A stretch of DNA of 25,479 nucleotides from a virus. Taxonomy: Duplodnaviria > Heunggongvirae > Uroviricota > Caudoviricetes. The notes under the pieces are model-generated. The model saw only the letters and a program-made list of their open reading frames with translations. It did not search any database and was not told the DNA's origin. The DNA lies in the IMG/VR virus record IMGVR_UViG_2531839473_000011, positions 1 to 25,479 of that record; one strand, given 5' to 3'. How positions within the stretch are numbered: the first letter of the stretch is position 1; each line of letters begins with the position of its first letter. Below are positions 1 through 25,479 of the stretch, one piece after another. A program made the translations under genes and the position numbers.

Positions 1-99
1 GCTGCTGCTGACAATGGTAATACGTTAACGGGCAATATGCAGTTCACTGCATACCGGTCCGACCCCGTACTGCTCACGCAGCTTATCCAGCAGTGGCAT
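1..99 (-). pseudogene. IS3-family transposase OrfB, 5' portion with an apparent frameshift; rest lies outside the window
   Basis: ATG at 99-97 (minus) opens [24 protein letters not shown] and hits TAA at 27-25. The remaining bases to the window edge read TYYHCQQQ only in the adjacent frame. A single-base change in the CCC run around 31-34 would join the two segments. Confidence 0.4.
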
Positions 100-424
100 A
101 TTTTTTCCAGAGGCGGTCGAACTCCGCCTTCGCAAAATAAGCGGAAGCCTGGCGAAGGATATCGTTACTGCGGCGCAGTTCACGATTTTCACGTTCCAGC
201 TCTTTCAGACGCTGACGTTCAGCGGTGGTGAGCCCACCATCACCGCTCCCGGTATCCCTCTCATGCTGGCGAACCCAGACACGCAGAGTCTCTGGCGTAC
301 AGCCAATCTTTGGAGCAATGGAACAAATTGCCGCCCATTGTGAGTCATATTCGCCCTGACTTTCCAGAACCATACGAACTGCGCGTTGACGGACTTCGGG
401 GGAAAAACGAGTATTTTTAGTCAT
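83..424 (-). CDS. IS3-family transposase OrfA (HTH DNA-binding subunit)
   Basis: 113-aa [29 protein letters not shown]...[36 protein letters not shown], recognisable as IS3-family OrfA. AGGA-containing RBS-like sequence just upstream, inside the terminal repeat. Confidence 0.85.
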
Positions 425-522
425 CCTGTTTACCTCTTTCTCAGGAAGTTTAGTCTCCAGGATTTCCGGGGCGGTTCACGCATACCTTTCAACTAACTAT
501 TCACTATTGGAAATCTTAAGAA

Positions 523-819
523 ATGGAAAGAACAAGTTACAGCAAACTATCACAGCGCGACGTTGATCGCGCAGAAACAGATTTACTCATCAACCTGTCA
601 ACGCTTACACAGCGCGGTCTGGCAAAGATGATTGGCTGTCATGAATCGAAGATAAGCAGAACGGACTGGAGATTTATTGCTTCGGTCTTGTGTGCTTTCG
701 GAATGGCATCAGACATCAGTCCGATTAGCAGGGCTTTTAAGTATGCGCTTGATGAAATCACAAAGAAAAAATCCCCGGCCGCCACCGAGGATTTTAAGCA
801 AATTGATATGCAATTCTGA
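523..819 (+). CDS. cII: CII-like transcriptional activator (lysogeny establishment)
   Basis: 98-aa ORF of lambda CII size with a similar C-terminus (KKKSPAATEDFKQIDMQF versus lambda KKRPAATERSEQIQMEF) and a central HTH-like segment. It sits directly upstream of the replication genes as in lambdoid phages. Confidence 0.75.
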   Translation: MERTSYSKLSQRDVDRAETDLLINLSTLTQRGLAKMIGCHESKISRTDWRFIASVLCAFGMASDISPISRAFKYALDEITKKKSPAATEDFKQIDMQF

Positions 820-851
820 GGGAATTACTGGATCAATCCACAGGAGTCATT

Positions 852-1013
852 ATGACAAAACGTCGTAAGAAATACCAGGAAAAAGAAGAGATTCGACACC
901 CTGATTCACCTGAGGGATTAGTGGTAGCCGCAGCAAATAACAGGGCGTTCGCAGAGCGCCTTGTTGGTGTTTACAGACTAGCCAAAGCAGGAGTGAAACA
1001 TGGGCGTCGTTAA
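852..1013 (+). CDS. Small basic hypothetical protein (53 aa)
   Basis: ATG at 852 preceded by AGGAG (842-846). [56 protein letters not shown] ends at TAA 1011-1013, overlapping the O start at 1000. It is below the 60-aa cut-off of the ORF track. Confidence 0.3.
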   Translation: MTKRRKKYQEKEEIRHPDSPEGLVVAAANNRAFAERLVGVYRLAKAGVKHGRR

Positions 1014-1821
1014 GTTAGCTGATTACAGGCCTCAACTTGAGGTCGTGGAGCATCGCGTGGCAGATACCGAAGATGGTTTCATGCGCGTTGCTAACGAGAT
1101 TACCGACAGTCTGCTGATGGCTGATTTAACCGTCCGGCAGTTGAAGGTGATGCTCGCTATCATGCGCAAGACATACGGATTCAATAAGCCGATGGATCGA
1201 CTCACAAACACGCAGATAGCAGCCATGACAGGTATTCATCACACTCATGTTTGCGCTGCCAAGCGCCAGCTTATCGAGCGTAAATTCCTCATTGCTGATG
1301 GCGTGAAAATCGGAGTGAACAAGGTGGTTTCTCAGTGGATTAGCCAGGGCAGCTTAACATTAGCTAAAACAGCTAATAAAACATTAGCCAAGTCGGCTAA
1401 TGGGTATAAGCCAAGTCAGCTAAACACAAAAGACAATATACAAAAGACAATAAATACAAATACCCCCTTACCCCCTAACGGGGGCGGCGATGGGCAGGTT
1501 AAACCTGAACGTCGCAAGGCAGAACGAATCGACTACGAATCCTTCCTCAACGCCTACAACACCGAAGTCGGTGACAGGCTTCCACACGCTGTTGCGGTCA
1601 ACGAGAAACGCAAACGCCGCCTGAAGAAAATCATCCCGCAACTGAAAACGCCAAACGTGGACGGTTTCAGAGCGTATGTCAGGGCGTTTGTGCATCAGGC
1701 CAAGCCGTTTTACTTCGGAGACAACGACACGGGCTGGACGGCAGATTTTGATTACCTGCTGAGGGAAGATTCGTTAACGGGAGTACGGGAAGGGAAGTTT
1801 GCAGACAGGGGGATTGCATGA
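1000..1821 (+). CDS. O: Replication initiation protein, lambda O-like
   Basis: 273 aa. The N-terminal region ([34 protein letters not shown]) resembles the lambda O DNA-binding domain. AGGAG RBS upstream. An iteron array lies inside the gene, and a helicase gene follows. Confidence 0.8.
1340..1465. other. Candidate origin of replication: four ~18-bp iterons plus an AT-rich tract inside the O gene
   Basis: Iterons TTAGCCAGGGCAGCTTAA (1340), TTAGCTAAAACAGCTAAT (1360), TTAGCCAAGTCGGCTAAT (1384) and TAAGCCAAGTCAGCTAAA (1407), each with internal dyad symmetry and spaced 20-24 bp apart, followed by an A-rich stretch 1425-1465. This matches the lambdoid ori layout inside O. Confidence 0.6.
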
Positions 1822-3194
1822 AACAGGATATCGAAGCGAGCGTTATCGGTGGCTTGCTGATTGGTGGATTAACACCAACTGCCAGTGACGTTCTGGCAAC
1901 GCTGGAGCCGGAAGCGTTTTCAATTCCGCTCTACCGGAAAGCCTTCGAGGTTATCCGCAAGCAGGCGAGAAACAGAAACCTAATCGACGCGCTGATGGTT
2001 GCCGAGGCGTGCGGAGAGGAGCATTTCACGTCAATCCTGATGACCAGCAAAAACTGCCCGAGTGCCGCAAACCTGAAGGGATATGCCGGAATGGTCGCGG
2101 ATAACTATCACCGCCGTCTGGTGCTGGAAATCATGGATGAAATGCGTGAACCAATTCAGAGCGGAACCATCGACGCATCGAGTCAGGCGATGGATGAACT
2201 TGTAAAGCGTCTTTCAGCCATCAGAAAGCCACGTGACGAGGTTAAACCTGTACGGTTAGGGGAAATCATCACCGACTACACTGACACGCTTGACAGGCGT
2301 CTGAGGAACGGAGAAGAGTCCGATACCCTGAAGACCGGAATCGAAGAACTTGATGCCATCACCGGAGGGATGAACGCGGAAGACCTTGTGATAATCGCTG
2401 CTCGTCCTGGTATGGGGAAAACCGAACTGGCGCTGAAGATTGCCGAAGGCGTTGCAAGCCGCGTTATTCCTGGTTCTGACGTCCGGCGCGGAGTGTTGAT
2501 TTTCTCGATGGAAATGAGCGCATTGCAGATTGCAGAGCGAAGCATTGCCAACGCCGGGAGGATGCCGGTTAGCGTGCTGCGAAATCCTGCTTCGATGGAT
2601 GACGAAGGCTGGGCGCGCGTTGCTAACGGCATGAGTCAGCTTGCAGATTTGGATGTATGGGTAGTCGATGCCTCGCGGTTATCGGTCGAAGAAATACGCT
2701 CAATCGCAGAACGGCACAAACAGGAAAATCCAAACCTGTCACTCATCATGGTGGATTATCTTGGCCTGATTGAGAAGCCGAAAGCAGACCGCAACGACCT
2801 CGCAATTGCTCACATCTCCGGAAGCCTGAAGGCGATGGCGAAAGACCTGAAAACGCCAGTTATCTCCCTAAGTCAGCTTTCACGCGATGTTGAGAAGCGA
2901 CCAAACAAACGCCCGACAAACGCAGATTTGCGTGATTCAGGAAGCATTGAACAGGACGCAGACTCAATCATCATGCTCTATCGGGAAGCGGTATATGACG
3001 AGAACAGTAGCGCCGCGCCATTTGCTGAAATCATCGTGACGAAAAACCGTTTTGGCTCACTTGGTACGGTTTACCAGCGGTTCTGCAACGGACACTTTGT
3101 TGCATGTGACCAGGATGAAGCCAGACAGATTTGCACAGCATCAAATGCACCTGCTGCGCGTGGCAGACGATATGCACAAGGGGCTGACGTATGA
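1818..3194 (+). CDS. DnaB-family replicative DNA helicase (P22 gene 12-type)
   Basis: 458 aa with a Walker A motif ([10 protein letters not shown]) and the DnaB C-terminal RecA-like domain pattern. The start overlaps the O stop (ATGA). Confidence 0.85.
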
Positions 3195-3219
3195 CCATCT
3201 ACATCACTGAGCTTGTAAC

Positions 3220-3252
3220 AGGCCTGCTGGTAATCGCAGGCCTTTTTATTTG
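3220..3252 (+). terminator. Rho-independent terminator after the replication genes (position of lambda tR2)
   Basis: Perfect 8-bp stem AGGCCTGC (3220-3227) / GCAGGCCT (3236-3243) with an 8-nt loop, followed by TTTTTATTT. Confidence 0.6.
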
Positions 3253-3266
3253 GGGGAGAGTAAATC

Positions 3267-3473
3267 GTGGTTGAGTTTATGCTCGTCGCACTCAAATGCG
3301 TTGGCGTTGGATGGATTCTTCTGACGTTTTTTATTGTTCTGCATAGCTACATTCGTCTTGTGAATGACGGTAAAGACCCATGGTATACGTTGTTTGGCGC
3401 TGCATTTGTCTGGGTGATTATCGGTGTTATGCCTGTCGCTGTAGCAAAAATGGCGTGGCGTTTTGTGAGTTGA
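3267..3473 (+). CDS. Small hydrophobic protein (68 aa) with two predicted membrane-spanning segments
   Basis: GTG start at 3267 preceded by GGGGGAGAG; an alternative ATG is at 3279. Two hydrophobic stretches (GWILLTFFIVL and AAFVWVIIGVMPVAVA). It sits just downstream of the terminator. Confidence 0.5.
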   Translation: MVEFMLVALKCVGVGWILLTFFIVLHSYIRLVNDGKDPWYTLFGAAFVWVIIGVMPVAVAKMAWRFVS

Positions 3474-3490
3474 ACTGAGGGTAAGTATCG

Positions 3491-3805
3491 ATGGACGAAT
3501 CAAGAAAGCAGTTTGAGGAATACGTTGCCAAAAAATTGAGATTACCATTCGAGATGATAACCGAGGCAAGAAATGGTGATAGGTACTTTGCATTTTCAAG
3601 CATGGATATTCGTCACTCCTTAAATGAGTGGTGGGCTTTATGGCAGGCATCGCGAGCAGCTATTGAAATAACCGCGCCAAAGTTTATCGACAGCAGAGAA
3701 GCATTAGCCAAAGGGTTTACTGTTGATTATTCCAATGGCTTCGGTGATGCAATGGATGCTTATGAGGAAAACATCCGCGCTGCTGGAGTCAAAGTGAAGG
3801 AGTGA
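3491..3805 (+). CDS. Hypothetical protein (104 aa)
   Basis: Intact ORF with local GC visibly lower than its neighbours. No family recognised by eye. Confidence 0.5.
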   Translation: MDESRKQFEEYVAKKLRLPFEMITEARNGDRYFAFSSMDIRHSLNEWWALWQASRAAIEITAPKFIDSREALAKGFTVDYSNGFGDAMDAYEENIRAAGVKVKE

Positions 3806-3807
3806 GT

Positions 3808-3972
3808 ATGAGCGCATACGAAGAAATCATGTTAGCCCTGCGATTCTTTTTCGGTGTGGAAGAAGATGAAAACGTAAATGAGATTATCGGGCAAGACCAT
3901 GACCCGATAGGGACTATTGCAGCTGCACTTGACGATTACAGGAGCGTAAATGGTGAGGAAACTAACGTTTGA
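3808..3972 (+). CDS. Small acidic hypothetical protein (54 aa)
   Basis: ATG at 3808 preceded by GGAGTGAGT. The ORF overlaps the NinB start, consistent with translational coupling. Below the ORF-track cut-off. Confidence 0.35.
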   Translation: MSAYEEIMLALRFFFGVEEDENVNEIIGQDHDPIGTIAAALDDYRSVNGEETNV

Positions 3973-4393
3973 ACTAAGAAGCCCCATCCATCAGCAGAAC
4001 GCCATTCAAGCCATCCAGCAAATTCTTACAGACCCAACCAAACCAATCGTAGTAACCATTCAGGAACGCAACCGCAGCTTAGACCAGAATCGAAAGCTTT
4101 GGGCTTGCCTTGGTGACGTCTCTCGTCAGGTTGAATGGCATGGTCGCTGGCTGGATGCAGAAAGCTGGAAGTGTGTGTTTACCGCAGCATTAAAGCAGCA
4201 GGATGTTGTTCCTAACCTTGCCGGGAATGGCTTTGTGGTAATAGGCCAGTCAACCAGCAGGATGCGTGTAAGCGAATTTGCGGAGCTATTAGAGCTTATA
4301 CAGGCATTCGGTACAGAGCGTGGCGTTAAGTGGTCAGACGAAGCGCGACTGGCTCTGGAGTGGAAAGCGCGATGGGGAGACAGGGCGGCATGA
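3950..4393 (+). CDS. ninB: NinB (Orf-family recombination mediator)
   Basis: 147 aa, near-identical along its length to lambda NinB as I recall it (…[49 protein letters not shown]…). Confidence 0.9.
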
Positions 4394-4572
4394 GACGACA
4401 GCGACGAAGTATCACCGACATCATCTGCGAAAACTGCAAATACCTTCCAACGAAGCGCTCCAGAAATAAACGCAAGTCAATCCCAAAAGAATCTGACGTA
4501 AAAACCTTCAACTACACGGCTCACCTGTGGGATATCCGGTGGCTAAGAAATCGTGCGAGGAATACAAGGTGA
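4390..4572 (+). CDS. ninD: NinD-like small protein
   Basis: ATG at 4390 overlaps the NinB stop. Product [29 protein letters not shown]... matches lambda NinD. It is the later part of the 4330-4572 ORF in the track. Confidence 0.75.
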
Positions 4573-4739
4573 TTGACCCAAATCGAAGTTACGAACAAGA
4601 AAGCGTCGAGCGGGCTTTAACGTGCGCTAACTGCGGTCAGAAGCTGCATGTGCTGGAAGTTCACGTGTGTGAGCACTGCTGTGCAGAACTGATGAGCGAT
4701 CCGAATAGCTCAATGTACGAGGAAGAAGACGATGAATGA
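4527..4739 (+). CDS. ninE: NinE-like small protein
   Basis: ...[52 protein letters not shown]... matches lambda NinE. The true start is uncertain (ATG 4527 or GTG 4539). Confidence 0.7.
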
Positions 4740-5454
4740 GTTAATAAATGGCAATGCCATCAAAATGACAAGCATTGAAATCGCTGAGTTGGTGGGTAAG
4801 CGTCATGACAATGTGAAACGTACCATCGAAACGCTGGCTAAAAATGGTGTTATCCGGCTTCCTCAAATTGAGGTTTCCGAAAGAATCAATAACTTAGGAT
4901 TCAATGTTCAGTACGAGCATTACGTATTCGAAGGCGAACAAGGTAAGCGAGATAGTATTGTTGTTGTAGCCCAGTTGTCGCCGGAATTCACCGCTCGTCT
5001 TGTTGACCGTTGGCGAGAGCTTGAAGAAGCTGCGGTTAATATCCCCAAAACGCTACCAGAAGCGTTGCGCCTTGCTGCTGATCTTGCTGAGCAGAAAATG
5101 CAACTGGAAAACCAGCTCGCAATTGCCGCACCTAAAGTTGAGTTTGCCGATCGCGTTGGCGAGGCCAGTGGAATTTTGATTGGAAACTTTGCAAAGGTTG
5201 TTGGAATTGGTCCAAACAAACTGTTTGCGTGGATGCGCGATCACAAAATCCTTATTGCTTCAGGTTCCCGGCGCAATGTGCCAATGCAGGAATATATGGA
5301 GCGCGGCTATTTCACAGTGAAAGAAACAGCGGTCAACACAAATCACGGAATACAGATATCGTTCACCACAAAAATCACCGGGCGTGGTCAACAGTGGCTG
5401 ACCAGAAAGCTGCTCGATAACGGAATGCTGAAAGTAACAGGGGAGGCTGCTTAA
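4732..5454 (+). CDS. Rha-family regulator with a C-terminal ANT/KilAC-like domain (antirepressor-like)
   Basis: 240 aa. The N-terminus (MTSIEIAELVGKRHDNVKRTIETLAKNG) is typical of the phage Rha regulatory domain. The C-terminal half resembles antirepressor C-terminal domains. Confidence 0.7.
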   Translation: MNELINGNAIKMTSIEIAELVGKRHDNVKRTIETLAKNGVIRLPQIEVSERINNLGFNVQYEHYVFEGEQGKRDSIVVVAQLSPEFTARLVDRWRELEEAAVNIPKTLPEALRLAADLAEQKMQLENQLAIAAPKVEFADRVGEASGILIGNFAKVVGIGPNKLFAWMRDHKILIASGSRRNVPMQEYMERGYFTVKETAVNTNHGIQISFTTKITGRGQQWLTRKLLDNGMLKVTGEAA

Positions 5455-5744
5455 TGGCCAATCTACGCAAAGAAGCACGCGGCAGAGAATGTCAGGTACG
5501 TATTTACGGCGTATGCAATGGCAATCCTGAAACTACAGTTCTGGCACATTACCGGATGGCTGGAATTTGCGGAACGGGAATGAAACCTGACGACCTGATT
5601 GGCGCATGGGCTTGTAGCGCGTGTCACGATGAAATCGACCGACGCACCCATAATCTCGACAACAAAGACGCCAGACTTTATCACCTCGAAGGCGTGATCA
5701 GGACGCAGGCGATCCTGCTGAAGGAGGGGAAGATTAAGCCATGA
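5454..5744 (+). CDS. DUF1364-family protein (NinX/YbcO-like, Cys-rich)
   Basis: 96 aa with paired cysteines (CQVRIYGVC ... CSACHDE). It occupies the ninX position; start overlaps the upstream stop. Confidence 0.6.
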   Translation: MANLRKEARGRECQVRIYGVCNGNPETTVLAHYRMAGICGTGMKPDDLIGAWACSACHDEIDRRTHNLDNKDARLYHLEGVIRTQAILLKEGKIKP

Positions 5745-6103
5745 ACGAATATCAGTTTGTGCTTCCTTACCCGCCGTCGGTGAACACCTACTGGCGAAGA
5801 CGGGGAAGCCAATACTACATCAGCGATAAAGGCCAGAAATACCGAAAAGACGTTCAGCAAATCATCCGCCAACTCAAGTTAGACATTTTCACCAAATCAA
5901 GACTCCGCATCAAAGTCATCGCAGACGTTCCAGACTCCCGCCGCCGCGACCTAGATAACATCCTGAAGGGTTTACTCGACTCCCTTATCCATGCCGGATT
6001 TGCGGAAGACGACGAGCAATTCGATGACATTCGCGTAATTCGTGGTGTGAAAGTACCAGGCGGACGGCTTGGAATAAAAATCACCGAACTGGAGAACGTA
6101 TGA
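5741..6103 (+). CDS. rusA: RusA-family Holliday junction resolvase
   Basis: 120 aa. Motifs LPYPPSVNTYWRRRG and DVPDSRRRDLDNILKGLLDSL match the RusA catalytic core. Confidence 0.85.
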   Translation: MNEYQFVLPYPPSVNTYWRRRGSQYYISDKGQKYRKDVQQIIRQLKLDIFTKSRLRIKVIADVPDSRRRDLDNILKGLLDSLIHAGFAEDDEQFDDIRVIRGVKVPGGRLGIKITELENV

Positions 6104-6288
6104 ACGCCACAATTCAAACGATACCAGAGCTTCTTATCCAGACACGAGGCAATCAGACCGAAGTGGCGAGGATGCTTTCCTGTGCAAGAGGAACAGTGCT
6201 CAAGTACAACCGAGACAGAAAAGGCGAGCGTCACGTAATAGTTAACGGCGTCCTGATGGTCAAACAGGGCAAGAGGGGAAGACGATGA
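6100..6288 (+). CDS. ninH: NinH-like protein
   Basis: 62 aa; ...GNQTEVARMLSCARGTVLKY...IVNGVLMV resembles lambda NinH. Confidence 0.7.
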   Translation: MNATIQTIPELLIQTRGNQTEVARMLSCARGTVLKYNRDRKGERHVIVNGVLMVKQGKRGRR

Positions 6289-6803
6289 GCATAAGAGAAC
6301 TAAACCTCACCAAAGAACAGCACGATTGGCTGAATGGCTGGCTTGAACTGTGGGGCGCATGGGTTTATTCAGGCCGCCTGGAAAAGCGCATGAGCAGCGT
6401 AATAGCGAAGTTCATGGAGAGCGTAGAGCCGGGAAGAGTTATGACAAGGCCAATGTGTAATGATGATGATGGAATGTTGATTTCTCAGGTCGTCGATTCC
6501 GTCATGTACATTGACAAGAAAGCCTTTGGCATCCTCCTCAGCTACTACGCTCATGGTTCATCTAAGCGAGCAATTGCATCCTACTATCACGCGACTGCAA
6601 AGCCACGCAAGATGTGTGGGCGTGGTGGTGAGGGATGGAGAAAACCTTCACTGGCAACCTGTAGAAATGAAATTGACGACATCCTGAAAGCGTCGTTATT
6701 TGTTTTGTACCAACCAATGCAAAATGCTTTCAAAATGCGTAAACGTGTTGAGAAAGTTAAGCATGTTGCTGTTAAAAGCCTTGACATGCAATTAGCCATT
6801 TAG
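6285..6803 (+). CDS. Q: Late-gene antiterminator Q (P22 gene 23 / QuuD-type)
   Basis: 172 aa with LELWGAWVYSG and RPMCNDDDGMLI motifs characteristic of this Q family. It sits directly upstream of the late promoter and lysis genes. Confidence 0.8.
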   Translation: MSIRELNLTKEQHDWLNGWLELWGAWVYSGRLEKRMSSVIAKFMESVEPGRVMTRPMCNDDDGMLISQVVDSVMYIDKKAFGILLSYYAHGSSKRAIASYYHATAKPRKMCGRGGEGWRKPSLATCRNEIDDILKASLFVLYQPMQNAFKMRKRVEKVKHVAVKSLDMQLAI

Positions 6804-6810
6804 CCATAAT
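6781..6810 (+). promoter_or_regulatory. Candidate late promoter (PR'-like) embedded in the 3' end of Q
   Basis: TTGACA (6781-6786), 18-bp spacer, CATAAT (6805-6810). Position is appropriate for a Q-dependent late promoter. Sequence inspection only. Confidence 0.4.
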
Positions 6811-6820
6811 TAGAGGGTAA

Positions 6821-6864
6821 GCTGCCGTTAGTGACTCTTAAGTTGCAACGGTGGCTTTTTTGTT
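6821..6864 (+). terminator. Rho-independent terminator just downstream of the late promoter (tR'-like)
   Basis: 9-bp stem GCTGCCGTT (6821-6829) / AACGGTGGC (6847-6855) with two G-U pairs, then TTTTTTGTTTG. Confidence 0.5.
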
Positions 6865-7399
6865 TGCACAACAGGTAAGAGCATTGAACCCGCAGACCTC
6901 GCGGAATTGGTGAAAGGTGCCGCGCAGTACTCTTATCGTTGTGGTGAATACGCAGGCTGATGCGTTAATCAGGTGAACGAGACACCCGCCGGTCCGTGAT
7001 ATGGCACACCGTGCCGGTCATATCTGCCGCGGTTAGGTTTACGAGGATTTCGTAAAGCTGGTCTAGGGTTAAGCCGTGAAAGCGGAGGAAGTAAAACGAG
7101 GCGTCGGTACACGCCTATCGTCATTAAGTCGGAGTTCAGCACCGACCGCCACAACCCAAACTGAGCCGTAGCCACTGGCTGTCCTGAATTCATCAGTGAT
7201 AGTTATGCTGCGGCCTTCTACACATGACCTTCGTGAAAGCGGGTGGCAGGAGGTTGCGCTAACAACCTCATGCCGTTTTGCCCGTGCATATCGGTCACGA
7301 ACAAATCTGATTACTAAACACAGTAGCCTGGATTTGTTCTATCAGTAATCGACCTTATTCCTAATTAAATAGAGCAAATCCCCTTATTGGGGGTAAGAC

Positions 7400-7723
7400 A
7401 TGAAGATGCCAGAAAAACATGACCTGTTAGCCGCCATTCTCGCGGCAAAGGAACAAGGCATCGGGGCAATCCTTGCGTTTGCAATGGCGTACCTTCGCGG
7501 CAGATATAATGGCGGTGCGTTTACAAAAACAGTAATCGACGCAACGATGTGCGCCATTATCGCCTGGTTCATTCGTGACCTTCTCGACTTCGCCGGACTA
7601 AGTAGCAATCTCGCTTATATAACGAGCGTGTTCATCGGCTACATCGGTACTGACTCGATAGGTTCGCTTATCAAACGCTTCGCTGCTAAAAAAGCCGGAG
7701 TAGAAGATGGTGGAAATCAATAA
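7400..7723 (+). CDS. S: Holin, lambda S-type (class I) with dual-start motif
   Basis: 107 aa, essentially identical to lambda S as I recall it, including the Met1-Lys2-Met3 dual start (ATGAAGATG). The upstream leader also matches the lambda late leader. Confidence 0.92.
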
Positions 7724-8183
7724 TCAACGTAAGGCGTTCCTCGATATGCTGGCGTGGTCAGAGGGAACTGATAACGGACGACAGAAAACCAGAAATCATG
7801 GTTATGACGTCATTGTAGGCGGAGAGCTATTCACTGATTACTCAGATCACCCTCGCAAACTTGTCACGCTAAACCCAAAACTCAAATCAACAGCCGCCGG
7901 ACGTTACCAGCTTCTTTCCCGTTGGTGGGATGCCTACCGCAAGCAGCTTGGCCTGAAAGACTTCTCTCCGAAAAGCCAGGACGCTGTGGCACTGCAACAG
8001 ATTAAAGAGCGTGGCGCTTTACCGATGATTGACCGCGGTGATATTCGTCAGGCAATCGACCGTTGCAGTAATATCTGGGCTTCACTGCCTGGCGCTGGTT
8101 ATGGTCAGTTCGAGCATAAGGCTGACAGCCTGATTGCAAAATTCAAAGAAGCAGGCGGAACGGTCAGAGAGATTGAGGTATGA
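7707..8183 (+). CDS. R: Endolysin, lambda R-type lytic transglycosylase
   Basis: 158 aa, near-identical to lambda R. The start overlaps the end of S as in lambda. Confidence 0.92.
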
Positions 8184-8617
8184 GCAGAGTAACCGCGATT
8201 ATCTCCGCTCTGGTTATCTGCATCATCGTCTGCCTGTCATGGGCTGTTAATCATTACCGTGATAACGCAATCGCCTACAAAGAGCAGCGCGATAAAGCCA
8301 CGTACATCATCGCTGACATGCAGAAGCGTCAACGTGATGTAGCAGAACTCGACGCCAGATACACAAAGGAGCTTGCTGATGCTAACGCGACTATCGAAAG
8401 TCTCCGTGCTGATGTTTCTGCTGGTCGTAAGCGCCTGCAAGTCGCCGCCACCTGTGCAAAGTCAACGACCGGAGCCAGCAGCATGGGCGATGGAGAAAGC
8501 CCAAGACTTACAGCAGATGCTGAACTCAATTATTACCGTCTCCGAAGTGGAATCGACAGGATAACCGCGCAGGTTAACTACCTGCAGGAGTACATCAGGA
8601 CGCAATGCCTGAAATGA
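8180..8617 (+). CDS. Rz: Rz inner-membrane spanin (i-spanin)
   Basis: 145 aa with an N-terminal transmembrane segment and a coiled-coil periplasmic domain. Position and size match lambda Rz. Confidence 0.85.
8373..8564 (+). CDS. Rz1: Rz1 outer-membrane lipoprotein spanin, embedded in Rz in the +1 frame
   Basis: ORF fully inside Rz in another frame, with a signal-like stretch, lipobox-like VSAC and a proline-rich mature region ([14 protein letters not shown]). The true start may be an internal Met. Confidence 0.6.
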
Positions 8618-8652
8618 TCGGGCGATGAAAAACAAAAAAACAGGAGCAATAC

Positions 8653-8928
8653 ATGACTAAGCTTTATCACCGCATCTCAACTTTTCTCTCTGGTTGCTGG
8701 GCGTTTATCACGTCTATTTCGATCGCCATCTTTAGTTTCGGTAGCACAGCGTGCTCGCTTAGTCGGGGTCTGTGGCGTGCTATTTCAGCACTAGCGCCGA
8801 AATTTTTACCTGAAAAGGCTGTTTGGCGAATTGTAGAGCGAATGTGTAGTGAGAGCGTTCGCGAGAAGATTAACGTATTTGGACGTCATCCTCGAAATAC
8901 AGGCGCATTGTGCAGTCCGTTACTGTAG
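8653..8928 (+). CDS. Hypothetical protein (91 aa) with one hydrophobic segment
   Basis: ATG preceded by a strong RBS (ACAGGAGCAATAC-ATG). No recognisable family. Sits at the junction between the lysis and packaging modules. Confidence 0.35.
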   Translation: MTKLYHRISTFLSGCWAFITSISIAIFSFGSTACSLSRGLWRAISALAPKFLPEKAVWRIVERMCSESVREKINVFGRHPRNTGALCSPLL

Positions 8929-9222
8929 TCATTACAAAGCTCATCTACGGGTGGGCTTGATAATGAAACCGGAATTTATTCTGGGCAACCAGTTACGGCA
9001 GTACAGCGAAACAACCCAAGCCAGTAAGTGGGGAAATAACACTGGCAGCCACTGAAAGATGAACCTCCTGCCTTATGGCAAAAAAGATTCTTTGTGGTGG
9101 CGGACTGATGGAAAGACATCGGTTATTGCAGAGACCATTCAATGAGTGGTCTCGACAATAGCTTATACCCTACACGGGATAACTTAACTGATATCCCTTT
9201 TAACGGATAAACGGAGCCAACA

Positions 9223-9465
9223 ATGGCAGAGATTATTCCCATGACTGAAGAACAGAAATTCCAGTTAGAGATTTACAAACTGGTCATGAACCAGAACGCA
9301 GCCGCAGAGGAAGCATTTCAGTTCATTGGCACTGACGAACTGAAGCTTGAGCTATTCAAAATTCACTTCCAGTCAGGTGGCGCTAATTCAGATATCACGA
9401 CCAGAACTATCGAAGCGGTGCGTAAATCGAAGGAAGCGTTAGACCTGTTCACTACCGGAGCATGA
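9223..9465 (+). CDS. Hypothetical protein (80 aa), immediately upstream of the small terminase
   Basis: ATG preceded by AACGGAGCC. Acidic, predicted helical product. Conserved-position small ORF before the packaging genes. Confidence 0.5.
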   Translation: MAEIIPMTEEQKFQLEIYKLVMNQNAAAEEAFQFIGTDELKLELFKIHFQSGGANSDITTRTIEAVRKSKEALDLFTTGA

Positions 9466-9494
9466 TGCTCAACCTGAAATAACAACTAAGTGAG

Positions 9495-9989
9495 ATGAAT
9501 ATGGCAGCACCAAAGGGCAACCGATTTTGGGAGGCCCGCAGTAGTCATGGGCGAAATCCTAAATTCGAATCGCCTGAGGCGCTGTGGGCTGCTTGTTGTG
9601 AATACTTCGAGTGGGTGGAAGCTAACCCGCTATGGGAGATGAAGGCGTTCTCGTATCAGGGTGAAGTGATACAAGAGCCTATCGCCAAGATGCGAGCGAT
9701 GACCATTACCGGCCTCACTCTGTTCATTGATGTGACGCTTGAAACATGGCGCACATATCGCCTGAGAGAAGATTTATCTGAAGTCGTTACGCGAGCAGAG
9801 CAGGTCATCTACGATCAGAAATTCTCTGGCGCAGCCGCTGACCTTCTCAACGCTAACATCATCGCCCGTGATTTGGGCCTCAAAGAGCAGTCGCAAGTTG
9901 AAGACGTGACACCTGATAAGGGAGATCGCGATAAGCGACGCTCTCGTATCAAGGAGCTATTCAACCGTGGAACTGGACGCGATTCTTGA
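9495..9989 (+). CDS. Terminase small subunit (P22 gp3-type)
   Basis: Near-identical to P22 gp3 as I recall it (…[46 protein letters not shown]…). The second in-frame ATG at 9501 may be the true start. Confidence 0.85.
9768..9789 (+). other. pac-like packaging recognition site within the small terminase gene
   Basis: GAAGATTTATCTGAAGTCGTTA, matching the P22 pac sequence as I recall it, located inside the terS coding region as in P22. Confidence 0.6.
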
Positions 9990-11466
9990 TAACCTGAGCG
10001 ACGAAGAGCAAATCGAGTTGCTCGAGCTACTCGAAGAAGAAGAGAACTACCGGAACACACACCTGCTATATGAATTTACGCCATACAGCAAACAGCGTGA
10101 GTTCATCGACGCCGGACATGACTATCCAGAGCGATGTTTTATGGCTGGTAACCAGCTTGGTAAGTCATTTACTGGTGCTGCTGAAGTCGCGTTTCACCTT
10201 ACTGGGCGTTATCCGGGAACAAAAGGCTATCCGGCTGATGGTAAATATGGCGGGGAGTGGAAAGGTAAGCGTTTCTATGAGCCTGTTGTCTTCTGGATTG
10301 GTGGCGAGACAAACGAGACTGTAACCAAAACGACTCAACGCATCCTGTGCGGTCGTATCGAAGAGAATGGTGAACCTGGCTACGGTTCCATACCGAAAGA
10401 AGACATCATTAGCTGGAAGAAGTCTCCTTTCTTTCCGAACCTTGTTGATCACCTTCTGGTTAAGCATCACACGGCTGATGGCGTTGAAGATGGCATTTCA
10501 ATCTGTTACTTCAAACCATACTCGCAAGGCCGTGCTCGATGGCAGGGTGACACAATCCACGGTGTGTGGTTTGACGAAGAGCCACCATACAGCATTTATG
10601 GCGAAGGGCTTACCCGTACCAACAAATACGGGCAATTCTCAATTCTGACGTTTACCCCGCTGATGGGGATGTCTGACGTTGTTACCAAGTTCCTGAAGAA
10701 TCCCAGCAAGTCTCAGAAAGTGGTCAACATGACCATCTATGACGCTGAGCACTACACCGACGAGCAGAAAGAGCAAATCATCGCATCCTATCCTGAGCAT
10801 GAGAGAGAGGCGCGTGCTCGCGGTATTCCTACGATGGGTAGCGGGCGAATATTCCAGATACCGGAAGAGACGATTAAGTGTCAGCCGTTCGAGTGTCCTG
10901 ATCACTTCTACGTAATTGGCGGGATGGATTTCGGATGGGATCACCCGCAGGCGCATGTTCAGCTTTGGTGGGATAAAGACGCAGACACAATCTACGTTTC
11001 ACGCGTGTGGAAGGCGAAAGAAAAAACAGCCGTTCAGGCGTGGGGAGCCGTTAAATCATGGGCGCATAAAGTGCCAACCGCATGGCCTCATGACGGAAAC
11101 CAGCATGAGAAGGGCGGCGGTGAGCAGCTCAAAGGGCAGTATGCAGACGCTGGATTTATGATGTTACAGGAGCATGCGACATGGCCTGATGGCGGTAATG
11201 CTGTTGAGCCTGGCATCACTGAATTGCGCGACATGATGCTCGATGGTCGCTTCAAAGTATTCAACACCTGTGAGCCATTCTTTGAGGAGTTCCGCCTCTA
11301 TCACCGTGATGAAAACGGGAAAATCGTCAAGCTTAACGACGACGTTCTCTCAGCCGTTCGCTATGCATACATGATGCGCCGCTTTGCCAAAATGATGCGC
11401 GACATCAAAAAACCAAAAGAGAAAAAGATACCAGCCCCAATCAGGCCCATCGCACGGAGAACTTAA
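9967..11466 (+). CDS. Terminase large subunit (P22 gp2-type)
   Basis: 499 aa, same length and gene position as P22 gp2. Start (GTG at 9967) overlaps the end of terS. Confidence 0.9.
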
Positions 11467-13632
11467 ATGGCCGACGAAAACAGACTCAATTCCATTCTGT
11501 GTAAGTTTGACGCGGACTGGATGGCGAGCGATGAAGCCAGAACCGAGGCGACAAATGACCTGTATTTTAGCCGAGTGTCGCAATGGGATGACTGGCTATC
11601 AAACTACACCACCCTGCAATATCGCGGACAATTCGATGTTGTCCGCCCGGTTGTCAGGAAACTGGTCGCAGAGATGCGCCGTAACCCTATCGACGTTCTC
11701 TTCAGACCAAAAGACGGCGCTAATCCTGATGCTGCCGATGTGTTGATGGGAATGTATCGTACTGATATGCGCCATAACACGGCAAAAATTGCCGTTAACG
11801 TTGGCGTTCGTGAGCAGATAGAGTCCGGCGTTGGTGCATGGCGTCTGGTCACACAGTACGAAGACAACGACCCAACAAGCAACAATCAGGTAATCCGACG
11901 CCTGCCAATCCATGAAGCCTGCTCACACGTCATATGGGACGCCAACAGCAAGCAGATGGATAAGAGCGACGCTAAGCACTGCACGGTGATTAACGCTTTG
12001 TCACGCAATGGCTGGAAAGAGTTCGCAGAGGATTACGGTATTGATCCTGACACCTTGCCATCTTTCCAGAATCCTAACGATACATGGCTATTCCCGTGGG
12101 TGTCGAATGATGTCGTCTACGTCGCTGAGTATTACGAGGTAGAAGAGAAGAAGGAGAGAGTCTTCATCTACCGCGACCCGCTGACAGGTGAGCCGGTCAG
12201 CTATTACCAGCAGGATATCAAAGACGTCATCGACGACCTGGCTAATCGTGGATTCATTAAGGTAGCAGAGCGCAAGGTGAAGCGTCGGCGTGTGTATAAG
12301 TCGATCATCACCTGCACGCAGATACTGAAAGACCGCGAGAAGATAGCCGGAGAGCATATTCCAATCGTTCCAGTGTATGGTGAATGGTCATTCGCTGGTG
12401 ACAAGGAGTGCTACGAGGGCGTGGTAAGACTGACGAAAGACGGTCAACGCCTTCGTAACATGATCATGTCGTTCAACGCCGATATCGTTGCTCGTTCACC
12501 GAAGAAGAAACCTACCTTCTTCCCTGAGCAAATCGAAGGCTACGAATACATGTACGGTGGAAATGATGACTATCCGTACTATCTGCAGAACAGGACCGAT
12601 GAAAACGGTAACGACCTGCCGATTGGTCCAATCTCCTACATGGAAAACCCTGAAGTGCCGCAAGCCAACGCTTACATGCTTGAGGCTGCCACCAACGCAG
12701 TGAAAGAGGTGGCTAGTCTTGGCGTGGATGCGCAGGCGGCAAACTCTCAGGTCGCTTTCGATACCGTCAATCAACTGAACATGCGGGCAGATCTTGAGAC
12801 ATACGTGTTTCAGGATAACCTGGCTACCGCAATGCGACGTGATGGCGAGATTTATGCCTCAATGGTCAACGATATTTATGACGTTCCTCGTCATGTAACG
12901 CTGACACTTGAAGATGGAAGCGAGAAAGACGTTCAACTCTATGCGCAAGTTGTCGATTATCAGTCCGGCAATGTGGTCACACTCAACGACATTCGCGGTC
13001 GCTATGAGTGCTATACGGACGTTGGGCCATCCTTCCAGAGCATGAAGGAACAGAACCGCGCAGAGATTCAGGAGTTACTCACCAAGGTTCCGCAAGGTAC
13101 TCCAGAGTTCCAGATGCTGATGCTGCAATACTTCACGCTGCTTGACGGTAAAGGCGTCGAGATGATGCGAGAGTACGCGAACAAGCAACTGGTGATGATG
13201 GGGCTGAAGAAACCAGAAACACCTGAAGAGATGGAGATGGTACAGCAGGCTCAACAGCAGCCGCAGCAGCCATCAGCAGAGCAAATTCAGGCGCAGGGCA
13301 TTCTTCTGCAAGGTCAGGCTGAATTGCTCAAGGCAGAGAACCAACAGGCGCAGATTCAGGTTGAAGCCGCCAAGGTTGAAGCCCAAAACCAACTCAACGC
13401 CGCGAAGATTGCAGAAATCTTCAACAATATGGACCTCGACAAGCAGGCAGAACTGCGTGAGTACCTCAAGCTCGTAGGTCAATTCCAGCAACAGCGCAGC
13501 AAAGATGCTCGTGCTAACGCTGAGCTGCTTCTTAAAGATGCAGACCAGACTCATTCACAACGCATGGACTTCGCGAATCTTATGCGTCAAGTTCAAATCC
13601 CCTCCGGCGGAGTAGCCGAGACACCTCAATAA
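11467..13632 (+). CDS. Portal protein (P22 gp1-type)
   Basis: 721 aa with a long C-terminal Q/A/E-rich helical segment (…[55 protein letters not shown]…) typical of the P22 portal barrel. Follows terL. Confidence 0.9.
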
Positions 13633-13645
13633 GAGAGAGTTAATC

Positions 13646-14557
13646 ATGGAACAAACCACCGACATTCAGGCTTCTGAAGAATTAACCCTACCCGGCAATC
13701 ATGCAGCGGCATCTGCTGATGGCTTAGTTGTCGATAATGCCAACGACAACGCAGGTCAGGAAGAAGGCTTCGAGATTGTCCTGAAAGACGATGAGAAACC
13801 AAAACAAGACCCGGCAACTAATGCTGAATTTGCCCGTCGCCGCATCGAACGCAAACGCCAGCGTGAGCTTGAGCAGCAGATGGAAGCGGTTAAGCGTGGA
13901 GAGTTGCCGGAGCACCTGCGGGTGAACCCTGAGTTACCAAAACAACCAGACCCTAACGATTATCTTTCCGAAGATGCACTGGCTAAGTACGACTATGATC
14001 AGAGCCGCGCACTGGCTGCCTTCCAGCAGGCAAACAGTGAATGGCAGATCAAGGCTATGGACGCACGAAGCCAGGCTGTCGCCGAGCAGGGTCGCAAAAC
14101 TCAGGAGTTCACCCAGCAATCAGCTCAATACGTCGAGGCAGCCCGTAAGCACTACGACGCAGCGGAAAAGCTCAATATCCCTGACTATCAGGAGAAAGAG
14201 GATGCATTCATGCAACTGGTGCCGCCAGCAGTCGGTGCCGACATCATGCGCCTCTTCCCGGAGAAATCCGCTGCTCTCATGTATCACCTTGGTGCTAATC
14301 CTGAAAAAACACGCCAGTTGCTGGCGATGGACGGGCAATCCGCGCTGATTGAACTCACTCGACTGTCAGAACGTTTAACTCTCAAGCCTCGAGCCAAGCC
14401 TGTTTCAGAAGCCCCGTTACCTGATGAACCCATTCAGGGACACGCTGTTGCTGCAAATATCTCTGCGATTGAAAAGCAGATGGAAGCGGCAGCAAACAAA
14501 GGGGATGTAGAGACATACCGCAAGCTCAAGGCGCAACTGAATAAAGGAATTCGATAA
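13646..14557 (+). CDS. Scaffolding protein (P22 gp8-type)
   Basis: 303 aa, same length as P22 gp8. Acidic, helical, lies between portal and coat. Confidence 0.85.
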
Positions 14558-15852
14558 TGGCATTAAATGAAGGTCAACTGGTCACGTATGCTCTGGATGA
14601 AATCATCGAAACCGTCCAGAACCTGACGCCAATGGCGTCCAAAGTGACAAAATACACCCCTCCGGCAGAATCCATGCAGCGTTCAAGCAACACCGTGTGG
14701 ATGCCTGTTGAGCAGGAAGCGCCAACCCAGACTGGCTGGGATTTAACTGGCAACGCAACTGGGATTCTGGAACTCTCCGTGAAATGCAACATGGGCGATC
14801 CGGATAACGATTTCTTCGAGCTTCGTGCAGATGACCTGCGTGATGAGCGTTCTTACCGTCGCCGCATCCAGGCATCCGCTAAAAAACTGGCGAATAACAT
14901 TGAGTCAGCAATTGCCAAACAGGCAACTGAAATGGGCTCACTTGTTGTTCACGATACCCGAGCAATTGGTCCATCTACTGGCCTGTCTGGCTGGGATTTT
15001 GTGTCTGATGCAGAGCGCCTGATGTTCTCCCGTGAGCTAAACCGCGATATGGGCATCAGTTACTTCCTGAACCCTGACGATTACCGCAAAGCAGGCCGCA
15101 ACCTGGTAGATGGTGACATCTTCGGGCGCGTTCCTGAAGAAGCGTATCGCAACGGTACTATTCAGCGTCAGATTGCTGGCTTTGATGAAATTCTTCGCTC
15201 ACCGAAACTTCCGGCAGTTACCAAGTCAACCGCTACTGGTGTAACTGTTTCTGGTGCGCAGAAGTTTAAGCCGCAGGCATACACTCTTGATACCGATGGT
15301 AACAAAGAGAACGTCGACAACCGTGTTGCAACGGTGACCGTATCCTCCACCACCGGGTTTAAGCGCGGCGACAAAATCAGCTTCACTGGTGTGAAATTCC
15401 TGTCTCAGATGGCGAAGAACGTGCTGACTGATGATGCTACTTTCTCAATCACCCGTGTGATCGATGGTACTCACATCGAAATCACGCCGAAGCCGATTGC
15501 GCTTGATGACTCTTCACTGACAAAAGAAGAGAAGGCTTACGCTAACGTAAACACCTCTCTTGCTGATTCCACTCCGGTAAACGTTCTGAACGTGGCAACA
15601 ACCACCGCTAACGTGTTCTGGGCTGATGACTCAATCCGTCTGCTGTCTCAGCCGATCCCGGTAACCCATGAACTGTTTGCTGGCATGAAAACGTCTTCCT
15701 TCAGCATTCCTGGTATTGGTGTTAACGGCATCTTCGCAACGCAGGGTGATATCAACACTCTGTCTGGTAAGTGCCGTATTGCTGTGTGGTATTCAGCATG
15801 TGCTGTACGACCAGAGGCAATTGGTATTGGTCTGCCTAACCAGACCGCGTGA
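14557..15852 (+). CDS. Major capsid (coat) protein (P22 gp5-type)
   Basis: 431-codon ORF in the coat position with strong similarity to the P22 coat sequence as I recall it. Confidence 0.9.
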
Positions 15853-15896
15853 TAACCAGAGGGAGCTTCGGCTCCCTTTTTTATATGGAGACAAGC

Positions 15897-16176
<280 letters not shown>

Positions 16177-16199
<23 letters not shown>

Positions 16200-16677
16200 T
16201 TTAGTTCTTGCGGCATTACGTAAGCTCGGTGTGGCATCAAATGCCACGTTAACCGATGTCGAACCGCAGTCTATGGAAGACGGCGTCAACGACCTTGAAA
16301 TGATGATGGCTGAATGGCTTGGCGGTGATGCGTCACCTGGTGTCAACGTTGGCTACATTTTTGCTGATGCAGATGTTGCTCCGGATCCGGGCGATGAGCA
16401 CGGTTTATCAAATAACGCTATCAATGCCGTCATTTTCAACCTTGCCTGCCGCATTGCTCCAGATTATGCGCTGGAAGCGTCTGCAAAACTTATAACCACT
16501 GCCAGATACGGGAAAGAGCGACTCGTCAAACTGTCTGCAATGGATAGGGCAAAGGCCGCTAAATGTAAGTCCGGTTATCCAAACCGTATGCCTGTTGGTA
16601 GCGGTAACCAGTTGGCGAAGTGGAACGGTTGGAATTACTTCCACCGGAAGGAACCTTGCGATAACGGGAGCGAATAA
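16177..16677 (+). CDS. Tail accessory / head-completion protein (P22 gp4-type)
   Basis: 166 aa from ATG 16177, matching P22 gp4 length and sequence pattern (…[16 protein letters not shown]…[10 protein letters not shown]…[14 protein letters not shown]…). The track ORF from 16036 merely extends upstream through the repeat. Confidence 0.8.
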
Positions 16678-18095
16678 TGCCGATTCAGCAACTTCCGCTT
16701 ATGAAAGGTGTCGGCAAAGACTTTCGAAACGCCGATTATATCGACTATCTGCCAGTGAATATGTTGGCTACACCCAAAGAAATCCTCAACAGCAGCGGAT
16801 ATCTTCGCTCATTCCCGGGCATTGCCAAACGTTCTGATGTGAACGGTATATCGCGCGGCGTCGAATACAACATGGCGCAGAGTGCTGTTTATCGCGTGTG
16901 TGGTGGGAAGCTCTACAAAGGCGAAAGCGAAGTCGGTGATGTTGCCGGAAGTGGTCGCGTATCAATGGCGCATGGTCGGACATCACAGGCGGTAGGCGTT
17001 AATGGTCAACTGGTTGAGTATCGCTATGATGGCACGGTTAAAACCGTCTCAAACTGGCCTACAGACAGCGGATTCACGCAGTATGAGTTAGGTTCGGTTC
17101 GCGACATTACGCGCTTGCGCGGGCGTTATGCGTGGTCAAAAGACGGAACTGATTCATGGTTTATCACTGACCCTGAAGACGAATCGCACCCTGACCGCTA
17201 CAGCGCACAATATCGCGCAGAATCGCAGCCTGACGGCATCATCGGCATCGGAACATGGCGAGACTTCATCGTATGCTTTGGTTCATCAACGATTGAATAT
17301 TTCTCCCTGACGGGTGCAACCACCGTTGGTGCTGCTTTGTATGTCGCACAGCCATCTCTTATGGTGCAGAAAGGCATTGCCGGGACTTACTGCAAAACGC
17401 CATTCGCTGATTCTTATGCGTTCATCAGCAATCCGGCAACGGGTGCGCCGTCTGTATACATCATCGGCTCCGGTCAGGTATCACCAATCGCCAGCGCGAG
17501 CATTGAGAAAATCCTCCGCTCCTACACTGCTGATGAACTGGCTGATGGCGTGATGGAGTCTCTGCGATTTGATGCGCATGAGTTGCTGATTATCCATCTT
17601 CCGCGCCATGTACTTGTGTACGACGCATCTTCAAGCGCTAATGGTCCGCAATGGTGTGTGCTGAAAACAGGCCTGTATGACGATGTGTACCGCGCTATCG
17701 ACTTCATTTTCGAAGGCAATCAGATAACGTGCGGCGATAAACTGGAACCCGTGACCGGGAAATTGCAATTCGACATCAGCAGCCAGTATGGTCTTCAACA
17801 GGAACACCTGCTGTTTACTCCACTCTTCAAAGCAGATAACGCCAGAGTTTTCGACCTTGAAGTTGAATCTTCAACTGGCGTTGCGCAGTATGCTGACCGC
17901 CTGTTCCTCTCTGCAACCACTGACGGCATAAATTATGGGCGTGAGCAGATGATTGAGCAGAATGAACCGTTCGTTTACGACAAACGCGTTTTGTGGAAAC
18001 GAGTAGGGCGCATCAGGAAAAACATTGGTTTCAAATTGCGCGTTATCACGAAGTCACCTGTCACTCTGTCTGGCGCTCAGATAAGGATTGAGTAA
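16677..18095 (+). CDS. Tail accessory protein (P22 gp10-type)
   Basis: 472 aa, same length and position as P22 gp10. Start overlaps the gp4 stop. Confidence 0.8.
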
Positions 18096-18943
18096 TGGCG
18101 GATTCGAATCTCAATGTGCCGGTAATCATTCAGGCTACACGACTCGACACATCAGTCCTTCCACGCAATATCTTCTCGCAGTCATATCTGCTGTACGTTA
18201 TTGCACAGGGCACTGATGTTGGTAACGTGGCTAACAAGGCCAACGAGGCCGGACAGGGCGCTTATGACGCACAAGTCAGGAACGATGAGCAGGATGTGAT
18301 TCTCGCTGACCATGAGCAGCGAATTTCTGCTGCGGAAGCAACGCTTGTTAATCATGAGGAGCGAATCAGCCAGGCAGAATCAACTCTTCAGGACCATGAA
18401 ACACGAATAGCTCAGAATGAAAGCGATATTTCGTCGCTTGACACAAGAGTTCAGTCGCTGGAGTCGCAGGTTTCAGACCATGAAACGCGCATCGATGCTC
18501 TGGAGTATGCCACTACTCGCAAGAAGTCGGAGGTTGTTTACTCTGGCGTATCTGTAACCATCCCGACAGCGCCGACCAACCTTGTTAGCCTACTGAAAAC
18601 TCTCACGCCGTCATCCGGCACGTTGGCACCATTCTTCGACACCGTTAACAACAAGATGGTTGTGTTCAACGAGAACAAAACCTTGTTCTTCAAGCTGTCG
18701 ATCGTCGGGACGTGGCCCAGCGGAACCGCCAACAGGTCAATGCAGCTAACATTTTCCGGTTCTGTTCCTGACACACTGGTAAGCAGTCGTAACTCTGCGA
18801 CAACAACCGATAACATCCTGTTAGCTACGTTCTTCAGCGTGGATAAAGACGGCTTTCTTGCCACAAATGGCAGCGCGTTAACCATTCAGTCGAATGGTGC
18901 GGCGTTTACTGCCACAACCATCAAAATCATTGCGGAGCAGTAA
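18095..18943 (+). CDS. Tail needle protein (gp26-type) with an extended C-terminal domain
   Basis: The N-terminal ~60 aa resemble the P22 gp26 N-terminus as I recall it. This is followed by tandem 14-residue coiled-coil repeats and a C-terminal region unlike P22 gp26. Confidence 0.75.
18305..18514 (+). repeat. Five diverged tandem 42-bp repeats encoding 14-residue units in the tail needle
   Basis: Protein units [14 protein letters not shown] / [14 protein letters not shown] / [14 protein letters not shown] / [14 protein letters not shown] / [14 protein letters not shown]. Confidence 0.6.
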
Positions 18944-19398
18944 TGATTCAGTTCAAACCAACGCGAAACATCGACCTGATCGAAGCAGTCGGAAATCACC
19001 CTGACATTATTGCCGGAAGCAACAATGGTGATGGATACGACTACAAGCCTGAATGCCGTTACTTTGAGGTTAACGTGCACGGTCAGTTTGGCGGAATTGT
19101 TTACTATCAGGAGATTCAGCCGCTGACATTCGATTGCCACGCCATGTACCTGCCAGAGATTCGCGGCTTCAGCAAGGAAATCGGGCTGGCGTTCTGGCGA
19201 TACATTCTGACTAACACCACCGTTCAGTGCGTCACATCGTTCGCTGCACGCAAATTCCGCCACGGGCAGATGTACTGCGCAATGATTGGCCTTAAGCGTG
19301 TAGGAACCATCAAGAAATACTTCAAAGGCGTGGATGACGTGACATTTTACAGTGCTACACGCGAAGAACTAATCGACTTCCTGAATCACGGGAGATAG
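18943..19398 (+). CDS. Virion assembly protein at the gp14 position
   Basis: 151-aa ORF between the tail needle and the ejection proteins. Assigned by synteny only. Confidence 0.45.
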   Translation: MIQFKPTRNIDLIEAVGNHPDIIAGSNNGDGYDYKPECRYFEVNVHGQFGGIVYYQEIQPLTFDCHAMYLPEIRGFSKEIGLAFWRYILTNTTVQCVTSFAARKFRHGQMYCAMIGLKRVGTIKKYFKGVDDVTFYSATREELIDFLNHGR

Positions 19399-19400
19399 CC

Positions 19401-20093
19401 ATGTTATATGCATTTAAGCTGGGCAGAAAACTGCGCGGCGAGGAACCTTATTGCCCTGAAAAAGGCGGGAAAGGTGGCAGTTCTGATAAAAGTGCAAAGT
19501 ATGCCGCAGAAGCTCAGAAGTATGCCGCAGACCTGCAAAATCAGCAGTGGCAGACGATCATGAAAAACCTTGCTCCGTTCACGCCTCTTGCGGAGCAGTA
19601 TGTTAACCAGCTTCAGAACCTTTCCAGTTTAGAAGGTCAGGGGCAGGCACTTAATCAGTATTACAACTCTCAGCAGTATAAAGACCTTGCAGGTCAGGCT
19701 CGTTACCAGAGTCTTGCTGCTGCGGAGGCGACGGGTGGACTTGGTTCGACAGCCACAAGCAATCAACTGGCTACGATCGCGCCGACACTCGGTCAGTCTT
19801 GGTTATCAAATCAGATGAGCAATTACAACAATCTGGCAAACGTTGGGCTTGGTGCGCTGCAAGGTCAGGCAAACGCCGGGCAGACGTACGCCAACAACAT
19901 GAGCAGCATTGCACAGCAAAGCGCAGCTCTTGCCGCTGCTAATGCCAATAAACCATCAAGTCTTCAGACTGCAATTAGCGGTGGCACGTCTGGTGCGATT
20001 GCCGGTGCAGGTCTTGCCAGCCTTTTGGGAACATCAACACCTTGGGGCGCTGGCATTGGTGCTGGTATTGGATTGCTTAGCTCGTTGTTTTAA
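19401..20093 (+). CDS. Ejection (internal virion) protein, gp7-type
   Basis: 230 aa. Q/A/N-rich with a C-terminal glycine-zipper-like hydrophobic segment (GAIAGAGLASLLG…GAGIGAGIGLL). Assigned by position. Confidence 0.6.
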   Translation: MLYAFKLGRKLRGEEPYCPEKGGKGGSSDKSAKYAAEAQKYAADLQNQQWQTIMKNLAPFTPLAEQYVNQLQNLSSLEGQGQALNQYYNSQQYKDLAGQARYQSLAAAEATGGLGSTATSNQLATIAPTLGQSWLSNQMSNYNNLANVGLGALQGQANAGQTYANNMSSIAQQSAALAAANANKPSSLQTAISGGTSGAIAGAGLASLLGTSTPWGAGIGAGIGLLSSLF

Positions 20094-20102
20094 GGGGTAA
20101 TC

Positions 20103-21398
20103 ATGGCTACTTGGCAAGGATCAAATGGCGGATTGTTAGCTGGTATCGGCGGCGTCAACTCAAACGCTCCGAGCGTAAATGACATCGGCAATACGCTTCA
20201 GCTTATCAGGCAGAACAATGATATTGAGCGTTCAGGCGCTAACAATGTTGGGCTGACTGCTTTGCAAGGTCTTTCAGGTATTGCAGGGGTGTTTCAGCAG
20301 GAAAAGCAGGCTCAGCGGCAGAAAGAATTTCAGCAGGCGTACGCTAATGCTTATGCGTCTGGTGATCGCGGTGCTTTGCGTCAGTTGGCTACTCAATATC
20401 CAGACCAGATTGAATCCGTTCGTAAAGGCATGGGATTCATTGATGAAGATCAGCGTAATTCTATCGGCACCTTAGCGGCTGGCGCACGCCTTGCGTCATC
20501 GTCTCCAGAAGCAATGCAATCATGGCTGCAAAACAACGCCAAGGAACTGACTCGCGTCGGTGTTGACCCTAACAGCGTTGCTCAGATGTATCAGCAGAAC
20601 CCTTCAGGATTTGGTGAGTTTGTTGATCACCTTGGGATGGCTGCGCTTGGTCCGATTGATTACTTCAATGTTCAGGACAAGATGGCTGGTCGTGAAATTG
20701 ACCGAGGCAGACTGGCAGAGACAATCCGCAGCAATCAGGCCGGAGAAGCACTAACAGCTCGAGGTCAGGACATCCAGATACGTGGACAGAACATCAGCGC
20801 ACAGAATGCTGCTCTTTCCCGCGAAATACAAAGAGCAGAATTACAAGAAAAGGCTCTGGACAGACAAATAGCCAGAGAAAGCAATCAGTTAAAGCTTGAA
20901 GAGCTAAAACAGAAACAGGCAGATGTTCGGCAAAAGGCTGACATAGCCCGCGCTGACAGGCAGGCCGCTGCTCAGGGTGCAGTTGATACGTTCAGCACCG
21001 CGCTTGATTCTCTCAACGAGATAGAGCAAAGCCCCGGCCTTTCAAAAGCAGTAGGAATTCGCTCAGCGTTTCCGACAGTTCCTGGCTCTGATGCGGCTAA
21101 CTTTGAAGCAAGGCTCGACACCTTTAAAGCTCAAACATTCCTTCCTATGGTGCAGTCCCTGAAGGGTATGGGCGCTCTTTCAGATGCTGAGGGTAAAAAA
21201 TTATCCGATGCGGTTGGTGCCCTAAGCCCCAAAATGAGTGAAAAGGCTTTTCGTGACTCTATCGGAAAGATTAGAAATCAGCTTGAAAGCAAGTTGAGCA
21301 CTGTTAAAAAACAGTTTGATTATCAGGAGCCGGTGCAGAATATTCCAAGGCAACAATCTACTACTGGCAGTAACTTTTCTTCACTATGGGGTGATTAA
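20103..21398 (+). CDS. Ejection protein, gp20-type
   Basis: 431 aa, first of two large low-complexity proteins after gp7. Assigned by position and composition. Confidence 0.55.
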   Translation: MATWQGSNGGLLAGIGGVNSNAPSVNDIGNTLQLIRQNNDIERSGANNVGLTALQGLSGIAGVFQQEKQAQRQKEFQQAYANAYASGDRGALRQLATQYPDQIESVRKGMGFIDEDQRNSIGTLAAGARLASSSPEAMQSWLQNNAKELTRVGVDPNSVAQMYQQNPSGFGEFVDHLGMAALGPIDYFNVQDKMAGREIDRGRLAETIRSNQAGEALTARGQDIQIRGQNISAQNAALSREIQRAELQEKALDRQIARESNQLKLEELKQKQADVRQKADIARADRQAAAQGAVDTFSTALDSLNEIEQSPGLSKAVGIRSAFPTVPGSDAANFEARLDTFKAQTFLPMVQSLKGMGALSDAEGKKLSDAVGALSPKMSEKAFRDSIGKIRNQLESKLSTVKKQFDYQEPVQNIPRQQSTTGSNFSSLWGD

Positions 21399-23395
21399 TG
21401 GCTAAAGCATGGAAAGATGTTATCGCCTCTCCACAGTATCAGGCGTTAGCACCAGAACAAAAAGCGCAGGCTCAGGAGCAATACTTCAATGAAGTCGTGG
21501 CCCCGCAAGCCGGAGAAAATGCAGAGCAGGCTAAGCAAGCTTTCTATGCAGCCTATCCATTGCCATCTGTGCAGCCAGTGGAGACACAGCAACCAGTAGC
21601 ACAGCAACAACCACAGCAAAGTGGATTTATGTCTGATCTTGGTGAAGCAGTGAAAGAGACTGGTCGCGGACTGGTGCAGGCTGGCGTGAACGTGGCAAAC
21701 ATACCTGCATCAGTTGCCGATGCTGTAACAAGCGCGGCTGCATGGGCTGGCGGTAAACTCGGCATTGGCGATGGAACATATCAACCCGCGCCACGAGTAA
21801 CAACGCATGGATTAGAGCAGGACTTTGGCCTTCAGCAAGGTGCGCTGACTCCACAAACGACAGAGGGCAGGGTATTTGCTGAAGCATTGCCTTACCTCAC
21901 ACCTGCCGGCGTTGAGAGAGCGGCAACACAGGCACCAACACTTGCTGGTCGAATTGCTCAGGGTGCAACTCGCCTTCTCGCTGAAAACGCAGTTGGATCA
22001 CTTGCTGCAAACAGTGTGAAAGATGATGCGGAAGCACTAGCCACCGACTTAGGCGTTGGCGTTCTGGCTGGCGGAGCTATTAACGCTGCCGGACGTGGAT
22101 TAGGTGCTGCTTATCGTGGAGTTCGTGGTGCGATAGCGCCAGAAGCGCAACAGGCTATCAGGTTTGCAGAGCGTGAAGGAGTGCCTCTGCACACCACAGA
22201 CCTGTTACAACCTACTTCCCGCGTCGGAAAAATGGCGCAGACTACAGCAGAAAATATCCCTCTGGCTGGCACAAGCGGAATGAGAGCAACGCAACAGGAA
22301 GCGAGAAGCCAGTTGGTGCAGAGATTTGCTGATAAATTCGGTGAGTATGATCCAGCGGTTGTTATTGACAGCCTTAAAGCGAAAACATCAGGAATTCGTC
22401 GTGCTGCCGGTAATCGACTGGAGCAGGTTCAGAATGCTATGGCTGGAGTAAACATTCAGCCTGTGCGAGCAATTCAGCAGATTGATACTGAGATATCTAA
22501 CCTGCAGAAGCTTGGTAAGGTCGCTGATAACGAGACGATTTCAAAACTTCAATCCTATCGTGATGAGCTTATTCGCAATGCTGGTCCTGATGGTCCGGTA
22601 AATCTGGATTTGAAGCAATTAAGCGATCTGCGCAGCCAGTTCAGAATGGACGTGAAGGGGGAACGACCAGTGTTACCAAACCGTTCCGATGCTGCCATTC
22701 AGCGCGTTTACAAGGCGATGACAGACGATATCAATGGTGCCATTGGTCAGAATCTTGGCAATGATACTCTCCGTAAATATCAGCAGGCCAATGCCGTCTA
22801 CGCTGACGAAGCGGCGAAACTAAAGAATACCAGGCTGAAGAATGTTCTCATGAAAGGCGACCTGACACCGGAAGTTGTCAACAACATGCTATTCAGCAAG
22901 AACAAATCGGAAATTAAGACGCTGTATAACTCAGTTGGTCGTGTTGGCAGGGCGCAAATGCGCAATGGCATCATTGGAAAGGCGATGGAGAAATCTGGCG
23001 GATCCCCTGACCAGTTCCTTCGGCAGCTTAACATCCTGCAAAACCAGACTGGCATCACATTTAAGGGGCAGGACGCTGCTTATCTGAAAGGATTAAAAAA
23101 CTACCTGCAATCCACGCAGCAGGCTGCAAAAGCGGCAGTAACAACACCCACAGGGCAGCAAACTATCCCGTTCATAATTGGGTATGGGACGGCAATGAAC
23201 CCGGCGACAACTGGCGCAGCAGTAAGCTACGGACTTCTTACTCGCGCCTATGAGAGCGAGCCATTCAGAAATGCAATGCTACGAATGGCAAATACCCCAC
23301 GCGGATCAACAGCGTTTGAGAAAGCCATGCAGCAGGCACAAAAGGTAATTAACGCTATGACGCAGGGGGCTAAGTCTGATGCGTTGTCAGAATAG
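21398..23395 (+). CDS. Ejection protein, gp16-type
   Basis: 665 aa, immediately upstream of the tailspike. Assigned by position and composition. Confidence 0.55.
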   Translation: MAKAWKDVIASPQYQALAPEQKAQAQEQYFNEVVAPQAGENAEQAKQAFYAAYPLPSVQPVETQQPVAQQQPQQSGFMSDLGEAVKETGRGLVQAGVNVANIPASVADAVTSAAAWAGGKLGIGDGTYQPAPRVTTHGLEQDFGLQQGALTPQTTEGRVFAEALPYLTPAGVERAATQAPTLAGRIAQGATRLLAENAVGSLAANSVKDDAEALATDLGVGVLAGGAINAAGRGLGAAYRGVRGAIAPEAQQAIRFAEREGVPLHTTDLLQPTSRVGKMAQTTAENIPLAGTSGMRATQQEARSQLVQRFADKFGEYDPAVVIDSLKAKTSGIRRAAGNRLEQVQNAMAGVNIQPVRAIQQIDTEISNLQKLGKVADNETISKLQSYRDELIRNAGPDGPVNLDLKQLSDLRSQFRMDVKGERPVLPNRSDAAIQRVYKAMTDDINGAIGQNLGNDTLRKYQQANAVYADEAAKLKNTRLKNVLMKGDLTPEVVNNMLFSKNKSEIKTLYNSVGRVGRAQMRNGIIGKAMEKSGGSPDQFLRQLNILQNQTGITFKGQDAAYLKGLKNYLQSTQQAAKAAVTTPTGQQTIPFIIGYGTAMNPATTGAAVSYGLLTRAYESEPFRNAMLRMANTPRGSTAFEKAMQQAQKVINAMTQGAKSDALSE

Positions 23396-23559
23396 CTTTG
23401 CAAACACCAGGAACGTGCAAAAACCAAATATATAGAGCGCAATATTCAACAGATCTCTTTGCATAGACTCATCTCATAATTAACAAATCATAACTGACAT
23501 TAGTGCAATGCTGGGCAAGTTGCATCTTGTTCGGCATTGCTACGTCCGGAGCAAATTAA

Positions 23560-25479
23560 ATGACAGACATTACAGCCAATGTTGTAGTGAGTATGCCTTC
23601 GCAACTCTTCACTATGGCGCGTTCTTTTAAAGCCGTAGCCAATGGTAAAATTTATATCGGTAAAATTGACACTGACCCGGTAAATCCTGAAAACCAGATT
23701 CAGGTTTATGTGGAGAACGAAGACGGCTCTCACGTTCCTGTATCGCAGCCAATCATCATTAACGCTGCTGGATATCCGGTATATAACGGACAAATTGCCA
23801 AGTTCGTCACTGTGCAAGGTCACTCGATGGCTGTGTATGACGCATTTAATGCACGACAGTTCTACCACCCAAATGTACTCAAGTACGATCCAGATCAATT
23901 CAAGCAGCAGCTAGCAAGCTCAGAAGATGGAATGGGTGACGCACTAGTTGCAGTTAAGCAGCCATATATCGGCTCAATAGCTTTAACTCAACATGATAAA
24001 AATACCAACTTCATTTCAGCCAAGGATTTCGGTGCAACAGCTGACGGAACTCTGCATCCACTCAGCGAGAAATTCTCCACACTATCAGCGGCGCAGGCTG
24101 TTTATCCATTCGTAACATCACTAACTCAGTCTCTTGACTATGCAGGCATACAGGCCGCAATTAATACAGGGCGGAATGTATTATTGACATCTGGAACTTA
24201 CTTCGTAAATGCAACGATAGAGATGAATTCAAACTGCACAATAAATGGCGAAACAAACAGCAACATAAATAGGCCGGAAACTTTCATAGCAGTAATAGGA
24301 AATATAGCTTGTTTCCATTACCACGCAGCGTTTAATACAATAAATATTGAAAATGTCTATATTTTTTACGATGGAGGACGCCCTACATCACCTACTGGCA
24401 ATGATGGTAAAATTGGCATTCTAATTGATGGAGGAACTACTTCACCAGGCGTTATGCACATTAAAAATGTTGAGGTTGATGGTGCATGGTGGGCCATATA
24501 TGATGACTCTGGAAATTACCTAACAAAGTATACCCAGGTATGGGCGAGGAGAGTTGCGCATGGTTTCTATAAGGCGAACGGAACGACAATACAGTGGGAT
24601 ACATGTTATGTGCTGGATGCAGCACAGGCATGGTATGTTGTAAATTGCCTGTCTCCTCAGCTAATAAACTGTGCAGGAGACCAGATCACAGTTGACGGGT
24701 CGCAATATACATTTGATTCCTCAGGGTTATATTTTTCTGGATGTAAGTGTCTTACTATTACAGGGTATGATGGTGAGTCTAATATAATAAAAAATACAAA
24801 TGGAATTACTGCGTCGTATATAAAACTTAATGATACTATTGCCCATATATCAGGATTGGCCGGGCATGGAAACTCAATGCAAACAACGGGGAGTGGGACA
24901 GCAGCATTTATCTTTGCAACAGGCACAAGCATTGTTAACATAAAATCAAGTACCGATAGCTTCCTTGATAGCGAATCAATAACCTACACTGGCTCTGGAT
25001 ACCCAAACACATTGCTGACAGACTCAACAGCAAAAATAATTGCTGAGGGATGCCGGTTTAAGGCTCCGACTGGTGGGACTCCTGTAATATCAACTTACAG
25101 CACAGGGAATGGAGTATTTACTGACTGCTCATTAACTGGGACGCAAACTTCAGGCTCATATGTTGAATCACGAAGCTCTGCAGGTAATCAGTTGCCAGCA
25201 GTGTACACAGCGAAAGGAACTCAGGCTGTTGCAGCTAACGTAGCAACTACGTTGTTTGAACTGCCAAATAGCCAAGGGATGTACCTGATAAGCGTTTGGG
25301 CAGAAAGCAGTGGAACAAATTTCTCTTCGCTTCAGCTTGCCATGTGGGACGGAACAACACTTACTTTAACTCCGCTTAAGTCAGGAGGGTTGATATCATT
25401 TACAGTGACAGGAAGGATTGTAACCATCACAAGCCAGGGAACAACAACATTTAACTGGACATACACCAAGGCAGGGTGA
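23560..25479 (+). CDS. Tailspike protein: P22-type N-terminal head-binding domain fused to a different receptor-binding domain
   Basis: The first ~110 aa resemble the P22 gp9 head-binding domain as I recall it. The remainder is G/S/T/N-rich with a KDFGATADG-type motif seen in beta-helix glycanases. The ORF ends with TGA at the last three bases of the window. Confidence 0.85.

Follow-up and report, generated by a model that had tools for sequence, protein, structure and literature searches.

The early genes at the left of the window (the whole stretch of DNA analyzed here, 25,479 nucleotides) are intact and are read rightward. The cII gene (523..819, +) encodes a protein of 98 amino acid residues that matched Pfam Phage_CII (6.3e-32), in agreement with the start at 523 proposed by the first-pass annotation. 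It is followed by an intact, conserved ORF of 53 residues (852..1013, +), by the gene of the replication initiator (1000..1821, +; Phage_rep_O, 5.9e-33) and by that of a DnaB-type replicative helicase of the P22 gene-12 type (1818..3194, +; DnaB_C, 1.1e-78), both of which are also intact. The order cII, initiator, helicase is that of a lambdoid early-right operon. The remainder of the window carries the nin region, Q, the lysis genes and P22-type packaging, portal, ejection and tailspike genes; the prophage is P22-like in its late genes and is not an Stx phage. A protein identical to its CII was found to be widespread in O157 Stx prophages, including those of Stx2, and the contexts returned for it were intact cI-cro-cII. 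A strong intrinsic-terminator-like hairpin (12-bp stem and T-run; 768-795, −) lies within the 3′ end of cII and points leftward, at the position of the terminator tO of the lambda oop RNA.

The stretch to the left of cII is occupied by an IS629/IS1203-type element of the IS3 family in minus-strand orientation, whose left 478 bp (IRL end, orfA and the start of orfB) fill positions 1..478 (−). The piece was 99.4% identical to a complete 1310-bp element of E. coli RM9088 annotated as "IS3 family transposase" (L023 371-1680), of which it covers positions 831-1310; its identity to a copy of the IS629/IS1203 type from O157 was 97.1%. Overall, the IS copy showed 93-97% identity to the O157 copy and 99.4-99.8% identity to copies of non-O157 strains. 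The orfA gene (83..424, −) encodes 113 amino acid residues with the Pfam domain HTH_Tnp_1 (1.6e-12), and the 3′ part of orfB (L016 6748-7141, −), which lies in the scaffold sequence beyond the window, holds rve, rve_3 and rve_2, that is, a domain of the DDE (rve) type. Two consecutive overlapping transposase ORFs of the IS3 family, orfA with the HTH and orfB with the DDE domain, were thus found, the middle 394 bp of the element being inside a scaffold gap. An ALIL pseudoknot (Rfam RF01497; 29..143, −) reached 103.5 bits (gathering score 50; E = 5e-27), and an A6 slippery site (101-106, −; a T-run on the + strand) falls within the same interval. Together they are recognizable as the programmed −1 frameshift signal of IS3-family transposases, and RefSeq carries the labels "programmed frameshift" and "AL1L pseudoknot" on a near-identical IS copy. 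The identification of this stretch as an IS is not a chance resemblance, and the earlier statement that IS sequence lies to the left of cII is borne out for positions 1-478 by HTH_Tnp_1, by RF01497 and by the identity to the reference copy.

Two single-base deletions, near positions ∼30 and ∼99, were observed in the IS piece relative to the 99.4% identical complete copy, and one of them falls within a G-run. The other, TT to T just 3′ of the A6 slippery site (minus strand), alters the stop of orfA, which ends after 113 residues and not in LWKK, and it would break the OrfAB frame. Both deletions lie near the contig end, where the scaffold record has an N at window position 27; they may be sequencing errors or they may mark an inactivated transposase.

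The terminal inverted repeat IRL, TGAACCGCCCCGGAAATCCTGGAGA, occupies positions 454..478 (−), and 22 of its first 25 bases equal the IRR at L016 6706-6730. IRL and IRR each begin with TGAACCGCCCCGG and form an imperfect inverted repeat of the TG...CA kind. The reverse complement of TGAACCGCCCCGG ends at base 478, which is the last base of the IS, and the same terminus was found in the L023 and L024 copies. Together, the inverted-repeat alignment and the target duplication place the boundary at 478/479. The first-pass annotation had put the IS terminus at 479; that base belongs to the duplicated CGC (479-481), so the element does lie just upstream of cII as it said, although the distance to the ATG, given there as 43 bp, becomes 44 nt with the duplicated CGC included. 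A boundary at window position 471, where the BLAST matches to the empty site begin, was rejected as an artefact of similarity between target and IS end. The target, GCGTTTCCA followed by CGC, resembles the IS end, GCGGTTCA followed by CGC (window 471-481 vs L015 8653-8664), and this resemblance may be chance or may reflect an IR-like target preference of the IS.

Comparison with the empty site identified the right copy of a 3-bp target-site duplication, CGC, at 479..481; the left copy (L016 6703-6705) lies outside the window, and CGC therefore flanks both ends of the element, a 3-bp target duplication as found for the IS3 family, in which 4 bp are rare. The filled site reads TTTCCACGC-IS-CGCATACC, as against TTTCCACGCATACC for the empty site. 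The empty site, ATATGCGTTTCCACGCATACC, was read in the IS-free prophage L015 and in L001, where CGC is single; over the immunity, replication and nin regions, L015 shares 99.4-99.6% identity with the IS-carrying prophage. The two flanks are continuous in IS-free relatives and CGC stands on both sides, which is the signature of one transposition event. This was a simple transposition in which CGC was duplicated and nothing was deleted. The transposase genes point away from cII, with IRL adjoining cII and IRR adjoining nutR. An exact search for the 38-nt IS-cII junction found it in none of 5426 complete E. coli genomes, ∼220 of which hold the uninterrupted site, and the exact junction was likewise absent from the collections of phage, viral-contig, species-representative and metagenome sequences. 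Events of this kind have long been known; an insertion at this particular point was found in no collection searched.

The window corresponds to the scaffold record L016 (NCBI GCA_000190955.1, scaffold GL872042.1) from position 8184 onward, where a run of 1042 N ends; the overlap comprises 13,194 bases that are identical save for one N in the scaffold record. Exact matches to the proteins of the window carried consecutive accessions of one draft genome, and it was the helicase that led to this scaffold, the identical CII being too common to do so. The window begins inside the IS because the assembly breaks in this repeat. To the left of the gap, 436 bp of the far IS end were found, with the terminus at L016 6706 preceded by ATATGCGTTTCCACGC. 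This piece aligned to positions 1-436 of the 1310-bp reference with 99.8% identity, and both pieces are collinear and in the same orientation on that copy. Of the full-length element, the pieces of 436 and 478 bp are thus seen, and between them lies the 1042-N gap (L016 7142-8183). The gap is declared as 1042 N vs the 394 bp that a single 1310-bp IS copy needs; extra inserted DNA inside it, besides the ∼394 bp of hidden IS, is possible.

Beyond the far IS end, the immunity region was read in the scaffold. A cro-like gene encoding 71 residues (L016 6390-6605, +) lies to the left of the IS, and a cI-like gene (HTH_3 and Peptidase_S24; 231 amino acid residues; L016 5620-6315, −) and an N gene (N_peptide, PF25694; 90 residues; L016 5002-5274, −) follow further left; the lengths of all three products equal those in IS-free relatives. 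By consensus match, a PR-like promoter was placed at L016 6334-6363 (+) and a PL-like promoter at 5493-5465 (−), and a terminator follows cI. The region has the divergent cI/cro pair, with putative promoters directly upstream, that characterizes a lambdoid early-right operon. A T-run upstream of the −35 of the PR-like promoter has 5 T in L016 (6318-6330) vs 6 T in L015 (8277-8290), a difference that may be real or a homopolymer sequencing error. A scan of the immunity region against Rfam matched no described RNA family.

The core GCTGAAAAGC of a boxB occurs exactly twice in the 21-kb locus, where 0.08 copies would be expected by chance: once 45 nt past the cro stop (+ strand) and once upstream of N (− strand). 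Each copy is preceded by a boxA-like GCTCTTT. Between the two sites the boxB stems have changed in a compensatory manner (GGCT/AGCC in nutL, CGCT/AGCG in nutR), while a TACGT spacer and the boxB loop are shared. A small hairpin between boxA and boxB is also compensated, with GTCGA..TCGAC vs GGAC..GTCC (L016 5365-5425, −, and 6605-6670, +). As read from these motifs, the paired boxA/boxB sites are nutR and nutL, and nutR is intact and promoter-proximal to the IS; an N gene is accordingly accompanied by paired nutL and nutR, each downstream of a promoter. PR, cro and nutR have been shifted ∼1.31 kb further from cII and none of them has been lost, so that the order is now PL-nutL-N / cI / PR-cro-nutR (boxA, boxB)-[half hairpin]-IS (antisense)-[half hairpin]-PRE start-cII-O-helicase. 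The first-pass annotation had supposed that the insertion removed or displaced PR-cro-nutR. Displacement from cII-O-helicase is what was found; removal is contradicted by L016, in which nutR, cro, the PR-like promoter, cI, nutL and N are intact, and directly beyond the far IS end stand CGC, nutR, cro, the PR-like promoter and cI. It had also raised the case of an intact PR-cro-nutR beyond an IS lying in a non-essential spacer, and most of this case is borne out here, save that the spacer interrupted by the IS contained the hairpin and the predicted PRE leader described below.

In the intact spacer of L015, the sequence TATGCGT-TTCC-ACGCATA folds as a hairpin of 7 bp, with its 3′ end 39 nt upstream of the cII ATG. 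The IS entered the 3′ arm of this hairpin, the remnant of which (CGCATA; 479..484, +) was recognized from the fold predicted in the intact relative, and neither of the halves flanking the IS keeps a significant fold. The order in lambda is pR-cro-nutR-tR1-cII-O-P (PMC5869508). There, a hairpin ends 33 nt upstream of the cII ATG, right after the annotated rutB, and rutA and rutB flank nutR. Unrelated hairpins ending 33-34 nt upstream of cII were also found with lambda-type-Cro and P22-type-Cro immunity. The positions are L025 404-428 (lambda), L015 8650-8667, L013 8671-8688 (lambda-Cro type) and L014 8638-8664 (P22-Cro type). By position, and by analogy with lambda, the split hairpin would be the tR1-region hairpin. 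A stable hairpin 33-39 nt upstream of cII was thus observed in 4 immunity types with unrelated spacers.

A candidate PRE promoter was located on the opposite strand at the start of cII. Its predicted −10 element, TAAGAT, lies at 513..518 (read 518..513, −), in the register that the PRE elements of lambda have relative to the cII ATG, and by the same analogy leftward transcription would start near 506, ∼28 nt before the IS end. The putative CII-binding repeat of the −35 region, TTGC-N6-TTGT (TTGC-TGTAAC-TTGT), occupies 532..545 (−) within cII codons 4-8. A CII-binding consensus of the TTGC-N6-TTGC type is well established for lambda. At +10..+23 of the cII ATG the window has ACAAGTTACAGCAA, and lambda has GCAAACAAACGCAA exactly there. 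On sequence and register, then, a repeat of the TTGC-N6-TTGC type was found on the opposite strand in the first cII codons, which is where the promoter pE is embedded, reading leftward (PMC5869508). The IS end AGGATTTCC (459-467) is complementary to GGAAATCTT (509-517) in the ribosome-binding region of cII; this pairing of 9 bp in the predicted junction RNA gave a fold no more stable than shuffled sequences (z = 0.0).

The arrangement from nutR through the putative tR1 and PRE to cII is like that of lambda in order and register, with boxA, boxB, hairpin and a TTGC-N6-TTGY repeat at +10..+23, and the likeness extends to a −10-like hexamer on the opposite strand that ends 5 nt before the cII ATG and to the oop-like terminator in the 3′ end of cII. 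It differs from lambda in that the sequences are unrelated save for the PRE/cII-start segment.

Taken together, these observations are best accounted for by a single IS629/IS1203-type transposition between nutR and cII in a P22-like lambdoid prophage, with functional consequences for its early genes, a reading that we hold to be probable; the structural points were read directly, and the consequences that follow we infer. On induction, transcripts from PR would have to cross 1.31 kb of untranslated antisense IS RNA, a Rho substrate, and the IS would be strongly polar through Rho if N were missing. The polymerase passes nutR before it reaches the IS, and once modified by N it would read through. 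Because nutR is promoter-proximal and the N gene is apparently intact, N-antiterminated transcription should reach cII, O and the helicase, which would remain expressed in a strictly N-dependent manner, perhaps later or at a lower level. Reportedly, N relieves the polarity of IS insertions, a finding said to go back to Adhya et al. in 1974. Read-through of the antisense IS is presumed here from the precedent of lambda and H-19B, in which N counters Rho not only at tR1 but also at a further, distal terminator (PMC3526286).

The insertion would also have destroyed the tR1-position hairpin, and N-independent leak-through would be lost. After infection, the leftward PRE transcript activated by CII would have to cross the entire IS, in sense orientation, to reach anti-cro and cI. 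The establishment of repressor should weaken as a result, giving a cy-like phenotype with lower lysogenisation, and transcription from PRE would incidentally enter the transposase genes. In the resting lysogen, cI would be made from PRM and the insertion would be neutral, which would explain its persistence. We consider lost N-independent leak-through and weaker PRE-to-cI coupling to be likelier defects than a block of replication. Phages of the P22 type package DNA by headful, and the extra 1.3 kb may strain this process. Other defects of the prophage may exist, since its left end and attachment sites lie outside the sequence examined.

The strongest form of polarity would be an absolute block between PR and the replication genes, so that the prophage could not replicate on induction and would be effectively dead. 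The long untranslated antisense RNA between nutR and cII is in keeping with such a block, and insertion of IS elements is one of the recognised ways in which O157 prophages become defective (PMC2669165). Within the IS, two weak terminator-like hairpins were found in the direction of PR, but their stems of 5-6 bp did not exceed shuffled expectation and a strong intrinsic terminator was not seen in that direction. No compensating promoter was found either: a consensus scan of both strands of window positions 1-900 and of a complete IS copy returned no sigma-70-like promoter. An absolute block, however, requires failure of N read-through. The N gene is intact, as is nutR with its boxA and boxB, which transcripts from PR meet before the IS, and N-modified complexes withstand both Rho and distal terminators (PMC3526286). 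By this analogy, the replication block as it had been stated in the first-pass annotation is unlikely.

The same scan bears on the idea that the IRL end of the IS supplies or creates an outward promoter driving cII, O and the helicase independently of PR, to which we give hardly any credence. A hybrid site picked out by eye, TTCACG (475-480) and TATTCA (498-503) spaced by 17 nt, matched 7 of 12 consensus positions and was rejected as too weak. IS3-family elements are known to have an outward −35 within IRR; in this prophage it is IRL that adjoins cII, and IRR faces nutR and cro. Moreover, it would be harmful if a repressed prophage made O and helicase constitutively, as lambda c17 illustrates. 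With N read-through, an outward IS promoter would not be needed for the expression of cII, O and the helicase, contrary to what the first-pass annotation had proposed. It is also very improbable, though slightly less so than the outward promoter, that the apparent structure is an assembly artefact or an IS-mediated rearrangement, with contigs that are not truly adjacent, or that end in two different IS copies separated by other DNA or by a deletion. In its favor, the scaffold declares 1042 N at the join where one IS copy needs 394 bp, and O157:H7 OK1 provides a real case of an IS629-associated deletion that took the whole immunity region. Against it, each flank runs exactly into the other in IS-free relatives, CGC stands on both sides, and the IS pieces align in order and in one orientation on the reference copy.

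A further reading is that the insertion rewires the phage, coupling the transposase to the lysis-lysogeny choice, turning tR1 into a strict N-dependent barrier and reflecting an IR-like or structure-directed choice of target; we regard this as quite unlikely. If it were true, the transposase genes would lie in the sense direction ∼80 nt downstream of a CII-activated PRE start, so that transposition would be tied to the lysis-lysogeny decision. The leaky tR1 would have become a Rho-sensitive barrier of 1.3 kb that keeps the prophage more tightly silent, and the choice of a hairpin target resembling the IS end would be IR-like or directed by structure. The simple transposition set out above, an ordinary IS-in-prophage event, has probably weakened early gene control and removed no part of it.

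Insertions of the same IS type were found in Stx prophages of O157:H7 that share with the window the cII-O-helicase module and the identical CII protein. One of them (L002, O157) has IS629 at 4400-5710, in the cII-to-O interval, where the usual ORF of 53 residues is no longer annotated, and another (L007, O157) has it at 10620-11980, inside the O gene. The top megablast matches spanning the whole 3.2 kb represent another arrangement, with IS629 between cII and O, and were set aside. The site at the tR1 position, 44 nt upstream of cII, differs from those of the O157 Stx prophages, and no insertion there was found in the 5426 complete E. coli genomes or in any other collection searched. The module with the identical cII has been hit repeatedly by IS629 in O157-type prophages, which carry the element elsewhere in the early region as well. 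IS629 insertions are common in O157 lambdoid prophages (PMC4587872; PMC2669165), and Stx2a phages of one type are described as varying chiefly in the copy number and position of IS629 (PMC4587872). The DNA from which Stx2a phages with IS629 were sequenced came from induced phage (PMC4587872). A search for virion-derived phage records with IS629 between PR and the replication genes matched unannotated prophage extracts.

A comparable position is seen in the prophage of O157:H7 OK1 (L024, NZ_CP038313.1), in which IS629 occupies 2289-3598 and, as in the window, has its IRL toward cII within the nutR-cII interval. In OK1, IRL adjoins the boxB part of a nutR of the P22-cro type, ∼97 nt upstream of cII, and IRR adjoins gam. 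The OK1 prophage lacks kil, cIII, N, cI, cro and boxA, whereas in the prophage of the window the flanks are contiguous and the target is duplicated. As read from its gene content, OK1 is an IS-associated deletion of the whole immunity region and matches the scenario of removal.

Polar insertions in the y/cII region of lambda are classical: r32 is an insertion of IS2 and r14 of IS1, and both are reported to be polar on O and P without N, which relieves the polarity. As in the prophage of the window, the IS separates PR-cro-nutR from the replication genes. The lambda insertions differ in being of other IS elements in another phage and in being laboratory mutants with measured phenotypes, whereas the window presents a natural prophage.

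For annotation, what matters most in practice is that PR-cro-nutR seem to be lost only because a contig happens to end inside the IS, and this prophage should not be scored as deleted or dead because its window starts there. A specialist would be unlikely to be surprised by the event itself. It provides a natural counterpart of the classical polar-insertion experiments in lambda, in a P22-like phage that shares the cII-replication module of the O157 Stx prophages. It may help to show to what extent N antitermination protects prophages from damage by IS elements, and whether an interrupted leader between PRE and cI shifts a phage toward lysis.

Follow-up and report, generated by a model that had tools for sequence, protein, structure and literature searches.

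Three small, separately mobile candidate accessory genes in the tR2–ninB slot of a P22-like lambdoid prophage

Positions 3191–3972 of the window (the whole stretch of DNA analysed, 25,479 nucleotides, IMG/VR record IMGVR_UViG_2531839473_000011) belong to a P22-like lambdoid prophage, in which they form the proximal end of the nin region. The ninA/tR2 block is followed by a slot that, to judge from sequence, carries three separately mobile small genes, ORF68, ORF104 and ORF54, and that is closed by ninB (Table 1). The three genes move independently among phages and the locus is thus an ordinary lambdoid mosaic, already catalogued, rather than a new three-part system. They are probably best read as three independent delayed-early accessory genes that would be transcribed solely when antitermination overrides tR2, with predicted roles in the lytic phase. 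Both this expression timing and the functional roles discussed below for the three genes are those that we infer.

Table 1. Features of the tR2–ninB region and its borders
Feature	Coordinates	Strand	Evidence and remarks
DnaB-type replicative helicase (P22 gp12-like)	1818..3194	+	Pfam DnaB_C 1.1e-78, DnaB 4e-13; context; stop overlaps ninA start
ninA frame, 27 codons, hydrophobic peptide	3191..3274	+	phrog_5907 E 1.1e-18; spans tR2
tR2 Rho-independent terminator	3220..3252	+	stem 3220-3227 / 3236-3243 then T-run; terminator scan
ORF68, 68-aa predicted inner-membrane protein, two TM helices	3267..3473	+	GTG start; phrog_1165 E 1.7e-39
ORF104, 104-aa soluble protein, phiTE_015/PF26207 family	3491..3805	+	phrog_343 E 5.7e-27; pI 5.3
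ORF54, 54-aa acidic three-helix protein	3808..3972	+	phrog_1603 E 1.5e-32; pI 4.05, net charge -11
ninB / orf recombination mediator	3950..4393	+	Pfam NinB 1.4e-54, phrog_72 1.7e-57; right border of variable slot

The ninA/tR2 boundary and the coding content of the slot

The homology block begins exactly at position 3191, the first letter of an ATGA (3191–3194) in which the ninA ATG overlaps the helicase stop. A ninA-type ORF has 26–27 codons, begins with MTIYITEL... and has an ATG that overlaps the stop of the upstream replication gene, and such an ORF is found in the window. NinA or ninA is named in the records of P22 (X78401), HK630, SPN9CC and Sf6 (gene 45), and reporter constructs show the NinA initiation site to be active (PMC4824070). 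The first-pass annotation had counted a 27-codon ORF (3191–3271) lying over a terminator among the parts of unknown function; the ORF is present and hydrophobic, but it is a named gene with confident homology within the known nin region. The terminator itself, proposed at the same position, was recovered by the terminator scan (MFE −15.9 kcal/mol) and identified as tR2. Its hairpin (3220–3243) has a stem of 8 bp, six of them G-C pairs, and a loop of 8 nt, and is followed by TTTTTATTT. The arrangement AGGCCTGC-N8-GCAGGCCT then TTTTTATTT is the same in the window, lambda, P22, Sf6 and HK022; hairpin, T-run and the following GGGGGAGAG are identical in these phages, and lambda tR2 is matched base for base. 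Deposited annotations read “terminator tR2” in P22, and “homology to phage lambda; tR2” and “bsq6; boundary sequence” in Sf6.

The window thus shares with the ninA-tR2 module of lambda and P22 (the Sf6 “bsq6”) the hairpin, the T-run, GGGGGAGAG, the ninA frame and the place after the replication genes. In different phages the same block is preceded by a DnaB helicase, by lambda P plus ren, or by a toprim primase, and it is known as a boundary at which phage modules recombine. The module consists of the tR2 terminator embedded in the 27-codon ninA frame, whose ATG overlaps the stop codon of whichever replication gene precedes it. Downstream the phages differ: in lambda and P22 ninB begins about 10 nt past the shared block, whereas the window, like HK022, diverges after GGGGGAGAG into ORF68, whose start is overlapped by the ninA stop over 8 nt. 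A second hairpin at 3303–3328 was considered as an internal terminator and discarded, since it is weak and fits chance (2 sites found against 1.7 expected). The Rfam scan gave no match in the region, the sole match in the window being an IS ALIL pseudoknot.

The slot does not occupy the position of lambda ren, to which the first-pass annotation had assigned it. In the lambda record ren (40280–40570) lies upstream of tR2 and ninB (40644) directly after it; the slot is downstream of tR2 and an equivalent position is therefore ruled out. When the H-19B ren protein was used as phmmer query (E ≤ 1e-5), only ORFs upstream of tR2 were labelled and none in the slot, and in H-19B-type phages ren co-occurs with ORF68 and ORF104. 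Lambda ren, whose product confers resistance to Rex exclusion, resembles the ORFs described here in being small, accessory and non-essential and in lying after the replication genes and before ninB.

The remaining description of the stretch held well: three small ORFs precede ninB, the first coding a two-helix membrane protein according to hydropathy and the third a protein that is acidic by its pI and charge, in an accessory, variable locus whose proteins belong to PHROG families of unknown function. The PHROG matches cover positions 1–68 of 68 in ORF68 and 1–53 of 54 in ORF54. GC content is indeed lower, with 42–46% over 3301–4050 against 49–56% in the helicase gene and 49–51% in ninB. All three ORFs are under purifying selection, with median dN/dS of 0.37 (ORF68), 0.61 (ORF104) and 0.16 (ORF54), and their conserved residues show synonymous codon variation; together with the PHROG matches this shows them to be genuine coding genes. 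The number of public contigs with an identical copy ranges from 69 to more than 1000 among the three (742 for the exact ORF68 sequence).

The profile searches and structure predictions proposed earlier yielded PHROG families for all ORFs and no informative fold match. Scans of the four ORFs, including the 27-codon one, against Pfam (a copy without PF26207), NCBIfam and PADLOC gave none above threshold, and the ORF104 and ORF68 profiles matched nothing meaningful among PDB sequences (best E 0.14). Sub-threshold similarities of ORF68 to T4SS_pilin (E 0.029) and to an antiporter subunit (E 0.017) were rejected as noise of hydrophobic composition. No paper was found in a literature search for phiTE_015, PF26207 and the signature peptides, and a screen of phage accessory genes (PMC12373910) does not mention nin/ninB genes.

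Occupancy of the slot and assortment of its genes

The slot is easy to sample because an invariant 38-mer marks one border and ninB the other. In an unbiased sample of phage loci that have both tR2 and ninB (n = 108) it is empty in 57, as in lambda and P22. ORF68 and ORF104 are found together in 19 loci, ORF68 only in 8 and ORF104 only in 17; ORF54 is present in one locus and a gene of the HK022 gp60 type in two. Among the distinct inserts of occupied slots ORF68 and ORF104 show no association (OR 1.28, p 0.76). Other unrelated small ORFs, coding membrane as well as soluble proteins, use the same slot. HK022 genes 58-59-60 and Sf6 genes 46–49 are unnamed small ORFs at this position that are chained alike: HK022 gp58 is the ORF68 homologue, HK022 gp59 and Sf6 gp48 are ORF104-family members, and Sf6 has genes 46 and 47 in place of ORF68. 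Their third position differs, since HK022 gp60/Sf6 gp49 is an unrelated 84-aa protein and not ORF54 (its Pfam FlbD match is barely over the cutoff, 25.5 against 24.7 bits).

A strong linkage between slot genes is that of ORF54 to ORF104, which could reflect either functional dependence or shared recombination junctions. An ORF104-family gene stands upstream in 46 of the 49 ORF54 loci, and a degenerate one in a 47th (L333), against 36 of the 108 tR2 loci (about one third). Many different ORF104 alleles precede ORF54, and in the window 2 nt separate the ORF104 stop from the ORF54 start. A two-protein unit in which ORF54 works only with an ORF104-family protein, for instance as an acidic adaptor or inhibitor on the conserved scaffold, would account for these observations, but we consider it unlikely: most ORF104 genes lack ORF54, which accompanies 1 of 36 in the unbiased sample, the ORF54 of locus L337 follows an unrelated 120-aa gene, HK022 and Sf6 hold their unrelated 84-aa protein in the same place, and the conserved ORF104 3' end acting as left recombination junction explains the linkage equally well. 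Homology between the two families was also considered and rejected, hhalign giving no relationship (probability 1.9%).

The constant neighbourhood of ninB raises another relation. Immediately before ninB, phages of Escherichia, Salmonella, Shimwellia, Erwinia, Atlantibacter, Rahnella, Pluralibacter and Yersinia carry an ORF104-family gene, and this position, kept even in distant genera, could hint at a role in recombination; in the window, moreover, ORF54 and ninB overlap by 23 nt. That ORF104, alone or with ORF54, assists the NinB/Orf recombination mediator as an accessory factor is nevertheless distinctly improbable, given that it is absent from the 57 empty tR2-ninB loci, lambda and P22 included, that the homologues of phiTE, STGO-35-1 and KP591P1 are not annotated beside ninB, that ORF104 is acidic with no recognisable nucleic-acid-binding fold, and that hypervariable inserts are unexpected in a partner of the conserved NinB.

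Expression within the PR operon and the exclusion readings

No promoter-like site was found on either strand of 2800–4600 in a scan for sigma-70-like consensus sites, which a weak or non-canonical promoter could escape, and there is hence no sign of an antisense RNA gene. No terminator separates ORF54 from ninB and ORF68 has none of its own. As read from the sequence, the three genes are translationally linked by stop and start codons that overlap or lie close, and are preceded by good Shine-Dalgarno sequences (the ORF54 ATG is 5 nt past AAGGAG). Such chaining is known from the non-essential nin genes, which ATGA overlaps join tightly (bioRxiv 10.1101/2020.10.05.325894). The chained codons and the result of the promoter scan argue that ORF68, ORF104 and ORF54 would be expressed solely from the delayed-early PR transcript, once N-type antitermination has carried transcription past tR2. 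Expression would then occur in lytic growth or upon induction and not in the quiescent lysogen.

This bears on the proposal that ORF68 is a superinfection exclusion protein expressed from the prophage, a lysogenic-conversion moron comparable to other small membrane proteins that temperate phages encode. Its two-TM inner-membrane character with an invariant second helix, the reduced GC and the occupation of this slot by several small, unrelated membrane proteins agree with the proposal. Of the traits of a moron, namely an own promoter and terminator and an atypical composition, only the composition is found, and the genes overlap their neighbours. ORF68 lies directly behind tR2 with its start overlapping the ninA stop, which makes expression in the repressed lysogen unlikely, and we regard the proposal as very doubtful.

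The first-pass annotation had also suggested that the three ORFs form one functional cassette. In such a cassette ORF68 would be a membrane toxin, abortive-infection or exclusion effector, and ORF104 and ORF54 its partners, antidotes or sensors. Adjacency, translational chaining, the reduced GC and the small hydrophobic ORF68, which resembles many toxins, speak for it. Every combination of the genes is found elsewhere, however, with ORF68 and ORF104 statistically independent among occupied slots; ORF68 is present in just 16 of the 49 ORF54 loci, and at least 80% of 3150–4000 was found in one place in only 7 of 5426 complete E. coli genomes. The cassette is thereby already largely refuted, and a very small chance is left to it. 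A prophage-expressed toxin, abortive-infection or exclusion role is likewise disfavoured, as the genes come after the terminator in a PR operon that is repressed, no promoter-like site turned up in the scan, and PADLOC-DB v2 has no family for ORF27, ORF68, ORF104 or ORF54 at E ≤ 1. Nor was the signature of a toxin-antitoxin pair seen (a promoter of its own or an antisense RNA, with toxin and antidote genes always occurring together), ORF68 being found with or without ORF104 and ORF54. Finally, that the ORFs are non-functional filler from illegitimate recombination at a module junction, as the highly mosaic locus, dispensable in many phages, might suggest, is hardly credible and is refuted already by the selection seen on each of the three, namely dN/dS of 0.16–0.61 and synonymous variation at invariant residues, to which the good Shine-Dalgarno sequences, confident AF2 models and the width of the ORF104 family (1118 clusters) can be added.

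Predicted roles and the ORF104 family

Each of ORF68, ORF104 and ORF54 would work alone as a non-essential accessory factor of the lytic phase, probably in host takeover, counter-defence or exclusion; an anti-defence or lytic-phase exclusion role is conceivable. Since the structure searches were uninformative, the binding roles proposed here rest solely on context and conservation patterns.

ORF68 has two hydrophobic segments (19-residue Kyte-Doolittle means up to 2.35 and 2.38), a pI of 9.0 and a predicted N-in/C-in topology with the short periplasmic loop VNDGKD. Its homologues form 61 clusters, from Escherichia or Salmonella only, in which W16, G35, K36, W49, G53, P56 and the C-terminal AKMAW-F are invariant. 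The protein most plausibly binds an inner-membrane component, of the host or of an incoming phage, through the invariant second helix, and such binding may lead to early exclusion or neutralise a membrane-acting defence. Lytic phages have small membrane exclusion proteins, e.g., T4 Imm, that are located in the inner membrane and made early in infection; ORF68 may be likened to them in size, location and predicted timing, a likeness not taken to mean homology. For ORF54 the most plausible role is that of a small acidic binding protein or a mimic; the gene is as a rule inherited along with the ORF104 3' end.

ORF104 belongs to the phiTE_015/PF26207 family, which comprises 1118 representative clusters at E ≤ 1e-3 and includes, beside Sf6 gp48 and HK022 gp59, mEp235_047. 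Its alignment to phiTE_015 spans 88 columns (hhalign probability 99%, E 6e-18); the two are of similar size and share SRxQFEEW, WxxWxASRAAIE and a C-terminal xAG-K. The RefSeq family name is given to a neighbouring allele and not to that of the window. PF26207 is precomputed on all 120 ORF104 homologues among the matches listed; the Pfam-A copy used here has no PF26207 model and returned nothing for ORF104 or for the alleles that RefSeq names phiTE_015. The AF2 model of ORF104 (pLDDT 78.9) has no fold match, and its search against BFVD retrieved uncharacterised proteins only.

The protein has a scaffold conserved at residues 1–10, 51–60 and 95–104 and two hypervariable inserts, which in the family are shuffled combinatorially (34 × 26 insert types), a mildly notable feature. 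The BLAST breakpoints at 3520, 3667 and 3803 fall inside the conserved motifs. Homologues in non-lambdoid phages are found in early clusters of small genes, one of them adjoining a “restriction alleviation” gene. ORF104 most plausibly is a binding protein whose fixed scaffold would show two exchangeable variable surfaces to polymorphic targets. A wider proposal, which we put forward as speculative and rather unlikely, is that the phiTE_015/PF26207 family is a widespread phage scaffold for counter-defence or recognition, with ORF54 as an optional acidic co-factor and the membrane hairpins of the slot as a parallel set for early exclusion or against abortive infection.

The tR2 terminator and ninA are textbook lambda features, and ORF68, ORF104 and ORF54 are already on record as hypothetical proteins, often with identical sequence, from thousands of E. 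coli and Salmonella prophages. The useful outcome is in this respect negative, in that the segment does not merit pursuit as a defence or toxin cassette of three components. Between tR2 and ninB there is a well-defined hotspot of small genes, accessory and, by prediction, of the lytic phase, and the ORF104 family, with its combinatorial shuffling of inserts, would be a sensible choice for systematic anti-defence screening. Were the wider proposal true, PF26207 would have a core of about 35 residues carrying at least 34 × 26 insert types recombined at conserved linkers, and the swapping of inserts could change the target specificity of the phage towards polymorphic host immunity proteins.

Small ORFs behind the tR2 terminator

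Re-reading of the sequence upholds the first-pass annotation in its description of a terminator, a 27-codon ORF, three small ORFs and low GC. The GC content is 42-46% across 3301-4050 vs 49-56% in the flanking genes.

Features of the tR2-ninB region and of the left end of the stretch
Feature	Position	Strand	Description
ALIL frameshift pseudoknot	29-143		Rfam RF01497, 103.5 bits; belongs to IS3-family orfA, likewise on the - strand
IS3-family transposase orfA	83-424	-	Pfam HTH_Tnp_1
cII	523-819		phage gene
27-codon ORF (ninA)	3191-3274		start ATGA overlapping the DnaB-type helicase stop codon
Terminator (tR2)	3220-3252		8-bp stem (6 G-C pairs), 8-nt loop, T-run; terminator scan
ORF68	3267-3473		GTG start; 8-nt overlap with 27-codon ORF; plausible Shine-Dalgarno
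Second hairpin	3303-3328		inside ORF68; 9 pairs, 3 G-C only, then TTTTTATTG
ORF104	3491-3805		plausible Shine-Dalgarno
ORF54	3808-3972		AAGGAG then ATG 5 nt on; plausible Shine-Dalgarno
ninB	3950-4393		Pfam NinB 1.4e-54; 23-nt overlap with ORF54

The window shares its terminator hairpin (MFE -15.9 kcal/mol), the T-run and the GGGGGAGAG behind it without any difference with P22, Sf6, HK022 and lambda (NC_001416, in the ren-ninB interval). The block is annotated as 'ninA protein' and 'terminator tR2' in the P22 record X78401, and in Sf6 as gene 45 'similar to phage 21 NinA', 'terminator, homology to phage lambda; tR2' and 'bsq6; boundary sequence'; the name NinA is also given to it in HK630 and SPN9CC. 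The 27-codon ORF matches phrog_5907 (E 1.1e-18). By sequence identity and these deposited annotations, the terminator is tR2 and this ORF the frame already named ninA. The second hairpin is probably a chance occurrence rather than a terminator (2 sites found vs 1.7 expected in shuffles).

In a tR2 reporter study the NinA start is treated as a real initiation site that is 'not weak', translation from it reduces tR2 efficiency by only ~10%, and termination is repressed by ribosomes that stop ~27 nt or less from the hairpin (PMC4824070). The helicase stop codon of the window lies 25 nt before the hairpin and, therefore, termination at tR2 may be tuned by upstream translation. Among loci aligned to 3191-3274, an alternative ninA version has a different hairpin (GGGCTA...TAGCCC) with a T-run and codes a 26-residue peptide. 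Another version, found at 5 loci, lacks an obvious terminator hairpin but keeps an open 34-codon hydrophobic frame, which hints that the ninA peptide, and not the terminator alone, may be under selection. The ninA frame and ORF68 make up one continuous frame in some Salmonella prophages; the predicted protein of 93-94 aa with three hydrophobic segments (aligned proteins P0132 and P0137, the latter on 47 contigs) may be a genuine fusion or an artefact of gene calling.

Gene content between tR2 and ninB

DNA similarity to other phages detected by BLAST starts exactly at 3191. The ninA/tR2 block is found behind lambda P and ren (H-19B), behind a DnaB helicase (mEp235, HK022) and behind a toprim primase (E. 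coli prophages), three contexts confirmed by the architecture tables of 85 and then 120 further loci. On these comparisons the block is a module boundary. The interval following it had been equated with the position of lambda ren. This does not hold: lambda ren (40280-40570) is upstream of tR2, with ninB (40644) directly after the terminator, while H-19B-type phages carry ren plus, after tR2, ORF68 and ORF104. Note that in the H-19B record (1998, AF034975; locus L001, 2504-3535) a stretch of ~1 kb from ren to 'nin orf-58-A' carries no annotation; ninA/tR2, a homologue of ORF68 and a gene of the ORF104 family lie within it (DNA match; tblastn match 8311-8631).

The occupancy of the interval was determined in an unbiased sample of IMG/VR contigs with the exact 38-nt tR2 sequence, in which 108 loci have ninB downstream. 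The interval is empty, as in lambda and P22, in 57/108 loci; it holds ORF68 with an ORF104-family gene in 19, ORF68 only in 8, an ORF104-family gene only in 17, and other small ORFs in the remaining 7. ORF54 is present in one of these loci and the HK022 gp60 type in two. No association of ORF68 with ORF104 was detected among the distinct inserts of this sample (odds ratio 1.28, p 0.76), and each replication-module type precedes every occupancy state, the only combination missing being a toprim primase followed by ORF68 alone. A single place holds at least 80% of 3150-4000 in 7/5426 complete E. coli genomes and in 0/50,697 phage records; some part of it is present in 2047 genomes. The three ORFs are thus not the proposed cassette, ORF68 and ORF104 being independent and the exact triple rare.

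ORF54 is the exception to this free assortment. An ORF104-family gene lies upstream in 46 of 49 ORF54 loci, and a degenerate one in locus L333; in locus L337 the preceding gene is unrelated. ORF68 is found in only 16 of the 49.

Other, unrelated small genes use the interval too (including Sf6 genes 46-47); their products include a 66-aa winged-helix-like protein and three or more further small membrane proteins. The membrane proteins, found in loci L006-L348, include a 63-aa two-helix and a 60-aa multi-helix protein; further ones are a 90-aa N-terminally anchored protein and a 108-aa Sf6 gp46-like protein. The 66-aa protein is of the Sf6 gp47 type. An 84-aa protein replaces ORF54 in HK022 (gene 60; locus L004, 3097-3351) and Sf6 (gene 49 type); this protein has a Pfam FlbD match barely over the gathering cutoff (E 9.7e-06, 25.5 vs 24.7 bits). 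The helicase-tR2-ORF68-ORF104 block occurs also on the E. coli plasmid NZ_CP158430.1 (178,896 bp), which may be a phage-plasmid or carry an integrated prophage. Plasmids account for 20/3046 matching places.

Protein families of ORF68, ORF104 and ORF54

The three products have full-length matches to PHROG families of unknown function: 1165 for ORF68 (1.7e-39), 343 for ORF104 (5.7e-27) and 1603 for ORF54 (1.5e-32). Their median pairwise dN/dS is 0.37, 0.61 and 0.16, respectively, the ORF104 value being inflated because of non-homologous inserts, and several synonymous codons are used at invariant residues, e.g., S, R, I and E of the ORF104 central motif. Identical proteins, all labelled hypothetical, are found on 742 (ORF68), 69 (ORF104) and at least 1000 (ORF54) contigs. 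On these data, all three are real genes.

ORF68 (pI 9.0) has two hydrophobic stretches. Its homologues, all ~68 aa long, form 61 clusters at 90% identity, and the named ones all belong to Escherichia or Salmonella. In their alignment an invariant G-K-D loop joins two hydrophobic helices, of which the second is nearly invariant together with the carboxyl terminus (WVIIGVMPVAVAKMAWRF). The positive-inside rule suggests an N-in/C-in topology. Searches of PDB, Pfam, NCBIfam and PADLOC gave no relatives. ORF54 is acidic (pI 4.05, net charge -11).

ORF104 belongs to a large family (1118 representative clusters at E<=1e-3). PF26207 is assigned to all its listed homologues, a neighbouring allele is named 'phiTE_015 family protein' in RefSeq, and phiTE_015 of Pectobacterium phage phiTE matches the ORF104 profile with 99% hhalign probability (E 6e-18). 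Members among the 150 matches listed are stand-alone proteins of 56-161 aa. The family reaches as far as Erwinia, Pantoea, Rahnella and Yersinia, phages of Klebsiella, and phiTE, a virulent phage. In non-lambdoid phages its gene is found within early small-gene clusters without an annotated ninB beside it, in one case adjoining a 'restriction alleviation' gene. The alignment features three conserved segments (MDESRKQFE, WxxWQASRAAIEI and IRAAGxKVKE) separated by two non-homologous inserts, of which at least 34 (first) and 26 (second) types are freely combined among 196 parsed sequences. The BLAST breakpoints relative to related phages (3520, 3667 and 3803) lie inside the conserved segments.

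Expression and proposed roles

The prophage is P22-like, as its CII, O, helicase, NinB/E/F, P22 portal, P22 coat and tailspike families show, and the genes belong to its PR early-right operon. The IS3-family orfA is located ~100 bp upstream of cII; an insertion sequence therefore seems to interrupt the immunity/cro side, and the prophage is possibly defective.

ORF68, ORF104 and ORF54 directly follow tR2, with overlaps linking them to ninA on one side and ninB on the other; no sigma-70-like promoter was detected by a scan of both strands. They would be delayed-early genes, made only upon antitermination read-through of tR2, with expression in lytic growth and not in the lysogen. Such expression argues against a role as toxin, abortive-infection or exclusion factor made in the lysogen, and favours accessory functions in the lytic phase; the first-pass interpretation is thus supported in part. 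The non-essential, tightly chained nature of the nin region fits such functions (bioRxiv 10.1101/2020.10.05.325894). The three would be independent accessory proteins. More speculatively, ORF68 would act at the inner membrane via its invariant second helix, ORF104 would be a binding scaffold with exchangeable variable surfaces, and ORF54 a small acidic binding protein, in most cases passed on together with the 3' end of ORF104. Taken together, the identity, expression logic and independence of the three genes are well supported and likely correct; their specific molecular roles are speculative.

The combinatorial insert shuffling, the sole feature for which no description was found, is a property of the phiTE_015 family and not peculiar to the window. 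Earlier deposits or publications already cover tR2, ninA and the boundary sequence, as well as the occurrence of small unnamed ORFs in the tR2-ninB interval of HK022 and Sf6, and the three protein families are all in PHROGs and one in Pfam. The segment is not a new kind of system; it is ordinary and already catalogued.

Follow-up and report, generated by a model that had tools for sequence, protein, structure and literature searches.

The DNA analyzed here, called the window throughout, is the whole 25,479-nt stretch (positions 1 to 25,479) of the Caudoviricetes record IMGVR_UViG_2531839473_000011, and overall it resembles P22-like E. coli phages, for example, HZ41, IME10, and CUS-3. At the locus described below, the gene for a late antiterminator, Q, is preceded by neighbors of a lambdoid nin region (YbcO, RusA, and NinH) and followed by lambda-type S, R, and Rz genes. 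The 3' end of Q overlaps a promoter, pR', and a hairpin followed by a T-run lies just beyond it. The elements in and around this arrangement, together with two further hairpin sites of the window, are as follows:

6285 to 6803, + strand: Q gene, encoding a 172-aa late antiterminator of the phage 21 family (from the ORF list and from Pfam and PDB matches)
6781 to 6786, + strand: -35 hexamer TTGACA of pR', at -36 to -31 (from a consensus scan; the homologous promoter is annotated in Sf6 and HK75)
6790 to 6805, + strand: predicted Q-binding element (QBE), two direct 8-bp repeats, AATTAGCC and ATTTAGCC (from the sequence and the phage 21 register)
6805 to 6810, + strand: -10 hexamer CATAAT, at -12 to -7 (from a consensus scan)
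6817, + strand: predicted transcription start, +1, a G (from homology; 7 nt past the -10 hexamer)
6818 to 6823, + strand: putative sigma-dependent pause element, the -10-like hexamer TAAGCT at +2 to +7 (identical to phage 21)
6819 to 6865, + strand: intrinsic terminator tR', an interrupted 17-bp hairpin at 6819 to 6857, then T6-G-T3 at 6856 to 6865 (from RNA folding and homology)
6817 to 6865, + strand: predicted constitutive leader RNA made without Q, ~40 to 49 nt (from the start and the terminator)
7400 to 7723, + strand: dual-start holin S of lambda type, the first of the late genes (PF05106 holin, E = 2.4e-30)
~3220 to 3248, + strand: hairpin plus T-run, -15.4 kcal/mol, just after a 458-aa ORF at 1818 to 3194
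~745 to 771, - strand: hairpin plus T-run, -16.3 kcal/mol

The positions of these elements in the window, their homology, fold, and conservation are results of the present analysis. A Pfam scan of the window Q returned Phage_antitermQ (PF06530, E = 1.3e-25) and a weak DUF1133 match only, with the lambda-type antiterminator families absent. Against the 21Q structures 6jnx and 6p18, the match reaches E ~1e-91 (2.3e-91 for 6jnx) and aligns residues 1 to 162, of which the N-terminal 102 are almost identical to 21Q and residues 103 to 162 have diverged. The Q ORF of the window is 10 codons longer than that of phage 21, whose stop codon lies upstream of the -35 hexamer, so that in the window the ORF runs through the -35 hexamer and the first Q-binding repeat. 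The -35 hexamer falls within codons 166 and 167, and since the ORF ends with TAG at 6801 to 6803, the stop codon lies inside the promoter spacer, 2 nt before the -10 hexamer; the initial annotation had thus rightly described the promoter as overlapping the last codons of Q. The C terminus encoded here (6774 to 6803) reads ...KHVA-VKSLDMQLAI, 10 residues beyond the length of 21Q. Because the common repeat variant TTATCC lies within the ORF, it changes the protein as well, giving ...QLSI instead of ...QLAI. In the phage 21 loading complex, the C-terminal residues of 21Q touch RNA polymerase (bioRxiv 10.1101/651190). By analogy, the 10-residue extension of the window Q may matter, placed as it is at the site of this contact, and we count its location against reading the locus as a 21-type switch.

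Downstream, the late operon comprises the genes for holin, endolysin, and Rz, followed by long + strand ORFs up to the end of the window, and in the phage records that match best, the part aligned with this region is annotated with terminase and portal genes. All ORFs of at least 100 aa that fit a late operon lie downstream of the promoter-terminator cassette and on the same strand. The lysis cassette is of lambda type and spans 7400 to 8617, with a dual-start holin (MKM; S107/S105), an R of 158 aa, and an Rz of 145 aa. An ORF embedded in the +1 frame at 8373 to 8564, with a lipobox-like LVVSAC motif, is probably Rz1.

Through the control region itself, the window has the order ...AAAGCC TTGACA TGCAATTAGCCATTTAGC CATAAT TAGAGG G TAAGCT GCCGTTAGTGACTCTTAAGTTGCAACGGTGGC TTTTTT GTTTG.... 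The near-consensus promoter claimed previously, TTGACA and CATAAT separated by 18 bp, is present at the expected place with 11 of 12 matches to the sigma-70 consensus, and it is the sole site with at least 10 of 12 matches on either strand of the whole 25.5-kb window. As a chance level, dinucleotide shuffles of the window gave 0.25 sites with at least 11 of 12 matches per shuffle, with one or more such sites in 20% of shuffles. The TTGACA hexamer is invariant in alignments with phage 21, Sf6, L, JEP4, SE1, and HK629. The 18-bp spacer is not optimal, which is a second point counted against a 21-type switch.

The transcription start can be predicted at G6817 by homology to phage 21. In the phage 21 record (AJ237660), the 5' end of the annotated 'aRNA' is the base just 5' of TAAGCT, and the numbering used in the structural work, with C:G pairs at -21 and -13 and a bubble from +3 to +15 in the 21Q-engaged complex, independently gives the same +1 base (PMC6606751). 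The window and phage 21 align without an indel from the second Q-binding repeat to TAAGCT, and hence the start would fall on G6817, the -10 hexamer on -12 to -7, TAAGCT on +2 to +7, the hairpin on +3 to +41, and the T-run on +40 to +45. The phage L genome paper puts its predicted start very close to the counterpart of 6819, at most 2 nt from 6817 (PMC8022706).

A terminator had also been proposed almost immediately downstream of the promoter, and a hairpin at 6819 to 6857 (-20.2 kcal/mol) is indeed found there, followed by the T-run. With the RNA folded from 6817, this hairpin has a z-score of -4.8, and 0 of 200 shuffles fold as well; its G+C-rich lower stem pairs 6821 to 6829 with 6847 to 6855, and the fold is the same as that of the phage 21 leader. 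Given the homology-based start, the hairpin begins at +3, or at +5 for its G+C-rich part, which is 2 to 4 nt after the start and not the ~10 nt initially proposed. The T-run is one T shorter than that of phage 21 (T6 versus T7), and this too is counted against a 21-type switch. A fold-based scan found only three sites in the whole window at which a strong hairpin is joined to a T-run; tR' is one of them, and the other two (~3220 to 3248 on the + strand and ~745 to 771 on the - strand) are probably intrinsic terminators of the early region. The built-in terminator scan missed tR' because of its loop limit of 3 to 8 nt. As a rough estimate, the chance expectation for an 11/12 promoter with such a terminator at most 60 nt downstream on the same strand is below 1e-3.

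The hairpin directly follows the Q stop codon, where an operon-end terminator is expected, and its main role could therefore be to end the early-right (nin-Q) transcript, with the promoter match incidental and the real late promoter further downstream; the GenBank record of HK629 places a 'putative late promoter' ~160 bp further on. However, between 6811 and 8500 there is no other + strand promoter-like site with at least 9 of 12 matches, the 11/12 match at pR' is the best of the whole window, and the -35 hexamer, the repeats, and the -10 hexamer are in exact register with phage 21 elements defined by structure and mutation. HK629 itself has the same promoter, which is followed by a pause-like hexamer and a terminator of its own. 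We rejected the candidate pR' further downstream, raised by the HK629 annotation, on the promoter scan, the register, and the elements of HK629, and the 'putative pR'' of that record, which lies elsewhere, is probably misplaced. An incidental promoter match beside an early terminator is thus extremely improbable, and the promoter and hairpin are treated below as parts of one late control unit.

The characterized counterpart of this unit is that of phage 21, with Q21, pR'21, the QBE, a -10-like pause element, and tR'21, which was the subject of structural work in 2019 (Yin et al. 2019; Shi et al. 2019, PMC6606751). The two phages share the Q family and the order and register of the elements (-35, repeats, -10, start, and pause hexamer at +2 to +7), and their DNA agrees at every base from +2 up to +41, where the terminator stem ends, whereas differences occur in the -10 hexamer, in the spacer, and in the last part of the Q gene. 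The spacer is 18 bp in the window and 17 bp in phage 21, the window has CATAAT where phage 21 has the weaker AACACT at the same position, and the start base is G in the window and A in phage 21. The phage 21 record (AJ237660) has a promoter after Q at the homologous place, together with an 'aRNA' feature of 50 nt. By comparison with this feature, the ~40 to 49 nt predicted for the window leader agrees with the 45 to 50 nt initially suggested for the transcript made without antitermination, and the two leaders would both be ~50 nt long, the phage 21 length being based on the GenBank 'aRNA' feature and on secondary citations (PMC7547250). Short constitutive pR' RNAs are known for phages 21, 82, phi80, and P22 (PMC7547250).

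The Q, pR', 6S RNA, and tR' of lambda follow a shared logic: the promoter after Q is constitutive, Q binds between its -35 and -10 hexamers, the polymerase makes a sigma-dependent pause close to the promoter, and Q overrides an intrinsic terminator. The lambda leader is ~194 nt long, compared with a predicted ~45 nt in the window, and lambda Q belongs to a Pfam family different from the PF06530 of the window Q. With a Q that is not lambda-like and a leader that would not be ~190 nt, the window does not carry a lambda-type module. The T-run begins 39 nt past the predicted start, and the contrast drawn initially with the lambda 6S RNA holds to this extent, but the compactness is not new, as it is a known trait of the 21-type module. 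Guo, Kainz, and Roberts reportedly described the late regulatory region of phage 21, including its compact leader, in 1991. Between 21Q and lambda Q there is no obvious sequence homology (Shi et al., PMC6606751), and an additional -35-like element is required in lambda and absent from the late promoters of other lambdoid phages (PMC6606751). P22 gp23, considered as a 21-type Q, was dropped on the statement of the phage L paper that it is of lambda type (PMC8022706); a record named 'SE1 (P22virus)' does carry a 21-type Q.

Within the block shared with phage 21, TAAGCT is not only the putative pause element but also the start of the 5' arm of the terminator stem. Such double duty, as a pause signal in DNA and as a stem arm in RNA, would explain an invariant block amid variable flanks. 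The 87 copies of the 21-type leader comprise 11 distinct sequences, in which most substitutions keep the pairing (G-U to A-U or G-C; U-A to U-G); the exceptions are two single-substituted and two multi-substituted variants that lose one or two inner pairs. The divergent leaders of related loci still fold, at -18.9 to -26 kcal/mol.

Conservation of the leader could also derive partly from an activity of the ~45-nt RNA itself in lysogens, for instance, as an Hfq- or ProQ-bound regulator or decoy like StxS. In lysogens of Stx phages, StxS too originates as a short RNA made constitutively from pR' and ended at the tR' that closely follows, so that a pR'-tR' leader can be an Hfq-binding sRNA, and such leaders have been proposed as a general source of sRNAs (PMC7547250). 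The 3' end of the window leader is made up of a hairpin and a U-run, which is the common 3' module for Hfq; the leader is 100% conserved between phages with diverging flanks, in which the Q-binding sites, -10 elements, and downstream genes differ; and the module is present in ~14% of complete E. coli genomes. However, whereas the StxS precursor is cut at ~+173 to give a 74-nt Hfq-binding sRNA with an exposed seed (PMC7547250), the window leader, at ~45 nt, would be almost wholly one hairpin, with unpaired bases confined to the first 2 nt, a loop of 4 nt, and a single bulge. Locked in this hairpin, with no single-stranded stretch longer than 4 nt, it offers no obvious seed, and we therefore regard an sRNA role as very unlikely. 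In addition, the double duty of TAAGCT explains the conservation well enough, and an Rfam scan of 6500 to 7500 at E <= 1 gave no match, so the leader falls in no curated RNA family. Finally, a quarter of the related loci have the same Q and promoter followed by an unrelated leader, most of them keeping the 21-type leader ~700 bp downstream.

These loci with a different leader right after the -10 hexamer number 23 of ~91 related loci (L003, which is HK629 1021 to 1780; L011; and ~20 IMG/VR loci), and they keep the same Q, -35 hexamer, TTAGCC/TTATCC repeats, and CATAAT. Their alternative leader reads ATTCAC-A(+1)-TATGCT(+2 to +7), followed by the terminator GCCCACCTCCTGTGGGC-T6, and is ~58 nt long; the site of the change corresponds to window 6811 to 6817. 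In 18 of the 23, the alternative leader belongs to an insert of ~698 bp that also has an HNH endonuclease gene and that fills precisely the interval from the -10 hexamer to the retained 21-type TAAGCT/tR', and this insert supplies its own -10-like hexamer at the same register.

The spacing of these elements was surveyed with a register scan of fetched phage records and viral contigs, whose template consisted of TTGAC[A/T], a 17- to 18-bp spacer, a -10 hexamer with A2 and T6, and a T-A-N-N-N-T hexamer at +2 to +7. The scan returned 103 distinct loci in 15 sequence combinations, all with a purine start and two repeats at fixed positions. Among these loci, which were selected by the required promoter and hexamer spacing, the hexamer at +2 to +7 is TAAGCT, TAAGTT, TATGCT, or TAGATT.

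The predicted Q-binding element of the window has core hexamers TTAGCC at 6792 to 6797 and 6800 to 6805, an 8-bp spacing that puts the fifth base of the first at -21 and that of the second at -13. In phage 21, the QBE is a pair of TGAGCA hexamers that lie as direct repeats between the -35 and -10 hexamers, the C:G pairs standing at -21 and -13 (PMC6606751). The window repeats are therefore in the exact phage 21 register, with a sequence that differs at repeat positions 2 and 6 (2 of 6 positions). Residues 95 and 128 of 21Q contact bases (PMC6606751); they are H and R in 21Q and R and N in the window Q. Since both the repeats and these two base-contacting residues differ from phage 21, binding of the window Q to the TTAGCC repeats is a prediction. 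A TTAGCC-type repeat variant with changed Q contacts is already published for phage L, whose genome paper gives the variant repeats AATTATCC/ATTTAGCC as the likely QBE and makes the general point of a different QBE and a different specificity (PMC8022706). The first repeat is TTAGCC in the window and TTATCC in L, HK75, and CUS-3.

A table of related loci extends this comparison. At residue 95, R pairs with C at repeat position 6, and H or Y with A; at residue 128, R pairs with G at repeat position 2, and N or S with T. By lineage (loci L001 to L171), R95/N128 goes with TTAGCC, and H or Y95 together with R128 goes with TGAGCA, while the one lineage that has both R95 and R128 (L114) has TGAGCC repeats. 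This pattern suggests that Q residue 128 may read repeat position 2 and residue 95 position 6; with a handful of independent lineages, the co-variation is suggestive only.

Close relatives of the window carry the same arrangement. The Q-to-S segment (6285 to 7400) is 96.7 to 98.3% identical to CUS-3, HK75, and HK629 over the aligning parts and ~97% identical to Sf6, and over 141 bp of the late control region the identity to HK75 and CUS-3 is 97 to 98%. The Sf6 record annotates a 'P R'' ("nearly identical to phage 21 late promoter") that corresponds to window 6781 to 6810, a 'qut site' at 6808 to 6856, and a 't R'' at 6820 to 6864. The HK75 record has pR', qut, and tR' at the same places, and the phage L record has a terminator at the place of tR'. 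Directly after tR', phage 21, Sf6, and L carry two tRNA genes, whereas the window, CUS-3, and HK75 have a ~290-bp non-tRNA segment there. ARAGORN found no tRNA in the whole window, so counterparts of these two genes are missing from it; the segment at 6866 to 7160 (~290 bp) gave no tRNA (ARAGORN), no Rfam match, and no convincing ORF. A ~290-bp non-tRNA segment likewise follows tR' in CUS-3, HK75, and JEP4, and the CUS-3 record labels the conserved blocks on either side (~6805 to 6868 and ~7160 to 7400) as mosaic 'boundary sequences' bsq4 and bsq3.

Of 5426 complete E. coli genomes, 752 have a 101-bp module from this region (357 at a coverage of at least 80%), and the module is also present in 94 phage records, with the arrangement conserved in >80 phage records. 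Many of the E. coli copies are prophages, which would fit a nonfunctional cassette left as the decayed remnant of a defective prophage. However, the Q gene of the window is full length, every element of the cassette is intact and matches its counterpart in the viable phages Sf6, HK75, CUS-3, and L exactly or almost exactly, and the downstream lysis and morphogenesis ORFs are intact, making such decay highly doubtful, as improbable in our estimate as an incidental promoter match.

By analogy with phage 21, then, the region from 6781 to 6865 is very probably the cassette that controls the late genes in a (pro)phage, P22-like or lambdoid, with a phage-21-type Q. The initial interpretation as the late promoter of a Q-utilization module, and of promoter and terminator as one late unit, is supported, with a Q of the 21Q family, DNA from +2 to +41 identical to phage 21, and pR', qut, and tR' annotated in both Sf6 and HK75 all pointing to the same assignment.

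For the start site, pausing, termination, and Q action at the window cassette, phage 21 serves as the model. Sigma-70 RNA polymerase would initiate constitutively at about G6817 from pR', and sigma region 2 would then re-read the non-template TAAGCT at +2 to +7, causing a promoter-proximal pause at roughly +14 to +20; such a -10-like element in the initially transcribed region has been described for the phage 21 system (PMC6606751; bioRxiv 10.1101/651190). If Q is absent, the polymerase would leave the pause, transcribe the hairpin (+3 to +41), and free an RNA of ~40 to 49 nt at the U-run. If Q is present, two protomers would bind the TTAGCC/TTAGCC direct repeats between -35 and -10 and dock on the paused polymerase, with one protomer forming a ring inside the RNA-exit channel and the nascent RNA passing through this ring. 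In the phage 21 complexes, this ring or nozzle in the RNA-exit channel blocks hairpin formation (PMC6606751; bioRxiv 10.1101/651190). With the terminator hairpin blocked in the same way, the polymerase would pass tR' and the terminators beyond it and go on to transcribe the lysis and virion genes, which occupy the + strand from 7400 to the end of the window. A template with 21PR' and 21tR' gave ~10-fold Q-dependent read-through in vitro in the presence of GreB, a result shown for phage 21 only (PMC6606751).

The feature is a textbook compact 21-type unit of pR', QBE, pause element, and tR', real but ordinary and already known. Its value is one of annotation: the late operon of the window would be under a standard 21-type Q switch, and single-base coordinates can be given for its promoter, its start, the Q-binding repeats, the pause element, and the terminator. 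About antitermination itself it teaches nothing new. A small gain comes from comparing loci: at least three combinations of Q and QBE alleles have the pause-plus-terminator unit in common as a fixed block, and Q residues 95 and 128 track repeat positions 6 and 2.

Follow-up and report, generated by a model that had tools for sequence, protein, structure and literature searches.

We analysed 25,479 nt of Caudoviricetes DNA (the window), whose best matches over its whole length are Lederbergvirus phages. Between the lysis and packaging genes lie two small genes, a spacer and two copies of a hairpin, as follows.

8180..8617, plus strand: Rz (i-spanin), 145 aa; PF03245, E 2.7e-36
8373..8564, plus strand: Rz1 (o-spanin lipoprotein), P22-type, embedded in Rz; PF06085, E 2.4e-20
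8619..8928, plus strand: ORF91 cassette, a 34-nt leader with an RBS followed by the gene at 8653-8928 (91 aa); phrog_34701, which is HK140 gp68
8928..8967, plus strand: hairpin L; covariance model R1, 62.5 bits, E 7e-15 on the plus strand and 8.6 bits on the minus strand
8995..9138, plus strand: spacer core, homologue of P22G; 95.9% identity (146 nt) to P22G nt 59-204
9076..9162, plus strand: 28-codon open frame without an RBS; the start of ST64T orf118 maps to 9076
9122..9162, plus strand: hairpin R, loop UCAAUGA; R1, 46.1 bits, E 2.4e-10
9163..9222, plus strand: orf80 leader with the RBS GGAG at 9213-9216; gap in the P22 alignment
9223..9465, plus strand: orf80, equivalent to P22 orf80 and HK620 hkbM, DUF2560, 80 aa; PF10834
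9466..9494, plus strand: joint between orf80 and gene 3; P22 homology jumps from L001:3550 to 3720
9495..9989, plus strand: small terminase gp3, right border of the slot; PF16677, E 3.6e-33; phrog_606

The earlier note took S, R and Rz to be near-identical to their lambda counterparts. This holds for S and R, whose proteins are 99% identical to those of lambda (106 of 107 and 156 of 158 residues, respectively); the holin S matches PF05106. It does not hold for Rz, which has 58% amino acid identity to lambda Rz and 90% to P22 gp15, nor for Rz1 (37% to lambda, 92% to P22 Rz1). The lysis cassette is therefore lambda-type in S and R, but not in Rz and Rz1. Rz is a hybrid, in which the first ~20-35 codons are lambda-like and the remainder resembles P22 gp15. 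In windowed comparisons, nucleotide identity to lambda falls from 98% at 8180-8239 to 75% from 8300, and P22 identity, 68% before 8240, is 95% beyond it. Based on this fall and rise, the crossover lies inside Rz at ~8240-8300; blastn homology to lambda stops at 8428. The switch is thus ~350 bp upstream of 8618-9494, the stretch in which the join between lambda-type lysis genes and P22-type packaging genes had been placed, and this stretch is not the join.

The stretch 8618-9494 is the usual slot between lysis and packaging genes in which P22-like and other lambdoid phages swap accessory genes in and out. The note was correct in reading this region as mosaic and in comparing its position to that of lambda bor, which lies directly after Rz on the opposite strand, but the region is not one recombination joint. 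The alignment to lambda and P22 that the note proposed placed the switch in Rz, and comparison with further phages showed a slot of multiple cassettes with at least six separate breakpoints (8618/8619, 8925-8930, 8995, 9181/9209, 9304 and 9465/9468). P22 shares most of the stretch (8995-9181 at 92.6% and 9209-9467 at 95.8% nucleotide identity), and only 8619-8994 is absent from it. After Rz, N7 and HK140 have ORF91 like the window, P22 and ES18 have rha, HK620 and Stx2-1717 have hkbK/hkbL, and epsilon34 has gp67/68; E212, Huey and CUS-3 have other genes. The same arrangement extends from S to orf80 in N7 and from S to 9304 in HK140, and at least 80% of 8618-9494 is found in 93 E. coli genomes. 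Thus, the order of genes is already known from sequenced phages, as the note had allowed, although no function has been assigned to either small ORF. As an arrangement, this is ordinary phage mosaicism; modestly new are the hairpin family and the overlooked gene ORF91.

Neither strand of 8400-9700 has a promoter-like site, and the same region contains only two weak terminator-like sites, which is at chance level. A scan of 6500-10500 with the Rfam 15 covariance models (E <= 1) returned only a spurious snoU85 match at 7300-7346, and no tRNA was found in the window.

ORF91 had been noticed for a strong RBS and one hydrophobic segment. Both are present: AGGAG lies 8 nt before the ATG, and the Kyte-Doolittle maximum over 19 residues is 1.78, at residues 11-29. 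The gene starts only 35 nt after the Rz stop codon, and the edges of its cassette are the breaks in homology to E212 and P22, at 8618 and 8930. A profile search, as suggested for both ORFs, identified orf80 as DUF2560 and matched ORF91 only to phrog_34701 (E 7.7e-56, positions 1-91 of 91), whose function is unassigned. Sequence profiles from Pfam, NCBIfam, PADLOC and the PDB gave no match to ORF91, and a profile search of 1.84 billion representatives found 16 proteins with no tie to a known family, all in the same size class except one 53-aa fragment. Homologues form 53 clusters, nearly all of 84-93 aa, and always occur directly after spanin genes, in diverse phages with non-homologous lysis cassettes. 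The protein has a hydrophobic helix at its N-terminus and ends in a basic part of 37 residues that hardly vary. In the codons for this part (55-91), 21 of 25.5 synonymous sites are changed vs. 3 of 85.5 non-synonymous sites, so dN/dS is about 0.06 or lower, with dS saturated. Judged by these substitutions, ORF91 is a real gene and strongly constrained. Of 5,426 E. coli genomes, 113 have it, and 29 of 30 among the matches listed carry no annotation for it. RefSeq annotation skips this family, which is under strong purifying selection, in about 2% of complete E. coli genomes.

The AlphaFold2 model of ORF91 (pLDDT 59, C-terminus disordered) is too poor for a fold search, and in some homologues the hydrophobic segment is borderline as a membrane span (Kyte-Doolittle 1.2-1.8). 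We regard the product as a putative membrane-anchored late accessory protein. With no sigma-70 promoter site upstream in the region scanned, ORF91 lacks the promoter typical of a moron, which has its own promoter and terminator and is expressed from the prophage. Elsewhere the slot holds anti-defence genes, namely Tad2-like genes and genes annotated as anti-CRISPR, and ORF91 is therefore a cheap candidate for functional screens.

The second ORF that the note listed, orf80, is a full-length DUF2560 protein (147.7 bits to PF10834, where the cut-off is 25; profile positions 1-72 of 72) and has 95.8% nucleotide identity to P22 orf80. AlphaFold2 predicts a four-helix bundle (pLDDT 86.9), for which Foldseek found no matching fold in the PDB (E > 4). 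A search of BFVD returned only uncharacterised phage proteins, a profile search of the PDB only noise, and a literature search on DUF2560 and hkbM nothing functional. Annotations of P22, HK620, CUS-3, epsilon34 and E212 place the gene among the last small genes before the terminase. It is directly upstream of the small terminase in the window and in CUS-3, while one small ORF intervenes in P22 and HK620; this ORF (P22 orf59c, HK620 hkbN) is missing at the joint. Homology to N7 ends at 9463, and the N7 terminase is HK620-type. The terminase in the window is P22-type, as the note stated, based on PF16677 and on 99% nucleotide identity to P22 gene 3 over 9468-9764. The gp3-family small terminase is followed by P22-like gp2 and portal genes, as in a P22-type packaging module.

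The note had also remarked on about 300 bp with no convincing ORF. In this spacer (8929-9222), the longest ORF on either strand has at most 68 aa. The 28-codon frame at 9076..9162 corresponds to the N-terminal part of orf118 of ST64T and L, and the epsilon34 annotation describes this stretch as "similar to the N-terminus of ST64T orf118"; it is probably not a gene here. The predicted minimum free energy of the spacer is -101.2 kcal/mol, compared to -69.3 +/- 4.3 for shuffled sequences (z -7.4 on the plus strand, z -2.9 on the minus strand), which makes it the most structured RNA of 338 windows across the 25 kb. The core occurs in 210 phage records at 80-99% identity, and seven full-length spacer homologues are present among the loci examined. 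In an alignment of 12 phages, about 100 nt of the core are invariant. Covariation therefore cannot test the rest of the predicted fold, and an analysis of the whole spacer has no power in these 12 sequences.

The note had suggested looking for transcripts from 8930-9222. A published answer exists for the P22 homologue only: P22G, an sncRNA reported in 2026 as a stable plus-strand RNA from the homologous stretch (PMC13397905). It is described as a discrete 204-nt species, for which infected cells gave 488 RPM and vesicles 374 RPM, and is reported only as a read cluster in P22 with no known function (PMC13397905). The spacer core lies on the same strand and matches the 3' 146 nt of P22G (PMC13397905, Table 2). 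P22G has its 5' end inside rha, a gene that the window does not have, and its 3' end inside hairpin R. The hairpin suggests an origin for this RNA, which may be a decay fragment. Neither the hairpin family nor its covariation appears to have been part of that report (PMC13397905).

The hairpins belong to a 40-nt family with the pattern CAUUA-CA-[9-bp variable stem and loop]-GA-UAAUG, built of a lower stem, a 2x2 internal loop, an upper stem and a tetraloop, which is UACG in hairpin L. Folding is confined to the sense strand, the stems carry compensatory changes, and mosaic breakpoints fall at the hairpins. The stem of hairpin L begins at the first base past the ORF91 stop codon. Eight phages break homology at 8924-8930, and homology to E212, L, ST64T, HK620, HK022, Huey, ES18 and Stx2-1717 has its left edge at hairpin L. 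Joints at hairpin R are an insertion in Huey and a deletion in Stx2-1717 that fuses L with R. The loop of hairpin R contains the start codon of P22 orf25, and one of its pairs varies among phages (A-U, G.U or G-C).

Relatives of these hairpins occur in prophages across Enterobacterales (Enterobacteriaceae, Morganellaceae, Serratia and Pantoea). All matches are on the gene-sense strand, with the stem directly after a stop codon in 37 of 84. In the family alignment 96.6% of cells are paired, compared to 31-50% in slid controls, although pairing in the inner stem is inflated because the first set had been selected by sequence pattern and by folding energy. Double changes occur in 10 of 15 pairs, and covariation is 0.508 vs. 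0.202, with none of 500 shuffles reaching the observed value. The unbiased parts of the evidence are the flank pairs and a bimodal genome scan. Neither the search pattern nor the fold filter covers pair 3-40, which is CG in 33 copies, UA in 6 and UG in 6, and unpaired in none. The independent scan of genomes found the flank pair intact in 63 of 65 true hairpins vs. 25 of 55 chance matches. Across the groups named above, pairing persists even in copies whose inner stems differ at most positions. The excess of UNCG tetraloops (25 of 57, compared to 1.6% expected), together with 138 G.U pairs, points to RNA on the plus strand. The family has no Rfam match, and literature searches with its sequence strings gave no text match.

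The sequence 3' of hairpin L is GAAACCGG and that 3' of hairpin R is GCUUAUAC. Neither hairpin is followed by a U-tract, nor is there a terminator-like site there on the plus strand. The hairpins are therefore not intrinsic (Rho-independent) terminators. We rejected GATAAT/TTGATA as a promoter element, given the empty promoter scan and the wrong spacing (the 22 bp from ATTACA to GATAAT are too far for sigma-70). The AUG of GAUAAUG was likewise rejected as a gene start: the downstream frames have 4-30 codons and are unconserved, and 6 of 45 copies have AUA.

We think it reasonably probable that this locus is a variable slot of a P22-like (Lederbergvirus) E. coli phage, made up of the ORF91 cassette, a stable RNA spacer and orf80, with cassettes that end in hairpins. 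The slot would be read as part of the Q-antiterminated late transcript; the promoter scan was empty. A member of the hairpin family would directly follow the stop codon of each cassette and form its end, and hairpin R would close the spacer to which P22G corresponds. In the late mRNA, the hairpins might act as processing elements or protect 3' ends; such a role is plausible by analogy. Their conserved outer arms could provide the short homology at which cassettes are exchanged by phage or host recombination.

It is unlikely that the spacer is instead a free-standing trans-acting sRNA, homologous to P22G and directed at host or phage targets, with the hairpins as its structural modules. The discrete size of P22G in cells and vesicles (PMC13397905) would fit such an RNA, as would the close match of the homologue in the window, its ultraconserved core and its very stable fold. 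However, the spacer has neither a promoter-like site nor a terminator, no target is known, and ends in rha and in hairpin R are what would be expected of a fragment from processing or decay of the late mRNA. Moreover, genes of 44 unrelated families, tail-tube genes among them, are also followed by hairpins of this family at places far from any P22G-like sequence.

The spacer could also consist of decaying gene remnants, with hairpins that have no function, but we consider this quite improbable. The remnant of ST64T orf118 and a frame like P22 orf25 lie in the spacer, and no covariation is measurable outside the hairpins. In addition, identities of 90-99% among phages are typical of recently exchanged modules and could simply reflect recent spread. 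However, the spacer is 93% identical to P22 and the holin only 83%, such that the core is kept better than the flanking genes. The fold z-score is also the extreme of the whole window, and diverged hairpin copies have kept their pairing in all the groups where the family occurs.

A wider role for the hairpin is likewise a long shot: it might be the recognition element of an unrecognised system of Enterobacterales temperate phages, either for an RNA-binding or processing factor or as a single-strand recombination site. If an RNA factor were involved, the system would set the stoichiometry of late gene products. If DNA were recognised, the slot would be a true array that collects anti-defence and accessory genes (Tad2-like, Rha, KilA-N, ORF91).

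We consider it very unlikely that the hairpins are folded single-strand DNA recombination sites, like integron attC or REP/RAYT-like elements, in a site-specific cassette array. They resemble such sites in being strand-specific, imperfect hairpins whose outer arms are conserved, whose 2x2 internal loop is fixed and whose inner stem is free, and they lie directly after cassette stop codons, at insertion and deletion joints. However, no dedicated recombinase (IntI or RAYT) was noticed in the neighbouring gene tables, the contexts span very different phages, and some copies follow core structural genes (tail tube) rather than cassettes. Many breakpoints in the slot are away from the hairpins (8995, 9041, 9181 and 9304), and both the excess of UNCG tetraloops and the many G.U pairs are easier to reconcile with RNA than with DNA. 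Finally, the view that 8618-9494 holds one single joint, where a lambda-type lysis cassette meets P22-type packaging genes, has virtually no chance of being correct despite the lambda-like S and R and the P22-like sequence from gene 3 on. It is refuted by the windowed identities that put the switch in Rz; moreover, resemblance to P22 extends to Rz1, the spacer core and orf80, and several breakpoints against different phages are independent.

Returning to the slot with hairpin-ended cassettes, a close counterpart is the segment between gene 15 and gene 3 of P22 (NC_002371), which is at the same position and holds rha, orf25, pid, orf80 and orf59c. P22 and the window have in common orf80, the spacer core with hairpin R (92.6%), and the flanking Rz/Rz1 and gene 3. 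ORF91 and hairpin L occur where P22 has rha, and the window lacks the ~630-bp pid moron and orf59c. In P22, orf25 and orf80 are separated by pid, which is encoded on the opposite strand (PMC3573128, PMC8835761), and its insertion point is in the orf80 leader, between 9181 and 9209. HK620 has hkbK-hkbL-[unannotated 352 bp]-hkbM-hkbN in the same slot. Its cassette genes differ (KilA-N), but it has both hairpins and the spacer, with 97% identity to the window over 8982-9467.

The proposal resembles the "boundary sequences" at module borders of Clark et al. 2001, as cited in PMC3029335, where short conserved border sequences are said to promote exchange. It is an old question whether lambdoid phages exchange modules under the guidance of linker or boundary sequences; the hairpin is a concrete, testable handle on this, and on what else such sequences do in mRNA. 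In prophages from Escherichia to Proteus and Xenorhabdus, it marks where many late and accessory genes, unrelated to each other, have their 3' ends. Lambda bor, which is expressed from the prophage, directly follows the spanin genes as ORF91 does. Unlike bor, ORF91 is on the late-operon strand and has no promoter, and the 4.5-kb right end of lambda has no copy of the hairpin.

Another parallel is the PeSL motif of T4-like phages, a stem-loop at cassette borders in hyperplastic regions (PMC2839356, PMC4122927). In both cases, repeated stem-loops flank small accessory genes and coincide with joints of insertion, deletion or replacement. However, PeSLs combine an early promoter with a terminator-like stem-loop, while the hairpin described here has neither promoter nor U-tract, has a fixed internal loop and belongs to temperate phages of Enterobacterales. 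T7-like phages have intercistronic RNase III hairpins, and REP-type hairpins act as 3' stabilisers. The present family is similar in having hairpins with internal loops directly after coding regions in a polycistronic phage mRNA. It differs in other sequence features, in not being GC-rich like REP, and in its helix of ~17 bp, which is shorter than in classic RNase III sites. The hairpin thus resembles an RNase III site by architecture only, and is a candidate processing site.

The interval 8618-9494, between the lysis cassette and the P22-type packaging genes, is a multi-cassette accessory slot, not one joint. The window belongs to an E. coli phage or prophage of the P22-like group (Lederbergvirus), with HZ41, IME10 and APC_JM3.2 as nearest relatives (~95-96% identity across 52-67% of the window). 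The late operon control region is P22/lambda-like; 6856-6965 has 93.6% identity to the P22 late promoter/qut region (L001:55-164) and to E212. The coordinates and ORFs given for the interval in an earlier note agree with the gene tables of the window.

Genes and features of the window around the slot
7400-7723, holin S
7707-8183, endolysin R
8180-8617, + strand, Rz
8373-8564, + strand, Rz1, inside Rz
8653-8928, + strand, ORF91 (91 aa)
8929-9222, ORF-poor spacer
9223-9465, + strand, ORF80 (80 aa)
9495-9989, + strand, small terminase gp3
9967-11466, large terminase

The earlier note described S, R and Rz as near-identical to lambda and located the lambda/P22 join inside 8618-9494. The S and R proteins do have 99% identity to those of lambda, but Rz matches P22 gp15 at 90% and lambda Rz at only 58%, and Rz1 matches its P22 counterpart at 92% versus 37% for that of lambda. 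Compared in successive 60-nt blocks, Rz matches lambda at 98, 90, 75, 77, 62 ... % and P22 at 68, 95, 90, 97, 95, 98, 100 ... %. Therefore, the join was misplaced: the switch lies at ~8240-8300, within Rz and upstream of the interval. Beyond it, P22 homology occurs in patches at 8214-8618 (94%), 8995-9181 (92.6%), 9209-9467 (95.8%, orf80) and 9468-9764 (99%, gene 3). The lambda moron bor is indeed at the equivalent position, directly after Rz on the opposite strand. At least 80% of 8618-9494 is found in 93 of 5,426 complete E. coli genomes and the same arrangement occurs in sequenced phages, and it is therefore not unusual; the single junction as claimed is largely an ordinary, already sequenced arrangement. 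The new content is modest: an overlooked conserved gene, ORF91, and a hairpin family marking cassette ends across enterobacterial temperate phages.

Variable genes occupy the interval from the Rz stop codon to the conserved spacer, phage by phage.

Slot content in the compared phages
P22 and ES18: rha
HK620 and Stx2 phage 1717: hkbK (KilA-N) and hkbL
epsilon34: gp67 and gp68
E212: "DNA-binding protein"
Huey: genes annotated anti-CRISPR
The window, N7 and HK140: ORF91

E212 is collinear with the window to 8618 and resumes at 8930; therefore, the ORF91 cassette is exactly 8619-8929. P22 has ~630 additional bases between 9181 and 9209, where the pid moron, which has been studied experimentally, lies on the opposite strand between orf25 and orf80 (PMC8835761). 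P22 orf59c/HK620 hkbN is absent from the window between orf80 and gene 3. N7 shares all parts of the region as far as 9463, and its terminase is of HK620 type. Homology to two HK97-like siphoviruses, HK140 and HK022, extends to 9304, inside orf80, and is lost beyond, the next gene in HK140 being an HNH endonuclease. Only the first 82 nt of orf80 are kept in HK140 (L002 2325-2462) and HK022 (L017), annotated as a 45-aa ORF (phrog_23132). In HK140 the remnant precedes the endonuclease gene, so that a mosaic joint falls within a gene. Elsewhere (IMG/VR loci such as L045 and L084; Huey, L020 691-1191 and 1426-1806), the slot carries Tad2-like (anti-Thoeris, PF11195) and anti-CRISPR-annotated genes, each terminating in a hairpin of the 40-nt family described below. 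The lysis-terminase slot may be an anti-defence island.

The earlier note regarded both small ORFs as being of unknown function. Profile searches placed ORF80 in DUF2560 (PF10834, 147.7 bits) and matched ORF91 only to phrog_34701, full-length, and assigned a function to neither.

ORF91, which is HK140 gp68, is a real gene whose protein is under constraint. Among 5.8 billion proteins its relatives form 53 clusters from Escherichia, Enterobacter and Citrobacter, nearly all of 84-93 aa and 54-98% identity. Of 5,426 E. coli genomes, 113 carry the gene; in a set of 50,697 phage records it is confined to N7, the two records of HK140 and a single Klebsiella phage. The N-terminal half is variable, but residues 55-91 (AxWRIVERMCSESVREKINVFGRHPRNTGALCSPLL) hardly change. 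When the window is compared with an Enterobacter homologue, codons 55-91 have changes at 21 of 25.5 synonymous sites versus 3 of 85.5 non-synonymous sites, so the conservation of the tail is at the protein level, not DNA identity; the N-terminal part has a dN/dS of 0.2-0.5. Under this strong purifying selection, the gene is yet unannotated by RefSeq in 29 of 30 among the matches listed (query 8640-8928).

Homologues of ORF91 are always directly 3′ of the spanin gene(s), and their other neighbours are mutually unrelated holins (Pfam families 2_1, 3_1, 3_3 and 8), endolysins (lysozyme, GH19, GH108 and lambda R) and terminases (gp3, Terminase_2, Terminase_3 and DUF2280). The protein has a single hydrophobic helix (KD 1.78 in the window, 1.2-1.8 across the family) and is basic outside it (net charge +3 to +9), which, by the positive-inside rule, suggests an N-out/C-in membrane anchor with a cytoplasmic tail. 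Its AlphaFold model is a long helix with a disordered conserved tail (pLDDT 59). No relative was found in Pfam, NCBIfam, PADLOC or PDB, and a profile search added none. A scan found no promoter ahead of ORF91, so expression is expected late, with the lysis genes, unlike that of bor. Our best guess, held with low confidence, is that it encodes an accessory protein, made late and associated with the membrane, and that the invariant tail might bind a conserved host or phage partner. Given the Tad2-like anti-Thoeris genes and Rha/KilA-N proteins elsewhere in the slot, a role in anti-defence or host takeover and one related to lysis are equally likely.

ORF80 is P22 orf80/HK620 hkbM, and DUF2560 is restricted to Enterobacterales (Escherichia, Salmonella, Shimwellia and Serratia). 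AlphaFold2 (25-sequence alignment) gave a confident four-helix protein (pLDDT 86.9, pTM 0.74) that matched no solved structure (all E > 4) and, in BFVD, uncharacterised phage proteins only (TM 0.87, 0.75 and 0.69). We found no functional literature on DUF2560/hkbM, and the only lead on its role is positional: it is always one of the last small genes ahead of the small terminase. In ST64T (L015 1647-2003) and phage L (L014), the N-terminus of orf118 is read from the spacer (9076 onward) through the downstream hairpin (9122-9162), then enters a divergent DUF2560 body with an orf80-like end; the matching parts of the window are 9076-9174, 9212-9235 and 9430-9463. This protein looks like a fusion. 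"DUF2560" proteins of 118-129 aa also occur, with 100% identity to the 80-aa core.

The spacer (8929-9222) is present at 80-99% identity in 210 phage records, mostly unannotated, of P22-like podoviruses and lambdoid siphoviruses. As RNA, its + strand folds at -101.2 kcal/mol versus -69.3 +/- 4.3 for dinucleotide shuffles (z -7.4), and its - strand has a z of -2.9. In a 150-nt scan across the window, 9076-9225 was the most structured of 338 segments (z -6.6). The second, 7126-7275 (z -5.2 on +, -1.3 on -), lies downstream of the late promoter and upstream of the holin gene, with lambda homology beginning at 7150, and probably corresponds to the leader region in which the P22 sncRNA "P22E" was reported. 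Strong + strand structure also occurs at 9526-9675, within the gene 3 coding region (z -4.4). A further strand-specific structured segment, 18826-18975 (+ strand z -4.5, - strand z -0.7), lies where ORFs 18095-18943 and 18943-19398 meet.

The spacer core is a homologue of P22G (8995-9138 versus P22G nt 59-204, 95.9% identity), a stable 204-nt + strand small RNA from P22-infected Salmonella, published in June 2026 without a known function (PMC13397905). A stable, strand-specific RNA could be a trans-acting sRNA. However, the P22G ends lie within rha (5′) and within the downstream hairpin (3′), and a scan of the spacer found no promoter or terminator for the homologue; we therefore infer that P22G is a stable fragment of late mRNA. 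Because ~100 nt of the core do not vary at all among 12 phages, covariation has no bearing on the rest of the fold.

The spacer opens and nearly closes with two related hairpins (8928-8967 and 9122-9162), the only two copies that a covariance model found in the window. The family to which they belong has an outer stem of 6-8 bp (CAUUA/UAAUG, extended by one or two pairs that covary), a 2x2 internal loop that is always CA/GA and a 9-bp inner stem that starts RAG/CUY, is otherwise free and is capped by a tetraloop. An IMG/VR pattern scan gave 119 loci, from which 45 distinct foldable variants were aligned: 96.6% of cells are paired versus 31-50% with the partner slid, double changes occur at 10 of 15 pairs, and the covariation score is 0.508 versus 0.202 in shuffles (0/500), the inner stem being partly biased because the set was chosen by pattern and folding energy. 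Two observations are free of this bias. Pair 3-40, outside both filters, is CG in 33, UA in 6 and UG in 6, and never unpaired. A separate, independent scan, in which each species was represented by a single genome, split cleanly into 65 matches that keep 5 or 6 of the 6 inner pairs versus 55 chance matches with 0-4, and the flank pair is preserved in 63/65 versus 25/55. The true hairpins, whose inner stems are lineage-specific, occur in Escherichia, Enterobacter, Klebsiella, Raoultella, Serratia, Pantoea, Sodalis, Proteus, Providencia, Morganella and Xenorhabdus. None was found in the 4.5-kb lambda right end. The family has no match in Rfam 15 and we found no paper containing its sequence; it is well supported and, as far as these searches show, undescribed.

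In 84 of 114 cases, versus 32 in the antisense control, a frame on the same strand and 50 or more codons long terminates at the hairpin, and in 37 cases the stem starts at the first base past the stop codon. The genes upstream belong to 44 families, including Big_2-containing tail-tube proteins (32, mainly from Morganellaceae), hkbL-like (19), Tad2-like (14), ORF91 (9), LysC (8), Rz (7) and Gp49/Sf6-66 (7). In Morganellaceae prophages (Proteus, L146 2010-2800; Xenorhabdus, L162 2624-3411; Providencia, L217), the hairpin follows the tail-tube gene directly and precedes a conserved gene of ~230 aa. Core structural genes thus precede hairpins too, not accessory cassettes alone. In a metagenomic phage (L007 4283-4456), a canonical bidirectional intrinsic terminator, and no hairpin, follows a 93-aa ORF91 homologue; the hairpin instead follows the next gene (LysA, PF28015).

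Homology to the window is lost or gained at 8924-8930, the 5′ edge of the upstream hairpin, in eight phages. Stx2 phage 1717 joins this hairpin to the 3′ flank of the downstream one, the intervening sequence being deleted, and in Huey an additional gene, which carries a hairpin copy of its own, is inserted at 9121. Such joints could indicate a DNA-level site-specific recombination site. However, others lie away from hairpins (8995, 9041, 9181 and 9304), and the hairpins thus behave as shared "linker" homology, not as sole crossover points. Furthermore, G.U pairs (138 of 1,097), UNCG tetraloops (25 of 57 versus 1.6% expected) and a model score of 62.5 bits on the + strand versus 8.6 on the - strand point to sense-strand RNA. 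Functionless remnants would hardly keep covarying pairs.

The hairpins are selected for sense-strand pairing and placed at cassette 3′ ends and joints. We propose that they act in late mRNA, where they would be processing or 3′-protective elements, and that their conserved arms could supply ~15-40 nt of homology for cassette swapping by RecA or phage single-strand-annealing proteins. In their build, two stems around an internal loop immediately past a stop codon, the hairpins are reminiscent of phage RNase III sites. The comparisons here show that the slot itself consists of exchangeable late-operon cassettes. Among described concepts, the closest are the boundary sequences that Clark et al. 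2001 (as cited in PMC3029335) proposed for lambdoid phages and, in T4-like phages, the PeSL motif (PMC2839356, PMC4122927), from which the hairpin family differs in having neither a promoter nor a terminator tail.

Follow-up and report, generated by a model that had tools for sequence, protein, structure and literature searches.

A tail needle gene of the Sf6 type in a mosaic P22-like phage sequence

The window is the whole stretch of phage DNA analysed (25,479 nucleotides; IMG/VR record IMGVR_UViG_2531839473_000011). Positions 18095..18943 of its plus strand hold an ATG-initiated ORF (282 codons followed by a stop) that was described in an earlier note as a tail needle gene, its product combining a gp26-like N-terminus, five tandem 14-residue units and about 140 C-terminal residues unlike the tip of the P22 needle. 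The question raised by this locus is whether the needle is an uncharacterised one, as that description implied, or belongs to a known type, and what its repeats and its C-terminal domain may do. The ORF was found at exactly these coordinates; its orthologues are gene 9 of Sf6 and gene 26 of P22.

A tblastn search of phage records gave 98.9% identity between the needle and Sf6 gp9 over residues 1-282. In a direct comparison, 279 of the 282 amino acids and 816 of the 849 nucleotides (96%) are identical; the majority of the 33 nucleotide differences lie at third codon positions. The Pfam profile PF16532 (Phage_tail_NK, "Sf6-type phage tail needle knob"; cut-off, 27 bits) is matched over its entire length (profile positions 1-175 of 175) with a score of 390.2 bits. 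The remaining Pfam matches to the needle are weak, sub-threshold coiled-coil look-alikes. Because of the full-length identity, the match to knob structures, the PF16532 match, the gene order, the collinearity with Sf6 and the ligand residues, the product is almost certainly a trimeric tail needle of the Sf6 type, from a podophage or prophage of the P22-like group (Lederbergvirus) with E. coli or Shigella as host; nothing contradictory to this identity was found. Sequence identity, domain layout, conserved ligand residues and gene order are direct observations. The gene is therefore already known, as a slightly different allele of the characterised Sf6 gp9: apart from three substitutions the identity is complete, structures of the knob are available (PDB 3RWN, 4K6B), and the implied novelty falls away. 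Its significance beyond correct annotation is small: the structure and genetics of an almost identical protein, common in E. coli prophages, have been worked out.

Three domains are recognised. The N-terminal plug domain (18095..18304, plus strand; approximately residues 1-70) corresponds to the helical hairpin that seals the channel of the gp10 tail hub; it is assigned by its match to gp26 and its role is taken from Sf6 (PMC9728967). Residues 3-64 match the P22 gp26 plug fragment 8EAP_B (E 1.7e-27), and residues 1-137 align without gaps with P22 gp26 chains (PDB 4ZXQ, 3C9I, 2POH; E ~1e-43), which bears out the gp26-like N-terminus; identity to P22 gp26 over the same residues is 58% (tblastn). 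In an alignment of seven needles, the largest share of the invariant columns falls in the N-terminal third. The coiled-coil shaft (18305..18514, plus strand; residues 71-140) consists of the five 14-residue units and is assigned by its self-identity at a shift of 14 residues and by its alignment with the helical core of P22 gp26.

The C-terminal knob (18515..18940, plus strand; residues 141-282) is assigned as a TNF-like jelly-roll trimer from 3RWN, 4K6B and PF16532. It is identical at 151 of 153 positions to the crystal structure of the Sf6 knob (PDB 3RWN; E 5e-90) and at about 150 of 152 positions to that of the HS1 knob (PDB 4K6B). Residues that bind L-glutamate, and a Ser-Arg-Asn triad at the tip of the knob, have been named (PMC3741392); E146, K200, S248, D250 and the triad S231-R232-N233 are all present in the window knob at the same positions, residues 231-233 corresponding to S266-R267-N268 of HS1. 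Conservation extends to both the glutamate and the phosphate ligand residues. No counterpart of the P22 or HK620 tip was found in the C-terminal part (approximately residues 141-282) by PDB, tblastn or multiple-alignment comparisons, as the earlier note had claimed for P22. The PDB and tblastn alignments to the P22 and HK620 gp26 proteins end at residues 137-152, and in the multiple alignment the C-terminal parts have scattered columns only in common; the needle is not one with a P22-type tip (gp26 residues 141-233). The alignment proposed in that note, with the needles of P22, Sf6 and HK620, is full-length for Sf6 and covers plug and shaft only for the two gp26 proteins.

The needle is encoded between homologues of gp10 and gp14 in a P22-like late operon, as established by Pfam and by the collinearity with, and annotation of, Sf6. 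The upstream neighbour (16677..18095, plus strand; 472 amino acids) is the tail hub, homologous to P22 gp10 and Sf6 gp8 (PF11134, Phage_stabilise; 982 bits); the downstream neighbour (18943..19398, plus strand; 151 amino acids) is a DUF2824 protein homologous to P22 gp14 and Sf6 gp10 (PF11039; 179 bits). The sequence TAATG occurs at both junctions, the stop codon of gp10 overlapping the needle ATG and the needle stop codon overlapping the gp14 ATG; such overlaps are usual where the late genes of a phage are densely packed in an operon. A gp4 homologue (16036-16677, plus strand; Pfam P22_Tail-4) precedes the hub gene. Its mechanically called ORF has 213 codons, the P22_Tail-4 match begins at residue 49 and Sf6 gp7 has about 160 residues; translation probably begins at an ATG inside this ORF, whose upstream part overlaps a small gene like Sf6 gene 6. 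Homologues of gp7 (19401-20093) and gp20 (20103-21398), both recognised by Pfam, and of gp16 (21398-23395), which has no Pfam match and is assigned by position and collinearity with Sf6, lie downstream, followed by a tailspike gene (23560-25479, plus strand; 639 amino acids) with a P22-type head-binding domain (PF09008, residues 1-113). A tRNA scan of the window found none.

The phage is a mosaic. Positions 16672-23901 (7.2 kb) form a block collinear with 6830-14060 of Sf6 (95.3% identity). The head genes (8924-17996) share 95% identity with those of phage HZ41, which is overall the nearest relative of the window; they have no DNA-level match to Sf6 and also follow phages of the IME10 type (95%). 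HZ41 matches residues 1-148 of the needle only, with 54% identity, so its tip is not of the knob type. Since the head is HZ41-like, the tail Sf6-like and the HZ41 tip not a knob, the needle goes with the module of Sf6-type tail and ejection genes. The HZ41 and Sf6 matches overlap across 16672-17996, which places the exchange point in or near gp10. At the other end, the tailspike ORF stops exactly at the end of the window and the DNA is Sf6-like up to 23901. The receptor-binding body of the tailspike is unrelated to those of Sf6, P22 and HK620. With the tailspike of Escherichia phage vB_EcoP-611R6 it shares 98.7% identity; with tailspikes or fibres of the unrelated E. coli phages JeanPiccard, SU57 and Veterinaerplatzvirus the identity is only 37-40%.

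The three differences from Sf6 gp9 are S92 (R in Sf6), A261 (T) and A270 (S); none coincides with a named ligand residue. S92 is common to phages Kapi1 and Louie, and at this position all 13 cluster members compared agree with the window. A261 is a minority state, T being found in 12 of the 13, and A270 is the state of HS1. The tblastn matches to Louie, N7, Kapi1 and phiKp_30 stop at residue 268. A different C-terminus in Kapi1 and Louie was considered and rejected: both genes translate to 282 amino acids with the same C-terminus, so that for these two the early stop reflects no true difference of sequence and probably stems from the default low-complexity filter of BLAST.

The 14-residue repeat is real at the protein level. 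Shifting residues 71-140 by 14 against themselves gives 25 identities in 56 positions; shuffled sequences give 4.5 +/- 2.05, and none of 20,000 shuffles reaches 25. Periodicities of 7 and 14 residues run through the shaft. Ile, Val or Leu occupies positions 7 and 14 of each unit (except for a Thr at the final position of the last one), His or Leu position 3, and Ala, Asn or Leu position 10. Judged from the sequence, positions 3/10 and 7/14 form the a/d core pattern of a coiled coil and the units are two-heptad units of a predicted trimeric coiled-coil shaft; the period would be 14 rather than 7 because the core alternates a His-type residue with a small or Leu residue. P22 gp26 has the identical register, which begins at the same ADHE motif, but resembles itself less (15 of 63 positions at a shift of 14), and the needle of phage Gally (317 amino acids, HS1 type) has 7.5 two-heptad units. 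Shafts of 11 heptads in Sf6 and P22 and of 16 in HS1 have been published (PMC3741392); the window shaft has the length of the Sf6 one. The P22 register, the Gally units and the published shafts imply that the repeats are not peculiar to the window gene.

By analogy with Sf6 and P22, the literature on which provides the trimer state, plug function, release and kinetics, the following mechanism is proposed. The needle would be a homotrimer plugging the tail hub in the virion, as suggested by cryo-EM of Sf6 (PMC9728967) together with the near-identity of sequence. The N-terminal helical hairpin (approximately residues 1-60) would plug the channel of the hexameric gp10 hub and retain the packaged DNA in the head. 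Residues ~64-140 would form a three-stranded coiled-coil shaft of 11 heptads reaching beyond the tailspikes, and residues 141-282 a TNF-like jelly-roll knob at the distal tip, binding three L-glutamate molecules. At infection, the needle would be the first tail part to touch the outer membrane and would then be released, opening the channel for the DNA and for the ejection proteins (homologues of gp7, gp20 and gp16, encoded just downstream); its tip may influence the speed of DNA delivery without choosing the host. The published work on which this model draws includes the location of the Sf6 knob in the virion by cryo-EM and the plug role of the Sf6 N-terminal domain (both PMC9728967). The knob has been described as a TNF-like jelly-roll trimer with three L-glutamate molecules and a phosphate bound (PMC3741392). 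Release of K+, a proxy for DNA entry, is slower with an HS1-knob chimera and with a foldon-tipped needle, so the tip affects the kinetics of DNA delivery; an Sf6-knob chimera that includes most of the Sf6 shaft has near wild-type K+ release kinetics (PMC3741392). The suggestion that the C-terminal domain alters envelope penetration has limited published support to this extent, in that some changes of the needle tip slow K+ release.

Two other readings of the gene were weighed. According to one, the 14-residue array is a hot spot of length change, through replication slippage or unequal recombination, and gives needles of variable length. The high significance of the protein repeat and the occurrence of the same knob on shafts of 16 rather than 11 heptads (Gally, HS1; PMC3741392) speak for it, and in the P22 gp26 construct 4LIN (300 residues) a further part of the shaft is matched, which fits a lengthened shaft that remained able to fold. 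At the DNA level, however, Tandem Repeats Finder (minimum score 30) found no array over the shaft; its sole result in the gene is an unrelated 9-nt, 3-copy stretch (18224-18250). A repeat search picked up four of the five units through a core of 23 nt (65-78% identity; spacings of 42, 42 and 84 nt), but the whole units share, pair by pair, 14-28 of 42 nucleotides (33-67%), and the longest exact word common to any two is 11 nt. A tandem array serving as a slippage substrate was accordingly rejected. The 13 full-length cluster members compared are all of exactly 282 amino acids; this constancy and the divergence of the DNA units make slippage-driven length variation unlikely. The 16-heptad shaft of HS1 is only 67% identical to that of Sf6 (PMC3741392), a divergence more in keeping with an old variant or an exchanged module than with recent slippage; because of this low identity, the 11- and 16-heptad forms look like old, diverged variants. 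Of the suggestion that the repeat DNA permits length variation, the part that stands is the longer shaft found in the family; the array as a hot spot in this gene is very improbable.

The other reading takes up the secondary receptor contact suggested in the earlier note: the knob would bind a second receptor in the outer membrane, for instance OmpA or OmpC, as a receptor-binding domain, and so contribute to host range. The receptor-binding knobs of adenovirus and PRD1 have the same fold as the needle knob (PMC3741392), OmpA and OmpC are secondary receptors of Sf6 (PMC9728967), and in a 2013 survey of the P22-like group knob-type needles came only from Escherichia and Shigella phages (PMC3741392). 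Homologues of the knob are nevertheless found in phages of Salmonella, Aeromonas, Shewanella and Klebsiella as well, and the genetic evidence is adverse. P22 chimeras carrying the Sf6 or the HS1 knob infect Salmonella normally, so that the knob has no host-specificity role in the laboratory; mutants of the L-glutamate site have no phenotype; and a foldon-tipped needle is functional, which counts against an essential contact between the tip and a secondary receptor (all PMC3741392). The authors of that study call such an essential contact "not completely correct". A receptor-binding knob is on this evidence unlikely, though less so than the hot spot. More speculatively, the A261 allele in combination with the non-Sf6 tailspike body may be the sign of a knob functionally adapted to another E. 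coli envelope or, alternatively, the His-rich two-heptad units may be a pH-sensitive release trigger; the chance that this holds is slight in the extreme. If the A261 adaptation were true, the knob would have a host-contact role that P22 chimera experiments in Salmonella could not detect. The reading preferred here remains that of an ordinary Sf6-type needle, in which the tip would affect the speed of delivery.

Needles of this type are widespread. NCBI lists the exact 282-residue sequence on 89 contigs under the name "tail needle knob protein [Escherichia coli]", and the 90%-identity protein cluster of the needle has 3,620 members. This cluster also lists proteins of 153-159 amino acids of the "DUF2824 family", i.e. 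homologues of gp14, the product of the downstream gene; these are probably misplaced, through chaining via fused or mis-called ORFs. DNA matches occur in 917 of 5,426 complete E. coli genomes, 486 of which cover at least 80% of the needle gene; among the best matches listed, copies are annotated as "tail needle knob protein". Knob-type needles are also encoded by Salmonella phages S9-5 and ABTNLsp11242 (61% identity, full length), Aeromonas phage 4_4512 (57%), Shewanella phage ZP9 (49%) and Klebsiella phage phiKp_30 (97%), which makes their hosts more diverse than in the 2013 survey.

Compared with known systems, the window needle is closest to gp9 of Shigella phage Sf6 (NP_958185.1; 3RWN), with which it shares its length of 282 amino acids, three-domain layout, neighbours and ligand residues. 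It differs by the S92, A261 and A270 states, and the phage around it is a mosaic whose head genes and tailspike body are not those of Sf6. The needles of E. coli prophage HS1 (4K6B) and phage Gally have a knob about 99% identical to that of the window, A270 included, and a nearly identical plug; they differ by their 317 amino acids and 16 heptads, against 282 amino acids and 11 heptads. The gp26 needles of P22 and HK620 (PDB 2POH, 3C9I, 5BU5) have a homologous plug and shaft, the same heptad register and the same position in the late operon, but they end in a short unrelated tip (residues 141-233) in place of the knob, similarity being undetectable past about residue 150.

Follow-up and report, generated by a model that had tools for sequence, protein, structure and literature searches.

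A P22-like tailspike with an exchanged receptor-binding module associated with O2/O50 Escherichia coli

Introduction

Tailspikes of the P22 and Sf6 type are trimers that are attached to the tail hub through their N-terminal domain, bind the O-antigen along their helix and cleave it, which allows the virion to reach the outer membrane. The O-antigen cut by the Sf6 spike has a Rha3-GlcNAc backbone, and acetylation of the O-antigen by Sf6 Oac blocks superinfection. Among the serogroups of E. coli, O2 is a leading one in extra-intestinal and avian pathogenic strains.

The closest described relative of the tailspike analyzed here is 611R6_RBP (URC09205.1) of Escherichia phage vB_EcoP-611R6 (ON470589.1), the only full-length match in the phage database. 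Pas, Latka, Fieseler and Briers (2023, Virol J 20:174, PMC10408124) assign 611R6_RBP to the receptor-binding protein (RBP) subtype 'O2', where it is grouped with the RBP of a Uetakevirus prophage, place the boundary between its anchor and its receptor-binding domain (RBD) at aa 124, and show its predicted quaternary structure. Subtypes in that study are defined by at least 30% aa identity over the RBD and by a shared host serogroup (90% or more of the strains), and the 'O2' assignment is of the level 'HGT', that is, made in silico and from two proteins (PMC10408124). The 611R6 entry itself was predicted as a prophage and does not represent an isolated phage.

Here we describe a tailspike gene at the end of a 25,479-nucleotide stretch of viral DNA (IMG/VR record IMGVR_UViG_2531839473_000011), referred to below as the window.

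Gene context and domain architecture

The window is the late region of a P22-like prophage, and its backbone is 95-96% identical to the Lederbergviruses HZ41 and IME10, with the identity running up to nt 23840-23897. Five of the proteins encoded upstream have Pfam matches, namely gp10, an Sf6-type tail needle with knob, DUF2824 (gp14), gp7 and the gp20 translocase, and a sixth of 665 aa, which has no Pfam match, is placed in the gp16 position by synteny. This order puts the single ORF at 23560-25479 (+ strand, 639 aa) where the late operon ends and the tailspike gene is expected, and the ORF is the tailspike gene (equivalent to gp9/gp14) of a temperate E. coli phage of the P22-like (Lederbergvirus) type. 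The E. coli strain EFF60 encodes a tailspike protein identical to that of the window, and its last 2 kb upstream are 100% identical to the window.

The spacer in front of the gene contains no immI (mnt/arc/ant) genes. In the binned alignment it shares 29-30 of 30 positions with both Sf6 and EFF60 in most bins from 23400 to 23513, the exceptions for Sf6 and EFF60 being the bin at 23430 (23/30 and 26/30) and the stretch 23514-23537 (21/30 and 25/30), and it is unrelated to the corresponding sequence of 611R6, HZ41 and HK620. Promoter-like, terminator-like and Rfam scans of 23000-25479 gave no match. An antisense ORF at 23500-23898 (132 aa, TTG start) lies wholly within the conserved spacer and anchor region and was read as a chance ORF. 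The features of the gene and its surroundings are listed in Table 1.

Table 1. Features of the tailspike gene and its flanks (window coordinates)
Feature	Position	Strand	Remarks
Spacer	23396..23559	+	Separates the tailspike from the gene-16-type ejection protein gene (21398-23395); Sf6-like
Head-binding (virion-anchor) domain, codons 1-113	23560..23898	+	PF09008, full-length profile match, E 1.6e-64
Recombination junction, codons ~114-122	23899..23925	+	Identity collapse at ~23905
Neck and first beta-helix coil, codons 114-231	23899..24252	+	Widely shared sub-module
Beta-helix body, codons 232-~544	24253..25191	+	Presumed O-antigen binding and cleavage groove; C-terminal limit approximate
C-terminal all-beta domain, codons ~545-639	25192..25476	+	Boundary approximate
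Stop TGA	25477..25479	+	Ends the window; shares its last base with the ATG of the acyltransferase gene downstream, which is outside the window

A preliminary description made from the sequence alone had divided the protein into a conserved head-binding domain of about 110 codons and a G/S/T/N-rich remainder with β-helix-type motifs, which it did not recognize as any known tailspike, and this picture is borne out in each of its parts. The Pfam family Head_binding covers residues 1-113, and the domain also matches the N-domains of the Sf6 gp14 and P22 tailspikes in the PDB with E values of 1e-43 to 1e-74. The G/S/T/N content of residues 114-639 is 39%, compared with 23% ± 5% for the window's 21 remaining genes. 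An AlphaFold2 monomer model based on 46 aligned sequences (pTM 0.70; pLDDT >90 on 370 residues) predicts a long right-handed parallel β-helix and a C-terminal β-sandwich for residues ~150-639 with pLDDT mostly of ~90 or more, including values of 92-96 for the C-terminal strands at 551-638, a region in which W580, T630, W633 and K637 are conserved across the family. The low confidence at residues 1-139 arises because the alignment had mixed N-termini and does not reflect disorder. The top Foldseek matches are the Sf6, LKA1, phi297 and P22 tailspikes, and fold searches also return pectate-lyase-like β-helices. Searches of Pfam and NCBIfam over the residues past the head-binding domain and of PHROGs and the PDB over the helix body yielded no named function, and neither sequence nor profile searches matched the helix body to a characterized tailspike. 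The module as a whole matches PHROG 8649 (E 2.4e-280, profile positions 215-743 of 743), which is annotated as 'unknown function'.

Exchange of the receptor-binding module

The preliminary description had further proposed that the receptor-binding part was swapped in, and the comparison with related phages demonstrates that the module from codon ~114-122 on is a horizontally exchanged cassette. At the junction, the binned alignment with HZ41, IME10, HK620 and Sf6 shows a collapse of nucleotide identity, and 27 other P22-like phages share 82-95% nucleotide identity with the gene over nt 1 to ~340 only, with individual matches ending at ~215-365. Homologues with heterologous anchors start to align at query residues 110-117, and homologues of the module (~114/117-639) are found behind at least four types of anchor: the P22 head-binding domain, the TSP1/gp66-type domain (PF18668), the T7 tail-fibre N-domain (PF03906) and a 215-residue anchor without Pfam match.

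The comparison with 611R6 shows the exchange at close range. The protein of 611R6 is also 639 aa long, its receptor-binding part is 99.4% identical at the nucleotide level with 3 aa differences over residues 114-639, and the same acyltransferase gene comes next, whereas 44 of 339 nt differ in the head-binding domain, which leaves 87% identity there, and the upstream region is unrelated to that of the window and includes arc and ant, which are absent from the window. Ten nucleotide differences lie in codons 114-122, the last of them at residues 119-122, followed by 0 differences in 1227 nt.

The module is itself mosaic, with a further boundary at about residue 231. Some 18 proteins align over residues 117-231 only, at 53-66% identity, and many of them have a match to PF12708 (pectate-lyase-like); past the anchor, the similarity to the LKA1 gp49, phi297 gp27 and Sf6 structures is confined to the region of this sub-module. 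The tailspike gene and the acyltransferase gene that follows it occur as a pair at several locations: EFF60 and PSJ-23 have the pair on the torT side, 611R6 and FT130 have it at argW/yfdC, and SB0258h1 has it at a third site. The genes upstream of the pair differ, arc may be present or absent, and some of the prophages are visibly degraded.

Base composition of the module

The sequence had been described as strongly AT-rich from about 23900, and the module as derived from a lower-GC source. A sharp step in total GC at 23900 is rejected, as codons 1-110 have 43.9% and the remainder of the gene 42.6%, against 49.8% in the rest of the window, and the upstream spacer and the head-binding part are already low in GC. 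Total GC is therefore nearly uniform across the gene, and what stands of the first claim is the fall in GC3 and the position of the gene as the lowest-GC stretch of the window. GC3 is 0.434 in codons 1-113 (GC 0.440), 0.373 in codons 114-231, 0.319 in codons 232-544 and 0.35 in the module overall, compared with 0.521 ± 0.046 and a minimum of 0.433 in the other genes of the window. The corresponding step in total GC is hidden because GC2 rises across the junction from 0.33 to 0.49, in line with the G/S/T-rich composition, while GC1 and GC3 fall. Total GC reaches its minimum of ~38% at 24100-24500 and 24700-25000, and the ten lowest-GC 1575-bp windows in the 25.5 kb all overlap the tailspike gene (0.415-0.425 vs a mean of 0.495, sd 0.020). 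A sister module that is 46% identical has a GC3 of 0.30 on another type of prophage, where it follows an anchor with a GC3 of 0.50 and thus shows a sharp step. As GC3 is low in the module on two unrelated backbones (0.35 and 0.30), its composition is foreign to both. The second claim holds to this extent only: a low-GC donor is not established, none was found, and all named relatives come from Enterobacteriaceae (E. coli, Citrobacter, Enterobacter).

We lean slightly towards an alternative in which low GC is a standing property of a pool of receptor-binding and O-antigen-modification cassettes shared among enterobacteria, combined with the N/S/T/I-rich composition of the β-helix, and no recent import from a low-GC source took place. 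The lack of a total-GC step at the junction and the enterobacterial origin of all named relatives are in its favor, as is the low GC of comparable sequences, which include the head-binding domains of the window gene, HK620 and Sf6 (0.42-0.44), the HK620 and Sf6 modules (0.44-0.46), the sister module (0.41), the acyltransferase genes next to both modules (0.37-0.39) and the O2/O50 wzx-wzy region (0.32). It is harder to reconcile with the difference between the GC3 of 0.32-0.35 in the module and 0.52 in the backbone; as this gap is synonymous, amino-acid content is insufficient as its cause, and the module has not equilibrated with the backbone. A long-standing shared pool of cassettes fits the composition data equally well as a low-GC donor organism.

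Association with the O2/O50 serogroup

Of 5426 complete E. coli genomes, 8 contain the module DNA, each with at least 99% identity, and 133 contain the O2/O50 O-antigen cluster. In EFF60 this cluster comprises rml and fdt genes, and its wzx and wzy are named 'O2/O50 family' by PGAP. A joint query with the module and the O2/O50 wzy gave 133 matching records with 141 places, and all eight carriers of the module showed two places, which makes them O2/O50 without exception (8/8). The hypergeometric P for this overlap is ~1e-13 when strain relatedness is ignored, a value that overstates the independence of the genomes because some of the lysogens are probably clonally related, e.g., the four ETEC17xx strains. 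The sister module behaves in the same way, with all seven of its carriers inside the same 133 O2/O50 genomes, and two genomes carry both modules. The module is thus restricted to O2/O50 E. coli, where O2 and O50 are taken together as the wzy test cannot separate them, and the link to the serogroup is a correlation among lysogens. The specificity for a host surface polysaccharide that was expected of the module accordingly finds its counterpart in the O2/O50 cluster, which both modules track.

The module of the window belongs to the published 'O2' subtype, as its RBD clusters with 611R6_RBP and all of its carriers, like those of the sister module, have the O2/O50 wzy. The genome survey agrees with the O2 assignment by Pas et al. 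(2023) and broadens it. No experimentally characterized O2-specific tailspike was found in the literature. Two other leads were dropped. Phage SU57 has a module that is 39% identical, but its host ECOR57 is O-non-typeable and gives no link to a serotype; phiv205-1, which has an APEC host, has only the first 215 nt in common and its spike is K1-specific.

The downstream acyltransferase gene

Each of the eight complete genomes with the module, like 611R6, has a PF01757 (Acyl_transf_3) gene with a product of 374 aa directly 3′ of the tailspike gene. This gene is not covered by the window and was seen in relatives with the same tailspike. In EFF60 (PF01757 E 1e-23) its CDS overlaps that of the tailspike by one base (sequence GGGTGATGAAA), which belongs to both its ATG and the tailspike TGA; the acyltransferase is likewise next to the tailspike in SB0258h1, FT130 and PSJ-23, the last being an exception to the overlap with a start annotated 12 nt after the stop.

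By analogy with Sf6, the substrate of the acyltransferase is probably the O-antigen of the lysogen, which the enzyme would O-acetylate and thereby block superinfection by phages that use the same receptor. No report of an O-acetylated E. coli O2 antigen was found in the literature. If such a variant exists, it would matter for ExPEC glycoconjugate vaccines that contain O2 and for serotyping, as the linked acyltransferase may alter the antigen that is targeted by vaccines and antisera, and the possible seroconversion concerns a clinically important serogroup.

A more far-reaching proposal, which we regard as tentative and rather doubtful, is that the helix body founds an uncharacterized family of glycoside hydrolases that cleave the rhamnose-rich O2/O50 backbone and that the acyltransferase makes an O-acetylated O2 variant which protects lysogens. 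Under this proposal, an arms race over the state of acetylation would account for the two diverged clades of module (46% identity), which have separate acyltransferases and in some cases co-occur in a genome.

Substrate and mechanism

Taken as a whole, the data are very probably explained by an exchanged, O2/O50-specific module on a P22 anchor that acts as a putative hydrolase of the O2/O50 O-antigen. The repeat units of O2 and O50 contain Rha, GlcNAc and Fuc3NAc only (PMC7685785, PMC5293828). In O2, three L-Rha and one GlcNAc form the main chain with D-Fuc3NAc as a branch, which a point mutation in fdtB has removed from O50 (PMC7685785). The two gene clusters are >99% identical (PMC5293828). 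The spikes would be anchored to the tail hub as trimers by the head-binding domain, as in P22 and Sf6, and would bind the O2/O50 O-polysaccharide, with or without the D-Fuc3NAc branch, along the helix groove. Judged by its characterized relatives, the module likely binds and probably cleaves this uronic-acid-free antigen by hydrolysis, as an endoglycosidase, and cleavage of the chain would let the virion advance to the outer membrane, the presumed site of action of the needle and the ejection proteins. As the O2/O50 substrate contains no uronic acid, a lyase mechanism is unlikely on grounds of substrate chemistry and hydrolysis is expected, provided that the receptor is indeed O2/O50.

Across the module family, down to 31% identity, the acidic residues D315, D374 and E406 do not vary, D404 and D466 hardly vary, and many aromatic residues are conserved as well. 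D374, D404 and E406, on neighboring coils, are candidate catalytic residues picked by conservation and spacing only. D374 is ~30 residues apart from D404/E406 on successive coils, a spacing similar to that within the catalytic pairs in Sf6, HK620 and P22. Transfer of the catalytic residues of Sf6 by profile-profile alignment was ruled out, as the hhalign alignment extends only to query residue ~242 (template ~235) and does not reach the region of E366/D399.

An improbable alternative is that the spike only binds the O2/O50 O-antigen in a non-enzymatic manner or deacetylates it instead of cleaving the chain, a reading that would suit both the failure of every library to recognize a catalytic motif and the end of the homology to the Sf6 endorhamnosidase before the catalytic coils. 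The conservation of acidic residues on successive coils argues for an enzyme that cuts the chain, and SU57 makes haloed plaques, which is weak evidence in the same direction. To our knowledge, every characterized P22-like tailspike (P22, Sf6, HK620, CUS-3) is an enzyme, which speaks against binding alone, and the tailspike esterases that we know of have SGNH folds and not β-helices, which speaks against deacetylation. A K polysaccharide common in O2 strains, such as K1 or K5, is a very unlikely target of the module, acting as a lyase or another depolymerase, as the association is with the O2/O50 wzy in all 8 and all 7 genomes, the carriers come from sources as diverse as swine effluent, river water, chickens, humans, a migratory bird, cattle and pig ETEC, among which a single K type is not to be expected, O-antigen-type acyltransferase genes come after both modules, and the module has no sequence similarity to endosialidases or the K5 lyase.

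Possible applications of a spike that recognizes the O2/O50 antigen and probably cuts it range from reagents for typing or capture to an anti-virulence enzyme.

Comparison with known systems

Among characterized spikes, the endorhamnosidase gp14 of Sf6 (PDB 2VBK, 7SG7) is similar in overall architecture and in its nearly identical upstream spacer, and its head-binding domain and neck align to residue 166 (E 8.9e-74). Its substrate is similar in make-up to O2/O50, both having a Rha3-GlcNAc backbone. Over the helix body, however, there is no detectable sequence similarity, structural alignments give 12-14% identity, and homology of the Sf6 endorhamnosidase type does not extend across the catalytic β-helix. 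An O-acetylase gene is next to the spike in Sf6 as well, but oac is on the opposite strand, whereas the acyltransferase gene described here is co-oriented with the tailspike gene and overlaps its stop codon.

LKA1 gp49 (4RU4) and phi297 gp27 (4RU5) of Pseudomonas phages match at residues ~146-254 only, i.e., at the start of the helix, and no homology to this family was found over the whole β-helix; structural alignments give 12-18% identity, and host and polysaccharide are different. The AlgE4 A-module (2PYG), the RbmB lyase (9OZD) and CBA120 TSP2 (5W6P) are 13-19% identical and have no match at the sequence level, and AlgE4 and RbmB act on uronic-acid polymers, whereas O2/O50 is free of uronic acid.

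The sister module is part of a 751-aa 'phage tail protein' of O2/O50 prophages, e.g., in P0054, and is 45-46% identical to the module of the window from query residue 117 to the end. The two share the strict association with O2/O50, the low GC3 and an O-antigen acyltransferase gene next to the spike. They differ in the anchor, which in the 751-aa protein is the unrelated 215-residue type, in the prophage backbone, which there encodes T7_gp14-like core proteins and is probably of the epsilon15/phiV10 (Uetakevirus) type, and in the acyltransferase, which there is convergent and has an extra SGNH domain (Acyl_transf_3+SGNH). In pig ETEC strains, the sister module is found behind a P22 anchor.

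The literature already covers the architecture of the module, the mechanism of its exchange and its assignment to O2. The tailspike described here is a clean but ordinary case of tailspike modularity, with a module already catalogued as a predicted O2-specific subtype and a helix body that, as judged by sequence, has no characterized homologue.

An acyltransferase gene paired with the tailspike

The tailspike stop codon forms the exact end of the window (25479), and the window stops short of a gene that directly follows the tailspike in all five related loci inspected (EFF60, 611R6, SB0258h1, PSJ-23 and FT130). This gene encodes a 370-374-aa Acyl_transf_3 protein of the OafA/YrhL type, probably an O-antigen O-acetylase, and has a GC content of 0.39. 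Its ATG overlaps the tailspike TGA in four of the loci, the annotation of PSJ-23 placing the start 12 nt downstream. The PSJ-23 and FT130 loci are prophage remnants with heavy deletion, in which ejection genes are truncated and morphogenesis genes lost, yet the tailspike-acyltransferase pair is intact. Its retention in these otherwise heavily deleted prophages suggests selection on the pair, with the acyltransferase most plausibly the target.

The module and its 46%-identical sister are both present in two O2/O50 genomes, MFDS1019527 (NZ_CP169309.1) and FT130 (NZ_CP040090.1; see also L009), where they are located on two different prophage types. Each is adjoined by its own acyltransferase, one with an SGNH domain and the other without.

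In the O-antigen region of EFF60 (L008, 1-399 and 7622-11750), the O2/O50 cluster has its fdtC-like N-acetyltransferase annotated as two partial pseudogenes, and the O-antigen of this strain may therefore be O50-like, without the Fuc3NAc branch. Between this cluster and gnd lie ISAs1 copies and a gene of the LTA-synthase family.

Features of the window and the adjoining region
Feature	Location	Strand	Description
Tail needle gene	window 18095-18943		282 aa, Sf6 type, C-terminal knob (PF16532)
Spacer	window 23396-23559		164 bp, gene-16-type gene to tailspike
Antisense ORF	window 23500-23898	minus	132 aa, TTG start; overlaps spacer and head-binding domain
Acyl_transf_3 gene	EFF60 prophage locus L002, 9580-10704		window position 25479 and onward

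Mosaic joints and the spacer upstream of the tailspike

EFF60 is 98.6% identical to the window from 18943 to the window end. Identity is lost at ~18315, inside the tail needle gene, for which the EFF60 counterpart is a 233-aa protein, and this break marks a further mosaic joint. Within the receptor-binding part, residues 117-231 (neck and first coil) are 53-66% identical to proteins whose remainder fails to align, and a second module boundary lies at window 24253 (residue ~231). Smaller GC dips occur at 3001-4000 (0.46) and at 21100-21500 (0.43), the latter near the boundary of the gene-20-type and gene-16-type genes.

The antisense ORF is probably a chance ORF. No immI region (mnt/arc/ant) separates the tailspike from the gene-16-type gene, and the spacer found there is almost identical to its Sf6 counterpart. 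In 611R6, SB0258h1, PSJ-23 and FT130, by contrast, the same module is preceded by arc and/or ant genes.
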